From Fibrobacteria bacterium (GTDB lineage: Bacteria; Fibrobacterota; Fibrobacteria; UBA11236), in contig JAYTSD010000050.1 in NCBI GenBank assembly GCA_043745805.1, forward strand, positions 31,775 to 95,774: a stretch of 64,000 bases of DNA. The letters run 5' to 3'. Below, in pieces: positions 1-64,000 of the stretch. The position numbers and the translations under genes are program-made. How positions within the stretch are numbered: the first letter of the stretch is position 1; each line of letters opens with the position of its first letter. The notes below the pieces were generated by a model. It saw nothing but the letters and a program-made list of their open reading frames with translations. It did not search any database and had not been told where the DNA came from.

Positions 1-20
1 AATCAGGCAACCCTTCCGCT

Positions 21-1532
21 ATGGTGCCTAGGACACCTAAGGCCTCTAAGGATTCATCAAAAAGTATCGTACGCAAGAAAATGCGATATTCTCTCGCCAT
101 TGAAGACTCTTTATTACGCAATGGTTTTCCTTCCGAAGCGCAGATAGGCATTGTGCTACAGGAGGTCAGCAAAGACTCCCCTACCTTGGCGTGGAAGGGA
201 AATATGAATTTGATTCCCGCCTCCACGCAAAAACTTTTCACCACTTGGACGGCTTTTGAAACGTTTGGCCCGGAGAAAACTTTTGCTACGGATTTATATA
301 TCACAGGTGAAATACAAAACGGTATTTTAAAAGGGGATGTGATTATTAAAGGAAATGGTGATCCTAGTTTTGCCAGCGCGCTATTAGGAAAAACATGGAT
401 GGCCGATTCAGTTTTTTCCTTATGGACGGAAAAACTTAAGCAAGCGGGAATAAAATCGGTGGAAGGATGTGTATGGGCGGATGCCTCCTATTTTGATGGG
501 GAAGAGCCTGATGCGGCAGGTTTATGGGAAGATATTGGGAATTATTATGGCGGTTTAATTTCCGGACTTTGTTTTCGCGACAATGTATATGCTTTGGAAT
601 TGAGTTCACCCATCAAGGTTGGAGCGCCAATTAATTTAATTTCCTCTAAGCCAAATTATACCGGCATTGGTCGTTTTGATAATCAACTCTTTGCTGGCGA
701 AGCGAATACTGGCGATTCGGCTTATATATATGGATATGGATTGAAAACCGTACGCTATTTAAAAGGAACTTATCCCGCAGGTCGGGAGCGATTTATTCTG
801 AAAGGCACTTTGCCCAGTCCTGCTTGGACTTGCGCTATGGAATGGAAATTATACTTGCAAACGCATGGCATATTAATTCAACAAAAACCTAATTCCAAAC
901 CTCAATTAGGCAAGCCATCTTATAGTAGCTGCTCCGATACCGTAATTGAAAAGTTACCTGAGTTAAGTACCTCTTTTAAAAATTGGAAATGGATCGATTC
1001 ACATAAATCGCCCGAATTAACCATCATTCTCCGACATATTCACGATAAAAGTGATAATAATTATGCCCAACAATTATGCGCGGTATTAGGAAAGGAAATA
1101 AAACATAAAGGCAATGCCGTAGGATGTCTTGAAGCTTTGCAAAGTAGCTTAGCGAAAAAGAATTTAGATTTAAATGAAATTCATTTTCGTGATGGTAATG
1201 GATTGTCGCGTTATAATTGGATATCTCCTCGACAAATGACGCAGTTTTTAGTTTTGGCCTCGCGGCACCCTAAATTTTTGGAATATCGTTCCACTTTAAT
1301 TGGAGAAGAAAATAATCCAAAGAAACTGGAGCGTTACGGTAAAAACTGGTCAGGATCTTTATGGATAAAAACCGGTACCTTACAAGGTGTATATGGTTTG
1401 ACAGGTTATTTAATACCGAAGAGCGGGCATTTACAAGCCTTTTCCATCTTGATTAATCATTTTAATAATTCGAAAATGGATATGGATTCCCGAGTAGGTG
1501 AATTACTAAATCGCTGGAGAGAAAATTATTGA
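21..1532 (+). CDS. dacB: D-alanyl-D-alanine carboxypeptidase/endopeptidase (PBP4, peptidase S13); 5' end probably lies upstream of the window
   Basis: PASTQK (SxxK), SDN (SxN), KTGT, DGNGLSR and GNGDP motifs. The frame is open back to the window edge. Confidence 0.9.
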   Translation: MVPRTPKASKDSSKSIVRKKMRYSLAIEDSLLRNGFPSEAQIGIVLQEVSKDSPTLAWKGNMNLIPASTQKLFTTWTAFETFGPEKTFATDLYITGEIQNGILKGDVIIKGNGDPSFASALLGKTWMADSVFSLWTEKLKQAGIKSVEGCVWADASYFDGEEPDAAGLWEDIGNYYGGLISGLCFRDNVYALELSSPIKVGAPINLISSKPNYTGIGRFDNQLFAGEANTGDSAYIYGYGLKTVRYLKGTYPAGRERFILKGTLPSPAWTCAMEWKLYLQTHGILIQQKPNSKPQLGKPSYSSCSDTVIEKLPELSTSFKNWKWIDSHKSPELTIILRHIHDKSDNNYAQQLCAVLGKEIKHKGNAVGCLEALQSSLAKKNLDLNEIHFRDGNGLSRYNWISPRQMTQFLVLASRHPKFLEYRSTLIGEENNPKKLERYGKNWSGSLWIKTGTLQGVYGLTGYLIPKSGHLQAFSILINHFNNSKMDMDSRVGELLNRWRENY

Positions 1533-2359
1533 TAGATAAACTACAATTACTTATTTCCATTCCTCATGGCTCCGATTATGTGCCGACTGAAATTTTTAAG
1601 GAGATGTTGGGAAGTGGAGAGTCTCCTGAGAAATTACGCCATCGTATTTTTGCGCAAGGCGATCCATTTACCGATGAAATTTTTGCCTTTCCCTTGGCTC
1701 TGAAAATTGTTAAGGCGGAATATTCTCGCTTTGTAGTGGATTTAAATCGCGAGATTGAAGAGGACGATGAAAATGGCATCATGAAATTAATTGATTTTGA
1801 TCGCAAGCCACTGTATGCCAAAAATTACACGCTTAGCGAAGACAAAAAAGATCAACGTTTACAAAAATATTATGATCCTTATCATCGAGAATTAGAAAAA
1901 TATTTGCAGCAAAAAGAAATTTTGGGCTTTATAGATGGGCATTCTATGAGCGCCTTTGGGCCTTCCTTGGGGCCAGATCAAGGCAAGCCTAGGCCCGCAT
2001 TTTGCATTAGTAATTTTGGCGATGCGAATGGGGATTTTGTTTGCCATCCTTTGTCTTTTCCTGCAGAAGGAACTAGGGCTTTGAAAAATAAAGCACAAGA
2101 GATCTTCGAATATTTTTTAATAGAAGAAAATTTACCGCGACAAATATTTTTGAATCAGCCTTTTGATGGCGGATCTATTTTGCGAAAATATTCGGAACTT
2201 GGCAACCCCTATAGTAAACCAGGATTAATGGTGGAAGTGAATCGCGCACTTTATTTAAATGAAACGTCTTTGTTACCTATTCCCGGACGGATAGCCACCT
2301 TAAGGCAGGGCTTACAGCTTTTGGCAGAGAGTATGGTGGAGTGGTTAAAAAATAGCTAA
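1529..2359 (+). CDS. N-formylglutamate amidohydrolase family protein
   Basis: SIPHGS, SRFVVDLNR, YYDPYH, DGHSM, NQPFDGG and EVNRALYL motifs; 4-nt overlap with dacB. Confidence 0.85.
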   Translation: MIDKLQLLISIPHGSDYVPTEIFKEMLGSGESPEKLRHRIFAQGDPFTDEIFAFPLALKIVKAEYSRFVVDLNREIEEDDENGIMKLIDFDRKPLYAKNYTLSEDKKDQRLQKYYDPYHRELEKYLQQKEILGFIDGHSMSAFGPSLGPDQGKPRPAFCISNFGDANGDFVCHPLSFPAEGTRALKNKAQEIFEYFLIEENLPRQIFLNQPFDGGSILRKYSELGNPYSKPGLMVEVNRALYLNETSLLPIPGRIATLRQGLQLLAESMVEWLKNS

Positions 2360-2382
2360 AATGCCTTTGCAGTAATGTCTAG

Positions 2383-2820
2383 CTAGGGCGCTTTGGCTTC
2401 AAACATTATCGAATCAACAATATTGAGGGAAGAGTGGTATTCGGACATTAATTGCACAATGATTTTATGCCGACCTGGAGTGAATAATTCTACGCCTACG
2501 GTATCGGTAGTGTCTATGACGGCGGTTTCTTTATCGTCAATGGGAACATCTAACCAGAGATGAACATGCCCTTTGAGTGGCCCTTCTCCCACAATGCTGG
2601 TATTGATTTTTGCGGTTGGCTGAATTTGCTTAAAGTTTTCCGTTTTGATCAAAACCGTTAAATGTCCGAGAGGCACAATTTGCTGTGATCGAGGATAAAT
2701 TATTTTCACATGTGCGGAAGAGTCTGCAGAATCGGTACTGCATTGAATAGTCAATACGGCAAAAAACCAAGCGAAGAACATAAAATAAGCAGATTTTGGG
2801 TTTTCAGATTTCATAAACAT
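2383..2820 (-). CDS. Putative lipoprotein with small beta-sandwich domain (DUF4399/DUF6130-like, GHVHLWLD motif)
   Basis: Signal peptide ending LTIQC; GHVHLWLD and PGRHKI motifs. Confidence 0.55.
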   Translation of the reverse strand: MFMKSENPKSAYFMFFAWFFAVLTIQCSTDSADSSAHVKIIYPRSQQIVPLGHLTVLIKTENFKQIQPTAKINTSIVGEGPLKGHVHLWLDVPIDDKETAVIDTTDTVGVELFTPGRHKIIVQLMSEYHSSLNIVDSIMFEAKAP

Positions 2821-2850
2821 AAATATACCGTAGGTTACTAATTTTATCGC

Positions 2851-3111
2851 ATGACTTTAATCAAGCAAAAAGTAAAAGTTCGCTATTATGCACAGTTACG
2901 TGAGCAACTGGGTTTGCGTGAAGAAGACGTGGATTTACAGCTTCCCAATGATGAGCAACACCTTTTGGAACAATTAGCAGCGCTTCATCCACAAGTTGCG
3001 GTATTATTTAAAAGCAGTCGTATTGCAGTTGAAGACCAATACTTTAATCTCCATCATTGCTTCGAAAATATTTCGGTAGTCGATATCATTTCTCCTATTA
3101 GTGGAGGGTAA
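2851..3111 (+). CDS. moaD: MoaD/ThiS family sulfur carrier protein
   Basis: VRYYAQLRE start, C-terminal PISGG, adjacent to moaE. Confidence 0.85.
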   Translation: MTLIKQKVKVRYYAQLREQLGLREEDVDLQLPNDEQHLLEQLAALHPQVAVLFKSSRIAVEDQYFNLHHCFENISVVDIISPISGG

Positions 3112-3116
3112 ATCAC

Positions 3117-3548
3117 ATGAGTTATTTTACAACATCACCTATTTCTCATGATGCTCTATATCAATCCGTACTTGATCCTCGTGCCGGTGCAGTTTTGGTT
3201 TTCGATGGTACCGCGCGTAATCATAGTAATGTGGCTATGGATGTCATCGCCTTGGAATACGAAGCCAAGCTTCCCATGGCCGATAAAATTATTGCCCAAA
3301 TCATTGCCGAGGTAACTGCACAGATACCTATAGAAAAAGTAGCTATTTTGCATCGAGAGGGACGCGTTGGCCTTATGGAGCCGAGTGTAGTGATTGCCGT
3401 GAGCGCCGCACATAGAGGCGAAGCCTATAAAGCCTCACGCCTGATAATTGATAGAATAAAACATGAAGCCCCCATTTGGAAAAAAGAAATATTACCTGAT
3501 GGATCTGGAGTTTGGAGTGAAGGATGCAAAGCTTGCAGTCCATATTAG
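3117..3548 (+). CDS. moaE: Molybdopterin synthase catalytic subunit MoaE
   Basis: GAVLVFDGTARN, LEYEA, HREG, SAAHR and PIWKKE motifs. Confidence 0.92.
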   Translation: MSYFTTSPISHDALYQSVLDPRAGAVLVFDGTARNHSNVAMDVIALEYEAKLPMADKIIAQIIAEVTAQIPIEKVAILHREGRVGLMEPSVVIAVSAAHRGEAYKASRLIIDRIKHEAPIWKKEILPDGSGVWSEGCKACSPY

Positions 3549-4633
3549 CAAAGGCCTTGGAAGGCCAAAGACTTTCTTCGCAAGACGCATTAATTTTATT
3601 GTGTTCCGAGGATTGGCCGCAAATCGTAGCCACCGCAAAAATTATTCGCGATCGCTTGCATGCTCCGCAAGAAGTGAGTTACACGGCTTTTCGTGTGATT
3701 AATTATACCAATTACTGTAATGTGGATTGCTCCTTCTGCTCTTTTAAAGATGAAATTGAAAGTGACAAAGGCTATACCTTAAGCCTAGCACAGATCGCAG
3801 CCAAAACCGAGGAAGCATTGGCTTTAGGTGTGGATCAAATATTTTTACAAGGGGGAGTAAATCCTAAGTTACCCCTAACTTATTATACCGATGCCTTGGA
3901 AATGCTTTCGCAAAAATACCAAGTGCATGTGCGAGGATTTTCACCCGTGGAATTAGCACGCTTGGCAGAAAAAGAAAAAATGCCTTTGCATGAATTGTTA
4001 TTAATACTTAAGTCGGCAGGCTTGGCATCTGTGCCTGGAGCGGGTGCGGAGATATTAACCGATTCAATGCGGCAAATTCTTTCGCCCAAAAAATTAAGCG
4101 GTAAAGAATGGTGCGCCGTGATGGGTGAATGCCATCAAGTGGGTTTATTGGGATCCTGTAATATCGTTTTTGGTTCGGTGGAAACGAATGAAGATATTAT
4201 TGAACATTTGCAATTGTTGCGTGAACAACAAGATAAAACGGGAGGATTTTTATCCTTTATCCCTTGGGTATTTCAACAACAAACCAAACGCTTTACCGTT
4301 AAGCATGTCAAGGGTTGGGAGTATTTACGCTTGATTGCCATCTCACGGCTTTTCTTAGATAATATTCCCAATATTGAAGTTAGCGTTTTGGGAATGGGAA
4401 AAGATTTAGGTGAACTTGCATTGTTTAGCGGAGCAAATGATATTAATAGCATTGTCATAGAAGAAAATGTTTTACGATCTTCAGGGCTGAAAACCTTAAG
4501 AGCTGCACGGCGCTTTATTGAAGAAGCGGGATTTATTCCTGTACGCCGTACTTTGAATTATGAAACAAAAAATTATATCGAGGTTTCATCCGAGCTTTCA
4601 TCCCAACTTTCCGAAGGTTCCGAAGCGTTTTAA
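3524..4633 (+). CDS. CofH/MqnC-family radical SAM protein (cyclic dehypoxanthinyl futalosine synthase-like, divergent)
   Basis: INYTNYCNVDCSFCSF (CxxxCxxC), LQGGVNP, FSPVE, PGAGAEIL and FIPW motifs. Confidence 0.8.
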   Translation: MQSLQSILAKALEGQRLSSQDALILLCSEDWPQIVATAKIIRDRLHAPQEVSYTAFRVINYTNYCNVDCSFCSFKDEIESDKGYTLSLAQIAAKTEEALALGVDQIFLQGGVNPKLPLTYYTDALEMLSQKYQVHVRGFSPVELARLAEKEKMPLHELLLILKSAGLASVPGAGAEILTDSMRQILSPKKLSGKEWCAVMGECHQVGLLGSCNIVFGSVETNEDIIEHLQLLREQQDKTGGFLSFIPWVFQQQTKRFTVKHVKGWEYLRLIAISRLFLDNIPNIEVSVLGMGKDLGELALFSGANDINSIVIEENVLRSSGLKTLRAARRFIEEAGFIPVRRTLNYETKNYIEVSSELSSQLSEGSEAF

Positions 4634-4654
4634 TTAAACTCAAAAATTACACCT

Positions 4655-6034
4655 TCAAAGTAATTTGCCACGCATCACAAACATGGCAATATTGAAATAA
4701 ATTACAATACCCGTTACGTCGATAAAAGTGGCGACAAAAGGCGCAGAAGAAGTGGCCGGATCTGCTCCAAATTTCTTTAAGACTATGGGTAACATAGCGC
4801 CCATTAAAGTGCCCCACATCACCACGCCAATAAGAGAAAAGAAAATCGAAATAGCCACCAGCATCCAATGCGGCCCGTAAATTGCAGAAAACTGCGACCA
4901 AATAGAAATACGTAAAAAACCAACAATACCTAGAACCAGCCCCAAACATAAGCCCGCTACAATTTCGCGACCGAGCACGCGCCACCAATCGCGAAAATGA
5001 ATTTCACCTAAAGCAATAGCACGTATCACCAAGGTTGCGGCCTGTGATCCCGAATTACCACCGCTGGAAATAATTAAAGGGATAAATAAAGCCAATACCA
5101 CGGCCTTGGAAATTTCATTCTGATAAAATCCCATAGCCGTTGCAGTTAACATTTCACTTAAAAAAAGTACGGTGAGCCAGCCGCCTCTTTTTTTAACCAT
5201 TTGAAAAATAGGCGTTTGCATATAAGGTTCGCTTAAACCCGAGACAGCGCCTAATTTATGAATATCTTCCGTGAATTCTTCTTCGGCAACATGTAGCACA
5301 TCATCAATAGTGATGATACCTACTAAAAATCCTTCGCCATCGACAATCGGTAAGGCGGTGCGATTATAACGTTTGAAGGCGTGAACGGCTTCTTCTTGTT
5401 CTGCGGTAGCGGGCAAGGATACATATTGATAATCCATGAGTTCGCTAATGCGACGGTCTCTAGGTGACAACAACACTTCACGAATATGAATATCGTCTAT
5501 GAGGTGACCTTTATCATCCACCAAATAGAGGGCATTAAGGGTTTCTTTGTCTTGTCCATTTTTTTGAATAAAATCTAAGGTTTGTTCCACAGTCCATTCT
5601 TTGCGAATCACTAAAAAATCGGGAGTCATTAAACGACCCACACTGTCTTTGGGAAAGTTAAGTAAGCTTTGCGCTATGGCTCTTTCGGAGGGTTGTAAAA
5701 AACTCAGTAATTGTTTGGTGAGCGTGGGCGAAAGGGATTCTAAGAGGGCCGTGCGATTATCCGCAGCCATTTCATTGATTAATTCAGCCACGCGTAAATT
5801 GGAAATAGTATCGATTAAATCTTCTTGATGACCAATTTCTAATTGTTCAAAAACCTCGGTGGCTTTGGCGACCGGAAGATTTTCAAGTAGCGTGACTTGA
5901 TGTTCATGGGATAATTCTAAAAGTATTTCGGCAATATCCGCTGGAGGTAGGTTACTGCATATGTGTTCAAGCTCTTCTACGTTTCCGGTTTCGAGTACGC
6001 TTTCGATTTCAGGCTGTAGCAATTTTCCTAACAT
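4655..6034 (-). CDS. mgtE: Magnesium transporter MgtE
   Basis: MgtE N-domain, CBS pair, GGNSGSQ and DPATSSAPFVATFID motifs; AGGAGG RBS. Confidence 0.95.
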   Translation of the reverse strand: MLGKLLQPEIESVLETGNVEELEHICSNLPPADIAEILLELSHEHQVTLLENLPVAKATEVFEQLEIGHQEDLIDTISNLRVAELINEMAADNRTALLESLSPTLTKQLLSFLQPSERAIAQSLLNFPKDSVGRLMTPDFLVIRKEWTVEQTLDFIQKNGQDKETLNALYLVDDKGHLIDDIHIREVLLSPRDRRISELMDYQYVSLPATAEQEEAVHAFKRYNRTALPIVDGEGFLVGIITIDDVLHVAEEEFTEDIHKLGAVSGLSEPYMQTPIFQMVKKRGGWLTVLFLSEMLTATAMGFYQNEISKAVVLALFIPLIISSGGNSGSQAATLVIRAIALGEIHFRDWWRVLGREIVAGLCLGLVLGIVGFLRISIWSQFSAIYGPHWMLVAISIFFSLIGVVMWGTLMGAMLPIVLKKFGADPATSSAPFVATFIDVTGIVIYFNIAMFVMRGKLL

Positions 6035-6241
6035 ATTCCTCCTTTCATTTCATGATTTTTGGAATTTATCCAAGAATCAAAAAGCCGGACCCAAATTTAA
6101 TTTTAACTCACCAATTATAAAGCGCTAATTTTTGCAACACCGGTCTTTAAGGGTTTTTTGCGTCAATCATTAGCCACAAGTGAAGGATAAATTTTAATGC
6201 GAAATCAAAAATGATCAATTAGGATTTAAATTTGCCACCCT

Positions 6242-7090
6242 ATGACTACTCGAATACACATTGATATCGCTCCCAAATCCCAAACCTTCTCGCTTAATCG
6301 CCGCTTTGATAGAACGGCACGTTTAGTAGGCGAAAGTAATATGGAATTATTGCAAAAGGCGCATATAGCCATTATTGGTTTGGGAGGCGTAGGATCATTT
6401 GTAATGGAAGCCTTAGTGCGCACGGGCATTGGGGAAATAACTTTAGTCGATCATGATTTAGTCTGCACCACCAACACCAATAGACAATTGCAAGCGGTGA
6501 ATGGCGCACCAGGACAAGCTAAGGTCACGCTTTTATATGAAAGAGCTTTATCCATTAATCCCAAAGTTAAAGTGCATGCGAAGCAAATGTTTTATGAAGC
6601 GGATAATAGCGAAGAAATTTTACAGCCTAAATTTACCTGCATCATTGATGCCATTGATAATATGGCGGCCAAGGTGCATTTAATCCATACCTGTATGCAA
6701 AAGCAATTACCCTTGATAGTGTGTTTAGGAGCCGCAGGAAAAATCGATCCCACGGCGGTGCGTGTTACGGATTTAGGTTTGACGCAAGTGGATCCGGTGG
6801 GTCGTTGGATGCGTAAAGCCTTGCGCCGTAAATATGGGCATAGCAATACCACGCATTTCGGTATTCCTGCAGTATATTCACCCGAGCAACCACGCGCTTC
6901 TATTCCTTTAACCTATGATCAAGGCGATCCACAATGTGTATGTCCTCATGGTGAAGATGAAAAGAATGCTTGTGTTTCGCGCAATGTGGTAGAGGGTTCA
7001 GTGATGATGGTGACAGCTGCCTTCGGAATGGCCGCAGCGGCAGAAGCGGTGAAAATTATTACGGGGTTGAAACCGGTTTATTTGCAATAA
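6242..7090 (+). CDS. tcdA: tRNA threonylcarbamoyladenosine dehydratase (ThiF/TcdA family)
   Basis: GLGGVGS, TNTNRQ, DAIDN, GAAGKIDPT, AVYSPE, GSVMMVTAAFG motifs. Confidence 0.85.
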   Translation: MTTRIHIDIAPKSQTFSLNRRFDRTARLVGESNMELLQKAHIAIIGLGGVGSFVMEALVRTGIGEITLVDHDLVCTTNTNRQLQAVNGAPGQAKVTLLYERALSINPKVKVHAKQMFYEADNSEEILQPKFTCIIDAIDNMAAKVHLIHTCMQKQLPLIVCLGAAGKIDPTAVRVTDLGLTQVDPVGRWMRKALRRKYGHSNTTHFGIPAVYSPEQPRASIPLTYDQGDPQCVCPHGEDEKNACVSRNVVEGSVMMVTAAFGMAAAAEAVKIITGLKPVYLQ

Positions 7091-7290
7091 ACTAGGACAA
7101 CGCTCAATCCCGCCTCAAGCCGATGAATCGAGAGAAGTGGGATGAACTTGATAAATCCATAGATGACGTTTTGAGGAGTTTACGTGCAAGTCAGCAGGAC
7201 CGTAGCGCCTGTTCAATAACCCTTAATTCCTTGCGTTTTTTACTCGACTCGCTTAATTCCATCAAATAACATGCAATTTTAGTTCCTTAC

Positions 7291-7381
7291 TGTTTACACT
7301 CGTAAACGATTTCTTATGAAATTCTACTTGTATTATATCATTTATATTCAGTAGTATTTAGCTTTCTGTTTACATGAACAG
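7291..7381. promoter_or_regulatory. Candidate operator sites upstream of the TIGR02147 gene
   Basis: Palindrome GTTTAC-ACTC-GTAAAC at 7292-7307; TGTTTACA at both 7291-7298 and 7367-7374. Confidence 0.35.
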
Positions 7382-7392
7382 GACTATTTCAC

Positions 7393-8220
7393 ATGCTTTC
7401 CATATTTGATTACTCCGACTATCGGCAGTTTATCAAAGATTATTATGCGGGGCATAAAACTCTTAATCCGTCTTTTTCATTTCGTTATTTAGCGCAAAAA
7501 GCAGGTATAAATTCCGCTCCTTTTTTCAAATTTATTATTGAGGGAAAAAGGAATCTCACCAAAGCTACCTTACTTAAAACCTGTGTCGCTTTAAAATTAA
7601 ATGATCGCGAAGCCGAATATTTTGAAGACCTAGTTTTTTTCAATCAGGCCAAATCTGTTAAAGAAAAAAATCATTTTTTTGCAAAATTAATTTCGCAACA
7701 AAAACAAAAGAATGTCAAAAAAATTCTTGAGCATCAATATGCCTATTTCACGGAGTGGTACCATTGCGTGTTACGAGAATTGGTTTGCTTAAAAGATTTC
7801 AAAAATGATTATGTGAAGTTGGCGAAAACCATTTCCCCACCTATCACCGCGAAGCAGGCTGGGGATTCCATAAAATTATTACTGCAATTAGGATTAATCA
7901 AAATCGTCGATGGGCGCTATGTGCAAACGGATTCCGTCATTTCTACTGGAAATAGCATCATGGCCCATCAAGTGATCAATTTTCAAATCAACATGTTGCA
8001 TAAAGCCATCGAGGTCTTTAATCGTTGCGCCGTAGACGAACGTTTAACCTCGGCAACCACATTTAGTATCTCCGCAAAAACGTATGCTCTATTTGTGGAG
8101 AAGCTGCGCAAAATGCGTTCAGAATTATTGGAAATGTCCAGGCAAGACGAAGCACCGGATACCATTTATGAACTCACCATGAATTTATTTCCTTTATCTC
8201 AATCTGGGGTAAAGTTATGA
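7393..8220 (+). CDS. TIGR02147 family protein (N-terminal HTH-like domain, DUF4423-like C-terminus)
   Basis: IFDYSDYRQFIKDYY, FSFRYLAQKAG, GKRNL, YFEDLVFFNQA, WYHCVLREL and NLFPLS motifs. Confidence 0.88.
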   Translation: MLSIFDYSDYRQFIKDYYAGHKTLNPSFSFRYLAQKAGINSAPFFKFIIEGKRNLTKATLLKTCVALKLNDREAEYFEDLVFFNQAKSVKEKNHFFAKLISQQKQKNVKKILEHQYAYFTEWYHCVLRELVCLKDFKNDYVKLAKTISPPITAKQAGDSIKLLLQLGLIKIVDGRYVQTDSVISTGNSIMAHQVINFQINMLHKAIEVFNRCAVDERLTSATTFSISAKTYALFVEKLRKMRSELLEMSRQDEAPDTIYELTMNLFPLSQSGVKL

Positions 8221-8837
8221 AAGTAATAAGCCAATATCTTTTGCTGTTAAGCCTGATTTTTGGGATGATCGCTTGTTCACGTAACACGCCGGTAGCAGGT
8301 ACGGATACCGAAACGGGAGGAACAAAAGTTTCGGGAATTATTTTATCAGCCAACAAACTTCCAGTGGCAAGAGTTCGTGCCATGCTAATTCCTGCAACTT
8401 ATAATCCCCTACAAGATGGGGCTATTCCCGATTCATTAGTCGACACGACAGATATTGAAGGGCGTTATACCTTTGCTGCAAAAGCAGGAAAGTATAATCT
8501 TGCCGCCGACCTAGATAGCTCCAACATCCGACTTTTTATTCCGGACCTAATAATTATGGGAAAAAATTTTGTCATTAAAGCCGATACTTTGACGCGACCA
8601 GGTACCATCAACGTGACCTTGCCAGATTCCTTAGGCAGTCTCGGTGGATTTGTTTTTTTAACGGGAACGACTATAAAAAAAATAGTACCCATTGGCGAGA
8701 CAAAGATCATTTTAGACTCAGTTCCTCAAGCAATCTATCCAGAGCTTAAATTTTCTAATATCGCAGGTAACAAAATCGTTACACTGTTAAATAATGTTCC
8801 CGTTGATCCGCCTGATACACTTGCGGTAGCGCGTTGA
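8217..8837 (+). CDS. Lipoprotein with carboxypeptidase-regulatory-like beta-sandwich
   Basis: Lipobox MIAC, AGTDTETG, TTDIEGRYTF; ATGA overlap with the TIGR02147 gene. Confidence 0.7.
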   Translation: MKVISQYLLLLSLIFGMIACSRNTPVAGTDTETGGTKVSGIILSANKLPVARVRAMLIPATYNPLQDGAIPDSLVDTTDIEGRYTFAAKAGKYNLAADLDSSNIRLFIPDLIIMGKNFVIKADTLTRPGTINVTLPDSLGSLGGFVFLTGTTIKKIVPIGETKIILDSVPQAIYPELKFSNIAGNKIVTLLNNVPVDPPDTLAVAR

Positions 8838-8970
8838 AATGGAACATGTTGATGAGGCCATATCTTTAGGGGACATTGGGGGTAACATAAAGAAATCAAA
8901 ATGGTTTAAATACTCTTCGCTTTAAAATTCAATTAAAAATCAAGAAATCAAATATCTTATGGGGAAAACT

Positions 8971-10185
8971 ATGCCTAAAAATAATTACACTTTAAAAAAT
9001 ATTGGCTGGGTTGTAGCCTTGATGGCCGTAAATTTTTGTTCACAGCATGCGTATGCGAATTGGGTTCATACCGGTCACGATAGCACGGGGAATGTGAATT
9101 GCTTTGATGTCATCGGGAATAAACTTTTAGCTGCCACCACAAGTGGACTTTTTATAAGTACGAATAATGGTAATTCCTGGGATTCGGCAACTGGACTTCC
9201 CGCCTCGGATGTCATTACTTTAGAAACCTTGGGTAATAAAGAGTTTGCCGGAACAGATGGCGATGGAATTTATGTAAGTGCCGATAGTGGTAAAACGTGG
9301 GCGGCGGCGAATACTGGGGTAACCGACATGTTCATTCATTCTTTTGTCGTTAAAGGCACTAGTTTATTTGCTGGCGGCGTTCGTGGGGGTGTTTTTCTTA
9401 GCACCAATAATGGAACAAGCTGGAGTGCAGTTAATACCGGATTGGCAACACTTTCGGTAGTCTCATTTCTTGTAGATGGAAATAATTTATTGGCCTTTCT
9501 AGTCAACGGAACTTTATATAAAAGCACTAATAATGGAACCAGTTGGACGGATATGAATGCGGGCCTCCCTCCTCTGGAATTTGTTGGTTATGCAGACGGC
9601 AGTACATTGTATGCGGGATCGGCTGGATATCTAATGAAAAGTATTAATGGAGGAAGTACTTGGACCTCCGTGTTTGCCAATCTTCCTGCCAATGAAGAAA
9701 TTGGTGCTATTGATAAATCGGGGAGTAACTTACTGGTTGCGGTGGATAATGGGGGAATTGGATTGTCGAAAGATAATGGCGTTTCATGGAGTTTGCAAAA
9801 TACGGGCTTAACCAATACCCATGTTTTCACTTTATTGGTTTACGGCAATAATGTTTTTGTAGGAACATTAGGCGCAGGCATGTGGGTAAGGCCTTTAGCT
9901 GAAGTGCTTGCAGGTTCAGGGATCAAAAGTGTGGGAGCAAAGCAAAAGTCATCTTTGCAATTGGACAAAGGAAGAGTCAGCTTCACATTGGCCCAAGCTT
10001 CACCGTTTTCTTTAACGCTTTGCAACTTACAAGGCCAAACCATCAAGACTTTGAGCCAAGGATGGGAAATAGCCGGTCAACATACTTTCCCTCTTCAAAC
10101 ATTTGGAATGCAAGCAGGAATTTATGTATTGGAATTCAAAACGGATGCTTTGCAACTGCAACAAAAAATCTCCATAGAAAAATAA
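8971..10185 (+). CDS. Secreted Asp-box (BNR) beta-propeller protein with T9SS-like C-terminal domain, paralog 1
   Basis: Signal peptide, six S-x-[DN]-x-G-x-x-W boxes, tail NLQGQTIK...GIYVL; alternative start 8959. Confidence 0.8.
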   Translation: MPKNNYTLKNIGWVVALMAVNFCSQHAYANWVHTGHDSTGNVNCFDVIGNKLLAATTSGLFISTNNGNSWDSATGLPASDVITLETLGNKEFAGTDGDGIYVSADSGKTWAAANTGVTDMFIHSFVVKGTSLFAGGVRGGVFLSTNNGTSWSAVNTGLATLSVVSFLVDGNNLLAFLVNGTLYKSTNNGTSWTDMNAGLPPLEFVGYADGSTLYAGSAGYLMKSINGGSTWTSVFANLPANEEIGAIDKSGSNLLVAVDNGGIGLSKDNGVSWSLQNTGLTNTHVFTLLVYGNNVFVGTLGAGMWVRPLAEVLAGSGIKSVGAKQKSSLQLDKGRVSFTLAQASPFSLTLCNLQGQTIKTLSQGWEIAGQHTFPLQTFGMQAGIYVLEFKTDALQLQQKISIEK

Positions 10186-10260
10186 TTCGTCAGCAAAATA
10201 TTAAGTAGAAGCAAAATAAAATAATAGTAATCACAATTATTAATGGATTTAGGAAATAAT

Positions 10261-11475
10261 ATGTTTAAAAAAAATATCATTTATAGCGCGGTTATTTTTA
10301 TAATGGCCGCTCTTTTGCCGCAAGTAGTGTGTGCCTATTGGGTAAAGGGTAAGGGACTAGACACGATTGATGTTTACAGTTTTGCTATCAAAGGCACAAC
10401 GTTATTGGCATCCACCAAGGAAGGTGTATACAAAAGCATCGACAATGGCCTCAACTGGAAAGTTTCTAAAACTGGATTGCCCACAAGCAAAGTGCAAGCC
10501 TTTGCGGTATTAGATAGTTCCTTTTTAGCAGGCACGGTGGGCGATGGGATTTATCGTAGCGCGGATAGTGGTGCAACATGGAAAAAATCAGATTCGGGAT
10601 TATCCAATGTTTTTGTCAGTGCCTTAGCCGTCATTGGAAATAATGTTTTTGCGGGAACCGGATTAGGTGGCGTCAGTTTAAGTACGGACAAAGGATTAAC
10701 CTGGAAACCTATGAATAATGGATTAACAAATTTATTTGTGTATTCATTTATTGTGGACGGCACTAAATTATTTGCCTTAAGTAATATTGGCGACGTGCAT
10801 GTGAGCTTGGATTCGGCTAAACATTGGGCTGTTATTCCTACAAATCTTCCCCCTTCAGATTGGCCGGGCGTTGCGGTGCTTGGGAATCAATTTTTTATCG
10901 GGACGGATGGGGATATTTTCCGCGGAAGCAATGATGGAAGAATTTGGACTTCCGTATACTCTAATCTTCCCGCGAATCAAGAGGTTTCGGCATTAAGGGT
11001 AATCGGTAATAATTTACTAGTGGCCTTGGATGCGGGCGGTGTTTTTCTGTCTAAAGATAGCGGAGATAGTTGGGTGGCGGTAAACGCCGGAGTTACTAAT
11101 GTGCAAACCGAGGCTTTATCAGTGGGCCAGGGTTATGTATTCGCGGGAACTTTAGGAGCCGGAGCATGGAGAAGACCTATTGCCGAGGTGATTAGTGGAA
11201 CCGATAAAATTCAAAATTATTCTAAAAATGCGACACCCTTCAAAGTGCACTTTTCACAAAATAGTTTGCACTATAAGTTGTTGAGTGAAAATAATGTTGC
11301 GCTTAATGTTTTTGATTTGCAAGGTAAAATGGTTTATCAATTAAAAACCAAAAACCAAAAAGTAGGCATCTATACGTGGTCATGGACGGAATTGCCTCTA
11401 TATGCGGGACAATATGTTGTGCAATTAAGTATTGCCGACATGCTATTTCAAAACATAGTCAGCGTTTACAAATAA
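10261..11475 (+). CDS. Secreted Asp-box beta-propeller protein with T9SS-like C-terminal domain, paralog 2
   Basis: Signal peptide, six Asp-box-like motifs, tail FDLQGKMV...GQYVV; alternative start 10243. Confidence 0.8.
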   Translation: MFKKNIIYSAVIFIMAALLPQVVCAYWVKGKGLDTIDVYSFAIKGTTLLASTKEGVYKSIDNGLNWKVSKTGLPTSKVQAFAVLDSSFLAGTVGDGIYRSADSGATWKKSDSGLSNVFVSALAVIGNNVFAGTGLGGVSLSTDKGLTWKPMNNGLTNLFVYSFIVDGTKLFALSNIGDVHVSLDSAKHWAVIPTNLPPSDWPGVAVLGNQFFIGTDGDIFRGSNDGRIWTSVYSNLPANQEVSALRVIGNNLLVALDAGGVFLSKDSGDSWVAVNAGVTNVQTEALSVGQGYVFAGTLGAGAWRRPIAEVISGTDKIQNYSKNATPFKVHFSQNSLHYKLLSENNVALNVFDLQGKMVYQLKTKNQKVGIYTWSWTELPLYAGQYVVQLSIADMLFQNIVSVYK

Positions 11476-11504
11476 TATCATACACGATTAATATGGGGTT
11501 AAAA

Positions 11505-12704
11505 ATGAAACACAATAAAAACATTTTTCGAATAGGATTAGCTATGATCACATCACTACTCTCTATTATACATGCGGATTGGACGGCGATAACGGGGATT
11601 ACCGCTAGAAACGCGTCCGCCTTTGCCACAAATGGTACCAATCTGTACGCAGGCACAGATGCCGGAATGTATTTAAGTACTAATGAGGGAGCTACATGGA
11701 CGGCCATCAATAGCGGATTGAGTAACTTAAATGTAACCTGTATCCAAACTATTACTGGCGCCGTATTTGCTGGTACCATGGGCGGTGGGGTATTTGTCTC
11801 CACTAATAATGGAAGTGGTTGGACGGCGGTTAATGCCGGATTGTCCGATTTAAACATTATGTCCCTAGCTGCTTTTGGTAATAAAGTATATGTGGGATCC
11901 GATGGCGGCGGCGTTTCCTATACCACCAACAACGGAAGCACATGGACCACTGTAAACGCTGGAATTGTTAATAAACATATTACTTCTTTTGCTACCAGTG
12001 GAAATAATTTATTTGCATTAACCGATGGCGGAGCTTCGCTTTTGGTGAATGGATCCACAACTTGGACAGTGATTAATTCAGGTTTCGTAAATGTGATCGA
12101 CTATACTGTACTCACCACTAGTGGTACTAATATTTTTGCGGGTACAGATAAGGGAGTATTTGTGACTTCCAATAATGGAGCGAGTTGGAGCCTCATGATT
12201 TCCGGTTTAACCAATACTAATGCAACCGCTTTAGCCTCTAACGCAGGAACCGTTTTTGTAGGAACCGATATTGGTGTTTTTTTAAGTAAAAATAATGGAG
12301 CGACGTGGGCTCCAGCAACTGCGGGTTTAGTGAGTACCCCAATAATCGCTTTAGCCGTGAGCGGAACTTCATTGTTGGCTGGAACTACGGGCATTGGTGT
12401 TTTACGAAGACCTCTTTCTGAAATGGCAAATTCCGACGGAATTGCAATGACACAAAGAGAATTGTTAGATTTTAAAGTGTCCATCAATCAACAAAATCTT
12501 TATTATTTTTTACCCCGTAACACCTCAGTTACTTTTAAAGTATTTGATATTAAGGGTAATTTACGAGTCAAAGCAGTGAAAGAGTCGGTTCTTGGTCAAA
12601 ATTCTTTAGCGATTAAGAGTTGGAATTTGCCAACGGGAAAATATCTTTTAGATTTCACTACAGCGTCTTTTAAAACGTATAAAAGATTGGTTATCACACC
12701 TTAA
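11505..12704 (+). CDS. Secreted Asp-box beta-propeller protein with T9SS-like C-terminal domain, paralog 3
   Basis: Signal peptide from MKHNK, six Asp-box-like motifs, tail FDIKGNL...GKYLL. The ORF-track start at 11376 overlaps the previous gene. Confidence 0.8.
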   Translation: MKHNKNIFRIGLAMITSLLSIIHADWTAITGITARNASAFATNGTNLYAGTDAGMYLSTNEGATWTAINSGLSNLNVTCIQTITGAVFAGTMGGGVFVSTNNGSGWTAVNAGLSDLNIMSLAAFGNKVYVGSDGGGVSYTTNNGSTWTTVNAGIVNKHITSFATSGNNLFALTDGGASLLVNGSTTWTVINSGFVNVIDYTVLTTSGTNIFAGTDKGVFVTSNNGASWSLMISGLTNTNATALASNAGTVFVGTDIGVFLSKNNGATWAPATAGLVSTPIIALAVSGTSLLAGTTGIGVLRRPLSEMANSDGIAMTQRELLDFKVSINQQNLYYFLPRNTSVTFKVFDIKGNLRVKAVKESVLGQNSLAIKSWNLPTGKYLLDFTTASFKTYKRLVITP

Positions 12705-12804
12705 AAGAGATATCACTTTAAGTTCTCCATAAATGTTCTCCTAAAGCTTAAATTTCTTTATGGGATTTTTCCCCGATAGGCGTTAAAATGAGTAAGGAGT
12801 ACTC

Positions 12805-14235
12805 ATGTTTATTCGCCTCGCGGTGGCTTTTATATTTACGATTTTATGCACGCATTGTGCCTCTCCTAAGCGCTTGCATATGGTGGTGAAAATGCGTTTG
12901 GCACAAGAAAATGATTTTCACAAAAACGTTTTACGACCTTTTGAAAAAAGTCACAATTGCAAAATCATCATGCAAACCTATACGGACAATAAAAATTTGC
13001 AAGAGATTTTAGATAAAAATGGGGATTCGCTAGATTTAATTAATATGCCACTAGAACTTATGCGTTTTGGGGTAACCCAAAATAAAATTCTTGCCTTAGA
13101 TAAAATTTTAACTCCTGAAGAAGGGGCTGAAATTAAGAAAGAATATTTCTTAACGGATTTAGCACGTATTGGCGGACATACTTATTTTATTCCGCGCCAA
13201 TTAGAAACACCTTTATTGATTTATTCGAAAGCGCAAGTGCAAGAGGCCGTACAATTTTGGGAAAATGATCGAGAGAGTATTGAGCGCGTCTTAGTAAAAG
13301 CCAATGGACAAGGACTGCCTAAACCCTATCAATTAGAAAAAGATCCTAATGAATGGGATTTTTATGATTTATTTGTGGTGGGTGTTTATTGGAGAAATAA
13401 AGAAATTCATGGGCAAAAAAAAGGGCGTATCGCTATCGGTTCAGCGTGGCCACAGGCTTTAATGGATATGGCTTATCTTTCAGGTGCCAAGCCAGAAGAG
13501 GTAATGCGTTTACGGGAACTCGCTATTGTAGATATGTTTCAATGGCAATCACTTTTTGTGCGTGAAGGAATTTTTCCAGCAATGTTGATGCGAGAGAATT
13601 GGGGATCGAATGAATTATTTAAAGCTTGGCAAAGCGGTGATATTTTCTTGTCCTTTATGTCACAACAAGATTTTTTTTGGTTGCATGGAAATGGAACATC
13701 TGAAATTCCTGGAGTAATAAAAGATCTGAATGATATTGGGGTTGCGCGTATGCCTAAAGGGTTGTCTTTAATGCAAGAGCCTAGTGGAAAGCCATTGCGT
13801 CAAGGAGGGCGTAATGTATGCACGCGTAGTACTTGGTGGGGAGTAGGTGCGAAAAGCCAAACTCCCATGATAGCCTATGAATTAGCCCATTATTTAACCA
13901 GTACCAAAAATCAAATCATGGAAAGCTCGGCTTATGGCATTATCCCTGCAAGACAAGATTTATTAGGCGAATTGGGATTGATGTTTGGTGGCGGCTGGAT
14001 GTCCGATTTTTTCAGTATTACTTCGCAACAATTAGTAGAAAATCGCTTTACCCTCTTTCCGTTGGTGGATGATTATGAAGTGATGGATAGAACTTATATG
14101 GAGGCTTTACAGGAGTTTGGACAAGTAAGCCGAAATCAAAAATGGGGATTTGTAGAAATCGAAAAAACCTTACAAGAAAAATATATTCCTCGCCTGCAAT
14201 CTATTGCTCGCCCCGTTTCTGCGGCTAGATTTTAG
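12805..14235 (+). CDS. Extracellular solute-binding lipoprotein (sugar-binding family-like)
   Basis: Signal peptide with Cys; PFEKSHNCKI, YFIPRQ, DIGVARMPKG and IPARQD resemble family-1 solute-binding proteins. Confidence 0.65.
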   Translation: MFIRLAVAFIFTILCTHCASPKRLHMVVKMRLAQENDFHKNVLRPFEKSHNCKIIMQTYTDNKNLQEILDKNGDSLDLINMPLELMRFGVTQNKILALDKILTPEEGAEIKKEYFLTDLARIGGHTYFIPRQLETPLLIYSKAQVQEAVQFWENDRESIERVLVKANGQGLPKPYQLEKDPNEWDFYDLFVVGVYWRNKEIHGQKKGRIAIGSAWPQALMDMAYLSGAKPEEVMRLRELAIVDMFQWQSLFVREGIFPAMLMRENWGSNELFKAWQSGDIFLSFMSQQDFFWLHGNGTSEIPGVIKDLNDIGVARMPKGLSLMQEPSGKPLRQGGRNVCTRSTWWGVGAKSQTPMIAYELAHYLTSTKNQIMESSAYGIIPARQDLLGELGLMFGGGWMSDFFSITSQQLVENRFTLFPLVDDYEVMDRTYMEALQEFGQVSRNQKWGFVEIEKTLQEKYIPRLQSIARPVSAARF

Positions 14236-14365
14236 GTTTTTTGTTTGAATAACTAATCTGATTTTAAAAAACCCAACTTTCCTCAGTTTTTCGCCGCAAA
14301 AGTTACGGAGTTTAGCTCCCTCAATTTAACTTTTCTTTCCTTCATGATTTAACCAGGATTTTTCC

Positions 14366-14818
14366 ATGTCACAAGATAAATTGGAACAGCTCTTTGCTTT
14401 GCAAAGTGAACTCAATGATCGCATATTCGTCAAAAAAGATCTTCGCGATCGCGAAGGCAAAACTTTGACTATGGCTACGCTCACAGCCGAGGCGCAGGGA
14501 GACGCATTAGGTCCCAACTCTTTAGTGAATGAATGGTTGGGGAAATATTTACAAGCCCTAGATGACGAATCACGCGAGTTACGGGATGAATTGTTATGGA
14601 AATGGTGGTCTAAGGATCATTTGAATATGCAGAATATTCGTGTGGAAATAATTGATCAATTACACTTTTGGATTTCTCTCGCTTTAACTTCGGGACTCGA
14701 TGCTGAAAAAGTGTTTGGAATTTATATGCAAAAGAATGCGATTAATCATCAGAGGCAAGAAAAAGATTATTCCAAAGCCAATAAAAATGAAGCAGATAAT
14801 CAAAGCGTAAAAGCTTAA
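14366..14818 (+). CDS. Dimeric all-alpha dUTPase (dUTPase_2/MazG-like)
   Basis: LFALQSELNDRI, ESRELRD, WKWW, EIIDQLHF and YMQKNAINHQRQ motifs. Confidence 0.85.
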   Translation: MSQDKLEQLFALQSELNDRIFVKKDLRDREGKTLTMATLTAEAQGDALGPNSLVNEWLGKYLQALDDESRELRDELLWKWWSKDHLNMQNIRVEIIDQLHFWISLALTSGLDAEKVFGIYMQKNAINHQRQEKDYSKANKNEADNQSVKA

Positions 14819-14846
14819 GCTTTAGCTAAGTTATGCAAGCTGGCCA

Positions 14847-15785
14847 CTATAGTGTGGCCATTTCATTTTCACAATTGTTCGTACAGTCGTCATCCTTGCA
14901 AGGTCCTAATTGTAAGGTAATATGTTGAATGTGATATTCATGACGAAGTAATTGACTTAAAGTATTTAAAATGGTTTTTTCATTTAAGGTTCCTATGCGT
15001 AAAGCAATATGTGCACTTAAATAAATATCTCTTCCATTCATCGACCAAACATGTAAATCATGCACGCTTTCCACTTCCACTTGGGTTTTCAGTCGGGCGC
15101 GAACTTTTTCAATATCAAAGCCTTTGGGAGCCCCTTCTACTAAAATATGACTGCTGCGACGCATCACTCCAATTCCACCCCAGCCCACTACTAAAGCAAT
15201 GAACAGGCTTAGTGAGGGATCGAGCCATTGCCAGCCTTTCCATAAAATTCCAAGGGCCGCTACTATGGCGGCTAGGGACGAAAATAAATCTCCCCAAATA
15301 TGCCATAGGGCACTTTCTTCATTCAGAGTCTTTTCATCTTCGCCATGATGTAATTTCCATGCCGCAAAAATATTCACTAATAAACCTATAACTGCAATTC
15401 CTAGCATGGATTTAGCCTGCACTATTTCGGGGCTGTATAGGCGTTGCGCCGCCTGCACGCAAATGAATAGTGCTAGTAACGTTAAGGTTAACCCATTTGC
15501 AAAGGCGGCCAACACTTCAAAGCGCTTATAACCAAAAGTTTTTTTGCCATCCGCTCGGCGTGTTCCTAAGGAAACGGCATAGGCGGAAAATCCTAAGGAT
15601 AAAGCATCGGAAAGCATATGCAAGCCGTCGGAGATTAAAGCGAGTGAATGAAAAAGCCATCCTGTAACCATTTCCAACAACATAAAAGCAGTGATTAATG
15701 CAAAGATAAAACGCAAAGTATAAAAGGAGGTATGAGGTTGATGAGGCTCATGACCATCATGAGAATGTGTGTGTCCTGACCCCAT
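14847..15785 (-). CDS. Cation diffusion facilitator (CzcD/ZitB-like)
   Basis: His-rich N-terminus, SLALISDGLHMLSD, TFGYKRFE, HIWGD and VHDLHVW motifs. Confidence 0.93.
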   Translation of the reverse strand: MGSGHTHSHDGHEPHQPHTSFYTLRFIFALITAFMLLEMVTGWLFHSLALISDGLHMLSDALSLGFSAYAVSLGTRRADGKKTFGYKRFEVLAAFANGLTLTLLALFICVQAAQRLYSPEIVQAKSMLGIAVIGLLVNIFAAWKLHHGEDEKTLNEESALWHIWGDLFSSLAAIVAALGILWKGWQWLDPSLSLFIALVVGWGGIGVMRRSSHILVEGAPKGFDIEKVRARLKTQVEVESVHDLHVWSMNGRDIYLSAHIALRIGTLNEKTILNTLSQLLRHEYHIQHITLQLGPCKDDDCTNNCENEMATL

Positions 15786-15808
15786 AAGCTGATTATAGAA
15801 TGTTAACC

Positions 15809-16165
15809 CTAGTGAGGCAAGCTCGGATCCAAAGTTTGGACGCTTATGATATAATGAAAAATCGCTTCCGTTTCGCCGGTACTAAGATGTGCGCGTTCTC
15901 GCATATCGTGTAAAATAAGCGTCCATTTGGGTTCGGAGTATTTTTTCACTGCTGGTATAAAATGGCAAGAAGAACAATTTTGGATATATAAAGCGCGATA
16001 TTGTTTTAAACTATCGAGATTTGTTCCTGGCCAGCGTTTGGCTGCATAGTCGGAATGATAGGGCATCGGTTCGGGTGCTCTTCCGATAAACGAACAAGCT
16101 AAAAGCAGGTTGGCACTTATAATTGCCCCCAAAATTCGATTACACAATAAAATTTTTGCCCTCAT
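15809..16165 (-). CDS. Small mono-heme c-type cytochrome lipoprotein
   Basis: Lipobox LLLAC, YIQNCSSCH, W..ILHDM distal Met candidate; start uncertain (16165 or 16219). Confidence 0.65.
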   Translation of the reverse strand: MRAKILLCNRILGAIISANLLLACSFIGRAPEPMPYHSDYAAKRWPGTNLDSLKQYRALYIQNCSSCHFIPAVKKYSEPKWTLILHDMRERAHLSTGETEAIFHYIISVQTLDPSLPH

Positions 16166-16328
16166 ATTGGTTTTCAAAGTAATCCGCTGAAACACTTTAT
16201 ACAAGCTAAGGAAACTCAATCCCCCTTAAAAATATCCAAGCTGAAATGGCAAAATGTTTTGTCTTGGGTTGAATGGGTGTTTTCTAGCTAATCTTTTTAT
16301 CTTCTAGTTTTCTAGGCGAGGTCTTGCC

Positions 16329-17027
16329 ATGGATAGAGATTTACGAGAAAAAATTGCTGAAGTACGCAGCCGCATAAAACTTTCTAAAAATGAAGCCGAC
16401 GTGCAAGAATTGTACGATTTGCTATTCTCTGCTGGAAAAATTCCAGCCGCGCTTAATGTTTTTGAATTGGCTTTAGGTAAACCTGCTGCCGAAGTTGAAG
16501 CACGCATTGAACCTGGCAAACAAGGCCGTGCTTGTTTTGAAAGAGCTTTAGAATTTGCCGATGGTTATTTGTTTGAGGATGCGGTGCATGGCATTTTAAA
16601 AGGCATGACGCTGGGTTATGAAACCTATGAAACGCACTATTGCTTGGCTGGTATATATAAAAGTATGGAAAACTGGCCGGCTGCGGAACGTCATTGCCGA
16701 TTTTCCATAGCGCTCCGCGAAAATTTTATCCCAACTTACTTATTATTAGCCTCATTACTGAAACGCAAACAACAATTTCAACTTTGTGCCGAACTTTGTC
16801 TTAAAAGCATTGGTTTCGATCCGGATTGTGCCATTGCCTATTATGATCTAGCCTGTTATTATGCCCTGCAAAGTCTGGAAAATGAGGCTCTATTGGCTTT
16901 GGAAAACACTTTAGCCAAAGGCTTTAGCGATTTTCAATTTTTATTGCGCGATCCGGATTTCGAAACGCTCTGGGCGAATCCTAGGTTTTTACTGCTTTTG
17001 CAACTTCATCAAATAAAAAAAACTTGA
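16329..17027 (+). CDS. TPR-repeat protein
   Basis: TPR-like helices; C-terminal YYDLACYYA...GF.D....DPDF motif. Confidence 0.75.
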   Translation: MDRDLREKIAEVRSRIKLSKNEADVQELYDLLFSAGKIPAALNVFELALGKPAAEVEARIEPGKQGRACFERALEFADGYLFEDAVHGILKGMTLGYETYETHYCLAGIYKSMENWPAAERHCRFSIALRENFIPTYLLLASLLKRKQQFQLCAELCLKSIGFDPDCAIAYYDLACYYALQSLENEALLALENTLAKGFSDFQFLLRDPDFETLWANPRFLLLLQLHQIKKT

Positions 17028-17199
17028 GTTAATTACCCCTTCGAGAGCTAAAGGCTAAAGCCTTGACTTTTTGTTACTTACAAATCCTCCACTCATTGCT
17101 ATATTGAAGCCACTTTTTTAGCCTCCCTGATGTGTATAGGTTTCCTTTGCACATCTTGAGCGGATTACATTTCATTTTTTACGAAGGATATTCTGTCTC

Positions 17200-19857
17200 A
17201 TGAAAAGAGAGAATGGTTTCCGTTTTATAATTTTGCTAGTCGTCATCGGCTTAGCAATCTACAGCTTAGTGCCTTCTGTCATGGTATTCATGAAGAGCAA
17301 TGATGCTAATTTGCCCCTCGAACAACGCGCTCGTGAAATTTACAAGCGTGAAAATCCGAAGACAGCTGCTAAAGCCATCAACTTGGGTCTGGATTTAGCG
17401 GGTGGTACGCATATCATTGTGGAAATCAATAAAGACAAGCTTGGTAAGAATGAACAAGCGGATGTTACTGATCGCTGTTTGGAAATTATTCGTAATCGCG
17501 TTGATCAATTTGGTTTATCCGAACCCCTTATTAGCAAATCCGGTGAAAACCGTATTGTAGCTGACTTAGCGGGCATGGGTGCGGAAGATGCGAAACAACT
17601 TATTGGCGCAACCGCTTTATTAGAATTCAAATTAGTTTCGGATCCAGGTGATTTTCGTCCAATACTCGATAAAATCGATGGATTTTTAAGTCATCGCAAG
17701 GGTGATGGAACGATGTCCACTCCTGCAAATGATTCCGCTAAAGCCCTACAAGATGTTTTTGGCAATGTAATTGCCGATTCCACTAAAGCCATTGCGGATT
17801 CTAGTAAAAAACCAACTTCCGTTGCTACTGCGGACTCTACGCATAAAGATTCTGCCAAAGACACTGCCGCCTCAGCAGCCAATCAAGACTTTGTAAAAAA
17901 TCGTCCTTTCGCTGCACTATTAGTAGGCATGGGCCGTGATGTGGGTGTAAAAGTGGAAAATGTTGATAAGGTGAAGAAGCTTTTGGCTGATGTCGATGTG
18001 CAAAAATTAATACCTCCTAAATTTCAATTCTTGTGGTCAAGAGAAGTTGAAACTCAAGGGGTTGCAAAAGTACGTCGTCTTTATTTACTGAAACACCGTG
18101 CCGAAATGACGGGTAATTATATTGCCGATGCCACTTTTAATCGTGTACAAGGTGGATTTAATTCCGGTGAAATGGAAGTCGCTTTAAGTTTCAAGGGATT
18201 AGGTCCTAAAGAATTTGCCCGTATCACCGGCGCTAACATAGGTAAACAATTGGCTATCGTACTTGACTCAGTAGTTTATTCAGCACCAGTTATTCAAGGC
18301 CGTATAGCGAATGGTCGCGCCTCTATTACTGGCGTAAATGGCGTGAATGAGGCAAAACAATTATCGGTCACCTTGCGTGCGGGTTCTTTGCCTGCACCTA
18401 TGCAAATTGTGGAATTACGTTCAGTGGGACCAACTTTAGGTGAACAGAATATTAATAAAGGCTTATATGCTGCTTTCATTGCTTTATTCTTGGTCGCTGG
18501 CTTTATGTTCCTTTACTATCGCGGCGCAGGTTTAATCGCAGATTTAGCCTTGGTGCTTAATTTATTTATCACCTTTGCGGTACTCGGTGCCTTCCATGCT
18601 ACTTTAACCTTGCCAGGTATTGCTGGTATTGTATTGACTATGGGTATTGCAGTTGACGCTAACGTCCTAATATTCGAACGTATTCGTGAAGAATTACGCG
18701 CGGGCCGCAGTGTACGCGCGGCTATTGATGCCGGTTATCAAAAGGCCTTCAGTGCCATTTTCGATTCTAACTTAACCACTTTCGGAACCGCTTTAATTCT
18801 CTGGTATATTGGAACTGGCCCTATTAAAGGCTTTGGTTTAACCCTGATGATTGGTATTGTCGCTTCCATGTATACGGCTATTGGGGTTACGCATTTGGTT
18901 TTCGATTGGATGCTTTCTCGTCGTGACATTAAAGAATTGTCAATTGGTAAAGGTATTGCTTGGTTCCATAAGGTTGATTTAAAAGTTATTCCTCGTTCCA
19001 AACAATATGTAGGCGTATCGATTGCCATTTTATTAATCGCTCTCGGAGCCATTGTGGTACGTGGGTTGAACTTCGGTATTGATTTTACGGGCGGAAATGT
19101 TTATCAAGTGAAATTTGATGCGCAACCTAATCCCGATGCAATTCGTTCTTCAATTGAGCAAGCTGGTTTTACCGAACCTAAAGTGCAAACCGTGGGAGCC
19201 ATCAATGATAATGAATTATTGATCTCTATCACCAAAGCCAAGAGTGATTCTGCTACTAAGCTAGCAGTTCAAAATGCCGTGGGCTCAGGAAAAATTGTAG
19301 GCGAAGAAAGTGTTGGACCTACAGTGGGTAAAGATTTACGCTGGTCAGCTATCAAAGCTATTTTGCTTTCATGGCTCCTAATAATTTTTTATATCTGGTT
19401 CCGTTTTGGACGCAATGGATTGGGCTTTGGTATCGGTGGTGTTTTGGGTATTGCTCATGACAGTCTTATCACCTTGGGTCTTTTCGCTATGTTCGGAAGA
19501 GAAATTTCTTTGGATTTTGTGGCCGCGATTTTGACCATTATCGGTTATTCCTTAAACGATTCGATTATTATTTTCGACCGTATTCGTGAATTGACGGGTG
19601 TTGCCAGTTCCAAAGAAAGTTTTGCTTCGCGCGTAAACAGTGCGAATAATCAATGTTTAAGCCGCAGTATTATTACGCATTTAACTGTGTTATTTACCGT
19701 GCTTATTTTAGCTATATTCGGTGGATCCTCTATCCGTGATTTTAATATTGCCATGACTATTGGTGTGGTAGTAGGAACTTATTCTACTATCGCTGTAGCT
19801 TGTCCATTCGTAGTTTGGTGGGATAGACGCCAAACCGCAGCACCAAAAAAAGCCTAA
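17200..19857 (+). CDS. secDF: Fused protein translocase subunit SecDF
   Basis: LGLDLAGG, TLTLPGIAG, AVDANVLIFERIREE, FGIDFTGG and GYSLNDSIIIFDRIRE motifs. Confidence 0.96.
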   Translation: MKRENGFRFIILLVVIGLAIYSLVPSVMVFMKSNDANLPLEQRAREIYKRENPKTAAKAINLGLDLAGGTHIIVEINKDKLGKNEQADVTDRCLEIIRNRVDQFGLSEPLISKSGENRIVADLAGMGAEDAKQLIGATALLEFKLVSDPGDFRPILDKIDGFLSHRKGDGTMSTPANDSAKALQDVFGNVIADSTKAIADSSKKPTSVATADSTHKDSAKDTAASAANQDFVKNRPFAALLVGMGRDVGVKVENVDKVKKLLADVDVQKLIPPKFQFLWSREVETQGVAKVRRLYLLKHRAEMTGNYIADATFNRVQGGFNSGEMEVALSFKGLGPKEFARITGANIGKQLAIVLDSVVYSAPVIQGRIANGRASITGVNGVNEAKQLSVTLRAGSLPAPMQIVELRSVGPTLGEQNINKGLYAAFIALFLVAGFMFLYYRGAGLIADLALVLNLFITFAVLGAFHATLTLPGIAGIVLTMGIAVDANVLIFERIREELRAGRSVRAAIDAGYQKAFSAIFDSNLTTFGTALILWYIGTGPIKGFGLTLMIGIVASMYTAIGVTHLVFDWMLSRRDIKELSIGKGIAWFHKVDLKVIPRSKQYVGVSIAILLIALGAIVVRGLNFGIDFTGGNVYQVKFDAQPNPDAIRSSIEQAGFTEPKVQTVGAINDNELLISITKAKSDSATKLAVQNAVGSGKIVGEESVGPTVGKDLRWSAIKAILLSWLLIIFYIWFRFGRNGLGFGIGGVLGIAHDSLITLGLFAMFGREISLDFVAAILTIIGYSLNDSIIIFDRIRELTGVASSKESFASRVNSANNQCLSRSIITHLTVLFTVLILAIFGGSSIRDFNIAMTIGVVVGTYSTIAVACPFVVWWDRRQTAAPKKA

Positions 19858-19883
19858 GCTTTTAAAAGGCTTTAAGCAGCATT

Positions 19884-19925
19884 AAATAAAAAAAAGGAAG
19901 AGCTAACTCTTCCTTTTTTTTATTT
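19884..19925. terminator. Bidirectional intrinsic terminator
   Basis: AAATAAAAAAAAGGAAGAG-CTAA-CTCTTCCTTTTTTTTATTT between convergent genes. Confidence 0.85.
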
Positions 19926-19985
19926 CCGTTTTTTACGAGTCTTGATTTTTAATACTGTAATATATTTCGCTCTCTGTTGAACAGT

Positions 19986-20489
19986 TTAAATTTCGGAACG
20001 ACCGAGTAAATTAAAAAACTGCAAAGCCATTTTGGTAATTAAAGGATCCCATTCGCTGGTAAACTTATTATGCCGGATAGTATCTAACCCTTCGCGCGCA
20101 TAAAGTTCACTACTGTCAAAGTTACCCAAGAGAATATGGATTTCAGCAATAATTTTATCGAGTTCTAACCAAGTTAAAACATAAGAAGAACGATTTTTTT
20201 CATCGGCCATAGTCTTGGCAATATGACGAGCTTGGCAATAATAAAATAAAGCATTTGCCGCATCCTTTTGGCTTTGTGCTAAATGAATAGTGTCTTCCAA
20301 AATTTCATGGGTGGGATCCCAGCCTTCGGCATAAAGATACGCTCCCGGATCAATACTTTTTCCAGGGAGGGTTTGCTCGGAAACAGGAGTAAAATCGGGC
20401 TTAGTGGACGCCTCTTCATTTTTGGGAAAAAGCGCCGAGGTCTCTTCGACGAGACTTAACCAAGTGGAACGTGGACTAAAGTAGGACAT
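19986..20489 (-). CDS. Hypothetical protein (helical, TPR-like C-half)
   Basis: 167-aa ORF with GGAGG RBS; family not recognised. Confidence 0.55.
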   Translation of the reverse strand: MSYFSPRSTWLSLVEETSALFPKNEEASTKPDFTPVSEQTLPGKSIDPGAYLYAEGWDPTHEILEDTIHLAQSQKDAANALFYYCQARHIAKTMADEKNRSSYVLTWLELDKIIAEIHILLGNFDSSELYAREGLDTIRHNKFTSEWDPLITKMALQFFNLLGRSEI

Positions 20490-20749
20490 TATATTGTACC
20501 TCCATACTTAAGAGCATACAATATATTGTGATCGTGAGTCCATCTTTCCCTGTAAAATTTAAGCCTGCTTGGCGGTTTCTATTTGCTTTGAGATCAACCA
20601 CTTAAAGCTTTAAGGGGATATTTGGAAATTTATGTTCTAAGGGTTTTTAAGGATAAATTTTAGTCTTTGTTGAAGTGATTTATCCCTAGTAAAGAGAAAA
20701 ATACTGCCATAGATTTATGCGACCATTTATTGCCAAAAATTGGGGGTAT

Positions 20750-20777
20750 AAAAAAAGGCCTGCAATGAGCAGGCCTT
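20750..20777 (-). terminator. Intrinsic terminator of the rlmN-methyltransferase unit
   Basis: Minus strand AAGGCCTGC-TCATT-GCAGGCCTT followed by a T run. Confidence 0.8.
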
Positions 20778-20806
20778 AGTCACTTCCAAGAGTCGTAACC
20801 TATTAG

Positions 20807-21415
20807 TTACGCAGGTTTTTTCAAAATCCAAATCTGCTCTTTGCCGATACGGTCTTTGGTACTTTTCTTAGGAATGATTTTTTCCGCAACTTCAAAAACG
20901 CCATCAAGACGAGCCATCAGCTCCCCTTCGGAAGTAGGATGCGGCGGCCCTTCCAAGGAGGTAGATTTAATGAGTGGGTAAAATAGGGCGACAACAATAC
21001 CGTTCGGTTGCAGCATTTTATCCCATACTTCGAAATATTCATCACGACGACCAGGATGCACCGCATTAAAGCAGCCATATTCAAATATGATATCAAAAGG
21101 CTGCGTGCTTTTTGGCGTTAACTCGAATAAATCAATATTAAGCACCGAAAGTTTTGGGTGCTTTTCGGCTAAGCCAGTTAAAATGGAATAGGCTGTTTGT
21201 GAAAAGTCTACCGCTAAAGTTTCATGCCCGCGATTGGCCCATGCAATAGCATCGTGACCACGACCTGCTCCAGGAACCAATACACGACCGGTTTTGGGAC
21301 AAGAGGGATGTTTGAAGAACTCCAAGAGAGGTGGACTAACCTCTCCCAAATCCCAAACATCTTTACTGTTTTGATAAAGTTTTTCCCAATATTCTGGTAA
21401 GTTTTGTGTAAGCAT
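20807..21415 (-). CDS. Thiopurine S-methyltransferase-like SAM-dependent methyltransferase
   Basis: YWEKLY, WDLGEVSPPL, RVLVPGAGRGHD, FDIIFE and GPPH motifs; TGATG coupling to the rlmN stop. Confidence 0.85.
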   Translation of the reverse strand: MLTQNLPEYWEKLYQNSKDVWDLGEVSPPLLEFFKHPSCPKTGRVLVPGAGRGHDAIAWANRGHETLAVDFSQTAYSILTGLAEKHPKLSVLNIDLFELTPKSTQPFDIIFEYGCFNAVHPGRRDEYFEVWDKMLQPNGIVVALFYPLIKSTSLEGPPHPTSEGELMARLDGVFEVAEKIIPKKSTKDRIGKEQIWILKKPA

Positions 21416-22458
21416 CAAGCTACCTTCTTCTGTTCTTTGGCAAGTTGTCCGCAAGCTGCGAAAATATCGGATCCACGAGGTTTGCGGCGCAAAACCTCGA
21501 AATCACCTTGGGCCAGAATTTTTTCAAATTCTGCGATTTCTTTTTCTGATGGGGGCTGCAATTCGGGATCCTCACCTTTATTGAGGGGGATTAAATTGAT
21601 TTTACAGTTGCGTTGCGAGGCTATTTGTTTTAGTTCTCGTGCAGCCTCTGGAGTGCAGGTTTTCCCTTTAATAAGAATGTATTCGAAAGTGAGTTTTTGT
21701 CCGGTTTCGCGAATATAGGAGTCCGCGATTTCTAGTAATGTTTCTAATGGATAACGACGATTTACCGGCATTAAAGAAGAGCGCAAAGCATTGTTACTAC
21801 CGTTTAAACTAATAGCTAATTTAAAACTGGGTGCGCGTTTGCCCCATTCTGTAATTTTGGGCGCTACACCGGAAGTGGAAACGGTGATTTTATGTTTACT
21901 GATATTAAAACCATCGGGGCTATTTAAGGTTTCACAAGCCAATGCCACATTTTCCAAATTGAGTAAAGGCTCACCCATGCCCATAAAAATCACATTACTA
22001 ATACGTCCCGAAATTTCGGTTACATAACGATTCGCAAAATGAACTTGTTCGAGTATTTCGCCTAAAGTTAAATTACGAATAAACCCCATCGTGGCGGTGC
22101 GACAAAAGGTGCAGCCCATGGCGCACCCGATTTGTGAAGAAACACAAAGAGAATTTCGGCCTTCGCTGGGAATGAAAACCGATTCGAAGAAATGGCCGTC
22201 CCAAGTTTCAAAGGCCCATTTTATAGTGCCGTCAATGGATTTTTGCTCTGCATTGACCTTAAGTGTGGAGCAAGTGGTGACTTCTTCCAGTTTTTGTAAA
22301 AAATCTTTAGGTAAATTGGTCATGCGATCAAATCGGTTTTCCAAATTTTGAAAAATCCAATTGCGTAATTGCTTGGCACGGAAAACGGGTTGCCCTAAGG
22401 TTTCCACTAAGCTTTGCAATTCCCGCCATTCAAGGGATAAAAGGTGGGTTTTCTGCAT
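21415..22458 (-). CDS. rlmN: 23S rRNA/tRNA m2A methyltransferase RlmN
   Basis: CVSSQIGCAMGCTFC, FMGMGEP, STSG, FEYILI and IFAACGQL motifs; start re-called at MQKTHLL. Confidence 0.95.
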   Translation of the reverse strand: MQKTHLLSLEWRELQSLVETLGQPVFRAKQLRNWIFQNLENRFDRMTNLPKDFLQKLEEVTTCSTLKVNAEQKSIDGTIKWAFETWDGHFFESVFIPSEGRNSLCVSSQIGCAMGCTFCRTATMGFIRNLTLGEILEQVHFANRYVTEISGRISNVIFMGMGEPLLNLENVALACETLNSPDGFNISKHKITVSTSGVAPKITEWGKRAPSFKLAISLNGSNNALRSSLMPVNRRYPLETLLEIADSYIRETGQKLTFEYILIKGKTCTPEAARELKQIASQRNCKINLIPLNKGEDPELQPPSEKEIAEFEKILAQGDFEVLRRKPRGSDIFAACGQLAKEQKKVA

Positions 22459-22558
22459 AATCGAATGCGCAAATATAGCAAAAAATAGCGAAGTTATACT
22501 CAAACTCTGTAAATGCCTATTTCGAAAGCCTTTATTTACCTTTAATCCTAGAGTATTT

Positions 22559-23086
22559 ATGGATGATTCAGTAAAAAATGTAGGCCCTGATGCAGAAGCC
22601 GCGGTTGCGGTCATTTTATTTGTGAGTGAAGACCCGCAAATATTATTGTTACGTCGCGCGCAAAACCCTGCCGATCCTTGGTCGGGACATTGGGCGCTTC
22701 CTGGAGGCCGCAAAGAAAAGGACGATGGGGATTTATTAGCGACTTGTATACGGGAAGCAAAAGAAGAATGTGGTTGTGTTTTATCGGAACGATCTTTATT
22801 ACAAACTTTGCCTATGGCCGAAGCGGGAGGTCGCAAATATTTGATGCGTGTGCAGCCCTTTGTTTTTTCGGTATTAGAAAAGCCCGCATTGGAATTGGAC
22901 GAAGAAGAAATAGCCGGTTTTCATTGGTTATCGCATTCGGTTTGGCGAGACAAAAGCAATCATGTTCAGCGTGTACTTAGCCCTTATTTTGAGAATAAAG
23001 AATTTCCTTGTTTACCTTTGGATGAAGCGATTCCTCTTTGGGGGTTTACTTATGAATTAATTAAAAAAGTATGGAAAAGTGATTGA
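22559..23086 (+). CDS. NUDIX hydrolase, CoA pyrophosphatase-like
   Basis: PWSGHWALPGG, Nudix box GGRKE...REAKEECG, WGFT; start re-called at MDDSVK. Confidence 0.85.
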   Translation: MDDSVKNVGPDAEAAVAVILFVSEDPQILLLRRAQNPADPWSGHWALPGGRKEKDDGDLLATCIREAKEECGCVLSERSLLQTLPMAEAGGRKYLMRVQPFVFSVLEKPALELDEEEIAGFHWLSHSVWRDKSNHVQRVLSPYFENKEFPCLPLDEAIPLWGFTYELIKKVWKSD

Positions 23087-23736
23087 TGCAAAAAATTTTA
23101 TTGTTGGATTATGATCACACCTTTTACGCTTCAACGCATCCCACCTTATGGGAGCTAGATAAACGTATTAATTTATACATACACACCTTTTTAAATTTTT
23201 CCTTGGAAGACGCTACAAAATTACGCTCGGATTTATGCCGACAATACGGAACCACTTTACAAGGGTTACAAGAGTGTTACGGTACAGAAAAGCATCATTA
23301 CTGTGATTTTATTCACCAAGTGGAAGATGAATTTCTCCCGCCTCCCAATCCCTTATTAGACAAATGGTTAAATGCGTTGGACGTCCCTTGTTATTTGTTC
23401 ACTAATGCGAGACGGGATTGGGTGGATAGAGGGTTTGCATCTATGCAGGTAAAGCCTTTTGCACAGGGGATTTTGGATATTGATTTCATGGACTGGGAAG
23501 GTAAGCCTCACGTTACGGCATATCATAAAGTAGAAACATATTTAAAAAGTATTTATGGCGAAGATTTGCAATTTGTTTTTGCCGATGATAAAGTGGAAAA
23601 TTTGTTAACTGCACAGGCACGTCATTGGATCACCATTTGGATTAAAGGGCATCATGAAGACGCGGTTCAGGAAAATTATGGATTTAACCAAACACTATCG
23701 CATTTAACTGAATTAAATATCGCTGATCTTCCGTGA
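23083..23736 (+). CDS. HAD-family hydrolase (pyrimidine 5'-nucleotidase-like)
   Basis: LLDYDHTFY, YGTTLQGL, FTNA, KPH and FADDKVENL motifs. Confidence 0.85.
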   Translation: MMQKILLLDYDHTFYASTHPTLWELDKRINLYIHTFLNFSLEDATKLRSDLCRQYGTTLQGLQECYGTEKHHYCDFIHQVEDEFLPPPNPLLDKWLNALDVPCYLFTNARRDWVDRGFASMQVKPFAQGILDIDFMDWEGKPHVTAYHKVETYLKSIYGEDLQFVFADDKVENLLTAQARHWITIWIKGHHEDAVQENYGFNQTLSHLTELNIADLP

Positions 23737-24848
23737 AAATTTTTGTTTGTGCGGGTGAAGCATCGGGAGATGTGATTTTAGCAAAGGTTTTGGCGTGCCT
23801 AAAAAATATTGAACCCCCCATAGAAATAATAGGATTGGGCGGCGAGGCTTGTATTAAGCAGGGCTTACATTCTTTTTTTCCCATGCAAAAATTGGCTATT
23901 AATGGAGTGTGGGATGTACTGAAAAACGGATTGTTTTGTTTACAAGTATTTTTTAAAGTAAGAAAAGAGCTCAAAGACTTTGCCCCAGAGGCTTTGATTT
24001 TGGTGGATTATCCGGGTTTAAATTTACGTCTTTTACGCTATGCTAAAAAAAACAATATTCCTTGTTATTATATTGCGCCGCCTCAATGGTGGGCTTACAA
24101 GAATGGAGGATCAAAGCTTAAGCGTTACGGTAATTTTTTTTCAGAGGCTCATGTGCATGTTTTATACCCCTTTGAAAACGTGCTCTTTAAGCCTTTAGCT
24201 AAAACGGTTACGGTGGGAAATTTTTTGAATTATAGTGAACAAAAATCAGCCACTAAAAATGCACTGGGATTATTTCCAGGAAGTCGATTAGGAGTGTTAA
24301 AAAGAAATCTTCCGCTTTGGTTGACCTATATACAAGCACATCGCCAGCAATTTATGAATGAGAATATTTACATACTTGTTCCTGCCTTTTTACAAGGTAT
24401 CGCGCAAAAAATAACTGAATCCTTTACGAATATTAATGAACTTCATGATCCCCATTTTAGGGTAATTACCGATAAAAAAACTATGCTGAATCAAATCACA
24501 TATGCTTGGGTATTTCCAGGAACCATGAGTTTGGAGCTAGCTGTAACTGGCATACCTCACATAATTTTAGGGATTGTAGATTTCGTCACATTTTGGTGGG
24601 GGAAGAAAGCTTTGCGTTCATCCCTAGTGGGATTGGCCAATATGGTTTTACCAAAACCAGTCTTTCCAGAATATGTGGGTGACCTAAAAGCTTGGAAGTC
24701 ATGGCAATCTTTGGATTTTAAAACCATATGTCTGCGTCAAGCGGGTTTAAATCAAAGTACGACTTTAAAAATTATTTTAGGTAATAATGACGGGGATCAG
24801 CAGTTGGTAAAACATTTTTTTCACGACTTTAAAAACAAAGTTGGTTAA
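23733..24848 (+). CDS. lpxB: Lipid-A-disaccharide synthase (divergent)
   Basis: AGEASGD, VDYPGLN, YYIAPPQWWA, LYPFE, FPGSR and GTMSLE motifs. Confidence 0.85.
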   Translation: MKIFVCAGEASGDVILAKVLACLKNIEPPIEIIGLGGEACIKQGLHSFFPMQKLAINGVWDVLKNGLFCLQVFFKVRKELKDFAPEALILVDYPGLNLRLLRYAKKNNIPCYYIAPPQWWAYKNGGSKLKRYGNFFSEAHVHVLYPFENVLFKPLAKTVTVGNFLNYSEQKSATKNALGLFPGSRLGVLKRNLPLWLTYIQAHRQQFMNENIYILVPAFLQGIAQKITESFTNINELHDPHFRVITDKKTMLNQITYAWVFPGTMSLELAVTGIPHIILGIVDFVTFWWGKKALRSSLVGLANMVLPKPVFPEYVGDLKAWKSWQSLDFKTICLRQAGLNQSTTLKIILGNNDGDQQLVKHFFHDFKNKVG

Positions 24849-24903
24849 AAACTGGTAAAATTTTATGGTTTTTTATTGTAACCATCCTTTATAATTCAAA
24901 GGT

Positions 24904-26358
24904 ATGAGCGAAGAATCATCAAAACCTCTAGAAACATCCAAAGAAGATCCCAAAGAACGTTTTGAGAGACTCGTCGAAATGAGTGTTTCTTCTGAACGAG
25001 CGACGTTTATGATCAAGTCAGCTATTATTAAAGATGGCTTGGTGATTACGCGCAGCGACATCGAAACCAAACTCAAACAAATTAAGGTAACTCATGGGTT
25101 ACGATTAAATGTAATTGATGAAGTCTTATCCAAAAAACTTTATGATATTCCCCATGTGGTTGCGGTTCAATTGTTACCTGTTGAGGGTAATCATGCCAGC
25201 ATTGACGAAAAGATAAAAGTGGCGGGTGATGCAAAGCCTGTGGTAATGGAAGATGGCCATGCCGACTACAAAAACATTGACAATATTCATCAAGCCAAAA
25301 GTGGAACCGTATTAGCTGTTAAAACGCCTATGCTTGCGGGGACCGATGGCTATGATGTTTATGGCAAAACTATTGCGGCAAAACCTGTAAGTGACGCGCA
25401 ATTAATGGCAGGACTAAATACCGTCATCTCACCTGATGGCCTACAGCTGATAGCACAAAAGGGCGGATATCTTTATTATGATAAGGGCTTTGTGTGTATT
25501 GGTGAAACGTATGTGGTTAAAGGAGATGTTGGTTTTAAAACGGGAAATATACGTTACCATGGTTCCATACAAATACAAGGCAATGTAGCCGATGATTTTA
25601 TTGTGGAAGCCGATGGTGATGTGATTATAGAAGGCAATGTCGATGCGGCGAAAATTATTTCGCATGAAGGCAGCATTGAAATAAAGCAAGCTTTTTTTGG
25701 ACATGGTAAGGCTAAGTTAAAGGCAGCGAAAAATATTAAAGTTATTAGTGTACAAGATGCGCAAATGGAAGCTGGCGAAATTGTTGAAGTCGTTAAAAGT
25801 ATGTGTAACTGTACGGTTATTTGTGATGAATTTCAGGGCGCGCGAGCGGGGTGCATTGTTTTTGGCGGATCGATAAAAGCTTATAAAAACATTTTCCTTG
25901 CAGCAGTGGGTTGCGAAGGAAATCGCACCGATTTAAAAGTAGTGGATAAGGAAACGGAAGTTTTTCGCTTACGCTTAGTGGAGGTTAATATTGAGCATGG
26001 GAAATATGATCAAGTTTACGAACCCTTAGATAAAAAATTTCGTAGCATGGCAGCTATGGCCAAAAAATTTGGAGCCAATGTTCCTCCCAAGGCGCAAGTA
26101 GAGTTGAAAACTTTAGCAACCCAATGTGCGGCGGTTAAGAAAAAGCTCGAACAATTGGAACAAGAAAAAATAGAGTTAACCACAAAAGTAAAGTCAACCA
26201 AAGCTTTATCTGGTAAGGTTGCCGTTACGGAAAGAGTGATTTGGGGAACTCATTTGGAGCTTTATAATTTGAATAAAGAATTAGGGGCCGAGGATATTAA
26301 AAAGCAATTGACTTGGAGCCACGAAGGCATTGCAGCGCTGTCTTTACCTGGCGCTTAA
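24904..26358 (+). CDS. DUF342 / FapA family protein
   Basis: DGHADYK, G.DVYGK, GDVGFKTGNI, beta-helix repeats and coiled-coil C-terminus. Confidence 0.8.
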   Translation: MSEESSKPLETSKEDPKERFERLVEMSVSSERATFMIKSAIIKDGLVITRSDIETKLKQIKVTHGLRLNVIDEVLSKKLYDIPHVVAVQLLPVEGNHASIDEKIKVAGDAKPVVMEDGHADYKNIDNIHQAKSGTVLAVKTPMLAGTDGYDVYGKTIAAKPVSDAQLMAGLNTVISPDGLQLIAQKGGYLYYDKGFVCIGETYVVKGDVGFKTGNIRYHGSIQIQGNVADDFIVEADGDVIIEGNVDAAKIISHEGSIEIKQAFFGHGKAKLKAAKNIKVISVQDAQMEAGEIVEVVKSMCNCTVICDEFQGARAGCIVFGGSIKAYKNIFLAAVGCEGNRTDLKVVDKETEVFRLRLVEVNIEHGKYDQVYEPLDKKFRSMAAMAKKFGANVPPKAQVELKTLATQCAAVKKKLEQLEQEKIELTTKVKSTKALSGKVAVTERVIWGTHLELYNLNKELGAEDIKKQLTWSHEGIAALSLPGA

Positions 26359-26418
26359 AACTTTTATTATAAACGCCTAGGTACCCTTAGGTTTCGCGAT
26401 ATCCACAGCATACCCTTT

Positions 26419-27717
26419 TTAAGGGGCGACACTCGCTAAAACTTTATCTACGCGGTGTCCATCCATATCCATTACCTCAAATAAAAATCCTTCTGAGGTA
26501 AATTTATCTCCGGCCTTAGGGATTTTTCCTAAACGAGTCATCACAAAGCCTCCTAAGGTTTGATAATGATTTTCATCTTCATCGGGGAGTTTTTGAATAT
26601 CCATTAGCTCTTTGAAATCATCGATGGATTGCATGCCATCTATTAACCAAGAACCATCGTCGCGCTGTATCGCTTCGGGATCCGTAGGTTGCCCATGTGA
26701 AGTAATTTCGCCTACTAAGTTTTCTAAAATATCACTTAAGGTCACTAGGCCTTGCAGGCCGCCATATTCATCAATGACTAAAGCAAATTGTACACCGGCT
26801 TGCTTAAAAGAATCTAAAGATTTTAATACCGGAATAGTTTCGGGAATGGACAGCGCTTTTTTAACATGGAGCTTTAAATTGAATTCTTTTCCCGCTATGC
26901 AATCCCCGAATAAATCTTTAACGTGCACGAAACCTAAAATTTCATCGAGACTATTACGGCCCACAGGATAACGGGAATAGGGATGAGTGGCTATTTTAGT
27001 TTGTATTTCAGTGAGGGGATCGTCCAAATCTAGCCAGATAATATCGGGACGTGGCGTCATAAGCGAGCGAATGCGCTTTTCATTTAGCCCAATAACATTC
27101 TCCACCATATCTTGTTGTGACTCTTCAAATACGCCAGCCTCAGTGCCTTGGGCAATCATCACATTAATTTCTTCACCCGTAACAGGCGGTTCTTGTGAAG
27201 GTTTGCTGCCCAAAATAGTCAGCATAACTTTAGTAGAGAAGCCCAAAAAGACCACGAAAGGGTGAATAATCTTTGCCCAAACTTTAATTAATGGCGCCAA
27301 GTTAATAGCAATTTTTTCCGCATTATTGAGGGCTATATTTTTGGGAACTAAGGCTCCTATGGTAACCTCTAAATAGGTAATACCCAACACAACCAAAAGC
27401 ATGGAAATCACATAGCTGTAGTGTTGCAACAAGGGGATGGCATCCACATAGACTTTGACATTTTCGGTTAAGGTCGCGCCTGCTAATGCGCCCGCTAAGG
27501 TTCCATTTACCGTCACAGCGATTTGAATGGCGGAAAGAAATCGAGCTGGAGAATTCGCTAACTCAAGGGCAACGAGGGCTTTTTTATTGCCTTCATTGCC
27601 CCATTGTTGCAACCTTGCTTTACGTGCAGAAACGAGTGCAATTTCTGCCATTGCGAAAACACCATTCGCCAACATAAGCAGAAAAATGAAAAATATTTGC
27701 CATCCAATTGTAGTCAT
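26419..27717 (-). CDS. Hemolysin family CNNM/CBS/CorC protein
   Basis: NGVFAMAEIALVSAR, LVPK, MTPR, SRYPV, VIDEYGG and TLGGF motifs. Confidence 0.92.
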   Translation of the reverse strand: MTTIGWQIFFIFLLMLANGVFAMAEIALVSARKARLQQWGNEGNKKALVALELANSPARFLSAIQIAVTVNGTLAGALAGATLTENVKVYVDAIPLLQHYSYVISMLLVVLGITYLEVTIGALVPKNIALNNAEKIAINLAPLIKVWAKIIHPFVVFLGFSTKVMLTILGSKPSQEPPVTGEEINVMIAQGTEAGVFEESQQDMVENVIGLNEKRIRSLMTPRPDIIWLDLDDPLTEIQTKIATHPYSRYPVGRNSLDEILGFVHVKDLFGDCIAGKEFNLKLHVKKALSIPETIPVLKSLDSFKQAGVQFALVIDEYGGLQGLVTLSDILENLVGEITSHGQPTDPEAIQRDDGSWLIDGMQSIDDFKELMDIQKLPDEDENHYQTLGGFVMTRLGKIPKAGDKFTSEGFLFEVMDMDGHRVDKVLASVAP

Positions 27718-27862
27718 GGCCCTAAATAAGAAAAAACGCTAACAAGTTGCAAATGCTCAGGCCACTTTAACCGCATAAATACCGCTTTTTGCTATTATTA
27801 ACCCTCATTTTTAAGCTTGTAACAGCCGCTTCGCCTAAATTTGGGGGAGCGAGAGGATATTT

Positions 27863-29668
27863 ATGCATAGTTATCGTTCACATACTTGCGGTCAATTACG
27901 AAAACACCAAGTGGGAGAAACCGTTCGTTTGTCGGGATGGGTATTCCGCAAAAGAGATCATGGGCATTTTGTCTTTATTGATTTACGTGATCATTATGGA
28001 ATTACCCAATTGGTTTTTCATCCCGAACGCGAGTTTTTTGAACAAGCCAGCAAGTTACGTTACGAAAGTGTGATTACTATCACAGGAAAAGTGATTGCGC
28101 GTGACCCTGCAACGATAAATCCAAATATGCCCACGGGTGAATTGGAAATAGTAGTAGATGAATTAATTATACAGTCCATAGCGGAGCCGTTGCCTTTGAT
28201 GGTAGATGGAAAAGACGATGGTCCCGAAGATACTCGCCTCACCTATCGCTTTTTGGATTTGCGTCGCGAACGCTTACATGCGAATATTTTGTTGCGCTCC
28301 AAAATTATTGCAAGTTTACGTCGTCGCATGATTGAACAAGATTTTACGGAATTTCAAACACCGATTTTAACCAGTAGCTCTCCCGAAGGCGCACGTGACT
28401 TTTTGGTGCCAAGCCGCATGCATCCGGGACAGTTTTATGCTTTGCCACAAGCTCCGCAACAATTCAAACAATTATTGATGGTGGCGGGCTTCGATCGTTA
28501 TTTTCAAGTGGCTCCTTGCTTCCGTGATGAAGATGCACGTGCGGATAGATCGCCGGGAGAATTTTATCAACTCGATATCGAAATGTCTTTTGTGACGCAA
28601 GACGATGTTTTTGCTGCGGTGGAAAAAGTGATTCATGGCGTGTTTACGGAATTTTCTACTCGCAAAGTCGATGATATAGCTTTCCGCCGTGTACCTTACG
28701 CCGAATCGATGTTGAAATATGGTTCCGATAAACCCGATTTACGCATCCCTATTGAAATTCGCGATGTGTCCCAACTATTTGCCAACAGTAATTTTAATGC
28801 TTTTAAAGCAGCGGTGAATCAAGGTGCCGTAGTACGCGCCATTCCCGCTAAAGGGGTAGCGGACAAGCCACGTAGCTTCTTTGATAAGCTGGGTGAGTTT
28901 GCTCAAGGTATTGGATCCAAAGGTTTAGCTTATTTGGTTTGGGCGGATGACGAAGCCGTAAAAACCAATACCCCTAAAGGCCCTCTAGCCAAATTTTTAA
29001 CTCCCGAACAATTGGAAGCGCTTCGCCTTCAATGTGAAGTGGGTAAAGGCGATGCCGTATTTTTTGTTTGCGACAAAAAAGAAGTTGCTCCCAAAATTGC
29101 GGGTCAAATTCGCGTGAAGTTGGCCAAGGATTTAGAATTAATTGAAAAAGATGTTTTCCGTTTTTGTTGGATTGTAGATTTCCCTATGTTCGAATGGGAC
29201 GAAGAAAATAAAGCGGTAGCTTTTTCACACAATCCTTTCTCTATGCCGCAAGGAGGCATGGAAGCTTTATTGCATCAAGATCCTTTAACCATTCTTGCTT
29301 ATCAATATGATATCGTTTGTAATGGTTATGAACTTTCGAGTGGCGCTATTCGTAATCATCAACCCGAAATTATGTATAAGGCTTTTGAAATTGCCGGTTA
29401 CGGTCCTGAAGTGGTGGATCAAAAATTCGGGGGTATGATTAAAGCCTTTAAACTTGGCGCTCCTCCGCATGGTGGTATAGCTCCGGGTATTGATCGCATC
29501 GTGATGTTATTGGCCGATGAAGCAAATATTCGTGAAGTGATTGCTTTCCCTATGAATCAAAAAGCGCAAGATTTATTAATGGGTGCGCCGGGACATGTGA
29601 ACGAAAAGCAATTGCGTGAATTGCATATTCAAATTGATCCGAAAGTACTTGCGAAAAAAGACGCGTAG
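27863..29668 (+). CDS. aspS: Aspartate--tRNA ligase (probably non-discriminating Asp/Asn type)
   Basis: RSHTCG, RDHG, EGARDF, PCFRDED, SGAIR and [12 protein letters not shown] motifs. Confidence 0.97.
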
Positions 29669-29701
29669 TTGTAGGGGCACAACATTTTGTGCCCCTACAA
29701 C
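29668..29701. repeat. GTAG-family REP-like perfect palindrome between convergent aspS and copA
   Basis: GTTGTAGGGGCACAA-CATT-TTGTGCCCCTACAAC, 15-bp perfect arms. Confidence 0.75.
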
Positions 29702-31929
29702 CTTATTCTCTTCAAACGCAAACTATTCGTTAATACAAAAACACTACTCAATCCCATCGCTGCTGCGGCAAGCATGGGATTGAGTTGCCAATTGAGCCAA
29801 GGTGCAAAGGCTCCCGCGGCAACGGGAATTAATAAAACGTTATAAGCAAAAGCCCAAAACAAATTCATTTTAAGCGTGCGCATCACTTGTTTCGCTAAGC
29901 GAATTCCTTTTGCAAGAGTGCGTAAATCATCGGACATTAAAATAATATCTCCCGATTCAATGGCTAAATCCGAACCTTTGCCCATGGCTATGCCTACATG
30001 GGCTTTGACTAAAGCGGGAGCGTCATTAATACCGTCGCCAGCGAAAGCCACTTTTTTTCCTTGTTGATGGAATTCTGCTAAAATATTTGCTTTGTCTTGG
30101 GGTAAGATTTGCGCGCGAAAATGGGCAATGCCTACTTGTTGTGCGATGGCTTTGGCGGTGGCCTCTTGGTCACCAGTTAACATCCAAGTTTCTAATCCCA
30201 TTTGCTTAAAGGTTTTAATCGCTTCCACGCTTCCTTCCTTTAAAGCATCGGCAATACTAAAAAGGCCGACCATTTTTCCATCTACCGCTAAACAAAAAAC
30301 CGATTGATTTTGTTGCATTAAGCTTCGCATCTCTTCTTCGAAAATCGAGGCTTTGTCCGTTTGGGTTTGAATCCATGACGGAGATCCTAAGAGAACTTTT
30401 TGATTATGGATTTCTCCTTGTACCCCTTTTCCTGGAATAGCAATAAAGGCATTCACTTCGGGTAAAGAAATATTTTCTTTTTGTGCGGCTTGTAGAATGG
30501 CGCGCGCAAGCGGATGTTCACTATGCTTTTCCAATCCTGCCGCTAAAGTTAATAGTGCAGACCTATTCCAACCCGTAACAGGTAGAATACTTGTAACTAT
30601 GGGATGACCTTGGGTTAAAGTACCGGTTTTATCTAGGGCTAAGGTATCTACTTCACTTAAGTTTTGTAAAGCCATGCCATTTCTTATCACCAAACCGAGT
30701 TCTGCCGCTTTACCCGTGCCTACCAAAATGGCTGTGGGAGTGGCTAAGCCCATGGCACAAGGGCAGGCTATAACTAATACAGCCACGGTATGGACTAGTG
30801 CTGGAATGATTGAAGGCTTAGGCCCGAACATAAACCAAGCGATAAAAGTGAGAATGGCGATAGCTAAAACAATGGGTGTAAAAACCATTACCACTTTATC
30901 GACTTTATCTTGTATAGGTGGTTTGGAGAGTTGAGCCTCTTCCACCATACGAATAATTTGTGACAAAACCGTATGCTTGCCTAAACGTTCCACACGAAAT
31001 GTGAAATATCCATTTTGATTTTGCGTCGCTCCAATTACCGATGCACCAATTGTTTTGGAAACAGCTTTTACTTCACCACTGATCATACTTTCATCGACAT
31101 AAATTTCGCCGGAAAGAATAATTCCATCGGTGGGAATTTTTTCACCCGGTTTAACCGCAATGGTATCTCCAATTTGCAAATTCTCGATGGCGATATCGGA
31201 TTCGATTCCATTGCGAATTACATGCGCCGTTTTAGCTTGCAATTCCAAAAGTTTTTGTATGGCCGCTTGGCTGCGCCCTTTGCTTTTGGCTTCCAGCATT
31301 TTACCCAATAAAATCAGAGTTATAACTACGGCCGCCGCTTCATAATAAACATGCCTTGCCTCAATGGGAAATAATTGCGGTAATAAAGTCACTAATAAAC
31401 TATAGCCATAGGCCGCGCCAGTGCCAGTCATGACGAGGCTATTCATATTCGGACTTAAATCCACATAAGCGCGCCAACCGGAACGAAAAAATCTTTTGCC
31501 CGGCCAAAACAAAACCGGCGTGGCCAAAGCGAGTTGTAGGAATTGCCAAAAAGCCATGGAAGGTTGCAAATGCATTTGCCAAGCCATAAAACTAGGATGC
31601 AACATGGGTAACATAGCGATGACTAATAAGGGTAAACTAAAAAATAAGGCGATTTGGAAATCTTCTTTTAAAGCCAAATATTCTTTTTGCATGGCCACTT
31701 TTGGATCGAGTCCTGGCGCAGAAGCTTTATAACCAGCCTTTTCAATGCTCTGATATAAAGCGGGCAATTGCACTATCTCGGATTTGAATTTTACCGAAGC
31801 TTGCCCTGTTACCAAATTCACACGCGCTTCTTCCACACCCTGTGTTTTTTTCAAAGCGCGCTCAATACGACCTACGCAATTGGCGCAGGTCATCCCTTCG
31901 ACTTGTATTTCAGCGGTACTTGAGGACAT
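29695..31929 (-). CDS. copA: Copper-translocating P1B-type ATPase
   Basis: GMTCANC HMA domain, CPC, DKTGT, SEHP, GDGIND, YN and MGLSS motifs. Confidence 0.95.
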   Translation of the reverse strand: MSSSTAEIQVEGMTCANCVGRIERALKKTQGVEEARVNLVTGQASVKFKSEIVQLPALYQSIEKAGYKASAPGLDPKVAMQKEYLALKEDFQIALFFSLPLLVIAMLPMLHPSFMAWQMHLQPSMAFWQFLQLALATPVLFWPGKRFFRSGWRAYVDLSPNMNSLVMTGTGAAYGYSLLVTLLPQLFPIEARHVYYEAAAVVITLILLGKMLEAKSKGRSQAAIQKLLELQAKTAHVIRNGIESDIAIENLQIGDTIAVKPGEKIPTDGIILSGEIYVDESMISGEVKAVSKTIGASVIGATQNQNGYFTFRVERLGKHTVLSQIIRMVEEAQLSKPPIQDKVDKVVMVFTPIVLAIAILTFIAWFMFGPKPSIIPALVHTVAVLVIACPCAMGLATPTAILVGTGKAAELGLVIRNGMALQNLSEVDTLALDKTGTLTQGHPIVTSILPVTGWNRSALLTLAAGLEKHSEHPLARAILQAAQKENISLPEVNAFIAIPGKGVQGEIHNQKVLLGSPSWIQTQTDKASIFEEEMRSLMQQNQSVFCLAVDGKMVGLFSIADALKEGSVEAIKTFKQMGLETWMLTGDQEATAKAIAQQVGIAHFRAQILPQDKANILAEFHQQGKKVAFAGDGINDAPALVKAHVGIAMGKGSDLAIESGDIILMSDDLRTLAKGIRLAKQVMRTLKMNLFWAFAYNVLLIPVAAGAFAPWLNWQLNPMLAAAAMGLSSVFVLTNSLRLKRIRL

Positions 31930-32191
31930 CCATTAACTCCTTAACCATAGCATCAGCTTCTTTATGTTTGGAAGCTTGGGCCACATGATTCACTAAATGT
32001 CCTTCCAATATGACATCATTAGCTTTCGCCAAGCTTCCCATTACGGCTTTAACTTGCTTCATCACATCGACGCAATAAATTTCAGGATTCTCAAGCATAC
32101 GCGCAATAGCATCTAAATGGCCTTTTGCCACCTTAATGCGTTTGGCGGCTTCTAAGCGTGGTGCTTCGGGCATACATAAATGTTTATGCAT
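31910..32191 (-). CDS. csoR: CsoR/RcnR-family metal-sensing repressor (C-H-H type)
   Basis: GHL..I.RM, YCVDV and HLVNHV motifs; lies between copZ and copA. Confidence 0.9.
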   Translation of the reverse strand: MHKHLCMPEAPRLEAAKRIKVAKGHLDAIARMLENPEIYCVDVMKQVKAVMGSLAKANDVILEGHLVNHVAQASKHKEADAMVKELMDVLKYR

Positions 32192-32397
32192 TAGTTTTCC
32201 TTTATGAATTCGGCTTGATAGCCTTCTTCTTTTACAACGGCGATTAAAGTTTGCATATCGGCATTTCCTTCGACCTCCGCTATACCCTTAGCTAGCGATA
32301 CATTTGCGGACGCTACTCCGTTTACGCTTTTTAAAGCCTCGGTGACAGAGTGTACGCAATGGTTACAAGTCATACCACTGATTTTTAAAGTAAGCAT
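32191..32397 (-). CDS. copZ: Copper chaperone CopZ (HMA domain)
   Basis: GMTCNHC and EEGY motifs; start re-called after the GGGGAG RBS. Confidence 0.92.
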   Translation of the reverse strand: MLTLKISGMTCNHCVHSVTEALKSVNGVASANVSLAKGIAEVEGNADMQTLIAVVKEEGYQAEFIKEN

Positions 32398-32423
32398 ATT
32401 TTCTTCTCCCCGCTCCATTTATC

Positions 32424-32484
32424 ATACCTACCCCACCTGGGGTGGGTATATAAAGAATATACTGCGATCTTTGAGGGTTGTCAA
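32424..32484 (-). promoter_or_regulatory. Sigma70 promoter and CsoR-type operator of copZ-csoR-copA
   Basis: Minus strand TTGACA (32484-32479), 17 nt, TATATT (32461-32456); C/G-tract palindrome ATACCTACCCCA-CC-TGGGGTGGGTAT at 32424-32449. Confidence 0.8.
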
Positions 32485-32620
32485 GTTTTCACAAACGGGC
32501 ATAAATTCTTGCGAGGAATACTTTTAAACGCAGGCTTGGCATGGTGGGCCTATTAACGAATATCATTGTTATCAAACAAGATGGGTTATGTGAACGTATC
32601 CTTTCAAAAATTATTACTAA

Positions 32621-32833
32621 GCTCAGTCCTTGAGTTTTTTTTGCGGCGAGCAAGCTAAATTTTTTCCTGAAACCACATACTTATTGCTTGCTCGCTACAA
32701 AAAAACTCAAGGATTGAGCGAAACCAAGAAGGGGTAGCCGAGGACCCCGCGGTTTTATTTAATCGTGATTTCAACGATTTCATAATCGATTAAATAAAAC
32801 GGTGAGGCCGAGGCTAGGGGAAGGCATTCCCCT
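32621..32833. repeat. Multi-hairpin palindromic element (MITE/REP-like or structured RNA)
   Basis: Inverted repeat of 35/34 nt (32621-32655 / 32686-32719); perfect 14-bp stem (32752-32765 / 32787-32800); AGGGGAA-GGCA-TTCCCCT (32816-32833). Confidence 0.65.
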
Positions 32834-32866
32834 CTAGTTCTGAACCATTGGCTTTTGAAACTTATG

Positions 32867-34243
32867 TTACCGTAACACATGTTGTTCGATCAGACCTTTG
32901 ACTTCGGTCATGGCAATACTATTTCCTTGGGGAGCCGCGGCTGCGAAATTAGTAATGAACACTGGCTTTTGTTCCGGCTTATCAGCAGGTGTGCCATGGC
33001 TACCTTTAACAAGTTCCGGCATAAGCGGAATTACATCCATATAATAACGAAAGCCCAAAATTTTCTTTAAGAGAGTCCAAGCCATTTTCAATTTGATCAA
33101 AGGGATTTTTGGATTGAAAAATAATTCCACTGGGTCATAACCAGGTTTACGATGAATGTCGATACAGTGCGCAAAATCGGGGGCTTTGGAATCGTCCAGC
33201 CAATAATAATAGCTGTACCAAGTATCCGGATCGGCCATTAAAATGATATCACCAGCACGAGTATGTGCAAGGCCAGCTTCTTCAATAGCAGATCCTATTA
33301 ATATTTTTCTTGTGCCTTTTTGTTTTTCAAATAAGGCGGCTACTGCGGGAATATGTTTTTTGTCCTTAACATAAATGTGGCAAATTTGATGATCGACCAC
33401 GGCAAAAGCTTTACTTGCTCCTGCATCCAAGGTTTCCCAAGTTAAGGTATTGCGAATTTCAAGTAAGCCGGCATTTCGTAAAATACGATTAGGGTGAATA
33501 ACATGGTTAACTTGGGTGATACCGTATTCTGAAAGAATAATCACACGCACATTATGCTTAGCGTAAAAATCGAGTAAATCCCCCACAACAACATCAATTG
33601 CCCGTAATTCCTGCTGTATTTCGGGGGCATGTGGTCCCAGCTTTTGTAAACCATAATCCAAATGCGGCAAATATACCAAGCTCAAAGTTGGTTGATATTT
33701 GGTGAAAACTAATTTGGAACTTTCCGCTATCCACTTAGAAGAACCTATGCCAGAAGCAGGTCCCCAAAAATTCATAAATGGAAAAGGCCCTAAGGCATTC
33801 ACAAGTTCATCGCGTAAACTTACCGGTTCGGTATAAACATCAAATACTTTACGTCCATCGGCAGGGTAATGCGGACGTGGGGTAACACTCCAATCCGCAG
33901 AGGAATACATATTGTACCACCAAAACATTTTGGCGCAGGTAAAGTCGGGATTTTGTTTTTTCAATGTGTCATATAATTTTTCGCCTTGTATCAAATAATT
34001 GCTTTGTTTCCAAAAACCGACTTCGGCAGTGTCGTGAAAATACCAGCCATTGCCGACTATACCATGTCCTTCCGGTTTGAGTCCGGTTAAAAAAGTCGCT
34101 TGACTACTGCAAGTTACGGCGGGAAATATTTCTTCTAAAGTGCAGCCTTTATTCTCATCCCAAAATTTTTTGAGGCGAGGAGTATGGGCTCCAATTAATT
34201 CGCGTGTAAGTCCTACCACATTTATGACAGCGGTTTTATGCAT
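32867..34243 (-). CDS. eboF: Alkaline phosphatase/nucleotide pyrophosphatase family protein, EboF-like
   Basis: VINVVGLT, PAVTC, HGIVGNGW, FWWYNM, YLPHLDY, DIHRKPGYDP and VKGSHG motifs; adjacent to eboE. Confidence 0.85.
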   Translation of the reverse strand: MHKTAVINVVGLTRELIGAHTPRLKKFWDENKGCTLEEIFPAVTCSSQATFLTGLKPEGHGIVGNGWYFHDTAEVGFWKQSNYLIQGEKLYDTLKKQNPDFTCAKMFWWYNMYSSADWSVTPRPHYPADGRKVFDVYTEPVSLRDELVNALGPFPFMNFWGPASGIGSSKWIAESSKLVFTKYQPTLSLVYLPHLDYGLQKLGPHAPEIQQELRAIDVVVGDLLDFYAKHNVRVIILSEYGITQVNHVIHPNRILRNAGLLEIRNTLTWETLDAGASKAFAVVDHQICHIYVKDKKHIPAVAALFEKQKGTRKILIGSAIEEAGLAHTRAGDIILMADPDTWYSYYYWLDDSKAPDFAHCIDIHRKPGYDPVELFFNPKIPLIKLKMAWTLLKKILGFRYYMDVIPLMPELVKGSHGTPADKPEQKPVFITNFAAAAPQGNSIAMTEVKGLIEQHVLR

Positions 34244-35474
34244 GCGATAAAGTTTCTTTCAATGAAGTTTCTTTGAGTACAAATTGCAATTCAGCGGCAA
34301 TACTTTTGGCTAATTCTTCTGCATTACGAGGACGATATTCTTCCGGTAAAACATTCCAAGTGTATGTTTCCACCTCAAAATGATCGCATAGGTTTTTTTC
34401 TAATACAATTTGGCATGCCTTAAGCATATCTGCACGCGTCGTACCTATCCATTGCGTATCCCCTGGGTTACCTAAGGTTTGCGCCTGAATGGGTAAATGA
34501 TAATGCACCCGCCAAGGTTCTTGCCATGAAAGCTCGGGATCGGCTAAGGCTTGAGGCAAATCATCATAGCCTACGGGTCGATGCGGATTTTTTATGCGCG
34601 TTTGATGTAAAAAGCGTGCTTCTACAAAAAGTTGGCGCATCTCAAAGGAAATTTTTTCGGGATCAGCTTTGAATTCTAAGGCACTCGATAACTGCATTTT
34701 TACGATGGGAATTTCATTTTGTATCAGCCAAGAAATCACTTGTTCCGGCGCCTCAAATTGCACGGCTTGATGACAGGTATCATAGCAGATACCTAGGTAA
34801 CGTGAAAGTTCATTGGGTGAAATTCCGCGCTCATGAGCCATAGGACGCACGTGTTTTTCCCAAAATAAAAGCACTTGTTCGGTATATTCTAAAACACAGC
34901 CCGGTTCGGGCTCCAAACCTAAGCGAATACATTTTCCAGTTTTATTTTCTAAAGAACGTGCCTCTTTCACAAAGGTCAATAAATTATGGCTAGCCATTTG
35001 AGAGTGTCGTTCTGTCCATCCTTCACGCCAACCTAGGGGTAAAGTGGAAATTGAACCCATATTATCCTTTACCAAATAGGCTAATAATTTGGCGCAACCT
35101 ACGGTGTATTCCAAGCGTTCAGGACGGGTCCAATCGGGAATATATACTTTGGTTTTCACCACAGGCTCATGAAAGCGACCATAAGGAAAGGCATTGAGCG
35201 TAAATACTGATAAGTCGTAGGCGGCCAAAATATCGCGGATTTTTCCCATTAAATAGGCATCCATATTTTGCATTAAGCCCGCATGAAACCACAATCCCAT
35301 GGGCAAATTAGCCCATTGCATATGTTGGCGTATTTGCGTCCCAAAGTAGCTCATGGTGTTTTCCCATTCGATAAAATCGTTAATGGCATGAACATTCGAG
35401 CAATAACAAAGTTTTTTCACTTCTTTTAACTCTCTGGGTCTATTGAGGTTTTTTCTGCCTATACTATTCGACAT
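34236..35474 (-). CDS. eboE: Metabolite traffic protein EboE (xylose isomerase-like TIM barrel)
   Basis: YCSNVH, TLNAFPYGRFH, VY.PDW, LEPEPGC, CYDTCH, WRVHYHLP and EVETYTW motifs; alternative GTG start 35420. Confidence 0.88.
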   Translation of the reverse strand: MSNSIGRKNLNRPRELKEVKKLCYCSNVHAINDFIEWENTMSYFGTQIRQHMQWANLPMGLWFHAGLMQNMDAYLMGKIRDILAAYDLSVFTLNAFPYGRFHEPVVKTKVYIPDWTRPERLEYTVGCAKLLAYLVKDNMGSISTLPLGWREGWTERHSQMASHNLLTFVKEARSLENKTGKCIRLGLEPEPGCVLEYTEQVLLFWEKHVRPMAHERGISPNELSRYLGICYDTCHQAVQFEAPEQVISWLIQNEIPIVKMQLSSALEFKADPEKISFEMRQLFVEARFLHQTRIKNPHRPVGYDDLPQALADPELSWQEPWRVHYHLPIQAQTLGNPGDTQWIGTTRADMLKACQIVLEKNLCDHFEVETYTWNVLPEEYRPRNAEELAKSIAAELQFVLKETSLKETLSHA

Positions 35475-35647
35475 AGACTGGAACTTAAAAGTTCATTTAA
35501 CAAACAGTAACCCAAAATAGCCTGTCCATGTTAAATTAATTTAAAAAGAAGGCTCGAAATAGCACAATCACTGGTTTTAGTTCCAGAATACTTGCTTCTC
35601 AGGCTTCACAGAAATTATTAAGTTGGAATCTAGTTCGAAAGTTATTT

Positions 35648-36829
35648 ATGCCTTTAGAAAATACTCGCAGTAGTTCCTCAGAAACTTTACAATCCCAAGA
35701 TTTAGGTTATCAAACTTTATTATCCCCTTTGCTAGGGAATATGCCAATTCATTATGGCGCGAGAGCCATAGAGTATTTGCCCGAATTATTAAAAAATTTA
35801 AATCCTGATAAGGTTTTTATTCTCTCAGATCATCATGTGTTTCGGCTTTATGGTTCTTCCATTTTGCAATTATTGTCCTCGCGTTATGCTCCGGAGACAA
35901 TTTTAATTCCCGAAGGTGAAAATGAAAAAAAAATTTCCAATTTGGAATTTATTTGTGAAGAAATATTTGAGCGCGGCGTAACCAAATCATCCTTGGTATT
36001 GAACTTAGGTGGTGGTGTTATTTTAAATATGGGCGGACTCGCTGCAAGTCTAGTGTATCGAGGCATTCGTTTTGTACAAATTCCTACTACTTTGATGGCG
36101 CAAAGTGATGTCATCATTTCAAATAAACAGGGCATTAATTTTGGCGGCGGGAAAAATCGTTTGGGCCTTTATAATTCACCTGTTTGCGCGATTGCCGACA
36201 GTCGTTTTTTTAAAAGCGAATCGCCTCGACAAATTAAAGCAGCCATGGTCGAATATGCGAAGAATGCTTTGTTATTAGGCGGAAAACATTTTATTGAAGC
36301 TTCACGTTTTTTTGCTTTGGAAGACAAAACCTCGGCTTTTAATTTGCAACATATGCTAGAAAATAGCTTGGCACAAAAATTTGAAATCGCAAGACTCGAT
36401 CCTTTGGAAAAAGGTTTGGGATTAATGTTGGAATATGGCCATACAGTTGGACATGCTTTGGAGTATTTGTCGCAAGGCCGTTTATTACATGGCGAAGCCG
36501 TTTATCACGGTATGAATATAGCCGGTATGTTGGCGGTGCAAAAAGGCATTATGTCCACGGCAGAATGGAAAAAACAAAGTGTTTTACTAAGCCATATTCA
36601 AGGCATACCCACTATTCCTGCGGACATATCAATTGGGCAAATTTTGCAAACGGTGCAGCGCGACAATAAAAAAGTAGGACAAGATATTGCATTTATTATT
36701 TTAAAAGCTATTGGGGATGTGTATCGCCCTAATTATGCTTTTTCGGGTTCTTCCGCCTCTGTGCTCACGCCAGTTACGGTAACTGAGCTAAGTCCAGTGC
36801 TAGCGGAGTATTGGGATGCTCTGTTATAG
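35648..36829 (+). CDS. Sugar-phosphate cyclase, 2-deoxy-scyllo-inosose synthase (BtrC)-like
   Basis: DHQS fold with GGGVILN, SD..IS.KQ..N...GKN, PRQIKA, KNAL, EK..GL..EYGHTVGHA, HGEA and DNK. Confidence 0.75.
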   Translation: MPLENTRSSSSETLQSQDLGYQTLLSPLLGNMPIHYGARAIEYLPELLKNLNPDKVFILSDHHVFRLYGSSILQLLSSRYAPETILIPEGENEKKISNLEFICEEIFERGVTKSSLVLNLGGGVILNMGGLAASLVYRGIRFVQIPTTLMAQSDVIISNKQGINFGGGKNRLGLYNSPVCAIADSRFFKSESPRQIKAAMVEYAKNALLLGGKHFIEASRFFALEDKTSAFNLQHMLENSLAQKFEIARLDPLEKGLGLMLEYGHTVGHALEYLSQGRLLHGEAVYHGMNIAGMLAVQKGIMSTAEWKKQSVLLSHIQGIPTIPADISIGQILQTVQRDNKKVGQDIAFIILKAIGDVYRPNYAFSGSSASVLTPVTVTELSPVLAEYWDALL

Positions 36830-37667
36830 CACGGGTTCTTTACCCGATCATTTCTCTTTCCCACAAATCATCTCCACATTAAAGCCAACGCCTTTTCGGG
36901 GGTTGGAATTGGTCATTACTCCAGCCCATTTACAACATGCCCATGATACTGCCTACTGGGTCACTTTGCGTCAGGAATTTGCTCATCACGGCTTATGTTT
37001 TCGCAATATACATCTAGGTTACCCTCTATTATTGAGTGAATCACCGCATGCTCCGGGACTAGGATCTTTGGATAAAAGCGGAAGAGATATAAAAGCGCAA
37101 GCGGCCTTGTCGGCGGCGCGCATTGCTACTTGGTTGGAAGCGCCGCATATTACCTTCACTACGGGTTTACCCGAAGGCAACGAATCCTCACAAGCCTTAC
37201 AAATAAATTATTTAGAAGAATTTTTAAGAGATTTTATTCAAGTTAAGTACGAGGATTTCGAATTGAATTTAAGTCCCAATTTGAAAATTTTAATTGAACA
37301 AGAGCCAGAGCATATTATTCGCAGCACCGATCAACTCATTGATTTATGTAAAATTTTTCCAGGGGAAGTGTATGCCAATTTCGATATTGGTCATGCGGCG
37401 GTGATGGGTGAAAATATTCCATTGTGTTTGCAAGATATAAGTCATGCTATGGTGAATTTGCATTTGGAAGATATAGTAGGGCAAGTGCATACACATAAGC
37501 TTTATGGGCAAGGAAACATTGATTTTGATTCAGCATTTGGTGCCTTAAGGAATATTGGGTATAGCGGAGATTTTACTCCCGATTTATATCCGTTTAAAGA
37601 TGATTATGCTCATGCGATACAAGCCTCGCAAGATTTTTTAGAAAAATATTTGGGACCATTAAATTAA
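36816..37667 (+). CDS. Sugar phosphate isomerase/epimerase (AP endonuclease 2/IolE-like TIM barrel)
   Basis: EQEPE, NFDIGH, HLED, H...G.G.IDF motifs; overlaps the cyclase gene. Confidence 0.8.
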   Translation: MLCYSTGSLPDHFSFPQIISTLKPTPFRGLELVITPAHLQHAHDTAYWVTLRQEFAHHGLCFRNIHLGYPLLLSESPHAPGLGSLDKSGRDIKAQAALSAARIATWLEAPHITFTTGLPEGNESSQALQINYLEEFLRDFIQVKYEDFELNLSPNLKILIEQEPEHIIRSTDQLIDLCKIFPGEVYANFDIGHAAVMGENIPLCLQDISHAMVNLHLEDIVGQVHTHKLYGQGNIDFDSAFGALRNIGYSGDFTPDLYPFKDDYAHAIQASQDFLEKYLGPLN

Positions 37668-37675
37668 AATAAGTT

Positions 37676-38872
37676 TTAATTTTTCTGGATAACTTCCGTA
37701 AATATCTGCTGTAACTTTACGGATACGGTATCCCAAGAGCGACCTTGGCCAATAGTTGTGATTTTTGAATAATCCCATTTTTTTTGTAGGGCGGCATTTA
37801 AAGCATCGGCAATGGCGTCCACACTTCGTTCTTTCAATAAAATGCCTAAGTCTTCATTATAAATAATTTCGGGCACGCCGCTTACGGGTGTAGCAATTAC
37901 CGGAAGTCCAATGGCCTGCGCTTCACAAACCACATTGGGCCAGCCCTCACGCGAACTCGCTAAAATGAAAATATCCGCAGCACTATACCAATTGGGCAAT
38001 AATTGATTTCCCACCGCGCCCACTAAAAGGATTTGCGACTCTAATTTTTTTTCTTTAATAATTTTTTCTAAAGCGGGTCGTTCTGGGCCTTCGCCCACTA
38101 TCACATAATAAAGTTCAGGATTTTCTAATTGTGCAATGGCTTGTACAATTAAATGAAAGCCTTTAAGCTCTACCAAATGGCCCACGGAGAGAACGATTTT
38201 TTTGTTGAGCGGTAATGCCAATTTTGTGCGAGCTACTTGGTTATCTATGGCTTTAAAAAGCTGGGTGTCTACGCCATTACCAATCACTAATGATTTTTCG
38301 GAGGCTAGTCCCAAATTCAAGGCAATACTCTGTAAGCCTGAACTGACGGAGATCAAACGCGTACAGGCTTTTAAGGTTTGTAATATTTGCGGTTTAATTT
38401 CGAGAATATGCGGGAATACATTTAAATCTGTGCCGCGTGCGGAAACAATAACTGGAATGCCTAATATTTTTCCTAAAGCAATTGCTGCTGTGCCATCAGG
38501 ATAAACATAATGCGCATCAATAATAGCAATTGGGTTTTTGCGATGGATTTCCTGTAAAAGTTTTTTTGCTCCACGAGCCATGCCTTTAGCATGAAATTTC
38601 ATGCCCACCTTTGGCAGCACTAGGTAACGAGGATGATATAGGGTGTGCGTGGAAAATTTTTCTTCGCGTGGCATACGTGCATAAGCCGCATAGCGCGGGC
38701 TATAGTGTTCTATGATTTTTGCAGCCCAGCGGGGAAAATACGGAACGGGTGCGACTATGGTCCATTCATGATGATAAAGCTTAGTAAAATTATCCATGCG
38801 ATTACGCACAAAAACCGCATGCACCGGCTGTTGCGAATTAGGAAACAGCGTGGTGAAGGTGAGAATATGCAT
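37676..38872 (-). CDS. Glycosyltransferase family 4 (TuaC-like)
   Basis: TTLFP, APVPYFP, DAHYVYPDG, ARGTD and SSREGWPNVVCEA motifs. Confidence 0.9.
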   Translation of the reverse strand: MHILTFTTLFPNSQQPVHAVFVRNRMDNFTKLYHHEWTIVAPVPYFPRWAAKIIEHYSPRYAAYARMPREEKFSTHTLYHPRYLVLPKVGMKFHAKGMARGAKKLLQEIHRKNPIAIIDAHYVYPDGTAAIALGKILGIPVIVSARGTDLNVFPHILEIKPQILQTLKACTRLISVSSGLQSIALNLGLASEKSLVIGNGVDTQLFKAIDNQVARTKLALPLNKKIVLSVGHLVELKGFHLIVQAIAQLENPELYYVIVGEGPERPALEKIIKEKKLESQILLVGAVGNQLLPNWYSAADIFILASSREGWPNVVCEAQAIGLPVIATPVSGVPEIIYNEDLGILLKERSVDAIADALNAALQKKWDYSKITTIGQGRSWDTVSVKLQQIFTEVIQKN

Positions 38873-40090
38873 TTAAAGTTTTAAGCCTAAATAATTATAA
38901 ACTTGGCGATGCGCTTCAATTAATTTTGACCAAGACCTTTTAGCTTCCACATACACGCGACTATTTTTTTCTAGTCGATGCATTTCTTCGGGATTCGCAA
39001 AAACTCTTTCGATGGTTTTCACTAAATCATTTACATTATCTGCTTTAAAGAGCCAACCATTTTGACCATCTTCAATTAACTCTTTAATGCCACCCACATC
39101 GCTTCCTAAAACCACCTTTTCCATGGACATGGCTTCTAAAGGTTTGAGCGGAGTTACTAGTTCCAATAAGCGCGAGCGAATACGTGGATACACTAATATA
39201 TCTATTAACGAATAATACCCATTTACTTTTTCATGCGGCACTTTACCGACTACAATCACTCGCTCGCTAACATTTAATTTTTGCGCTTGCTGTTTTAATT
39301 CCTCTTCTTCCCCATCATAACCGCCGCCTACAATGACACAGCGCAAATCAGGATGATGAGGCGCAAGCTTGGCCATAGCTTCCACCAAATATTTTAAACC
39401 TTCATAGCGATAGAGTGATCCAATAAAACCAATCACTTTTTTGCCTTGTAAACCGAGTTCCGCTTGGAGTTTACTATCGAGTGCTGGTGGAGGAAATTTG
39501 CTTACATCCACGCCATTAGGAAGGACAAATAATTTCTTCTCATCAATGCCACGTTCTAATAATCCTTTGCGCAAACCTTCGCAAATAGTGACTACGGCAT
39601 TAGCATTTTTACAAGCCGAGGTTTCAAAAGCCTTGGTAGCACGATAACGCAAGCTGCCCTCATGCGTCGATCCATGGTCCACGGCGGCATCTTCCCAAAA
39701 GGCGCGTATTTCGTAGACTACGGGTAAACCTAATTTTCGTCCCGCCCAAATCGCGGGCCATGCATTAAGCACCGGCGAATGCGCATGGAGAACATCAGGC
39801 TTTTCCAATTTAACCACTTCTAAAATTCTTTTTTCCAAAGCTTTCATTTGGAGAAATTCACGTAACACGGGAAATTTATGCCAAAAAGTATTTTTAACCG
39901 GCGTGCGGAAAATTTTTTGTCCGTCAAATTCTTCTTGCGGTGCTTTTTGGCTTTCTCCTTGTTTTACCGAAGTTAAAGCAATAGGATCAATACCAAGCAC
40001 GGCCTTTTGATTATTTAATATGTAACTGGTACGGAACGTGTAACCGCTGAATAATGGCAAATAATGATCCAGTAAATGCAATACCTTCAT
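38873..40090 (-). CDS. GT4 glycosyltransferase, PEP-CTERM/exosortase A system-associated (TIGR04063-like)
   Basis: SGYTFRT, HAHSPVLN, YEIRAFWEDAAVDHG and VTPLKPLEAM motifs. Confidence 0.88.
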   Translation of the reverse strand: MKVLHLLDHYLPLFSGYTFRTSYILNNQKAVLGIDPIALTSVKQGESQKAPQEEFDGQKIFRTPVKNTFWHKFPVLREFLQMKALEKRILEVVKLEKPDVLHAHSPVLNAWPAIWAGRKLGLPVVYEIRAFWEDAAVDHGSTHEGSLRYRATKAFETSACKNANAVVTICEGLRKGLLERGIDEKKLFVLPNGVDVSKFPPPALDSKLQAELGLQGKKVIGFIGSLYRYEGLKYLVEAMAKLAPHHPDLRCVIVGGGYDGEEEELKQQAQKLNVSERVIVVGKVPHEKVNGYYSLIDILVYPRIRSRLLELVTPLKPLEAMSMEKVVLGSDVGGIKELIEDGQNGWLFKADNVNDLVKTIERVFANPEEMHRLEKNSRVYVEAKRSWSKLIEAHRQVYNYLGLKL

Positions 40091-40115
40091 GCGAAATCCT
40101 CAGAATTAATTAAGG

Positions 40116-42026
40116 CTATGGTTGAGTTTGAAATTTGTTATGCCATAGTGCGAAAGATAACATGGCGAAAAGCGGAAAGGTGTGATTATGCATACCAGTT
40201 TGATGCTCATTCCAAATTTGCTGTAAATATTTTGTTTCGAATAAACCGGTGCTGGCTAAACCCTTTTGATCGAATAAATGCGCATGGGTGTATTCTTTTA
40301 ATTCCTTACGCAGCCATTGTTGCATGGGTAAAGAAAAGCCGCTTTTGGGACGATGAAAAATGGATTGTGGTAGCATTTGTTGCAGCGATTTTTTAAATAC
40401 CCATTTGGTTTCTTGTCCACGAAGTTTAAATGCGGAAGGCATAGTTGCCGCTAACTCTACCAAGCGATGATCCAAAATAGGAACCCGTACCTCCAAAGAT
40501 ACGGCCATACTGGCCCGGTCTACCTTGGTTAAAATATCATCCACTAAATAAGTTTTAAAGTCTACATATTGACTACGCGAAAGAGGGTCTTTGCTTTTGC
40601 AATTTGCATAATGGTGTTCAAATACCGAAAGTGAATTGTAATTCCCTAAAGACTTTTGCAATTCTTGCGACAAAACCTTGGTTTTCATTTCCGGCAAAAA
40701 ATGTGACATCGAGCGGAAATAACCTTCCGCAGGAGAAACTGACAAGTTACGCAGTAAAGTTTTAGCTCTTAATTTTTGCGGCAGCCAATCGGCTTTAGGA
40801 TACAAGTTTGCCATCGTTCCAAATAAAGGGCGACGAATTAGCGAAGGCAAATAAGATCGTAGGCGATTTTCAAAAGCATCGAATTTATAACGGCGATAGC
40901 CGGCAAAATTTTCATCACCACCATCACCGGAAAGGGCTACTGCCACTTGGCTACGCGCCATTTGACAGACATAATAAGTGGGTATCATCGACGAGTCGGC
41001 AAATGGCTCATCATAATGCCAAGCTAATTTATCCAATACCGAAACGGCATCGGGCTCTACAATGAAATCACTATGCTGGGTTTTAAAAAATCCAGCCGTT
41101 TCGCGCGCTTGTGAACTTTCATCATAAGCCTTATGACTGAATCCTATAGTGTTTGTTAAAATCGGATTCGCCGAATGCTTGGCCATGAGAGCCACTACGG
41201 CAGCGGAATCCACACCACCACTTAAAAAAGCTCCGAGTGGCACATCGCTTTCCATATGGCTATTTACCGAATCATCTAAGAGTACGAGCAAATCTTCTTG
41301 CGCTAAATTTTCGCCGCGCTCGTCCGCATATCGATCATTAACCGTAAAATCCAAATCCCAATAGGCTTGCAAATGCAAGTCACCTTGCGAGGAAATTCTC
41401 ATCCAATGTCCAGCGGGTAATTTGCGAATATTTTTAAAAATACTTTTGGGTGCGGGCACATACATTAAAGACAAATAATCGGATACGGCTTGCGTATCAA
41501 TTGCGCGATCAAATCCCGGATAGGCTAAAATGGCTTTGCACTCTGAAGCAAATAGCCAAGTATTTCCGCAGGACCCATAATAAAGTGGTTTAATACCTAA
41601 ACGATCACGGGCAATAAATATACAGCGTTCCCGATGATCATAAATCGCAAAGGCAAACATACCCCGTAACATGGACAAACATTGCATGCCATATTCTTTA
41701 AAAGCATAGAGCAAGGTTTCGGTATCGCTGCGGCTATGGACGGGATGTCCTTTTTGTAATAAATCTTTTTTGATTTCATGATGATTATAAATCTCACCAT
41801 TGAATACCAAGGTATAAAGCCCATCGCAATCGGTCATGGGCTGCTTGCCTGCTGATAAATCTATAATGCTTAAGCGCTTATGGGATAGGCCTGCAGTTTG
41901 ATCGGTGGCTATAAAGATGCCATCTTGATCGGGACCTCGATGATGCAAGGTTTGATTCATTTGTGTAAGCGTTTGCGCAAGGCCGGGAACGGCTTTTGAG
42001 CTAATTAATCCAGCCAATCCACACAT
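40116..42026 (-). CDS. asnB: Asparagine synthase-like glutamine amidotransferase (EPS/PEP-CTERM-associated type)
   Basis: MCG start, HRGPD, RLSIID, FNGEIYN, LSGGVDS, SGDGGDE and KVDRASMA motifs. Confidence 0.92.
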   Translation of the reverse strand: MCGLAGLISSKAVPGLAQTLTQMNQTLHHRGPDQDGIFIATDQTAGLSHKRLSIIDLSAGKQPMTDCDGLYTLVFNGEIYNHHEIKKDLLQKGHPVHSRSDTETLLYAFKEYGMQCLSMLRGMFAFAIYDHRERCIFIARDRLGIKPLYYGSCGNTWLFASECKAILAYPGFDRAIDTQAVSDYLSLMYVPAPKSIFKNIRKLPAGHWMRISSQGDLHLQAYWDLDFTVNDRYADERGENLAQEDLLVLLDDSVNSHMESDVPLGAFLSGGVDSAAVVALMAKHSANPILTNTIGFSHKAYDESSQARETAGFFKTQHSDFIVEPDAVSVLDKLAWHYDEPFADSSMIPTYYVCQMARSQVAVALSGDGGDENFAGYRRYKFDAFENRLRSYLPSLIRRPLFGTMANLYPKADWLPQKLRAKTLLRNLSVSPAEGYFRSMSHFLPEMKTKVLSQELQKSLGNYNSLSVFEHHYANCKSKDPLSRSQYVDFKTYLVDDILTKVDRASMAVSLEVRVPILDHRLVELAATMPSAFKLRGQETKWVFKKSLQQMLPQSIFHRPKSGFSLPMQQWLRKELKEYTHAHLFDQKGLASTGLFETKYLQQIWNEHQTGMHNHTFPLFAMLSFALWHNKFQTQP

Positions 42027-42059
42027 GAGTACAAATCTAATTTAGTATGCGCATAAAAC

Positions 42060-42093
42060 AAAAAAAGTCTCTACCGAAGCAGAGACTTTTTTT
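42060..42093 (-). terminator. Intrinsic terminator after the PEP-CTERM gene
   Basis: Minus strand AGTCTCTGC-TTCG-GTAGAGACT followed by a T run (cUUCGg loop). Confidence 0.85.
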
Positions 42094-42118
42094 AAAACCA
42101 TGAAGATGATATTAATGT

Positions 42119-42898
42119 TTATACGAAGCGACGACGCGCCGCAAATGCCATTGCGAAAAGACCAAAACCCATCAAGCCTAAGGTGGCTGGTTCTGGAACA
42201 GGTTGTACAGATTCCATCATGATAACCATATCATTATAATCATAATCCCAATTAGCGCTTTGTGTATCTTCCCATGCGATAAGGTAATGATTGGAGGTCA
42301 TGTTAAAAGCAAAAGGATTGCTTTGTAATTTTACTTTATCATTTTCACCTTGATAGGAAACCATGTGATCCGCAAGATCGCTATTTAATGCAGGGTCAGA
42401 GTAGAAATAAGTTCCAGCGCTTGAGGCATTTCCCTTGGAAAGAAGGTAATAGCCAAAATTAGCGGAAGTAAAAGTTGCTAAAGGTGCGGTCCAAGGATCA
42501 TTAACATGGATACCCATGTCCACATCAATAATCACGCTTGCTTTTGCTGGACCACCGGAGGCCCAAGTGCCTACTGGGTTGGCATTGCCAGAGAATAATT
42601 TTACACGATTGTTTGGATTACCTACGTCGTAGATTCCAAATTCATTAAATGCAGCATTTCCGGCTATTTCAACTACGAGAGAAGCGGCAGCTGTACCAGA
42701 AGCGGTCCAAGTCCAATAGGCATCGGAAGTGATTTGATCATTGTTTACATCAATACTAGTTGCGCCAATATTATTAAAAACGGTTTGTAAGCTAGTAGAA
42801 GTGGAAGACGAATTCTCGCCCAATGGATTAACAGGTGTGGACCAAGTTGCGGCGGCCAATCCACAAATTCCAAGTATTGCTAATTTGTATGTATTCAT
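42119..42898 (-). CDS. PEP-CTERM sorting domain protein with DUF4114-like domain
   Basis: Signal peptide, AWED...DYDYNDMV, C-terminal VPEPATLGLMGFGLFAMAFAARRR. Confidence 0.92.
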   Translation of the reverse strand: MNTYKLAILGICGLAAATWSTPVNPLGENSSSTSTSLQTVFNNIGATSIDVNNDQITSDAYWTWTASGTAAASLVVEIAGNAAFNEFGIYDVGNPNNRVKLFSGNANPVGTWASGGPAKASVIIDVDMGIHVNDPWTAPLATFTSANFGYYLLSKGNASSAGTYFYSDPALNSDLADHMVSYQGENDKVKLQSNPFAFNMTSNHYLIAWEDTQSANWDYDYNDMVIMMESVQPVPEPATLGLMGFGLFAMAFAARRRFV

Positions 42899-42960
42899 TT
42901 GTATCTCCGTAATTCAAAATATCATTTTGAAAATTCAGGTTTTTATTCAAGGACTATAAG

Positions 42961-43061
42961 AGCGAATCGCGTGCCATAACTAGATGGTGAAAATACACTG
43001 GCAAGGGCATTTAAAAATCAAGACTGTTAAAAAAACCGACATTTGCTCTGATAGCTTTACA
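42961..43061 (-). promoter_or_regulatory. Sigma54 promoter plus TGT-N11-ACA enhancer (PEP-CTERM box)
   Basis: Minus strand TGGCACGCGATTCGCT (GG-N10-GC, 42976-42961); TGTTAAAAAAACCGACA at 43025-43041; TTTACA at 43056-43061. Confidence 0.75.
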
Positions 43062-43392
43062 AAAATAGTGCAGGTTCATTCTCAGGGTTAACTTCAAAGC
43101 GATTAAAGCAAAGCGTCGAATAACTGAATGGGTGGGTTGATTGGTTTTTTTTAGCCTATAAAGCAAAAAGTCATCAAACTTTGAATCTCTTATCTTTGCT
43201 GTAAATAATGAGTATTCAAAGGGATAGCTCAAAAAATGCAAGTTCAAAAGCTTTATTGTAAATGTTATCGACTACTGAAAGGGTTTGAAACGGCTCACTA
43301 AGGTAGCGACCAATGGTCAAAGCTTAATAATATACGCGGATAAATAAACATCATAAATTGCCGAGACCTCTGCAAAAGGATATTTTTTGGTG

Positions 43393-43593
43393 ATGAAAAT
43401 TAATGTGAATGGAAAAATCCAAGAGTTTGCGGTAATACTCAATTTAAAAGAGTTACTTGAGTATTTTGAATTAAAAGTGGATCAGGTGGTGATTGAGTTA
43501 AACCGCATGGTTCCCGAAAAAGACCATTATAGTCAAATTCAACTTCAAGAAGGCGATCAAGTGGAGCTTATTAAATTCCTAGGTGGAGGGTAA
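43393..43593 (+). CDS. thiS: Sulfur carrier protein ThiS
   Basis: MKINVNG, VVIELN, GDQVELIKFLGGG. Confidence 0.88.
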   Translation: MKINVNGKIQEFAVILNLKELLEYFELKVDQVVIELNRMVPEKDHYSQIQLQEGDQVELIKFLGGG

Positions 43594-43613
43594 CTTTAGA
43601 GTTACATTAACAC

Positions 43614-45125
43614 CTATCGGTACTCTACTATATCCGTTCCCGAATAGTACGCTTGGAGAATTTGTAAATAATTTTGTCCTGCACGGGCACGTCCCATGGC
43701 TCCCATTTGACATAATCCAATGCCATGTCCAAAACCTTTGCCCTCTAAAGTCACTTTATTTCCACTTACTTTAATACTGAAAAATGCGCTGGGAAGAATT
43801 TTGTCTGTTCCTTTGGGACGCAATAACCAACGCACTTTATCACCCCATATTGAAAAACTTCCTTTATCAGTTTCTACACGTAACTCACGTACGCGACCAC
43901 ACGCAGCATAGGAAATGATTTGTAAATCCTCGACACGGTGAAAATCTGGAACCTTTTGAGCATTCGCAGACTTTAAATTTTTACGAATGATACTGGTCAG
44001 TTGTGATAAATCCCAAGACTCGACCCAATGGGAATATCCTGATGGCGCACAGTAGGGACGGCCACTTTCGTCTTTATCGGGTAGGGAAATAAGATAGGGT
44101 ATTTTTTCGCCCCGCCATACATCGTTTAAATTAGCGGTCGTTCCACCGCAAGTAGAATGGTAATAACATAGGGTTAAGTTACCCTGAAACAGTAATACCA
44201 TATTGCGAGTTTCGCGAATGGCTCTATCGGATAATAAATATTCTGATTTTACACCTTTATAAACCTGATCTTGCACATCACTATAAAGATCAAAGGGATT
44301 AGTGGATGATTTACTTAAGCGCTGATAGGTATAAGTCCGTGCCGCCACAGCCATAGCTTTTAGGGATTCTAATGCATCGCGATTAACATTTCCCATTTCA
44401 TAAGGCAAAACTCCGCGTAAATAATCTTCGATGGGAAGTTGATTGACCACCTGTAAACTAGATGACCCCTTGCTACCCGGTTGCAAAATAATATCGCCAC
44501 GATAAACCAAGCCATTTACCTCGATGAGATTATAAGGATTTGTGGATTTGATCAGTAACCTATTAGGTACGGGTCCCGAATTTTTATTCGTCCCTTGTTG
44601 AATTTCCATTTCCTCGCCATTGCGGCGAACCGCAAATTTACCGCGTAACCTTTGTAAAGGCACAAAACTCCCATTGGACTTTGCATTGGAAATATCAACT
44701 TCCCCTAAAGAATAAAGACTAACCAAGCCTTCGGTTTGTGAGAGTAATACTCGAACTTGGGTGGGGAAATTTTGTGGTCTTGGTTTGAGTAATACGCCGG
44801 TGGTTGCTGAAGAGGATTCTAGTATGGGTTGAGGAATAGAATCTTGTGTTGGCAGGGCCGAGTCGGGCAAATGCTTTGGTGCGAGGCTATCGGAGGTGTT
44901 TACAGAGCCTGATGTCGTTAAACTGTCTGGTTTTTCAGCAGGAGCCTCAACTAATTTTGGGGATAGTGAATCGGAAATGTCTGGCTTAGGCTTTGTTTCC
45001 GCGCTGGCAGTATCCACATTGGTTTTTTTATGCGCACTGATTTTTTTGTTATGAATATGTTTGGGGTAAACTTTGGGGCTACAACTCAAACAAAGTATGA
45101 TTGAGAGTAATATGAAATTATACAA
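43614..45125 (-). CDS. SpoIID/LytB domain lipoprotein (lytic transglycosylase-like)
   Basis: Lipobox CLSC; EDYLRGVLPYEM, KAMAVAARTY, DQVYKG and GFGHGIGLCQMGA motifs. Confidence 0.92.
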   Translation of the reverse strand: MYNFILLSIILCLSCSPKVYPKHIHNKKISAHKKTNVDTASAETKPKPDISDSLSPKLVEAPAEKPDSLTTSGSVNTSDSLAPKHLPDSALPTQDSIPQPILESSSATTGVLLKPRPQNFPTQVRVLLSQTEGLVSLYSLGEVDISNAKSNGSFVPLQRLRGKFAVRRNGEEMEIQQGTNKNSGPVPNRLLIKSTNPYNLIEVNGLVYRGDIILQPGSKGSSSLQVVNQLPIEDYLRGVLPYEMGNVNRDALESLKAMAVAARTYTYQRLSKSSTNPFDLYSDVQDQVYKGVKSEYLLSDRAIRETRNMVLLFQGNLTLCYYHSTCGGTTANLNDVWRGEKIPYLISLPDKDESGRPYCAPSGYSHWVESWDLSQLTSIIRKNLKSANAQKVPDFHRVEDLQIISYAACGRVRELRVETDKGSFSIWGDKVRWLLRPKGTDKILPSAFFSIKVSGNKVTLEGKGFGHGIGLCQMGAMGRARAGQNYLQILQAYYSGTDIVEYR

Positions 45126-45169
45126 GACGCGTGGACTTTTACAATTTAAGCTGGCATTGAATAGGTTAT

Positions 45170-45691
45170 TTAAGCAGGAAGCGATTTGGCCTCCTTCGCC
45201 AAGCTTTTCAATTTCTTTTCATTCATGACCCTGTCGGTAGCCGAAATTTTGTCAACAAACAGCACGCCATCGAGATGATCAATTTCATGTTGCACGCAGC
45301 GAGCAAACATGCCATCAATTTCTTTTTCAAAAAGCTTTCCATTTTCATCCATCGCTTCAAGGGTAACAATTCCAGGACGTTTAACATCGGCCCATACCCC
45401 AGGAACTGAGAGACAACCTTCTTCAGCGGTTACAGGATTTTTACCTTCTTTGACAATCGGATTAAAAAAGATTTGTGGATCCTTTTTTTCTTCCTCATTA
45501 GAGATGTCGACCACTATTAAGCGGATGGATTTACCTACTTGGGGCGCAGCCAAGCCTAAACCATTGCTTTTATACATAGTTTCGATCATGTCTTTGGCAA
45601 AACGTTTTAATTCCGGCGTGACTTTTTCCACTTCGGTAGCGCGTTTGCGGAGAACTTTACTGCCGTAAACATAAATAGGTAACACAGCCAT
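45170..45691 (-). CDS. def: Peptide deformylase
   Basis: GLGLAAPQ, EGCLS and QHEIDH motifs. Confidence 0.97.
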   Translation of the reverse strand: MAVLPIYVYGSKVLRKRATEVEKVTPELKRFAKDMIETMYKSNGLGLAAPQVGKSIRLIVVDISNEEEKKDPQIFFNPIVKEGKNPVTAEEGCLSVPGVWADVKRPGIVTLEAMDENGKLFEKEIDGMFARCVQHEIDHLDGVLFVDKISATDRVMNEKKLKSLAKEAKSLPA

Positions 45692-45975
45692 TAAGCTTTA
45701 GCTTCTCCTTTTTCCGCTTTATCCACAATCACTTTGCTGATTGCACTTTTTATAAAATCAATCTTAATATTATCCGCTACTTTTAGCGTGACTATTGTTC
45801 CATCAACCGAATGCACATCGGCGTACATGCCACTTTGCGTCAAAACCTTATCGCCTTTTTTGAGGGCTCCCAGCATGCGATCCATTTCTTTTTGTTCCTT
45901 CATTTTGGGACGAAGAATAAAGAAATACATGACAATAAAAATAACGACGATAAACAGTAAATCAGGATAACCCAT
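45691..45975 (-). CDS. yajC: Preprotein translocase subunit YajC
   Basis: YFFILRP and LKKGDKVLT motifs; start re-called at MGYPD. Confidence 0.93.
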   Translation of the reverse strand: MGYPDLLFIVVIFIVMYFFILRPKMKEQKEMDRMLGALKKGDKVLTQSGMYADVHSVDGTIVTLKVADNIKIDFIKSAISKVIVDKAEKGEAKA

Positions 45976-46141
45976 AATAACCTTCGATGAATGACTTAAT
46001 AAAAAGACCCGTATGGCCAATTCTTGCAAAATCAAAGTAGAAAAAATGGGGCTAGGGTGCAGATTGTAGCCCCTTTCTGGTGAAATTCCGCTATTTTAGC
46101 AATAGATATTTGGGACAGGATAGAGGAATATGAACTTTGCC

Positions 46142-46170
46142 TTGCCTGATTGCTTGCGCATTGATACTTT
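46142..46170 (+). promoter_or_regulatory. Putative sigma70 promoter of tRNA-Arg
   Basis: TTGCCT, 17 nt, TACTTT, followed by a GC-rich discriminator. Confidence 0.5.
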
Positions 46171-46185
46171 TGCGCGCAAAGCTTT

Positions 46186-46259
46186 GCACCGATAGCTCAG
46201 CTGGATAGAGCAACGGTTTTCTAAACCGTCGGTCACAGGTTCGAATCCTGTTCGGTGTA
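46186..46259 (+). tRNA. tRNA-Arg(TCT), CCA not encoded
   Basis: Acceptor GCACCGA/TCGGTGT, D-arm GCTC/GAGC, anticodon arm ACGGT-TTTCTAA-ACCGT, T-loop TTCGAAT. Confidence 0.96.
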
Positions 46260-46265
46260 AGTTTT

Positions 46266-46814
46266 TTAATCCGCTAATGCAAACAAATCAAAACTTATCG
46301 TGAGCTTGTCCTCAACTGGAACAAATAACAAACTGGGCCTTTCCACTTTGAAGTCCGACAGTTTAACCGTAAACCCTCCCACGATTTCAATTTTATGATT
46401 TAAAAAATGTGGGGTAACGTGAAAGTTAATAGGCTGTGTAATCCCGTGAAAATTTAATTTTCCTGTTACCGCATATCCATTGCTATCGGGCTTGATAGAT
46501 TCACTAAAGAACTCCACTCTAGGATATTTTAAGGCTTCTACCATTTCCATGGCATGGGAATCACGGCTGGAGTTTTTGCTGTCGAAGCTGTTGATATTGG
46601 CGCTAACTTTTATTTTGGAGGATAGGGTGTCTGCTGACAAATCGACTTCGCAAAAAAAATCTTTGCTAATGCCCTGAATTTTATGCAGAGGATGAATCAT
46701 TCGATAGGAAAGGATGGATTCTCCTTTGATGGCTTGAAAGGACTTTGCGGAGGCCGGAATTTGCAAGGCGAATGCGATAGTAGCAAGGGCAAAAACGTTT
46801 TTCATTTTCAACAT
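46266..46814 (-). CDS. YceI family lipid/polyisoprenoid-binding protein
   Basis: Signal peptide, SFDSKNSSRDSH, GKLNFHGIT and DFKVERP motifs. Confidence 0.88.
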   Translation of the reverse strand: MLKMKNVFALATIAFALQIPASAKSFQAIKGESILSYRMIHPLHKIQGISKDFFCEVDLSADTLSSKIKVSANINSFDSKNSSRDSHAMEMVEALKYPRVEFFSESIKPDSNGYAVTGKLNFHGITQPINFHVTPHFLNHKIEIVGGFTVKLSDFKVERPSLLFVPVEDKLTISFDLFALAD

Positions 46815-46826
46815 AAAATTCTCATT

Positions 46827-47657
46827 TCAAAAAGTGATAACCATTAAGGCAGAAGCAAAAGCAACGGTAGTGATATAACCCGATATCTGATGAATTTGTG
46901 CCTTATCATGATTGATCTTTACTTGGGCTGTGCCATTGCTTCGCTCTTGCATGGCAATGCCATCGGCTAGCAAGGGAGTTAATATCATTCCTGTAAAATG
47001 TATTATAGCGAGTCCTTTGTGAATGGATACCGTGTTCCACTCTTGGCGCCTGATCAAAGGCGGGGGGCAAAGCAAAGATAAAGCTGCCGTAGTAAAATAA
47101 CTGGCTATGGTCGCTGAAGCCCATGCTTTATGGGTATCCCCCAAACTAGTGTTGCCATTTATGGTTAATTGGCCATACACTGCTGTAGTAATCATTGCTC
47201 CTAAAGTAAGGAACCCACCTACTTCATGCAGTGTTAACATTGTTCTTCGTAAATTTATTTCTTTAAGCCTTGATTCCTCCGTCAAGGGAAAACCTATGCT
47301 TCGCATCCAACCATTTTTACCCCACAGCAATCGTTCTCCGGGACCCATAACTTCGGGAAGCAAGCTTATTTTTGCAGAGGGTAGGGTATTATTGGATAGC
47401 GTATTTAAGCTATCGACCTGAGGAGCTTTATTTTCAATTATAGTAGAAGCAAGCGGCGAGGCGATGGAGTCGGAATTGTTCGCCCAGCTATTAAATGACA
47501 ATAGGAGTAGGACTGGGAGGTATTTAAAAAGGTTTTTTCGAGAGGTGAATTTGGCTTTCATCATCGACGGAATATACATACTTAGGTTCTTAAAAATCAT
47601 TAATCGGGACATTATTACCATTTTTTTACCAGCACAAATTATTTTTTCAAAGTGCAA
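46827..47657 (-). CDS. Membrane protein with four His-bearing helices (possible b-type heme protein); start uncertain
   Basis: LHEVGG, THKAW, IHKGLAIIH and IHQISG each at the start of a hydrophobic segment. Confidence 0.6.
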   Translation of the reverse strand: MHFEKIICAGKKMVIMSRLMIFKNLSMYIPSMMKAKFTSRKNLFKYLPVLLLLSFNSWANNSDSIASPLASTIIENKAPQVDSLNTLSNNTLPSAKISLLPEVMGPGERLLWGKNGWMRSIGFPLTEESRLKEINLRRTMLTLHEVGGFLTLGAMITTAVYGQLTINGNTSLGDTHKAWASATIASYFTTAALSLLCPPPLIRRQEWNTVSIHKGLAIIHFTGMILTPLLADGIAMQERSNGTAQVKINHDKAQIHQISGYITTVAFASALMVITF

Positions 47658-47674
47658 GAATTAAAAAAGGACTA

Positions 47675-48667
47675 ATGCCTATGAATTTCACTTTAAATAA
47701 ACTTTTGCAAACCGGATTAATATCTGCGGAGCAAGAAGAAAAAATCAAGGCATATTATAATCAACAAACGTTTTCCATTTTATGGGAGATGCGATTTTTA
47801 TTGTATTTAGGAATTGTATTACTGAGTACAGGCCTTGGCATTTGGGTGTATTTACATATTGATACTATTGGCCATCAAACCTTATTAGCCTTAATCGCAT
47901 TGTCCTGTATAAGTTGCTTGACATATTGTTTTAAAAAAGCACAACCCTTTACGCAAGCAATGGTTACTCATACGGGTGTGGGATTTGGTTATGTGCTTTT
48001 GTTGGGCGTATTATTGTTCGGCGTTTTCGAAGGTTATTTGCAATACCAGTATCAATTATTTGGAACGCATTATGCACTCGCTACTTTATTTCCTGCTACC
48101 CTTTATGTGTTTTTAGCTTATCGCTTTGATCATCGTGGCGTATTGCAATTAGGGCTGAGTGGTTGGATGGCCACCGTGGGGATTTCCATTACGCCGCAAA
48201 GTATTATGCAGCAACTTGAATATTTGCAAACGCGGTTTATTGTTGCGGGCTTAATTTTAGGGTGCATTTTTACCTTGATAGCTATTTTTTCCGAACAGAA
48301 ATCTTTCAAAGCGCATTTTGTTTTTAGCTATCAAAATTTTGCCTTAAATCTTTTATTGACCGCCTCGCTTACGGGCCTAATTGTTTATCATGCTTTTTTA
48401 AAGCTGGGTTTCACCATACTATTTGCCATTTTAATTGGTGGATTAATACGCTATGCAAAAACCTTGAAATCCTATTATTTCATTTTATCTGCTTCCTTAT
48501 ATGCCTATATAGGATTGACGTATTTAATTTTGAACGTGCTCGTTCGAGAATGGAACGCGGGAGGTATTTACTTCATCACGCTTTACTTTATTTTTTCCTG
48601 TATCGGATTTATTTTCTTTTTCTTAAACCTTAAAACCATTTTAGGATTTAAAAATGCTCGCTTATAA
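47675..48667 (+). CDS. DUF2157 family membrane protein
   Basis: GLISAEQ...FSILWEMRFLLYLG N-terminus and many TM helices. Confidence 0.7.
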   Translation: MPMNFTLNKLLQTGLISAEQEEKIKAYYNQQTFSILWEMRFLLYLGIVLLSTGLGIWVYLHIDTIGHQTLLALIALSCISCLTYCFKKAQPFTQAMVTHTGVGFGYVLLLGVLLFGVFEGYLQYQYQLFGTHYALATLFPATLYVFLAYRFDHRGVLQLGLSGWMATVGISITPQSIMQQLEYLQTRFIVAGLILGCIFTLIAIFSEQKSFKAHFVFSYQNFALNLLLTASLTGLIVYHAFLKLGFTILFAILIGGLIRYAKTLKSYYFILSASLYAYIGLTYLILNVLVREWNAGGIYFITLYFIFSCIGFIFFFLNLKTILGFKNARL

Positions 48668-49847
48668 TAAGGATGATTTAACTGCATTGATTGTACGAGA
48701 GAATACCAATGATTGGCAAGAACAGGGTTGGGGAGACGCGCAATTACATCAGTCAATCCATGAAAAGTTTCCGTTAAAATTTTATAGCCCCAATTTATTT
48801 GTGCGCATTGGTCTTTTTATATTCGGAAATATTTGCATTAGCTCCGCGATTAGTTTTTTCTTTTTATTGAGTTCAATAGGATCGCATAGTTCGGAAATAA
48901 GCATATTTATTCGCCTAAGTATTTGTTCCGTAATTTTATTTTTCGTACTGGAAAAGTTACTGCGCGGAAATAAACCTTATTATTGCGCTGGATTGGAAGA
49001 GGCGCTTTTGTATTCAGCATTAGGTTGTTTTTTCTTTGGCATGATTACCTTAGTGGGGGATTTAGCAAAAGACAATATTTGGCTGATGGTTTTATTTATT
49101 TCTGTTGGTTGCGCCATTGCGGCTATACGCTATATCGATAGTCTTTTAGCCATTGGTGCCTATGGTGGCTTGCTTTATGTTTTATTTGATCGAAGCTGTG
49201 CTATGGGTGAATTGGCGAAATCATTATTACCATTTATTGCCATAGCCTTTGCAGCCCTTATGGAAAGAGGCTCGCATAAATTATTAAAAGCAGAAAAATT
49301 TATTTATTGGGAAGCTATTTTCACAAGACTGCGCTTTATCAGCTTACTTTTATTTTATTTAGGGGGAAATTATTTTGTGGTGCGCGAATTGAGTGTCATG
49401 GTTTTTCAGCATGCCATTTCTGCGGGTGAAAATATTCCTTTAGCTTGGGTATTTTATGTATTTACTGTAATTATTCCACTAGTTTATATAGTACTTGGTT
49501 TGATTAAAAAAGATCGTCTAGTTTTTTGGTGTAGTTTATTAACCTTGGGCTTTACTGTTTTTACTTTTAAATACTATTACAATTTGGGGCATCCGGAAAT
49601 AACCTTAACTAGTGCCGGATTATTATTGTTATTCACGGCTTCCATGACTTTGAAGTTTTTTAAAAACCCTCGTTATGGAATAAGCACAAGTTTACCACCT
49701 ACAAAAAACAAAGATGGCTTATTAAACATGGAAGCCTTGGCGGTTTCGGCGAGCTTTGCTGCGAATTCGAGCGGACCATCCAATCCTCCTAATTTTAAAG
49801 GGCAAGGAGGCCAATTTGGTGGTGGCGGCGCAAGTGGAAGTTATTAG
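48654..49847 (+). CDS. Polytopic membrane protein with Gly-rich GGQFGGGGASGSY tail
   Basis: About 10 hydrophobic segments; overlaps the DUF2157 gene. Confidence 0.7.
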   Translation: MLAYNKDDLTALIVRENTNDWQEQGWGDAQLHQSIHEKFPLKFYSPNLFVRIGLFIFGNICISSAISFFFLLSSIGSHSSEISIFIRLSICSVILFFVLEKLLRGNKPYYCAGLEEALLYSALGCFFFGMITLVGDLAKDNIWLMVLFISVGCAIAAIRYIDSLLAIGAYGGLLYVLFDRSCAMGELAKSLLPFIAIAFAALMERGSHKLLKAEKFIYWEAIFTRLRFISLLLFYLGGNYFVVRELSVMVFQHAISAGENIPLAWVFYVFTVIIPLVYIVLGLIKKDRLVFWCSLLTLGFTVFTFKYYYNLGHPEITLTSAGLLLLFTASMTLKFFKNPRYGISTSLPPTKNKDGLLNMEALAVSASFAANSSGPSNPPNFKGQGGQFGGGGASGSY

Positions 49848-49857
49848 GCAACTACCC

Positions 49858-50778
49858 TTAATTTTTTAGGGTAACCATTTCCGTTCTTAAAGCGTTAAGG
49901 GTTTGCCATTGCAATTGCACCTTATAGTAACCATGATTTAATAAAGACACATTTATTTTTATGGGCAATTCTCGCACTAAGCTTTGATTTATCAGAGAAC
50001 CATCCATTGCGAAGATTTTCATTGTAATATTTTGATTATCCAGTATTGTAGGTAAATGGATTAAATAATTTCGATCTATTTTTTGCACGAATACATCGAA
50101 TGCTTTTAAAGCCGGATCATATAGCGGGTGTTGCTTTCGTCCAATTCCCGTTTGATTGCCGGGCAAAGTAATATTGAATGCGCCTGTCAAATAGATGTCG
50201 GATTGTAATAGGGGTATGGTTCGCGATTTGGCATTGGGTTCGTCGGCTCCATAATCACCCGCAATATATTTATCCCCTTGAAAATAAAGTTGGGTGACTA
50301 AGTCCACAGGATTTGGAGAATTCTTATTGGAGCGAATGCGGAAATGAATATGGCTTGGTCGATAAGCGTTACCGTTTAAGTAAACACCTGGTTTAATGGT
50401 TTCAAAAGCATAGTAACCGTTATCATCAGTAATCAATGTGCCCCATAGCCTAGTAATCTCTGGGTTACCCTGATCTTGGCAGGTGGGTTGGCCCGGATGG
50501 ATATAACATCCCGTTTGTGTGGCATGCCACACTTCCAAAGTCACCCCTTTTACTGGGCCATTGCAGTCGGAAACAACTCCCGAAATAGCAAGCTTTTCAC
50601 CTAGCTCATTAGTTTGGGCGAGCTTAACTCTCAAGGGCGCATTCTCAAGATAAAATGGCCCATAACCATATCGGTCAGGGGAAATGGGCACCGCACAATT
50701 TTGGGCGCGTAAGAATTTAGGAATAGACATGGCAGCAATAAATGCGGCTCCAGAAAGCATGAATTTTCTACGATCCAT
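49858..50778 (-). CDS. Tat-exported intradiol ring-cleavage dioxygenase family protein with C-terminal sorting-like domain
   Basis: MDRRKF Tat signal; GPFY, EVWHA...GCY, TIKPGVY, RPSHIH and TQLYF motifs; tail IFAMDG...GYY. Confidence 0.85.
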   Translation of the reverse strand: MDRRKFMLSGAAFIAAMSIPKFLRAQNCAVPISPDRYGYGPFYLENAPLRVKLAQTNELGEKLAISGVVSDCNGPVKGVTLEVWHATQTGCYIHPGQPTCQDQGNPEITRLWGTLITDDNGYYAFETIKPGVYLNGNAYRPSHIHFRIRSNKNSPNPVDLVTQLYFQGDKYIAGDYGADEPNAKSRTIPLLQSDIYLTGAFNITLPGNQTGIGRKQHPLYDPALKAFDVFVQKIDRNYLIHLPTILDNQNITMKIFAMDGSLINQSLVRELPIKINVSLLNHGYYKVQLQWQTLNALRTEMVTLKN

Positions 50779-51123
50779 GTTTTACCCCCATCTTTACTTT
50801 AGTGCAGAAAAAATATTCAATTTCTATCGCATGCATGCAAGAAAGGGAATTTAACAGCTGACACAAATCATTGCAAGCTAAACCATTTGATTTTATTATT
50901 TGCTTTCTCAAAAAAAATAAACGTTATTTATGCCGGTCGGATACCAACCAAGGATTCTTCAAGAATTTGTAGGACTTAAGAAAAATTTCGTTGAAAGTAA
51001 ATTTCCAATCGTTTCAGCGTTTTTAAACCCTTATCGTGATACAGCCATAGCTTGATAATTCTTATTTCATTCCGATTTGGCAAAGTTCAAAACATAATGA
51101 ATAAAAAATTCGAAAGGTAAATT

Positions 51124-51942
51124 ATGAAAAAATTAGTCTTATCCCTTTTACTTCCGATCTCGCTTTTTGCGCAGGATATAAATCTCAAGGGCAACTCGGC
51201 CTTAACCGATGTTGTAACGAGTACAAATACAAACACGGCTGCACAGGATAGGATTGCTGTTCATGGTTATTCATTGCCACAGCCCAATTGGGGTATAGGT
51301 GTAAAAGGTGAAGCGGGTTATATAGGGGTTTATGGGCAAGCAACTCTTACTGGGGCAGGAACTCGTTATGGTGGTTATTTTTTTGGCGCAAACGGTACCA
51401 GTTCGAATATTGGAGTGCAAGCTCAAGGTAGCTCAAGTGCAGTAGCCTCATATGGAGTTCTTAGTTATGCGTATGGTACTGCGGGAAGTACAACTTATGC
51501 ACTTTATGGTTCGGCTTCAGGCGGCACAACAAATTATGGTGTTTACTGTAGTGGTGATGGTGTATATACCGGAAGTTGGACAAAAGTTTCTGACATTAGA
51601 ACCAAAAAAAATATTCAAGTACAATCCGGTTCTTTAGCGAAACTTATGGCTTTGGGAGTGAAACGTTATGATTTCGATCAAGTTAATTTTTCAACTATGA
51701 ATTTAAAATCAAAATCCGAAGTGGGTGTTATCGCTCAAGAAGTGGAAAAGATTTTGCCTGAATTGGTAAATGATATTGTTGTTCCTGGAGTTACTTCTAA
51801 AGATGCTAAGGGCAAAGAAGTCACAACCAATGCGCAAACCTTGAAAGGTGTGGACTATATTGGTCTTGTACCCTTTCTTTTGCAAGCTATACAAGAACAA
51901 CAATTACAAATTGAAGCCTTGAAGAAAAAAGTTGGAGGTTAA
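51124..51942 (+). CDS. Secreted Gly/Tyr-rich fibre protein with C-terminal peptidase S74 (intramolecular chaperone) domain
   Basis: Signal peptide, YG-rich beta repeats, SDIRTKKNI, GVIAQEVEKILPELV, VDY..LVP.L..AIQEQQ..IE.L. Confidence 0.85.
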   Translation: MKKLVLSLLLPISLFAQDINLKGNSALTDVVTSTNTNTAAQDRIAVHGYSLPQPNWGIGVKGEAGYIGVYGQATLTGAGTRYGGYFFGANGTSSNIGVQAQGSSSAVASYGVLSYAYGTAGSTTYALYGSASGGTTNYGVYCSGDGVYTGSWTKVSDIRTKKNIQVQSGSLAKLMALGVKRYDFDQVNFSTMNLKSKSEVGVIAQEVEKILPELVNDIVVPGVTSKDAKGKEVTTNAQTLKGVDYIGLVPFLLQAIQEQQLQIEALKKKVGG

Positions 51943-51944
51943 TC

Positions 51945-53354
51945 ATGACCATTAACTTTAAACCCACTTTAAAAGAAGTGAGCAGGTCGATTTACGGCTT
52001 AAATAAAGTTGTATGTTCAGCTTTGCTTTTAATCGGATTAGGATCCTCCCAAGGTATACGAAAAAACTATACCGAAATGACACCTGAAGAAAAAACGGTT
52101 TTAGTTTCGGCATTTCAAACTTTAGGTGATCCTGCTAATGGCATTATACGTGACATCGCTAATTTTCATAACATAAATTTTAGCGCCAATTCAGGTGGAA
52201 TTCATCAAGCTAGTACTGAAGCGGTTAATAATTTTCATGCTTGGCATCGCTATGCTTCGTGGGAATTAGAACATGATATGCAAAAATTAAATCCGCATAT
52301 TACCTTGCCGTACTGGGATTGGACTGTGAATAGAAGCACAACGGATGCTTTATGGGATCCTTCTTTTATGGGTGGATTTAACACGCGTTGGAGTTTGGGA
52401 CGAACACTAGGTAGTGGAAGTTTGCCCACAGCGGCCACTGTAGCTACTGCGCAAAGTTTACCTAGTTGGTGGATAGGCGCAGGAACTTCAGGAGGTAATG
52501 GATATTCCAATTACGTTGAGAATTCCTCAGGCATACATAATTGGCCTCATCCTTGGGTTGGAGGAGTAATGGGTGGAGGCGGATCACCGCTTGATCCTAT
52601 TTTCTTTTTCCATCACAATAATGTGGATCGTTTATGGCAGCTATGGGAAGATCAAGAACCTGCCGTAAAAACCTATCATACCCGTACCACGCTTGCTCGC
52701 TATAATGGCACTTATACTCGCCCTGACGGGGTCTTGCTGCCTTCAATTGATCCCGATGCTATTACTGATTCCAGAGCATTAGGTATATTTTATGCTGGCA
52801 ATCAAATTGCGATCCTAGATAATTATGCCGTAGCAAATAAAGTACGTTACCCGGAACAATTTACTTATAAGTATTTAATTCGAACGTCTAACTTCACTGT
52901 TCCTGCTGGAAAAAGTTGTGCCTTTCGTTCGGCGACTGGCATAGAAATACAAAATGGATTTACAGTTGAAGCGGGCGGGTCATTTACTGTGGATGTTATT
53001 GCAACGGGTTCTATTTTGTCTAAGGTAGCCGAAGTGAAAGCTCCTGTAGAGGAACCAAGAGGTGTATTGTCCGAAACAAATTCTGATTTCAAAGTTTTAA
53101 CCCAAGAAAATGGCTCGTTATTATCGCTGGTATTTCCTAATTGGATAGAGAAATCGGATGCGATTGAAGCTGTTTCATGGGATATAACGGGAAAAGTTAC
53201 CGCCTTGAAATTAGTTAATGTTGATGGCATATATGTTATTCATGGGCTTTCATTTGGAATTAATGAATTAAATAAAAATGGGATTCATTTCTTTCGAGTA
53301 AAAGTAGGACGCCAAAGCTTTACAGGTCGTTTCTATTTAAATCGTAAAATTTAA
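51945..53354 (+). CDS. Secreted tyrosinase (type-3 copper) with C-terminal beta and sorting-like domains
   Basis: RKN, CuA H...H...FHAWHR, LPYWDW, CuB HNWPH...DPIFFFHH..VDR.W. Confidence 0.9.
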   Translation: MTINFKPTLKEVSRSIYGLNKVVCSALLLIGLGSSQGIRKNYTEMTPEEKTVLVSAFQTLGDPANGIIRDIANFHNINFSANSGGIHQASTEAVNNFHAWHRYASWELEHDMQKLNPHITLPYWDWTVNRSTTDALWDPSFMGGFNTRWSLGRTLGSGSLPTAATVATAQSLPSWWIGAGTSGGNGYSNYVENSSGIHNWPHPWVGGVMGGGGSPLDPIFFFHHNNVDRLWQLWEDQEPAVKTYHTRTTLARYNGTYTRPDGVLLPSIDPDAITDSRALGIFYAGNQIAILDNYAVANKVRYPEQFTYKYLIRTSNFTVPAGKSCAFRSATGIEIQNGFTVEAGGSFTVDVIATGSILSKVAEVKAPVEEPRGVLSETNSDFKVLTQENGSLLSLVFPNWIEKSDAIEAVSWDITGKVTALKLVNVDGIYVIHGLSFGINELNKNGIHFFRVKVGRQSFTGRFYLNRKI

Positions 53355-53361
53355 TTTTCAA

Positions 53362-53394
53362 TAAAGATGACGAGTATTACATTCGTCATCTTTA
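53362..53394. terminator. Hairpin after tyrosinase (probable terminator)
   Basis: TAAAGATGACGA-N9-TCGTCATCTTTA, 12-bp perfect stem with a weak U tract. Confidence 0.55.
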
Positions 53395-53439
53395 AAATTC
53401 TATTTTCTCAATTGTGACAATTTAATTTGGAGTAGAAAA

Positions 53440-54531
53440 ATGAAGAAAAATTTTTTACTGATGGGGATACTTTTTTGCCAAACAATATGGGCGATCTGGA
53501 CGCCACAAATCTCTGGAACCAAAGCTAGTTTAAACGCAATCAACTTTATGTCGGATAAGATTGGATTAGTGGTAGGGGATAGCGGCACTACTATTCGTAC
53601 TCAAAATGGCGGAGAGTCGTGGCAATCCATAAAAACCACAGCCAAAGATACTAATTTAATTGGCATTACTTTTATGAATTCTACTCAAGGATTGATCTTG
53701 GGCGATGAAGGATTTTTAACCCAAAGCATTGATGCTGGTTTAAGTTGGACTCGCATTCGCTCGCCATCAAAAGCTGCTTTTTCCATTCTTGTAGGAAATG
53801 GGGATGGGACTTCCGTTTTGGGGGGATGGGATGGTTCAATATGGACTTCCAAGGATAACGGAAATCATTGGTTACTGGCCAATCAAATTAATATTGATAC
53901 CGTGAGAACTATTTTTGCTATTCACTTTCCTACTCCACAAATAGGATTTGCCTCAACAGCAAATGGAATATTGAAAACAGTTGATGGGGGTTTGAACTGG
54001 AATCTTATACTCCCAATAAATTCACCTAAAATTCCCAATGCAGGAAATTTCTCTTCCATTTTTTTTACAAGTCCCATGGATGGATTTATTGGCAGACCCT
54101 ATTATTCAGCGATAGCTAAAACTATAAATGGGGGGCAGGAATTTTCTATTGTCACTACCCGTGCGGCTACATTTTCGCTTTACTTTACCTCGCAAGATAC
54201 AGGTTATGCGGCATGCAATGGAGGAATGTTGTATCGTACTTTTGATGCAGGCAAAACTTGGAGTATAGATATTGATTTAAAAAATGAATTAATAACTTTT
54301 AAAAAAATTATTTTTATAAATAAAGGAAATGGTTTTGTAGTTGGTGGAGGCGGCACGATATTACATATGCAGAACTCTAGCACAATCAAAAAACAAAAGA
54401 ATAATCGTTCCAAAAATCGAATGATACCTAATGACAAAAGCTCCCAAAATTCATTGTATTTTGATTCTATTGGGAGTGTAAAAAGCATGAATGAAGATAA
54501 ATCTTTAATTTTATTTTCCAAAAAATTTTAG
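53440..54531 (+). CDS. YCF48-like BNR beta-propeller secreted protein
   Basis: WTPQISGT..LNAI.F, VVGDSG and T.DGG..W repeats. Confidence 0.82.
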   Translation: MKKNFLLMGILFCQTIWAIWTPQISGTKASLNAINFMSDKIGLVVGDSGTTIRTQNGGESWQSIKTTAKDTNLIGITFMNSTQGLILGDEGFLTQSIDAGLSWTRIRSPSKAAFSILVGNGDGTSVLGGWDGSIWTSKDNGNHWLLANQINIDTVRTIFAIHFPTPQIGFASTANGILKTVDGGLNWNLILPINSPKIPNAGNFSSIFFTSPMDGFIGRPYYSAIAKTINGGQEFSIVTTRAATFSLYFTSQDTGYAACNGGMLYRTFDAGKTWSIDIDLKNELITFKKIIFINKGNGFVVGGGGTILHMQNSSTIKKQKNNRSKNRMIPNDKSSQNSLYFDSIGSVKSMNEDKSLILFSKKF

Positions 54532-56549
54532 TGTTACACATTTTATTTTTTCTTTTTATCGCATTCACCGCACTATCCACTAAAGCCGATTATGGATTTG
54601 GCCCGCGAAAAATGACGGGAATTCCGGTGATGGATAATAATGGCGATCTTTTGGCCGCTCCTTTTTTAGGAGGCAAATTTAATTCGTTACATCAATTGGT
54701 GGATATAGATGGCGATGGCGATTTGGATTTATTTTTGCAAACAGAATTTGATCAAACACTTTTTTTTGAAAATATGGGTAACCGAGAAAAACCAGATTTT
54801 CAATGGAATGAATCTTTTGGTACTGGGCTCAATATGGGGGGATGGTTTTATTTTGCGGATATAGACGCCGACGGCGATTATGACTTAGTGGGTGCGCCTA
54901 ATGGCGCAATTTTAATGACTAAAATAAATACCGGTGGAAAAAATGCTCCCAAATTTTCGGATTTACGTGGACCATTAATATCGGACAAGAATATTCCCTT
55001 AGAAATAAATTTGAATGAAGACATGGATTTTGCAGACATTGATTGCGATGGCGATTTGGATTTGTTTGCTGCCACAACTTTGGGCACAATTCGCTTTTTT
55101 GAAAATTCCGGATCGCGTAAAGACGGTTTACCCCTATTTAAAGAATCCATTGAAGCCTATCAAGGATTAAAATTCTCACCGACTATTAAACCCTTGGCAA
55201 AATTAAGTGCCATAGGTCGAGTCGCAAAAGTTATGCATGGATCCTTAAACACTTTAACATGGGTGGATATAGATAATGATGGAGATCAAGATTTGGTTTA
55301 TGGGGACTATTTTGACCCAAGTATGAGTTTAACCTTAAACACCGGCTCGTGCAAGGAACCGAAATATGCGAATGCAATAGCGCTTGCAGAACCTGGTATT
55401 ATTAATACCGGTGGGGGTAACTTAGCACGCTTTGCGGATTTAAACGGTGATGGAACTTTAGATCTAATCATTTCAAATTTACAGGGCGCGCGATCGGTGG
55501 AATATGGACAAAAAAGCGAATTACTTTATTTTAAAAATACGGCTAAGGCACCACAAATAAAATTCGCCTTGGTAACCCCTGATCTACTTCCCAATATTGA
55601 TGCTGGAGCGGCTTCGACTACTCAATTTGTCGATATAGATGGGGATGGCGATCAAGACTTTTTTATTATCAATAAAATTGATACCGGCGCTGAACCTCGT
55701 AGCGGATTATTTTTTTACCGTAACATTGGCGAAAAAAAAATACCTTCTTTTAAATTTGAAGCACAAAAGTTTCTTTCATTGGGAAAACAGTTTTGTGTCA
55801 CGTTAGCATTTGGGGATTTGGATGGTGATGGTGATCAAGATTTGCTTACTGGTAACTTTTATGGTACGCTTGCCTATTTTAAAAACCAGGGGAGTTCTAA
55901 GGAGCCATCCTATATTCTTTTAGATTCAAATTATAGTAATATTGATGTCGGACAAAAAAGCGCTCCCGCCCTTACAGATATTGATGGTGATGGCGATTTA
56001 GATTTATTGATCGGTGAGGCTAGAGGAATTATAAAATACTTTCGCAATGAAGGAACGGCGGAGAGCCCAGACTTCGTATTACAGGAAAATACTTATCAAA
56101 GTATTACGGGTTTTATAGGCCCTTCTATTGCCATTGGAGATGTAAATGGGGATGGGTTATTGGATTTAGTTAAAGGGGGGGATACTTTGGCTTCACAAAT
56201 TTGGATCAATTCAGGATCAAAAGCCAACGCTCATTTCACTACTCCCATAAATTTTGAAACGCCATTAAGCTTTACGCCGGCTCTAGTAGATATAGATGGC
56301 GATGGTGATTTAGATTTGTTCGGAGGATGCCAAGCTGGTGGTATGGCTTACTATGATAATACCGGAACCGTTCCCTACCTCCTTCCCAATGCCATTTTTA
56401 AGAAAGAAAAAAAAATAGAATACAAAGCTGGATTTATGTTTCCGCATTCAGAAGTGAATTTAATTCAGGGTCAATGGCGCATATTAATGCCATATGAAAA
56501 AAGATATGATCTTAAAGGCGTTCGGATTCCAAACGGATTTTATAAATGA
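54531..56549 (+). CDS. Secreted FG-GAP/VCBS repeat protein
   Basis: About ten D.DGDGD.D Ca-binding motifs; signal peptide. Confidence 0.87.
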   Translation: MLHILFFLFIAFTALSTKADYGFGPRKMTGIPVMDNNGDLLAAPFLGGKFNSLHQLVDIDGDGDLDLFLQTEFDQTLFFENMGNREKPDFQWNESFGTGLNMGGWFYFADIDADGDYDLVGAPNGAILMTKINTGGKNAPKFSDLRGPLISDKNIPLEINLNEDMDFADIDCDGDLDLFAATTLGTIRFFENSGSRKDGLPLFKESIEAYQGLKFSPTIKPLAKLSAIGRVAKVMHGSLNTLTWVDIDNDGDQDLVYGDYFDPSMSLTLNTGSCKEPKYANAIALAEPGIINTGGGNLARFADLNGDGTLDLIISNLQGARSVEYGQKSELLYFKNTAKAPQIKFALVTPDLLPNIDAGAASTTQFVDIDGDGDQDFFIINKIDTGAEPRSGLFFYRNIGEKKIPSFKFEAQKFLSLGKQFCVTLAFGDLDGDGDQDLLTGNFYGTLAYFKNQGSSKEPSYILLDSNYSNIDVGQKSAPALTDIDGDGDLDLLIGEARGIIKYFRNEGTAESPDFVLQENTYQSITGFIGPSIAIGDVNGDGLLDLVKGGDTLASQIWINSGSKANAHFTTPINFETPLSFTPALVDIDGDGDLDLFGGCQAGGMAYYDNTGTVPYLLPNAIFKKEKKIEYKAGFMFPHSEVNLIQGQWRILMPYEKRYDLKGVRIPNGFYK

Positions 56550-57367
56550 AATGGCTATGGGCAATATTAGCGTTAATTTCGTTTTGTTTTTATGGTTGCA
56601 TTTTTGGCCCCTCCACAAACGGGGATGCCAAATTGAATCCGAAAACCTGTCAAGATAACCCTTCCATCGAATTAAGTTTTTTTCAGAGTGGTGGCAATGC
56701 CCCCTTAGTTTTTGACTCGGCTTTATACCGTACCCCAGCAGGTACTCCCTTTAGCGTGGAAAACTTGCAATATTATGTTTCGGGCTTTGAATTTTATGAT
56801 GCCAATGATGCCCTCTTGTTCAAAAGCGATTCGGTATTTTATATAGATGCCAGAGATTCTGCCACTTGGATGCATCGTATCCAAGATGTTAACTCTGCTC
56901 ATTATCATTCCTATGTGTTTACCTTTGGATTGGCTCCTGCAAAAAATCGAACCAATGCATTAGCCAATACTATTGAGAATTTAAATATGGCCTGGCCTGA
57001 GCCTATGGGCGGCGGTTATCATTTTATGAAATTAGAAGGTCGTCTAATAGATTCATTGGGTAGGGCTTTTGGATTTTATTTGCATATTGGTGATTTAGCC
57101 GGTGGAAATATAAGACAAGAAAATCAATTTAAATATTCAGAAGAAAATTTTCCTATTCACGCAACTTTAACTAAAGGGACGCATTTATCCTTGGGAATCG
57201 AAATGGTCATTCCCAATTGGTTTACTGGGGTAACCCCTCTTTTTATTGAAAATAATCCTCAAAATATAATGGGCGATTCGGCTTCTCAAAATATACTCCA
57301 AAAAAATGGTGCGCTTGGAGCTTTCCGCACAAAATCTGCAAAAGTAATGAGTAGCATGTGTGATTAA
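56546..57367 (+). CDS. MbnP family lipoprotein
   Basis: Lipobox FYGC, LQYYVS, MAW....GYHFMKLEG and HIG motifs; adjacent to a di-heme peroxidase. Confidence 0.8.
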   Translation: MKWLWAILALISFCFYGCIFGPSTNGDAKLNPKTCQDNPSIELSFFQSGGNAPLVFDSALYRTPAGTPFSVENLQYYVSGFEFYDANDALLFKSDSVFYIDARDSATWMHRIQDVNSAHYHSYVFTFGLAPAKNRTNALANTIENLNMAWPEPMGGGYHFMKLEGRLIDSLGRAFGFYLHIGDLAGGNIRQENQFKYSEENFPIHATLTKGTHLSLGIEMVIPNWFTGVTPLFIENNPQNIMGDSASQNILQKNGALGAFRTKSAKVMSSMCD

Positions 57368-58478
57368 ATTTAATAAATTTAAAATATCACAAATAAAAAA
57401 TTATGGCATAGGCGTTTTATGTGCGATAATATTTATGCATTGTGTTTCGGCAAATGAACCCGATGCTCCTGCACCAGAATCTAAGGAACCCATAAAACAT
57501 CCGATAATTTGGAATCCGCCTTTACCCTTGGCATTAGATACAAAGCCATTTCCAACCTTACCTATTGTAGAGGGAAACCCACTTTCCTCCGCAGGTGTGG
57601 CTTTGGGGAAGGCACTTTTTTATGATCCCATATTATCTTTAGACAGCAGTATATCTTGTGCAAGTTGTCATAACCCTTCCCATGCATTTTCAGATAGAGA
57701 TATGAAAATCAGTCATGGCGTGCTAGGCCGAGTCGGTTCTAAAAATGCGCCGGCTCTTTTTAATTTAGCTTGGGCAAAAAATCTTTTTTGGGATGGTCGA
57801 GCAACGGGCTTAGAGAAGCAAGCCTTGGGGCCAATAGAAGGAATACAAGAAATGGCTTTGCCTTGGGAAAAAGTTCGCCTTCGCTTAAGTAAACATTCCA
57901 CATACAATAAAGGATTTTACAATGTTTTTGGTAAAGACTCTATTGACTCTAATCAAGTCACCATGGCTATCGCCCAATATGAGCGTACGCTAATTTCCGC
58001 TAATTCACGCTATGATAAATGGAAGGCGGCCAGAATTGATTTTACGGATGAGGAATATCAAGGCTATGAAATATTCAATACGGAAGCGGGTGAATGTTTT
58101 CATTGCCATTCGGAACCCTTCTTTACCAATTTTGGATTTCATAATATTGGATTGGATTCATTAATCGTAGGGCAAGGATTAGGGGGAATAACAGGCAATG
58201 CAAAAGATATGGGAAAATGGAAAGTACCGAGCTTAAGAAATTTAGCCTTTACCGCTCCGTATATGCATGATGGACGTTTTGCGAGTTTAAATGAAGTCAT
58301 TGATTTTTATCAATCCGGCGGCCACTATTCCGCAACCTTAGATCCATTAATTCGCAATCCACAAAATCCCTATGCCAAGTATCAAGGGAAACGAGGATTA
58401 GGGTTAAGTGATATTCAAAGGAAAGCGCTATTAGCCTTTTTAGCAACATTGAATGATTCTGCCTTTATTTATAATTAA
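57360..58478 (+). CDS. Di-heme cytochrome c peroxidase/MauG/MbnH family protein
   Basis: LG..LFYD..LS, CASCH, FWDGRA, CFHCH, PSLRN and TAPYMHDG motifs. Confidence 0.92.
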   Translation: MIKFNKFKISQIKNYGIGVLCAIIFMHCVSANEPDAPAPESKEPIKHPIIWNPPLPLALDTKPFPTLPIVEGNPLSSAGVALGKALFYDPILSLDSSISCASCHNPSHAFSDRDMKISHGVLGRVGSKNAPALFNLAWAKNLFWDGRATGLEKQALGPIEGIQEMALPWEKVRLRLSKHSTYNKGFYNVFGKDSIDSNQVTMAIAQYERTLISANSRYDKWKAARIDFTDEEYQGYEIFNTEAGECFHCHSEPFFTNFGFHNIGLDSLIVGQGLGGITGNAKDMGKWKVPSLRNLAFTAPYMHDGRFASLNEVIDFYQSGGHYSATLDPLIRNPQNPYAKYQGKRGLGLSDIQRKALLAFLATLNDSAFIYN

Positions 58479-58603
58479 ATCCTGACACAAAATTTCATCT
58501 TCATGCGTCTAAGGTATGGGTAGGGAAATAAATTCGCTAGCACCATTAAAAATTGTGGATTTTGAAAAAAAATCGCAGTTCAAAACAACTTGAAAGGATG
58601 ATT

Positions 58604-60382
58604 ATGAAATTAAAAAGTTTATTAATTTTCACACCGCTTCTGGCATTAAGCCATTTGTGTAAGGCGGATGAGCTTTCGGACTTTGCCCATCAATGCGATA
58701 TTGAAATTGGATTAACGGTTCCGGATTTTAATTGCGATGATGCCTTAGCCACCGACGTGCCTTTAACCAATCCCAATGGCGATAAATCAATGTGCGATAG
58801 GCCGAATGTATTGAATGGCGTATGTGATGAAGGGAGTCGATTTCGTGTATTAGCCAAAACTAATGATGCTTTTGTCGTGTCCCATTGTCGTAAAACGAAA
58901 TTAGGGGCAGGTCAATTTGGTGACATTGCAGTAATCCAGCACAATAAAAAAAATGGGGCGACTTGTTTTTACCAAGGTTCTCTTGGCACCCCTGATCATT
59001 CAGGTGATGTGAAGGCTCCTTTAAAAGGAGTTGGAAATAATGGTTTTTGGTGGACACCGACCCATGTTTCTCAAAGTGGTTGTGTAGCTTGTCACAATAA
59101 TGGGCCACTTATCCGTACACCCTATTTAACTCAAATTGGTCAGCATGATTTGTTAGGGCATAATAATGAAATACCTGGTGCAAGAGAGGTTGGTTTTAAT
59201 GGAATAAATAATCCTTATTATTTTGTAGGTAAAACTTTTGAAAAATGGAAAGCCTATACCGTTACCGTGCCAAATAACCAATGTATTACCTGTCATCGCT
59301 TAGGAGTAAGTAATTTGGGTGTTGGCGGTTCAGCGGGAGATTTTTGTTTATTCGCAACAGGGCTTAAACAAAGGAATCCAGCTACCAAAAATGCGCTTTC
59401 AGAAAAATCTCCATTGTGGATGGGCGATGCAGCTCATCGATTTCCGCAAATGGACAATAGTAAAACGCCTAGTCAACTTGTTACTAGTTCGATTGCTGGT
59501 GGCCTAGTCGCACCTACAACAAGTGATCAAGCAGCCGCACAAGCAATTAATGATTGCGCCAAAACCTTCAATGCAAATAGTTTACCTAATTCTACGAATT
59601 GCACAATCAAACAGTTTACCGGTAAAACCACCTCAGGGTTCCCCGGAAGTTACACGGCAGTTTTTACTCCTAGTACCGCAAGCGAAATCCAAGTTTATGG
59701 TTGGACCTATTCTAATTATCGTAAAAAGTATGATGTGATTTGGCCTTTAGGTTGGCGTTTGTTTAGCCTGCAACCTTATGTGGTTAATGGCAATGTATTG
59801 TATAATGCAGTATGGCACAAGAGTACCGAAGGTGAAATTCAAGTTTATGGTTGGACGTATACGGATTATCGCGCGAAGTACGATGCCTTATGGCCTCAAG
59901 GCTGGCGTTTAAAAATTATTCAACCCTATGTAATTAATGGACAAGTGCGTTATACTGCAGTTTGGCAAAAAAGCACCGAAGGTGAAATTCAAGTCTATGG
60001 CTGGAGTTATGCGGACTATCGTGCCGAGTACGATGCCTTATGGCCTCAGGGCTGGCGTTTAAAAATGATTCAACCTTATGTATTGAATGGACAAGTGCTT
60101 TACACGGCTGTTTGGCGTCCAAGCACTGAAAGTGAAATTCAAGTTTATAGTTGGAGTTATGCGGATTATCGCGCCAAGTATGATGTTTTATGGAATCAAG
60201 GTTGGCGTTTGACTTTCTTACAACCTCATGTATTGAATGGACAAGTGCTTTATACTGCGGTTTGGCGTCCAAGTACAGCTGGTGAAATTCAATTATATGG
60301 TTGGAGTTTTGATAGCTTTTACGCTAAATACAATGAACTTTGGAGTCAAGGCTGGCGTTTGAAAATTTTACAAACGTACTGA
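58604..60382 (+). CDS. Secreted Cys-rich protein with two CxxCH motifs and five C-terminal 50-aa repeats (polyglycine-hydrolase-like/BTRD1)
   Basis: Signal peptide, CVACH, CITCH, repeats EIQVYGW.Y.DY.A.YD.LW.QGWRL; start re-called after the GAAAGGA RBS. Confidence 0.75.
   Translation: MKLKSLLIFTPLLALSHLCKADELSDFAHQCDIEIGLTVPDFNCDDALATDVPLTNPNGDKSMCDRPNVLNGVCDEGSRFRVLAKTNDAFVVSHCRKTKLGAGQFGDIAVIQHNKKNGATCFYQGSLGTPDHSGDVKAPLKGVGNNGFWWTPTHVSQSGCVACHNNGPLIRTPYLTQIGQHDLLGHNNEIPGAREVGFNGINNPYYFVGKTFEKWKAYTVTVPNNQCITCHRLGVSNLGVGGSAGDFCLFATGLKQRNPATKNALSEKSPLWMGDAAHRFPQMDNSKTPSQLVTSSIAGGLVAPTTSDQAAAQAINDCAKTFNANSLPNSTNCTIKQFTGKTTSGFPGSYTAVFTPSTASEIQVYGWTYSNYRKKYDVIWPLGWRLFSLQPYVVNGNVLYNAVWHKSTEGEIQVYGWTYTDYRAKYDALWPQGWRLKIIQPYVINGQVRYTAVWQKSTEGEIQVYGWSYADYRAEYDALWPQGWRLKMIQPYVLNGQVLYTAVWRPSTESEIQVYSWSYADYRAKYDVLWNQGWRLTFLQPHVLNGQVLYTAVWRPSTAGEIQLYGWSFDSFYAKYNELWSQGWRLKILQTY
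59651..60379 (+). repeat. Intragenic tandem repeat, 150-bp period, 5 copies
   Basis: Equivalent codons begin at 59678, 59828, 59978, 60128 and 60278. Confidence 0.92.
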
Positions 60383-60425
60383 TTTTAAAACACAAAATCT
60401 AATTTTTATTTCAATTTAATTTACC

Positions 60426-60453
60426 TAAGCCCGATTTCTCGGGCTTATTTTTT
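60426..60453 (+). terminator. Intrinsic terminator
   Basis: TAAGCCCGA-TTTC-TCGGGCTTA-TTTTTT. Confidence 0.85.
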
Positions 60454-60525
60454 GGGTCCCATTTTAATCAATAATCCCCAAAATCATTTTGCATTATATC
60501 GTGTTCCAAGTGTTACAATTAGCTG

Positions 60526-62100
60526 ATGATACCCTTATTTAAAATCTGCGTATTTTTGCTTTGTACTTCTCAATTCCTTTCTCAAGTACTTTTTGCGGAA
60601 ACCTTAGTCGCACAATTTCACCAAGTGCATTTTAGTCAGTCTAGGCAAGGAAAATCCCATTGTGGTTTGGCCGTCGTCGATAGTTTAAATCAGCGTTTTA
60701 CTTGTTTACAAATCACAAAACTTTATCCCAATGATACCTCGGATGGAACGGTACTTTTGCATTTCCCAACTAGTAATAGAGAGACAGCAAGATTAAATGC
60801 CTATCGACAGTGCGGCGCTTTTACTTATGTGCATAGCGATGTGATGGGGCATGGCCATGGAAAAAAAGGTAACCTCGCTGATACGCCTACGGATACTTAC
60901 TTTTACCGGCAATGGGCCCTTTTCAATAATGGTACATTTTCGGAGCATGCGGACGGGATAAATTCTCTTCCCCCAAAAATCGGCGCCGATATTCATATGC
61001 AAGAAGCATGGACTATTGAAAAGGGCAGCTCAAAAATTATTGTAGCGGTTTTGGATGGCGGGGTTAAATGGGATCACCCTGAATTTGCGGGACGTATTTG
61101 GAATAATGCTAAAGAAACCCCCAATAATGGTATTGATGATGATGGCAATGGTTTTGTGGATGATGAACATGGTTGGAATTTTAGCAATAACCAAAATGTG
61201 CAAAACTTTGCAGGTAACAATAATGTGAAAGATAGTATTGGGCATGGAACCAATGTGGCAGGGATTATTGGTTCAAATGGAAACAATAATATGGGTTATG
61301 CAGGCGTAGATTGGAATTGTAAAATCATGCCGGTAAAAGTATTAAATGATAGTAATGTGGGTTATTACTCTTGGTGGGCCAAAGGCATTCATTATGCGGT
61401 AGATAATGGCGCGCGGGTGATTAATATATCGGCGGGTGGAACCGATGCCGCAGGCACTGTATTAAAAGATGCCATTAATTATGCCTTAAGTAAAAAGGTA
61501 ACGGTAGTAGTTTCCATAGGCAATGATAATAGCGATATACACGAATATCCCGCCGCCTATCCTGGAGTCATAGCTGTTGGCGCTACTGAGCCAAATGACA
61601 CGAGAGTTAATGGCTTTTTTTGGGATCCAAAATCGGGTAGTAATTGGGGAAGTCATATCTCATTATGTGCTCCAGGTAATTTTATTTATGGATTAGCCTC
61701 AACAAGCAATGCTGAATATGATTTGTTTTGGGGTGGAACATCGCAAGCGGCACCGCATGTATCGGGCGTAGTCGCATTACTATTGGCGCAAGATAGCACC
61801 TTAACTCCGGCGCAAATTAAAAATATATTGGAAGTTACCGCGGATGATCAAGTCGGTAATCCGCTAGAAGATAAATTGGGTTTTGATCCTTATTATGGAC
61901 ATGGTCGATTGAATGCGGGTCGAGCACTTGCTTTTAAAAAAACTACTACTAAGTTAACTATTTATAGAGGAAAGCTTTTGCAAACCCTTCCTCCGCTTAA
62001 AAGTCCGGTGTTTAATATACTCGGCCAGCAGTTGAATTCAAAATTGGGAATACAGGCCTCGCAATACATTCACGCATTCCCTTTGTATTATTCTCACTAA
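60526..62100 (+). CDS. S8 subtilisin-like serine protease
   Basis: VAVLDGG, HGTNVAG, GTSQAAPHVSG triad motifs; NGIDDDGNGFVDD loop. Confidence 0.93.
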   Translation: MIPLFKICVFLLCTSQFLSQVLFAETLVAQFHQVHFSQSRQGKSHCGLAVVDSLNQRFTCLQITKLYPNDTSDGTVLLHFPTSNRETARLNAYRQCGAFTYVHSDVMGHGHGKKGNLADTPTDTYFYRQWALFNNGTFSEHADGINSLPPKIGADIHMQEAWTIEKGSSKIIVAVLDGGVKWDHPEFAGRIWNNAKETPNNGIDDDGNGFVDDEHGWNFSNNQNVQNFAGNNNVKDSIGHGTNVAGIIGSNGNNNMGYAGVDWNCKIMPVKVLNDSNVGYYSWWAKGIHYAVDNGARVINISAGGTDAAGTVLKDAINYALSKKVTVVVSIGNDNSDIHEYPAAYPGVIAVGATEPNDTRVNGFFWDPKSGSNWGSHISLCAPGNFIYGLASTSNAEYDLFWGGTSQAAPHVSGVVALLLAQDSTLTPAQIKNILEVTADDQVGNPLEDKLGFDPYYGHGRLNAGRALAFKKTTTKLTIYRGKLLQTLPPLKSPVFNILGQQLNSKLGIQASQYIHAFPLYYSH

Positions 62101-62197
62101 TGGTTGTTTAAAAGCCATTCCAATTTTAAACAAATCGTTTGAAATTAAAATTCAAAGTACGCTTAATAAATACTTGGCTCATTGCTATACTTGGCAA

Positions 62198-63742
62198 ATG
62201 ATTTTGCTTCGTAAAGGGTTAACATATTTAGGACATGGCTGGATTTTTATTGCTTGGTTTTTAATTTACCCCTTTAGTACTTATGCTTGGCAATGGACAG
62301 AAGCCAATGATTCTCGTGAAAATGAATTATTGCTTGCTATCTCCGATGACAGCTTGCACCATAGTTTTTTGCCAACTTTATCCAACTTTAACCATCTGCT
62401 ATTGGATATCCATTATATCCAGTCCAGCTTATTAAATGTTCAGGGTAACCCAAGTAATATTATTTATAGTACTCATAAACAACAAGCCATATGGTTGCAG
62501 CCCATTGACGGAATGAAGTTTGCAATGGAAAGCTTTCAGCGGTATGAAAAATTTAATTACCGAGATTCAGCACTTTTAAATTTTCAAGAATCTGAAAATC
62601 GTATAGGCTATGGCTTTTCATGGTGGCAGCATTTGGGAGAACAAAATAAATTAGGATTTGATTTCATTATCGATTTGCCCGATTTGCAGCGCTTTGAACC
62701 GACACTCGCCTTGCGTATGCAAAATAAATTGTGGAGCCTAGAGTATGGATTAGCTTTTCAACAAGCTGACGATATTTTAAAAGTGCAATCTTTAGATTCC
62801 ACCACAAAAAAGGAAAATGTGGCGGGTGTTTATCGTGCCTCGCATAAAGCGCAGTATGTGAAAGGCAATATTCCTTTAGGGAGAGGAAGTTTATATGGAA
62901 TGGTGGAATGGAATGCTAATAAACCGGAACATGCGGATAAAGAATATTTACTCACGGATTCCAGCCAATCTTTGCGTTTAGGTATAGGTAACCTTTATGC
63001 TACGCAACATGGAAGTTGGCATAGTTGGTTGGCTTATGGGGAAACGGAAAGTATAAGTATGGGTTTACGTATTCCTCCTGGATCGGAAGGGGCAAAGCGT
63101 TTTCATTATGCACGATTACTCTCTAGCCGCTTGGAAGGCCGTATAGGACGATGCCAAAACTTTTCCAACTGGTCGGGAGAAATAAACCTAAATGGTTTTG
63201 ACTATGCACTAAAGAGCAAGCCCGCCATGGATGCTTTGGATAATCGCTTGGAAACTTTAAATTTTAATCGCTTGGGACTTTCCTTTTTGTCCGATGTATT
63301 TGGTGGCTTATATAGGCAAGGAGAATTAATGACGCTTGATCTTCAAGTTCGTCGCCTAAGCCTTTCTTTCGCCGCACAAAAATCAATTAAGAATTTTACT
63401 CTGCGATTAGACGCTCCCATTTCCGCAACTCTTTTTCATAGTAATTTACAGCAACAAGAAGTGGCAAAAAAAATATTTCTTTTGGATTCGGGAAAGGTTA
63501 AAACTTTTTTGCGCGAAGGAAATATTATGGCTACTGCGCCTAAGCTCCATATTTTATGGACTTTAAAATCATTTGTCTTGGCTTTGAGTTGTTCGCAAGC
63601 TTTGCCATTTTATGTGGACATTTATGATCCGCGAATAACTTCTTCTCCAACTCCGTCAATTACGGTATCCAATAAAAAGAAATTGTTAGAAATTTTTCAC
63701 AATGGCTTTGAGTTCACAGGAAGCTTTACTTATGCTTGGTAA
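62198..63742 (+). CDS. Hypothetical protein, probable outer-membrane beta-barrel
   Basis: Signal-like N-terminus, alternating beta-strand pattern, C-terminal GFEFTGSFTYAW; start uncertain (62174 or 62198). Confidence 0.55.
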   Translation: MILLRKGLTYLGHGWIFIAWFLIYPFSTYAWQWTEANDSRENELLLAISDDSLHHSFLPTLSNFNHLLLDIHYIQSSLLNVQGNPSNIIYSTHKQQAIWLQPIDGMKFAMESFQRYEKFNYRDSALLNFQESENRIGYGFSWWQHLGEQNKLGFDFIIDLPDLQRFEPTLALRMQNKLWSLEYGLAFQQADDILKVQSLDSTTKKENVAGVYRASHKAQYVKGNIPLGRGSLYGMVEWNANKPEHADKEYLLTDSSQSLRLGIGNLYATQHGSWHSWLAYGETESISMGLRIPPGSEGAKRFHYARLLSSRLEGRIGRCQNFSNWSGEINLNGFDYALKSKPAMDALDNRLETLNFNRLGLSFLSDVFGGLYRQGELMTLDLQVRRLSLSFAAQKSIKNFTLRLDAPISATLFHSNLQQQEVAKKIFLLDSGKVKTFLREGNIMATAPKLHILWTLKSFVLALSCSQALPFYVDIYDPRITSSPTPSITVSNKKKLLEIFHNGFEFTGSFTYAW

Positions 63743-63775
63743 AAGTTAAAAGCCTACTATAACGGGGGAAGTTCA

Positions 63776-64000
63776 GTGCGTCTTATTCAGGAGCGGAATT
63801 ATTCTGTTGCTGAAATATCCAAACGATTAGGCATAAACTCAGGTTCCCTATACAATTGGCTAGGGAGCGAAAAAACAGGTAAGTCTGGCACCACAAATAC
63901 CGATTTAGAGCGTGAAAATCTTCGGCTTAAAAAAGAATTGTTAAGAGCAGAAGAAGAACGAGACATCCTAAAAAAAGCCGCGGCGTATTTCGCGAAAGAG
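63776..64000 (+). mobile_element. IS3-family transposase orfA, 5'-truncated, running off the window end
   Basis: Translation VRLIQERNYSVAEISKRLGINSGSLYNW...ENLRLKKEL...ERDILKKAAAYFAKE; A7G at 63970-63977. Confidence 0.88.

Follow-up and report, generated by a model that had tools for sequence, protein, structure and literature searches.

Thousands of bacterial genomes, and algal plastids as well, carry genes of the ebo type. A 2026 preprint places these genes in a prenylated-cyclitol pathway and makes them the basis of the algal morphogen thallusin (bioRxiv 10.64898/2026.05.21.724671). The locus considered here lies in a 64,000-nucleotide stretch of a Fibrobacterota contig (the window), and it raises the question of where such a pathway obtains its cyclitol when the cyclase next to eboE and eboF is not EboD but a protein that the initial annotation likened to 2-deoxy-scyllo-inosose synthase (DOIS). 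We propose, at a probability of roughly 0.65 and from comparative sequence evidence, that the locus is the core of a Fibrobacterota variant of the ebo system, in which a cassette of this cyclase and a TIM-barrel protein has displaced EboD as the source of a C6 cyclitol.

Gene order of the locus and relationships of the cyclase

The initial annotation described eboE and eboF as divergent from a cyclase and TIM-barrel pair, and the gene order and strands are as it gave them (Table 1). Reading frames overlap by 8 bases between eboF and eboE and by 14 bases between the cyclase gene and that of its TIM-barrel partner, TIM283; the start codon of the cyclase is uncertain, with orthologues aligning from about residue 14-23. 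In a promoter and terminator scan over positions 32000-38200, which takes in the spacer, the sigma-70 consensus gave 19 sites against 16.9 expected in shuffled sequence, and the scan as a whole gave no excess over shuffles. The top plasmid matches of the window eboE are annotated eboE genes, and the window EboF is 49, 47 and 43% identical to the EboFs of the ebo clusters of Ketogulonicigenium, Aureibacter and Streptomyces, respectively. In related loci eboF is kept beside eboE, and the cyclase forms a conserved unit with the two.

Table 1. Features of the divergent ebo locus, in window coordinates.
Feature	Length	Position	Strand	Assignment
eboF-like	458 aa	32867-34243	(-)	Type I phosphodiesterase / nucleotide pyrophosphatase family; PF01663, 212 bits
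eboE	412 aa	34236-35474	(-)	EboE-family xylose-isomerase-like TIM barrel; NF035939 TIM_EboE, 368.6 bits (cut-off 250)
Divergent spacer eboE/cyclase	173 bp	35475-35647		AT-rich; presumed shared promoter region
DOIS-like sugar-phosphate cyclase	393 aa	35648-36829	(+)	PF01761 and PF24621
TIM283	283 aa	36816-37667	(+)	Xylose-isomerase-like TIM barrel; PF01261, 62.5 bits

Judged by its sequence, the cyclase is a DOIS-like paralogue that is neither AroB nor EboD, in agreement with the initial annotation, since it falls below the cut-offs of both models, stands apart in the trees and differs in its motifs. It scores 234 bits on the aroB equivalog model TIGR01357 (cut-off 305) and 153.9 bits on NF004852 (cut-off 333), the model that catches canonical EboDs, four of which reach 526-561 bits. 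A separate aroB, which the initial annotation had proposed looking for, is present elsewhere in the genome as an aroK-aroB fusion (376 bits on TIGR01357). The cyclase and this fusion are the only two genes of the DHQS superfamily in the genome, which is 99% complete and holds no match to NF004852 at E 1e-60 or better. In the cyclase, SNKQGIN and LEYGHT stand where DHQS enzymes have GGKTG and NxGHT, whereas the genome's own AroB reads GGKTGIN and LNYGHT at these places (in full, SGGVVGD / VDSSVGGKTGIN / LNYGHT); three canonical EboDs carry GGGAxLD / NDSGVGVK / LDFGHW. In the tree, EboD forms a separate clade of four rows (support 100/100), with the cyclase outside it in a 40-row clade (100/99), and the BLAST scores of the cyclase amount to 160-182 bits for three PGAP-named DOIS, 125 for its own genome's AroB and 103-113 for EboDs.

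All motifs quoted in the initial annotation are present in the cyclase: GGGVILN (residue 121), SDVIISNKQGIN (153), PRQIKA (193), EYAKNAL (202), LEYGHT (261), RDNKK (338) and LTPV (373). The corresponding motifs of BtrC (PDB 2d2x) are GGGLTGN / SDSVLSIKQAVN / PRQVKA / ELVKNML / FEYGHT / DNKRG; alignment places GGGVILN, SDVIISNKQGIN, EYAKNAL, LEYGHT and DNKK on their BtrC counterparts, including the Glu of EYGHT, which we take to be Glu243 of BtrC. The same motifs as in BtrC and the cyclase occur in the three PGAP-named DOIS, and the contrast between AroB and DOIS motifs given in the initial annotation stands up to comparison with BtrC, these DOIS, the genome's AroB and the EboDs. Among PDB chains searched with phmmer, BtrC is the closest at 146.3 bits, with the best DHQS only slightly lower at 141.7; ValA gave 82.9 bits and DDGS 65.6 bits. 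Identity to annotated DOIS is 30-33%.

For the tree inference the DOIS rows were annotated (PGAP-named) sequences, and BtrC was compared by phmmer score and not as a tree row. A DOIS-like superclade that includes the cyclase was recovered in both the 128-row tree (support 99*) and the 54-row tree (100/99). Within it the cyclase belongs to clade A (99/94), and the three PGAP-named DOIS belong to the sister clade B (100/99), which unites them with the most BtrC-like members; bit scores against BtrC are 146 for the window cyclase, 200 for the clade A member P0125 and 204-264 for members of clade B. The affinity to DOIS suggested at the outset is thus borne out at the level of the superclade, but the cyclase does not share a clade with the annotated enzymes. 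Because of this sister position, the conversion of glucose-6-P to DOI by the cyclase is plausible rather than established.

Distribution of the cassette and of the remaining ebo genes

Within the order, 39 genomes were sampled, the window's own included. EboE is present in 37 of these and the DOIS-like cyclase in 35, and TIM283 was found in 34 genomes, always abutting the cyclase; in the one cyclase genome of the 35 that forms the exception (G266), the cyclase sits at a contig end. In 34 of the 35 genomes the cyclase gene and eboE sit next to each other on one contig in divergent orientation (G257 has them on two separate contigs), and this adjacency is kept down to 43-49% cyclase identity. 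EboD exceeded the cut-off in only two genomes, G243 and G244, both of which lack the cyclase as well as TIM283. The 37 EboE genomes therefore divide into 35 with the DOIS-like cyclase and two with a canonical EboD, none having both. Because the genomes are kin, a single evolutionary event, or two, may be enough to account for this mutual exclusivity; moreover, G243 and the window have only distantly similar ebo genes (30% identity for eboE, 36% for eboF), so that the pattern does not imply a replacement of EboD in situ within the order.

The initial annotation reported no eboA, eboB or eboC in the window, which is correct but incomplete: eboA-eboB and an EboC-like gene occupy two other loci of the genome. 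On contig C30, eboA (157 bits on NF035938, cut-off 50) is adjacent to eboB, encoding a TatD hydrolase 68% identical to Aureibacter EboB. The EboC-like UbiA prenyltransferase, encoded on contig C1, reaches 146.5 bits on NF035940, below the cut-off of 250, and has SCO3242 as its second-best family; in one related locus (L017) its orthologue directly adjoins eboF. All four relatives checked possess eboB and the EboC-like gene, including two single-contig genomes (G274 and G242). The ebo system is split over three loci but largely complete, and not stripped-down. Two further functional links, one between eboA-eboB and the ThrH-like gene upstream and one between the EboC-like gene and the TetR and acyltransferase genes around it, were considered and rejected, the flanks not being conserved in G274, G242 and G245 in the former case or in G274 and L017 in the latter.

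A search of genome contigs with the single protein yielded six loci, all from close Fibrobacterota relatives, and wider neighbourhoods were drawn from genome and metagenome searches. Of 80 sister-lineage metagenome loci, 54 have a TIM-barrel gene on the same strand no more than 4 kb downstream of the cyclase, as do 32 of the 36 that extend for at least 3 kb downstream; Pfam confirmed the TIM barrel in 15 of 16 loci examined. No ebo gene was found near the cyclase in any of the 80 loci, where the neighbours are MFS transporters, Zn-dependent or short-chain dehydrogenases and regulators. The pairing of cyclase and TIM barrel is older than the link to ebo.

The lack of an aminotransferase, noted earlier for the window, extends for the DegT class to the whole of its contig. 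Nine related loci showed no aminotransferase, deacetylase or aminoglycoside-type glycosyltransferase beside the module, and among sister-clade loci (80 fetched, 16 Pfam-scanned) a DegT neighbour was seen in one of the 16. The suggested connection to nearby EPS glycosyltransferases found no support and was rejected, with these genes of the window absent beside the module in all nine related loci: GT4, stp3 and the amidotransferase had no match at E 1e-8 or better (L017-L022) or at E 1e-6 or better (L037-L039).

TIM283 and a possible route to the cyclitol

None of the NCBIfam models reaches its cut-off with TIM283 (best score 22.9 bits). The AlphaFold model (pLDDT 95.6) retrieved UlaE, Art22, tagatose/psicose 3-epimerases, IolI, AsbF and YcjR in Foldseek, at TM scores of about 0.67-0.81 and E near 1e-11 to 1e-12. 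With UlaE, D-tagatose/psicose 3-epimerase, IolI, AsbF and YcjR it has the fold in common, and the positions of the metal site fit, although sequence identity to such comparators is only 13-20%. The residues E161, E163, D190, H193, H216, E218 and D219 are invariant, and we take these Glu, Asp and His side chains to be the metal ligands of the fold. TIM283 is accordingly modelled as a keto-sugar epimerase / isomerase / dehydratase fold and predicted to be metal-dependent. The 'sugar phosphate isomerase/epimerase' of the Ketogulonicigenium ebo cluster was considered as a homologue and rejected, as it gave no BLAST match at E 0.01 or better.

From these relationships we infer the following course for substrate, product, the role of TIM283 and the flux into the Ebo enzymes. 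With NAD+ and a divalent metal, the cyclase would form a 2-deoxy-inosose from a hexose 6-phosphate, of which glucose-6-P is the likeliest, through the DHQS/DOIS-type succession of oxidation, phosphate elimination, reduction, ring opening and aldol closure. The translationally coupled TIM283 could then act on the keto-cyclitol via a metal-stabilised enolate alpha to the carbonyl, leading to epimerisation, keto-isomerisation or dehydration, and its product would pass to the steps of the divergent eboE-eboF pair and of the unlinked eboA-eboB and EboC-like genes. By the carbon mapping of the DOIS mechanism, C4 is where DOI and the EboD product differ, and this carbon is not in the alpha position to the ketone. 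TIM283 would thus be unable to turn one into the other in one enolate-type step, and the scheme does not account for convergence on an identical intermediate.

The initial annotation regarded the feeding of a deoxy-inosose into an ebo-type pathway as a candidate new route. That logic is already known, going by the work cited in PMC12904256 and in bioRxiv 10.64898/2026.05.21.724671, and the novelty lies in the supplying enzyme, a DOIS-like cyclase in place of EboD.

Known systems, alternative readings and significance

Among the closest known systems, EboD/DEIS is a cyclase of the same DHQS-like superfamily in the same genomic spot next to eboE and eboF, and the window cyclase presumably serves ebo as EboD does, by providing a C6 deoxy-inosose. 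The two differ in sequence, with EYGHT in the cyclase against DFGHW in EboD and SDxxxSNKQ against NDSGVGVK, and the TIM partner that constantly accompanies the cyclase, and that it may need, was not found in the canonical EboD clusters examined (Aureibacter and G243/G244); the sugar-phosphate isomerase of the canonical Ketogulonicigenium cluster is unrelated to TIM283. With BtrC and the PGAP-named DOIS the cyclase has GGGxxxN, SDxxxSxKQxxN, ExxKN, EYGHT and DNK in common, but it belongs to clade A and occurs with a TIM barrel and ebo genes, outside a DegT aminotransferase context. A further parallel is seen in Actinomycetota, where ebo clusters without eboD contain an inositol-3-phosphate synthase and putative isomerases/dehydratases Ino1-3, as described in the 2026 preprint (bioRxiv 10.64898/2026.05.21.724671). 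The Streptomyces cluster runs MIPS - SCO3242-type prenyltransferase - sugar-phosphate isomerase - EboA - TatD - EboE - EboF; as in the window, EboD is missing and a different cyclitol enzyme is accompanied by a xylose-isomerase-like TIM barrel. Actinomycetota EboEs are the closest to that of the window (38-40% identity), and the TIM barrel of the Streptomyces cluster is a distant relative of TIM283 (25% identity, E 2.6e-10). The two systems differ in that the Actinomycetota type has MIPS as ring-former and a single operon, and the window a DOIS-like cyclase and three loci.

Other readings of the locus need to be weighed against the displacement of EboD by the cassette. The window cyclase could have acquired an altered specificity that leaves the Ebo steps unchanged, TIM283 then being responsible for further tailoring or for an unrelated step. 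This would be the simplest account of the unchanged downstream Ebo enzymes, and it is in keeping with the long branch of the window subclade (146 bits against BtrC, compared with 200 for P0125 of clade A) and with its changes beside the catalytic motifs (SDV for SDS/TDS, ILN for VGN). However, no residue known to read the hexose C2 hydroxyl was found in the cyclase, and non-ebo relatives have the same TIM partner, which suggests that a chemistry of two steps was passed down rather than that a specificity was newly gained, so we regard this reading as unlikely. It is rather improbable that the cassette makes a small cyclitol-derived product of its own and merely adjoins eboE-eboF, with the Ebo precursor coming from elsewhere: such independence would suit the 80 of 80 sister-lineage loci that have the cassette without any ebo gene, as well as the unlinked eboA-eboB and EboC-like genes, but not the divergent eboE adjacency, retained in 34 of 35 genomes and across deep cyclase divergence. 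Every EboD-less EboE genome of the order has the cyclase, the two EboD genomes lack the cassette, and the nearly complete window genome offers no third DHQS-superfamily gene as an alternative source.

A true DOIS from a 2-deoxystreptamine pathway of the aminoglycoside type would also fit the DOIS motifs and the rank of BtrC as closest solved relative. We consider this very improbable, given the absence of DegT from the contig, the lack of pathway-type neighbours in nine related loci, the rarity of DegT neighbours in the sister clade (1 of 16) and the position of the cyclase outside the annotated-DOIS clade, which includes a Burkholderia DOIS encoded beside an aminotransferase. A second AroB serving the shikimate pathway is barely credible: databases do name close homologues '3-dehydroquinate synthase' and the Pfam DHQ_synthase domains match, but the TIGR01357 score is well short of its cut-off (234 against 305 bits), GGKTG and NxGHT are replaced, a true aroK-aroB is present, and the tree sets the cyclase apart from the DHQS-like rows (100/99).

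Displacement of EboD by the cyclase-TIM cassette thus remains our preferred reading, and a broader scenario can be put forward tentatively, at somewhat less than even odds. Clade A cyclases and their TIM barrels may represent a widespread two-enzyme cassette that makes a modified C6 keto-cyclitol from a hexose phosphate, unrelated to aminoglycosides, and that was captured by ebo in one Fibrobacterota order, where it displaced EboD; ebo systems would then have arrived at three cyclitol solutions, with the TIM barrel adjusting regio- or stereochemistry so that the routes can converge. If this is true, an ebo/thallusin-type cyclitol could be derived from EboD, from MIPS with TIM barrels, or from a DOIS-like cyclase with a TIM barrel. 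The early cyclitol intermediates of ebo pathways and their variability are still being worked out, and the swap of EboD for a DOIS-like cyclase and TIM barrel would provide a natural complementation test of the cyclitol features that the Ebo enzymes need. Beyond ebo, the locus draws attention to the DOIS-like cyclases of environmental sequences, a large family whose partners are TIM-barrel proteins, not aminotransferases, and which may represent a further cyclitol route.

Gene content and identity of the cyclase

The module comprises four genes arranged as two divergent pairs, with the genes overlapping inside each pair (see table). The initial annotation had described it as an ebo-type module built around a cyclase resembling 2-deoxy-scyllo-inosose synthase (DOIS), an observation that our searches confirm, and each of the motifs it quoted was found in the protein it had named. 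Among the neighboring genes, the P-type ATPase-like frame looks like a copper exporter, given the N-terminal MTCANC metal-binding motif and the CPC motif in its translation; a translated 93-aa ORF overlaps its start. An exopolysaccharide block of the XrtA/PEP-CTERM type lies directly downstream of the module.

Genes of the ebo module and of its surroundings in the window
Feature	Position	Strand	Description
P-type ATPase-like ORF	29695–32191	−	744 aa
ebo module	32867–37667	− and +	eboF, eboE, cyclase, TIM283
eboF	within 32867–37667	−	paired with eboE; 458 aa; PF01663 phosphodiesterase, 212 bits
eboE	within 32867–37667	−	paired with eboF; 412 aa; EboE equivalog NF035939, 368.6 bits (cut-off 250)
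Spacer	between the − and + strand pairs		173 bp
Cyclase	within 32867–37667	+	393 aa; DHQS superfamily, PF01761 and PF24621
TIM283	within 32867–37667, after cyclase	+	283 aa; xylose-isomerase-like TIM barrel, PF01261, 62.5 bits
Exopolysaccharide block	37676–42898	−	XrtA/PEP-CTERM type
GT4 glycosyltransferase	within 37676–42898	−	
'stp3' glycosyltransferase	within 37676–42898	−	TIGR04063, 522 bits, above cut-off
Asparagine-synthase-like amidotransferase	within 37676–42898	−	TIGR03108, 766 bits, just below cut-off (816.9)
PEP-CTERM protein	within 37676–42898	−	DUF4114

Against the aroB equivalog, with its cut-off of 305 bits, the cyclase reaches 234, and against NCBIfam NF004852, with a cut-off of 333, it reaches 153.9. 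The latter model gives 526–561 bits for the EboD cyclases of three canonical ebo clusters, taken from annotated plasmids of Aureibacter tunicatorum (eboABCDEF), Ketogulonicigenium vulgare and Mycetohabitans endofungorum, and for that of the related Fibrobacterota genome G243. Whether the genome holds a separate aroB, a question raised by the initial annotation, is answered by a true aroB on another contig (376 bits, with DHQS motifs and fused to shikimate kinase); this gene and the cyclase were the only DHQS-superfamily genes found in the genome, which is 99% complete. The fusion (contig C8, 147647–148684, locus L001) forms one open frame of 550 aa, and open frames of ~540–630 aa at AroB-level matches suggest that it is common in the phylum. 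While the EboDs have the motifs GGGAxLD, NDSGVGVK and LDFGHW in common, the window cyclase carries GGGxxxN, SDxxxSxKQxxN and EYGHT instead, sharing these as well as ExxKNxL and DNK with BtrC (PDB 2d2x) and with three PGAP-annotated DOIS encoded on Sodalis, Streptomyces and Burkholderia plasmids. BLAST scores were 160–182 bits to these three DOIS, 103–113 to the EboDs and 125 to the genome's own AroB. On these sequence criteria the cyclase is neither AroB nor EboD.

For tree inference, 150 proteins from a search of representatives were reduced by 30 on length (<320 or >460 aa), and the window cyclase, three EboDs, the three named DOIS and the genome's own AroB were added. In the resulting 128-row tree the EboDs group as a single clade (100) among rows of the DHQS-like type, and the window cyclase falls in an 89-row clade (99) that includes all rows of the EYGHT type. 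A carefully calculated tree of 54 rows agrees: it recovers the EboD clade (branch support 100/100) and a DOIS-like superclade (100/99), within which clade B (100/99), to which the three named DOIS belong, is sister to clade A (99/94), where the window cyclase sits in its own subclade (100/99). In phmmer comparisons with BtrC, which was not among the tree rows, clade B members score highest (264, 258, 226 and 204 bits), a clade A member reaches 200, the window cyclase 146 and an EboD 94.5. We regard the cyclase as DOIS-like; orthology to a characterised DOIS does not follow from the trees and phmmer scores. The sister group of the window subclade (100/100) consists of two library representatives, P0145 and P0154, which show WRAVNTRRVAIH where others have SDxxxSNKQxxN, and ARYGEP or RQYGYP where others have LEYGHT; with these catalytic motifs lost, they may be pseudo-enzymes.

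Distribution in Fibrobacterota and the remainder of the ebo system

The closest homologs of the cyclase are all from Fibrobacterota. Across 296 genomes of the phylum, the window's own included, strong orthologs (E 1e-88 or better, 45–69% identity) were present in each of the 31 remaining genomes of the window's family and in three of six genomes from a second family of the order, the rest giving AroB-level matches only. Within the order (39 genomes, including that of the window), EboE was found in 37, the DOIS-like cyclase in 35, and TIM283 and EboA in 34 each. TIM283 abuts the cyclase every time, and in G266, the sole cyclase genome where it was not found, the cyclase lies at a contig end. 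These counts take in one unpublished genome (G254), without which the family values are 30/30 for cyclase and EboE and 29/30 for TIM283 and EboA.

Canonical EboD above the cut-off was seen in only two of the 39 genomes, G243 and G244, both without the DOIS-like cyclase, TIM283 and EboA. All 37 EboE genomes thus hold exactly one of the two cyclases, a pattern that implies few independent events, since the genomes are kin. The G243 cluster reads eboB, eboF, EboD, one further gene and eboE; its eboE and eboF are 30% and 36% identical to those of the window, and given this distance an in situ replacement of EboD does not follow. In-frame stop codons, a TGA in EboD of G244 (C48:2582–3754) and a TAG in eboB of the related genome G242 (C1:1268312–1269190), may reflect sequencing error, pseudogene status or recoding. 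Two metagenome-assembled genomes titled 'uncultured Bifidobacterium sp.' (loci L020 and L022) carry a module of Fibrobacterota type, with 58% cyclase identity, and their taxonomic labels look wrong.

The absence of eboA, eboB and eboC reported by the initial annotation holds for the window but not for the genome. On contig C30, one gene codes for a protein with an EboA domain (157 bits against a cut-off of 50) and overlaps a second, whose product, a TatD hydrolase, shares 68% identity with EboB of Aureibacter. Contig C1 encodes a UbiA prenyltransferase for which EboC is the best family, but at 146.5 bits, below the cut-off of 250; the second-ranking family, SCO3242, is the type of prenyltransferase that ebo clusters of Streptomyces have. 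In a related metagenome-assembled genome (locus L017) the EboC-like gene directly adjoins eboF. The split is real and no artefact of assembly, since two single-contig relatives have the three ebo loci far apart: G274 near 1.20, 1.31 and 2.03 Mb, and G242 near 0.84, 1.27 and 1.42 Mb. In the window's genome, the gene that directly precedes eboA-eboB (locus L009, 2936–3535, on C30) codes for a ThrH-like phosphoserine phosphatase/homoserine phosphotransferase (250 bits, above cut-off); three relatives lack it at this place.

TIM283 and the proposed chemistry

The AlphaFold model of TIM283 (pLDDT 95.6, pTM 0.91) matches metal-dependent epimerases and isomerases of keto-sugars (UlaE, Art22, tagatose/psicose 3-epimerases, IolI, YcjR) as well as the dehydratase AsbF, with TM of about 0.67–0.81 and 13–20% identity. 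Alignment invariants are E161, E163, D190, H193, H216, E218, D219, H225 and H227. The nearest non-orthologous relatives are four metagenome partner TIM barrels (61–72 bits), followed by the TIM barrel of a Streptomyces ebo cluster without EboD (46 bits). From the model and the alignment, we take the predicted fold as settled and enolate formation alpha to a carbonyl as the likely chemistry, which does not thereby settle the substrate.

The initial annotation had proposed that glucose 6-phosphate is cyclised to a deoxy-inosose feeding an ebo-type pathway, possibly linked to the exopolysaccharide glycosyltransferases. This is supported in part: most likely, the cyclase would convert a hexose 6-phosphate to a 2-deoxy-inosose, which TIM283 would modify ahead of the Ebo steps, while the exopolysaccharide block is not conserved beside the module in relatives. 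In the DOIS mechanism, the hexose C2 becomes C4 of the product (DOI), a carbon that does not neighbor the ketone, and a single step of the TIM283 type would therefore not convert DOI to the 4-epi product of EboD. Possible ways round this are a shift of the cyclase to mannose 6-phosphate, downstream enzymes that tolerate or prefer another isomer, or a later loss of the stereocenter, during the aromatisation that a preprint proposes (bioRxiv 10.64898/2026.05.21.724671).

EboD was described as a new clade of sugar-phosphate cyclases by Yurchenko et al. (2016; PMC5133447), where genomes without eboD were already remarked upon, and Actinomycetota ebo clusters without eboD are described as using inositol genes (PMC12904256; same preprint). 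In the tractable thallusin producer Stieleria maiorica, gene deletions are reported by this preprint, whose subject is thallusin. The terms 'Fibrobacter', 'DOIS' and '2-deoxy-scyllo-inosose' are absent from the preprint's main text, supplements aside, and a full-text literature search found no description of an ebo variant with a DOIS-like cyclase and TIM barrel. What is known is the ebo system; what is new is its variant with a DOIS-like cyclase and TIM283.

The cassette outside ebo contexts

An alignment of 14 non-window clade A proteins retrieved 80 metagenome loci, in none of which were homologs of eboA, B, C, E or F detected at E 1e-8 or better. Searches with HMMs from the partner TIM barrels, a test that is circular for the 15 seed loci, located a TIM barrel on the cyclase strand no more than 4 kb downstream in 54 of the 80, and in 32 of the 36 loci whose downstream flank measured 3 kb or more. 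Pfam searches of 74 neighboring ORFs, taken from 16 of the larger loci, detected a PF01261 TIM barrel close to the cyclase in 15 of them, the exception (L097) having a DegT aminotransferase. Genes for MFS transporters and for dehydrogenases of the Zn-dependent or short-chain type often lay nearby.

Three clade A loci deserve mention for their surroundings. In L113 (2894–9191) two ISL3 transposase genes and an IclR regulator lie between the cyclase and its TIM barrel partner. The cassettes of L064 (6478–12270) and L100 (3143–9424) have suggestive neighbors: one of these loci reads UbiE/COQ5-type methyltransferase, cyclase, MFS, TIM barrel and SDR, and in the other the cassette adjoins a LigAB aromatic ring-opening dioxygenase and a LysR regulator, then a Zn-dependent dehydrogenase.

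The cyclase-TIM barrel cassette predates its association with ebo genes, and a wider, uncharacterised cassette of this kind is indicated beyond the ebo system.
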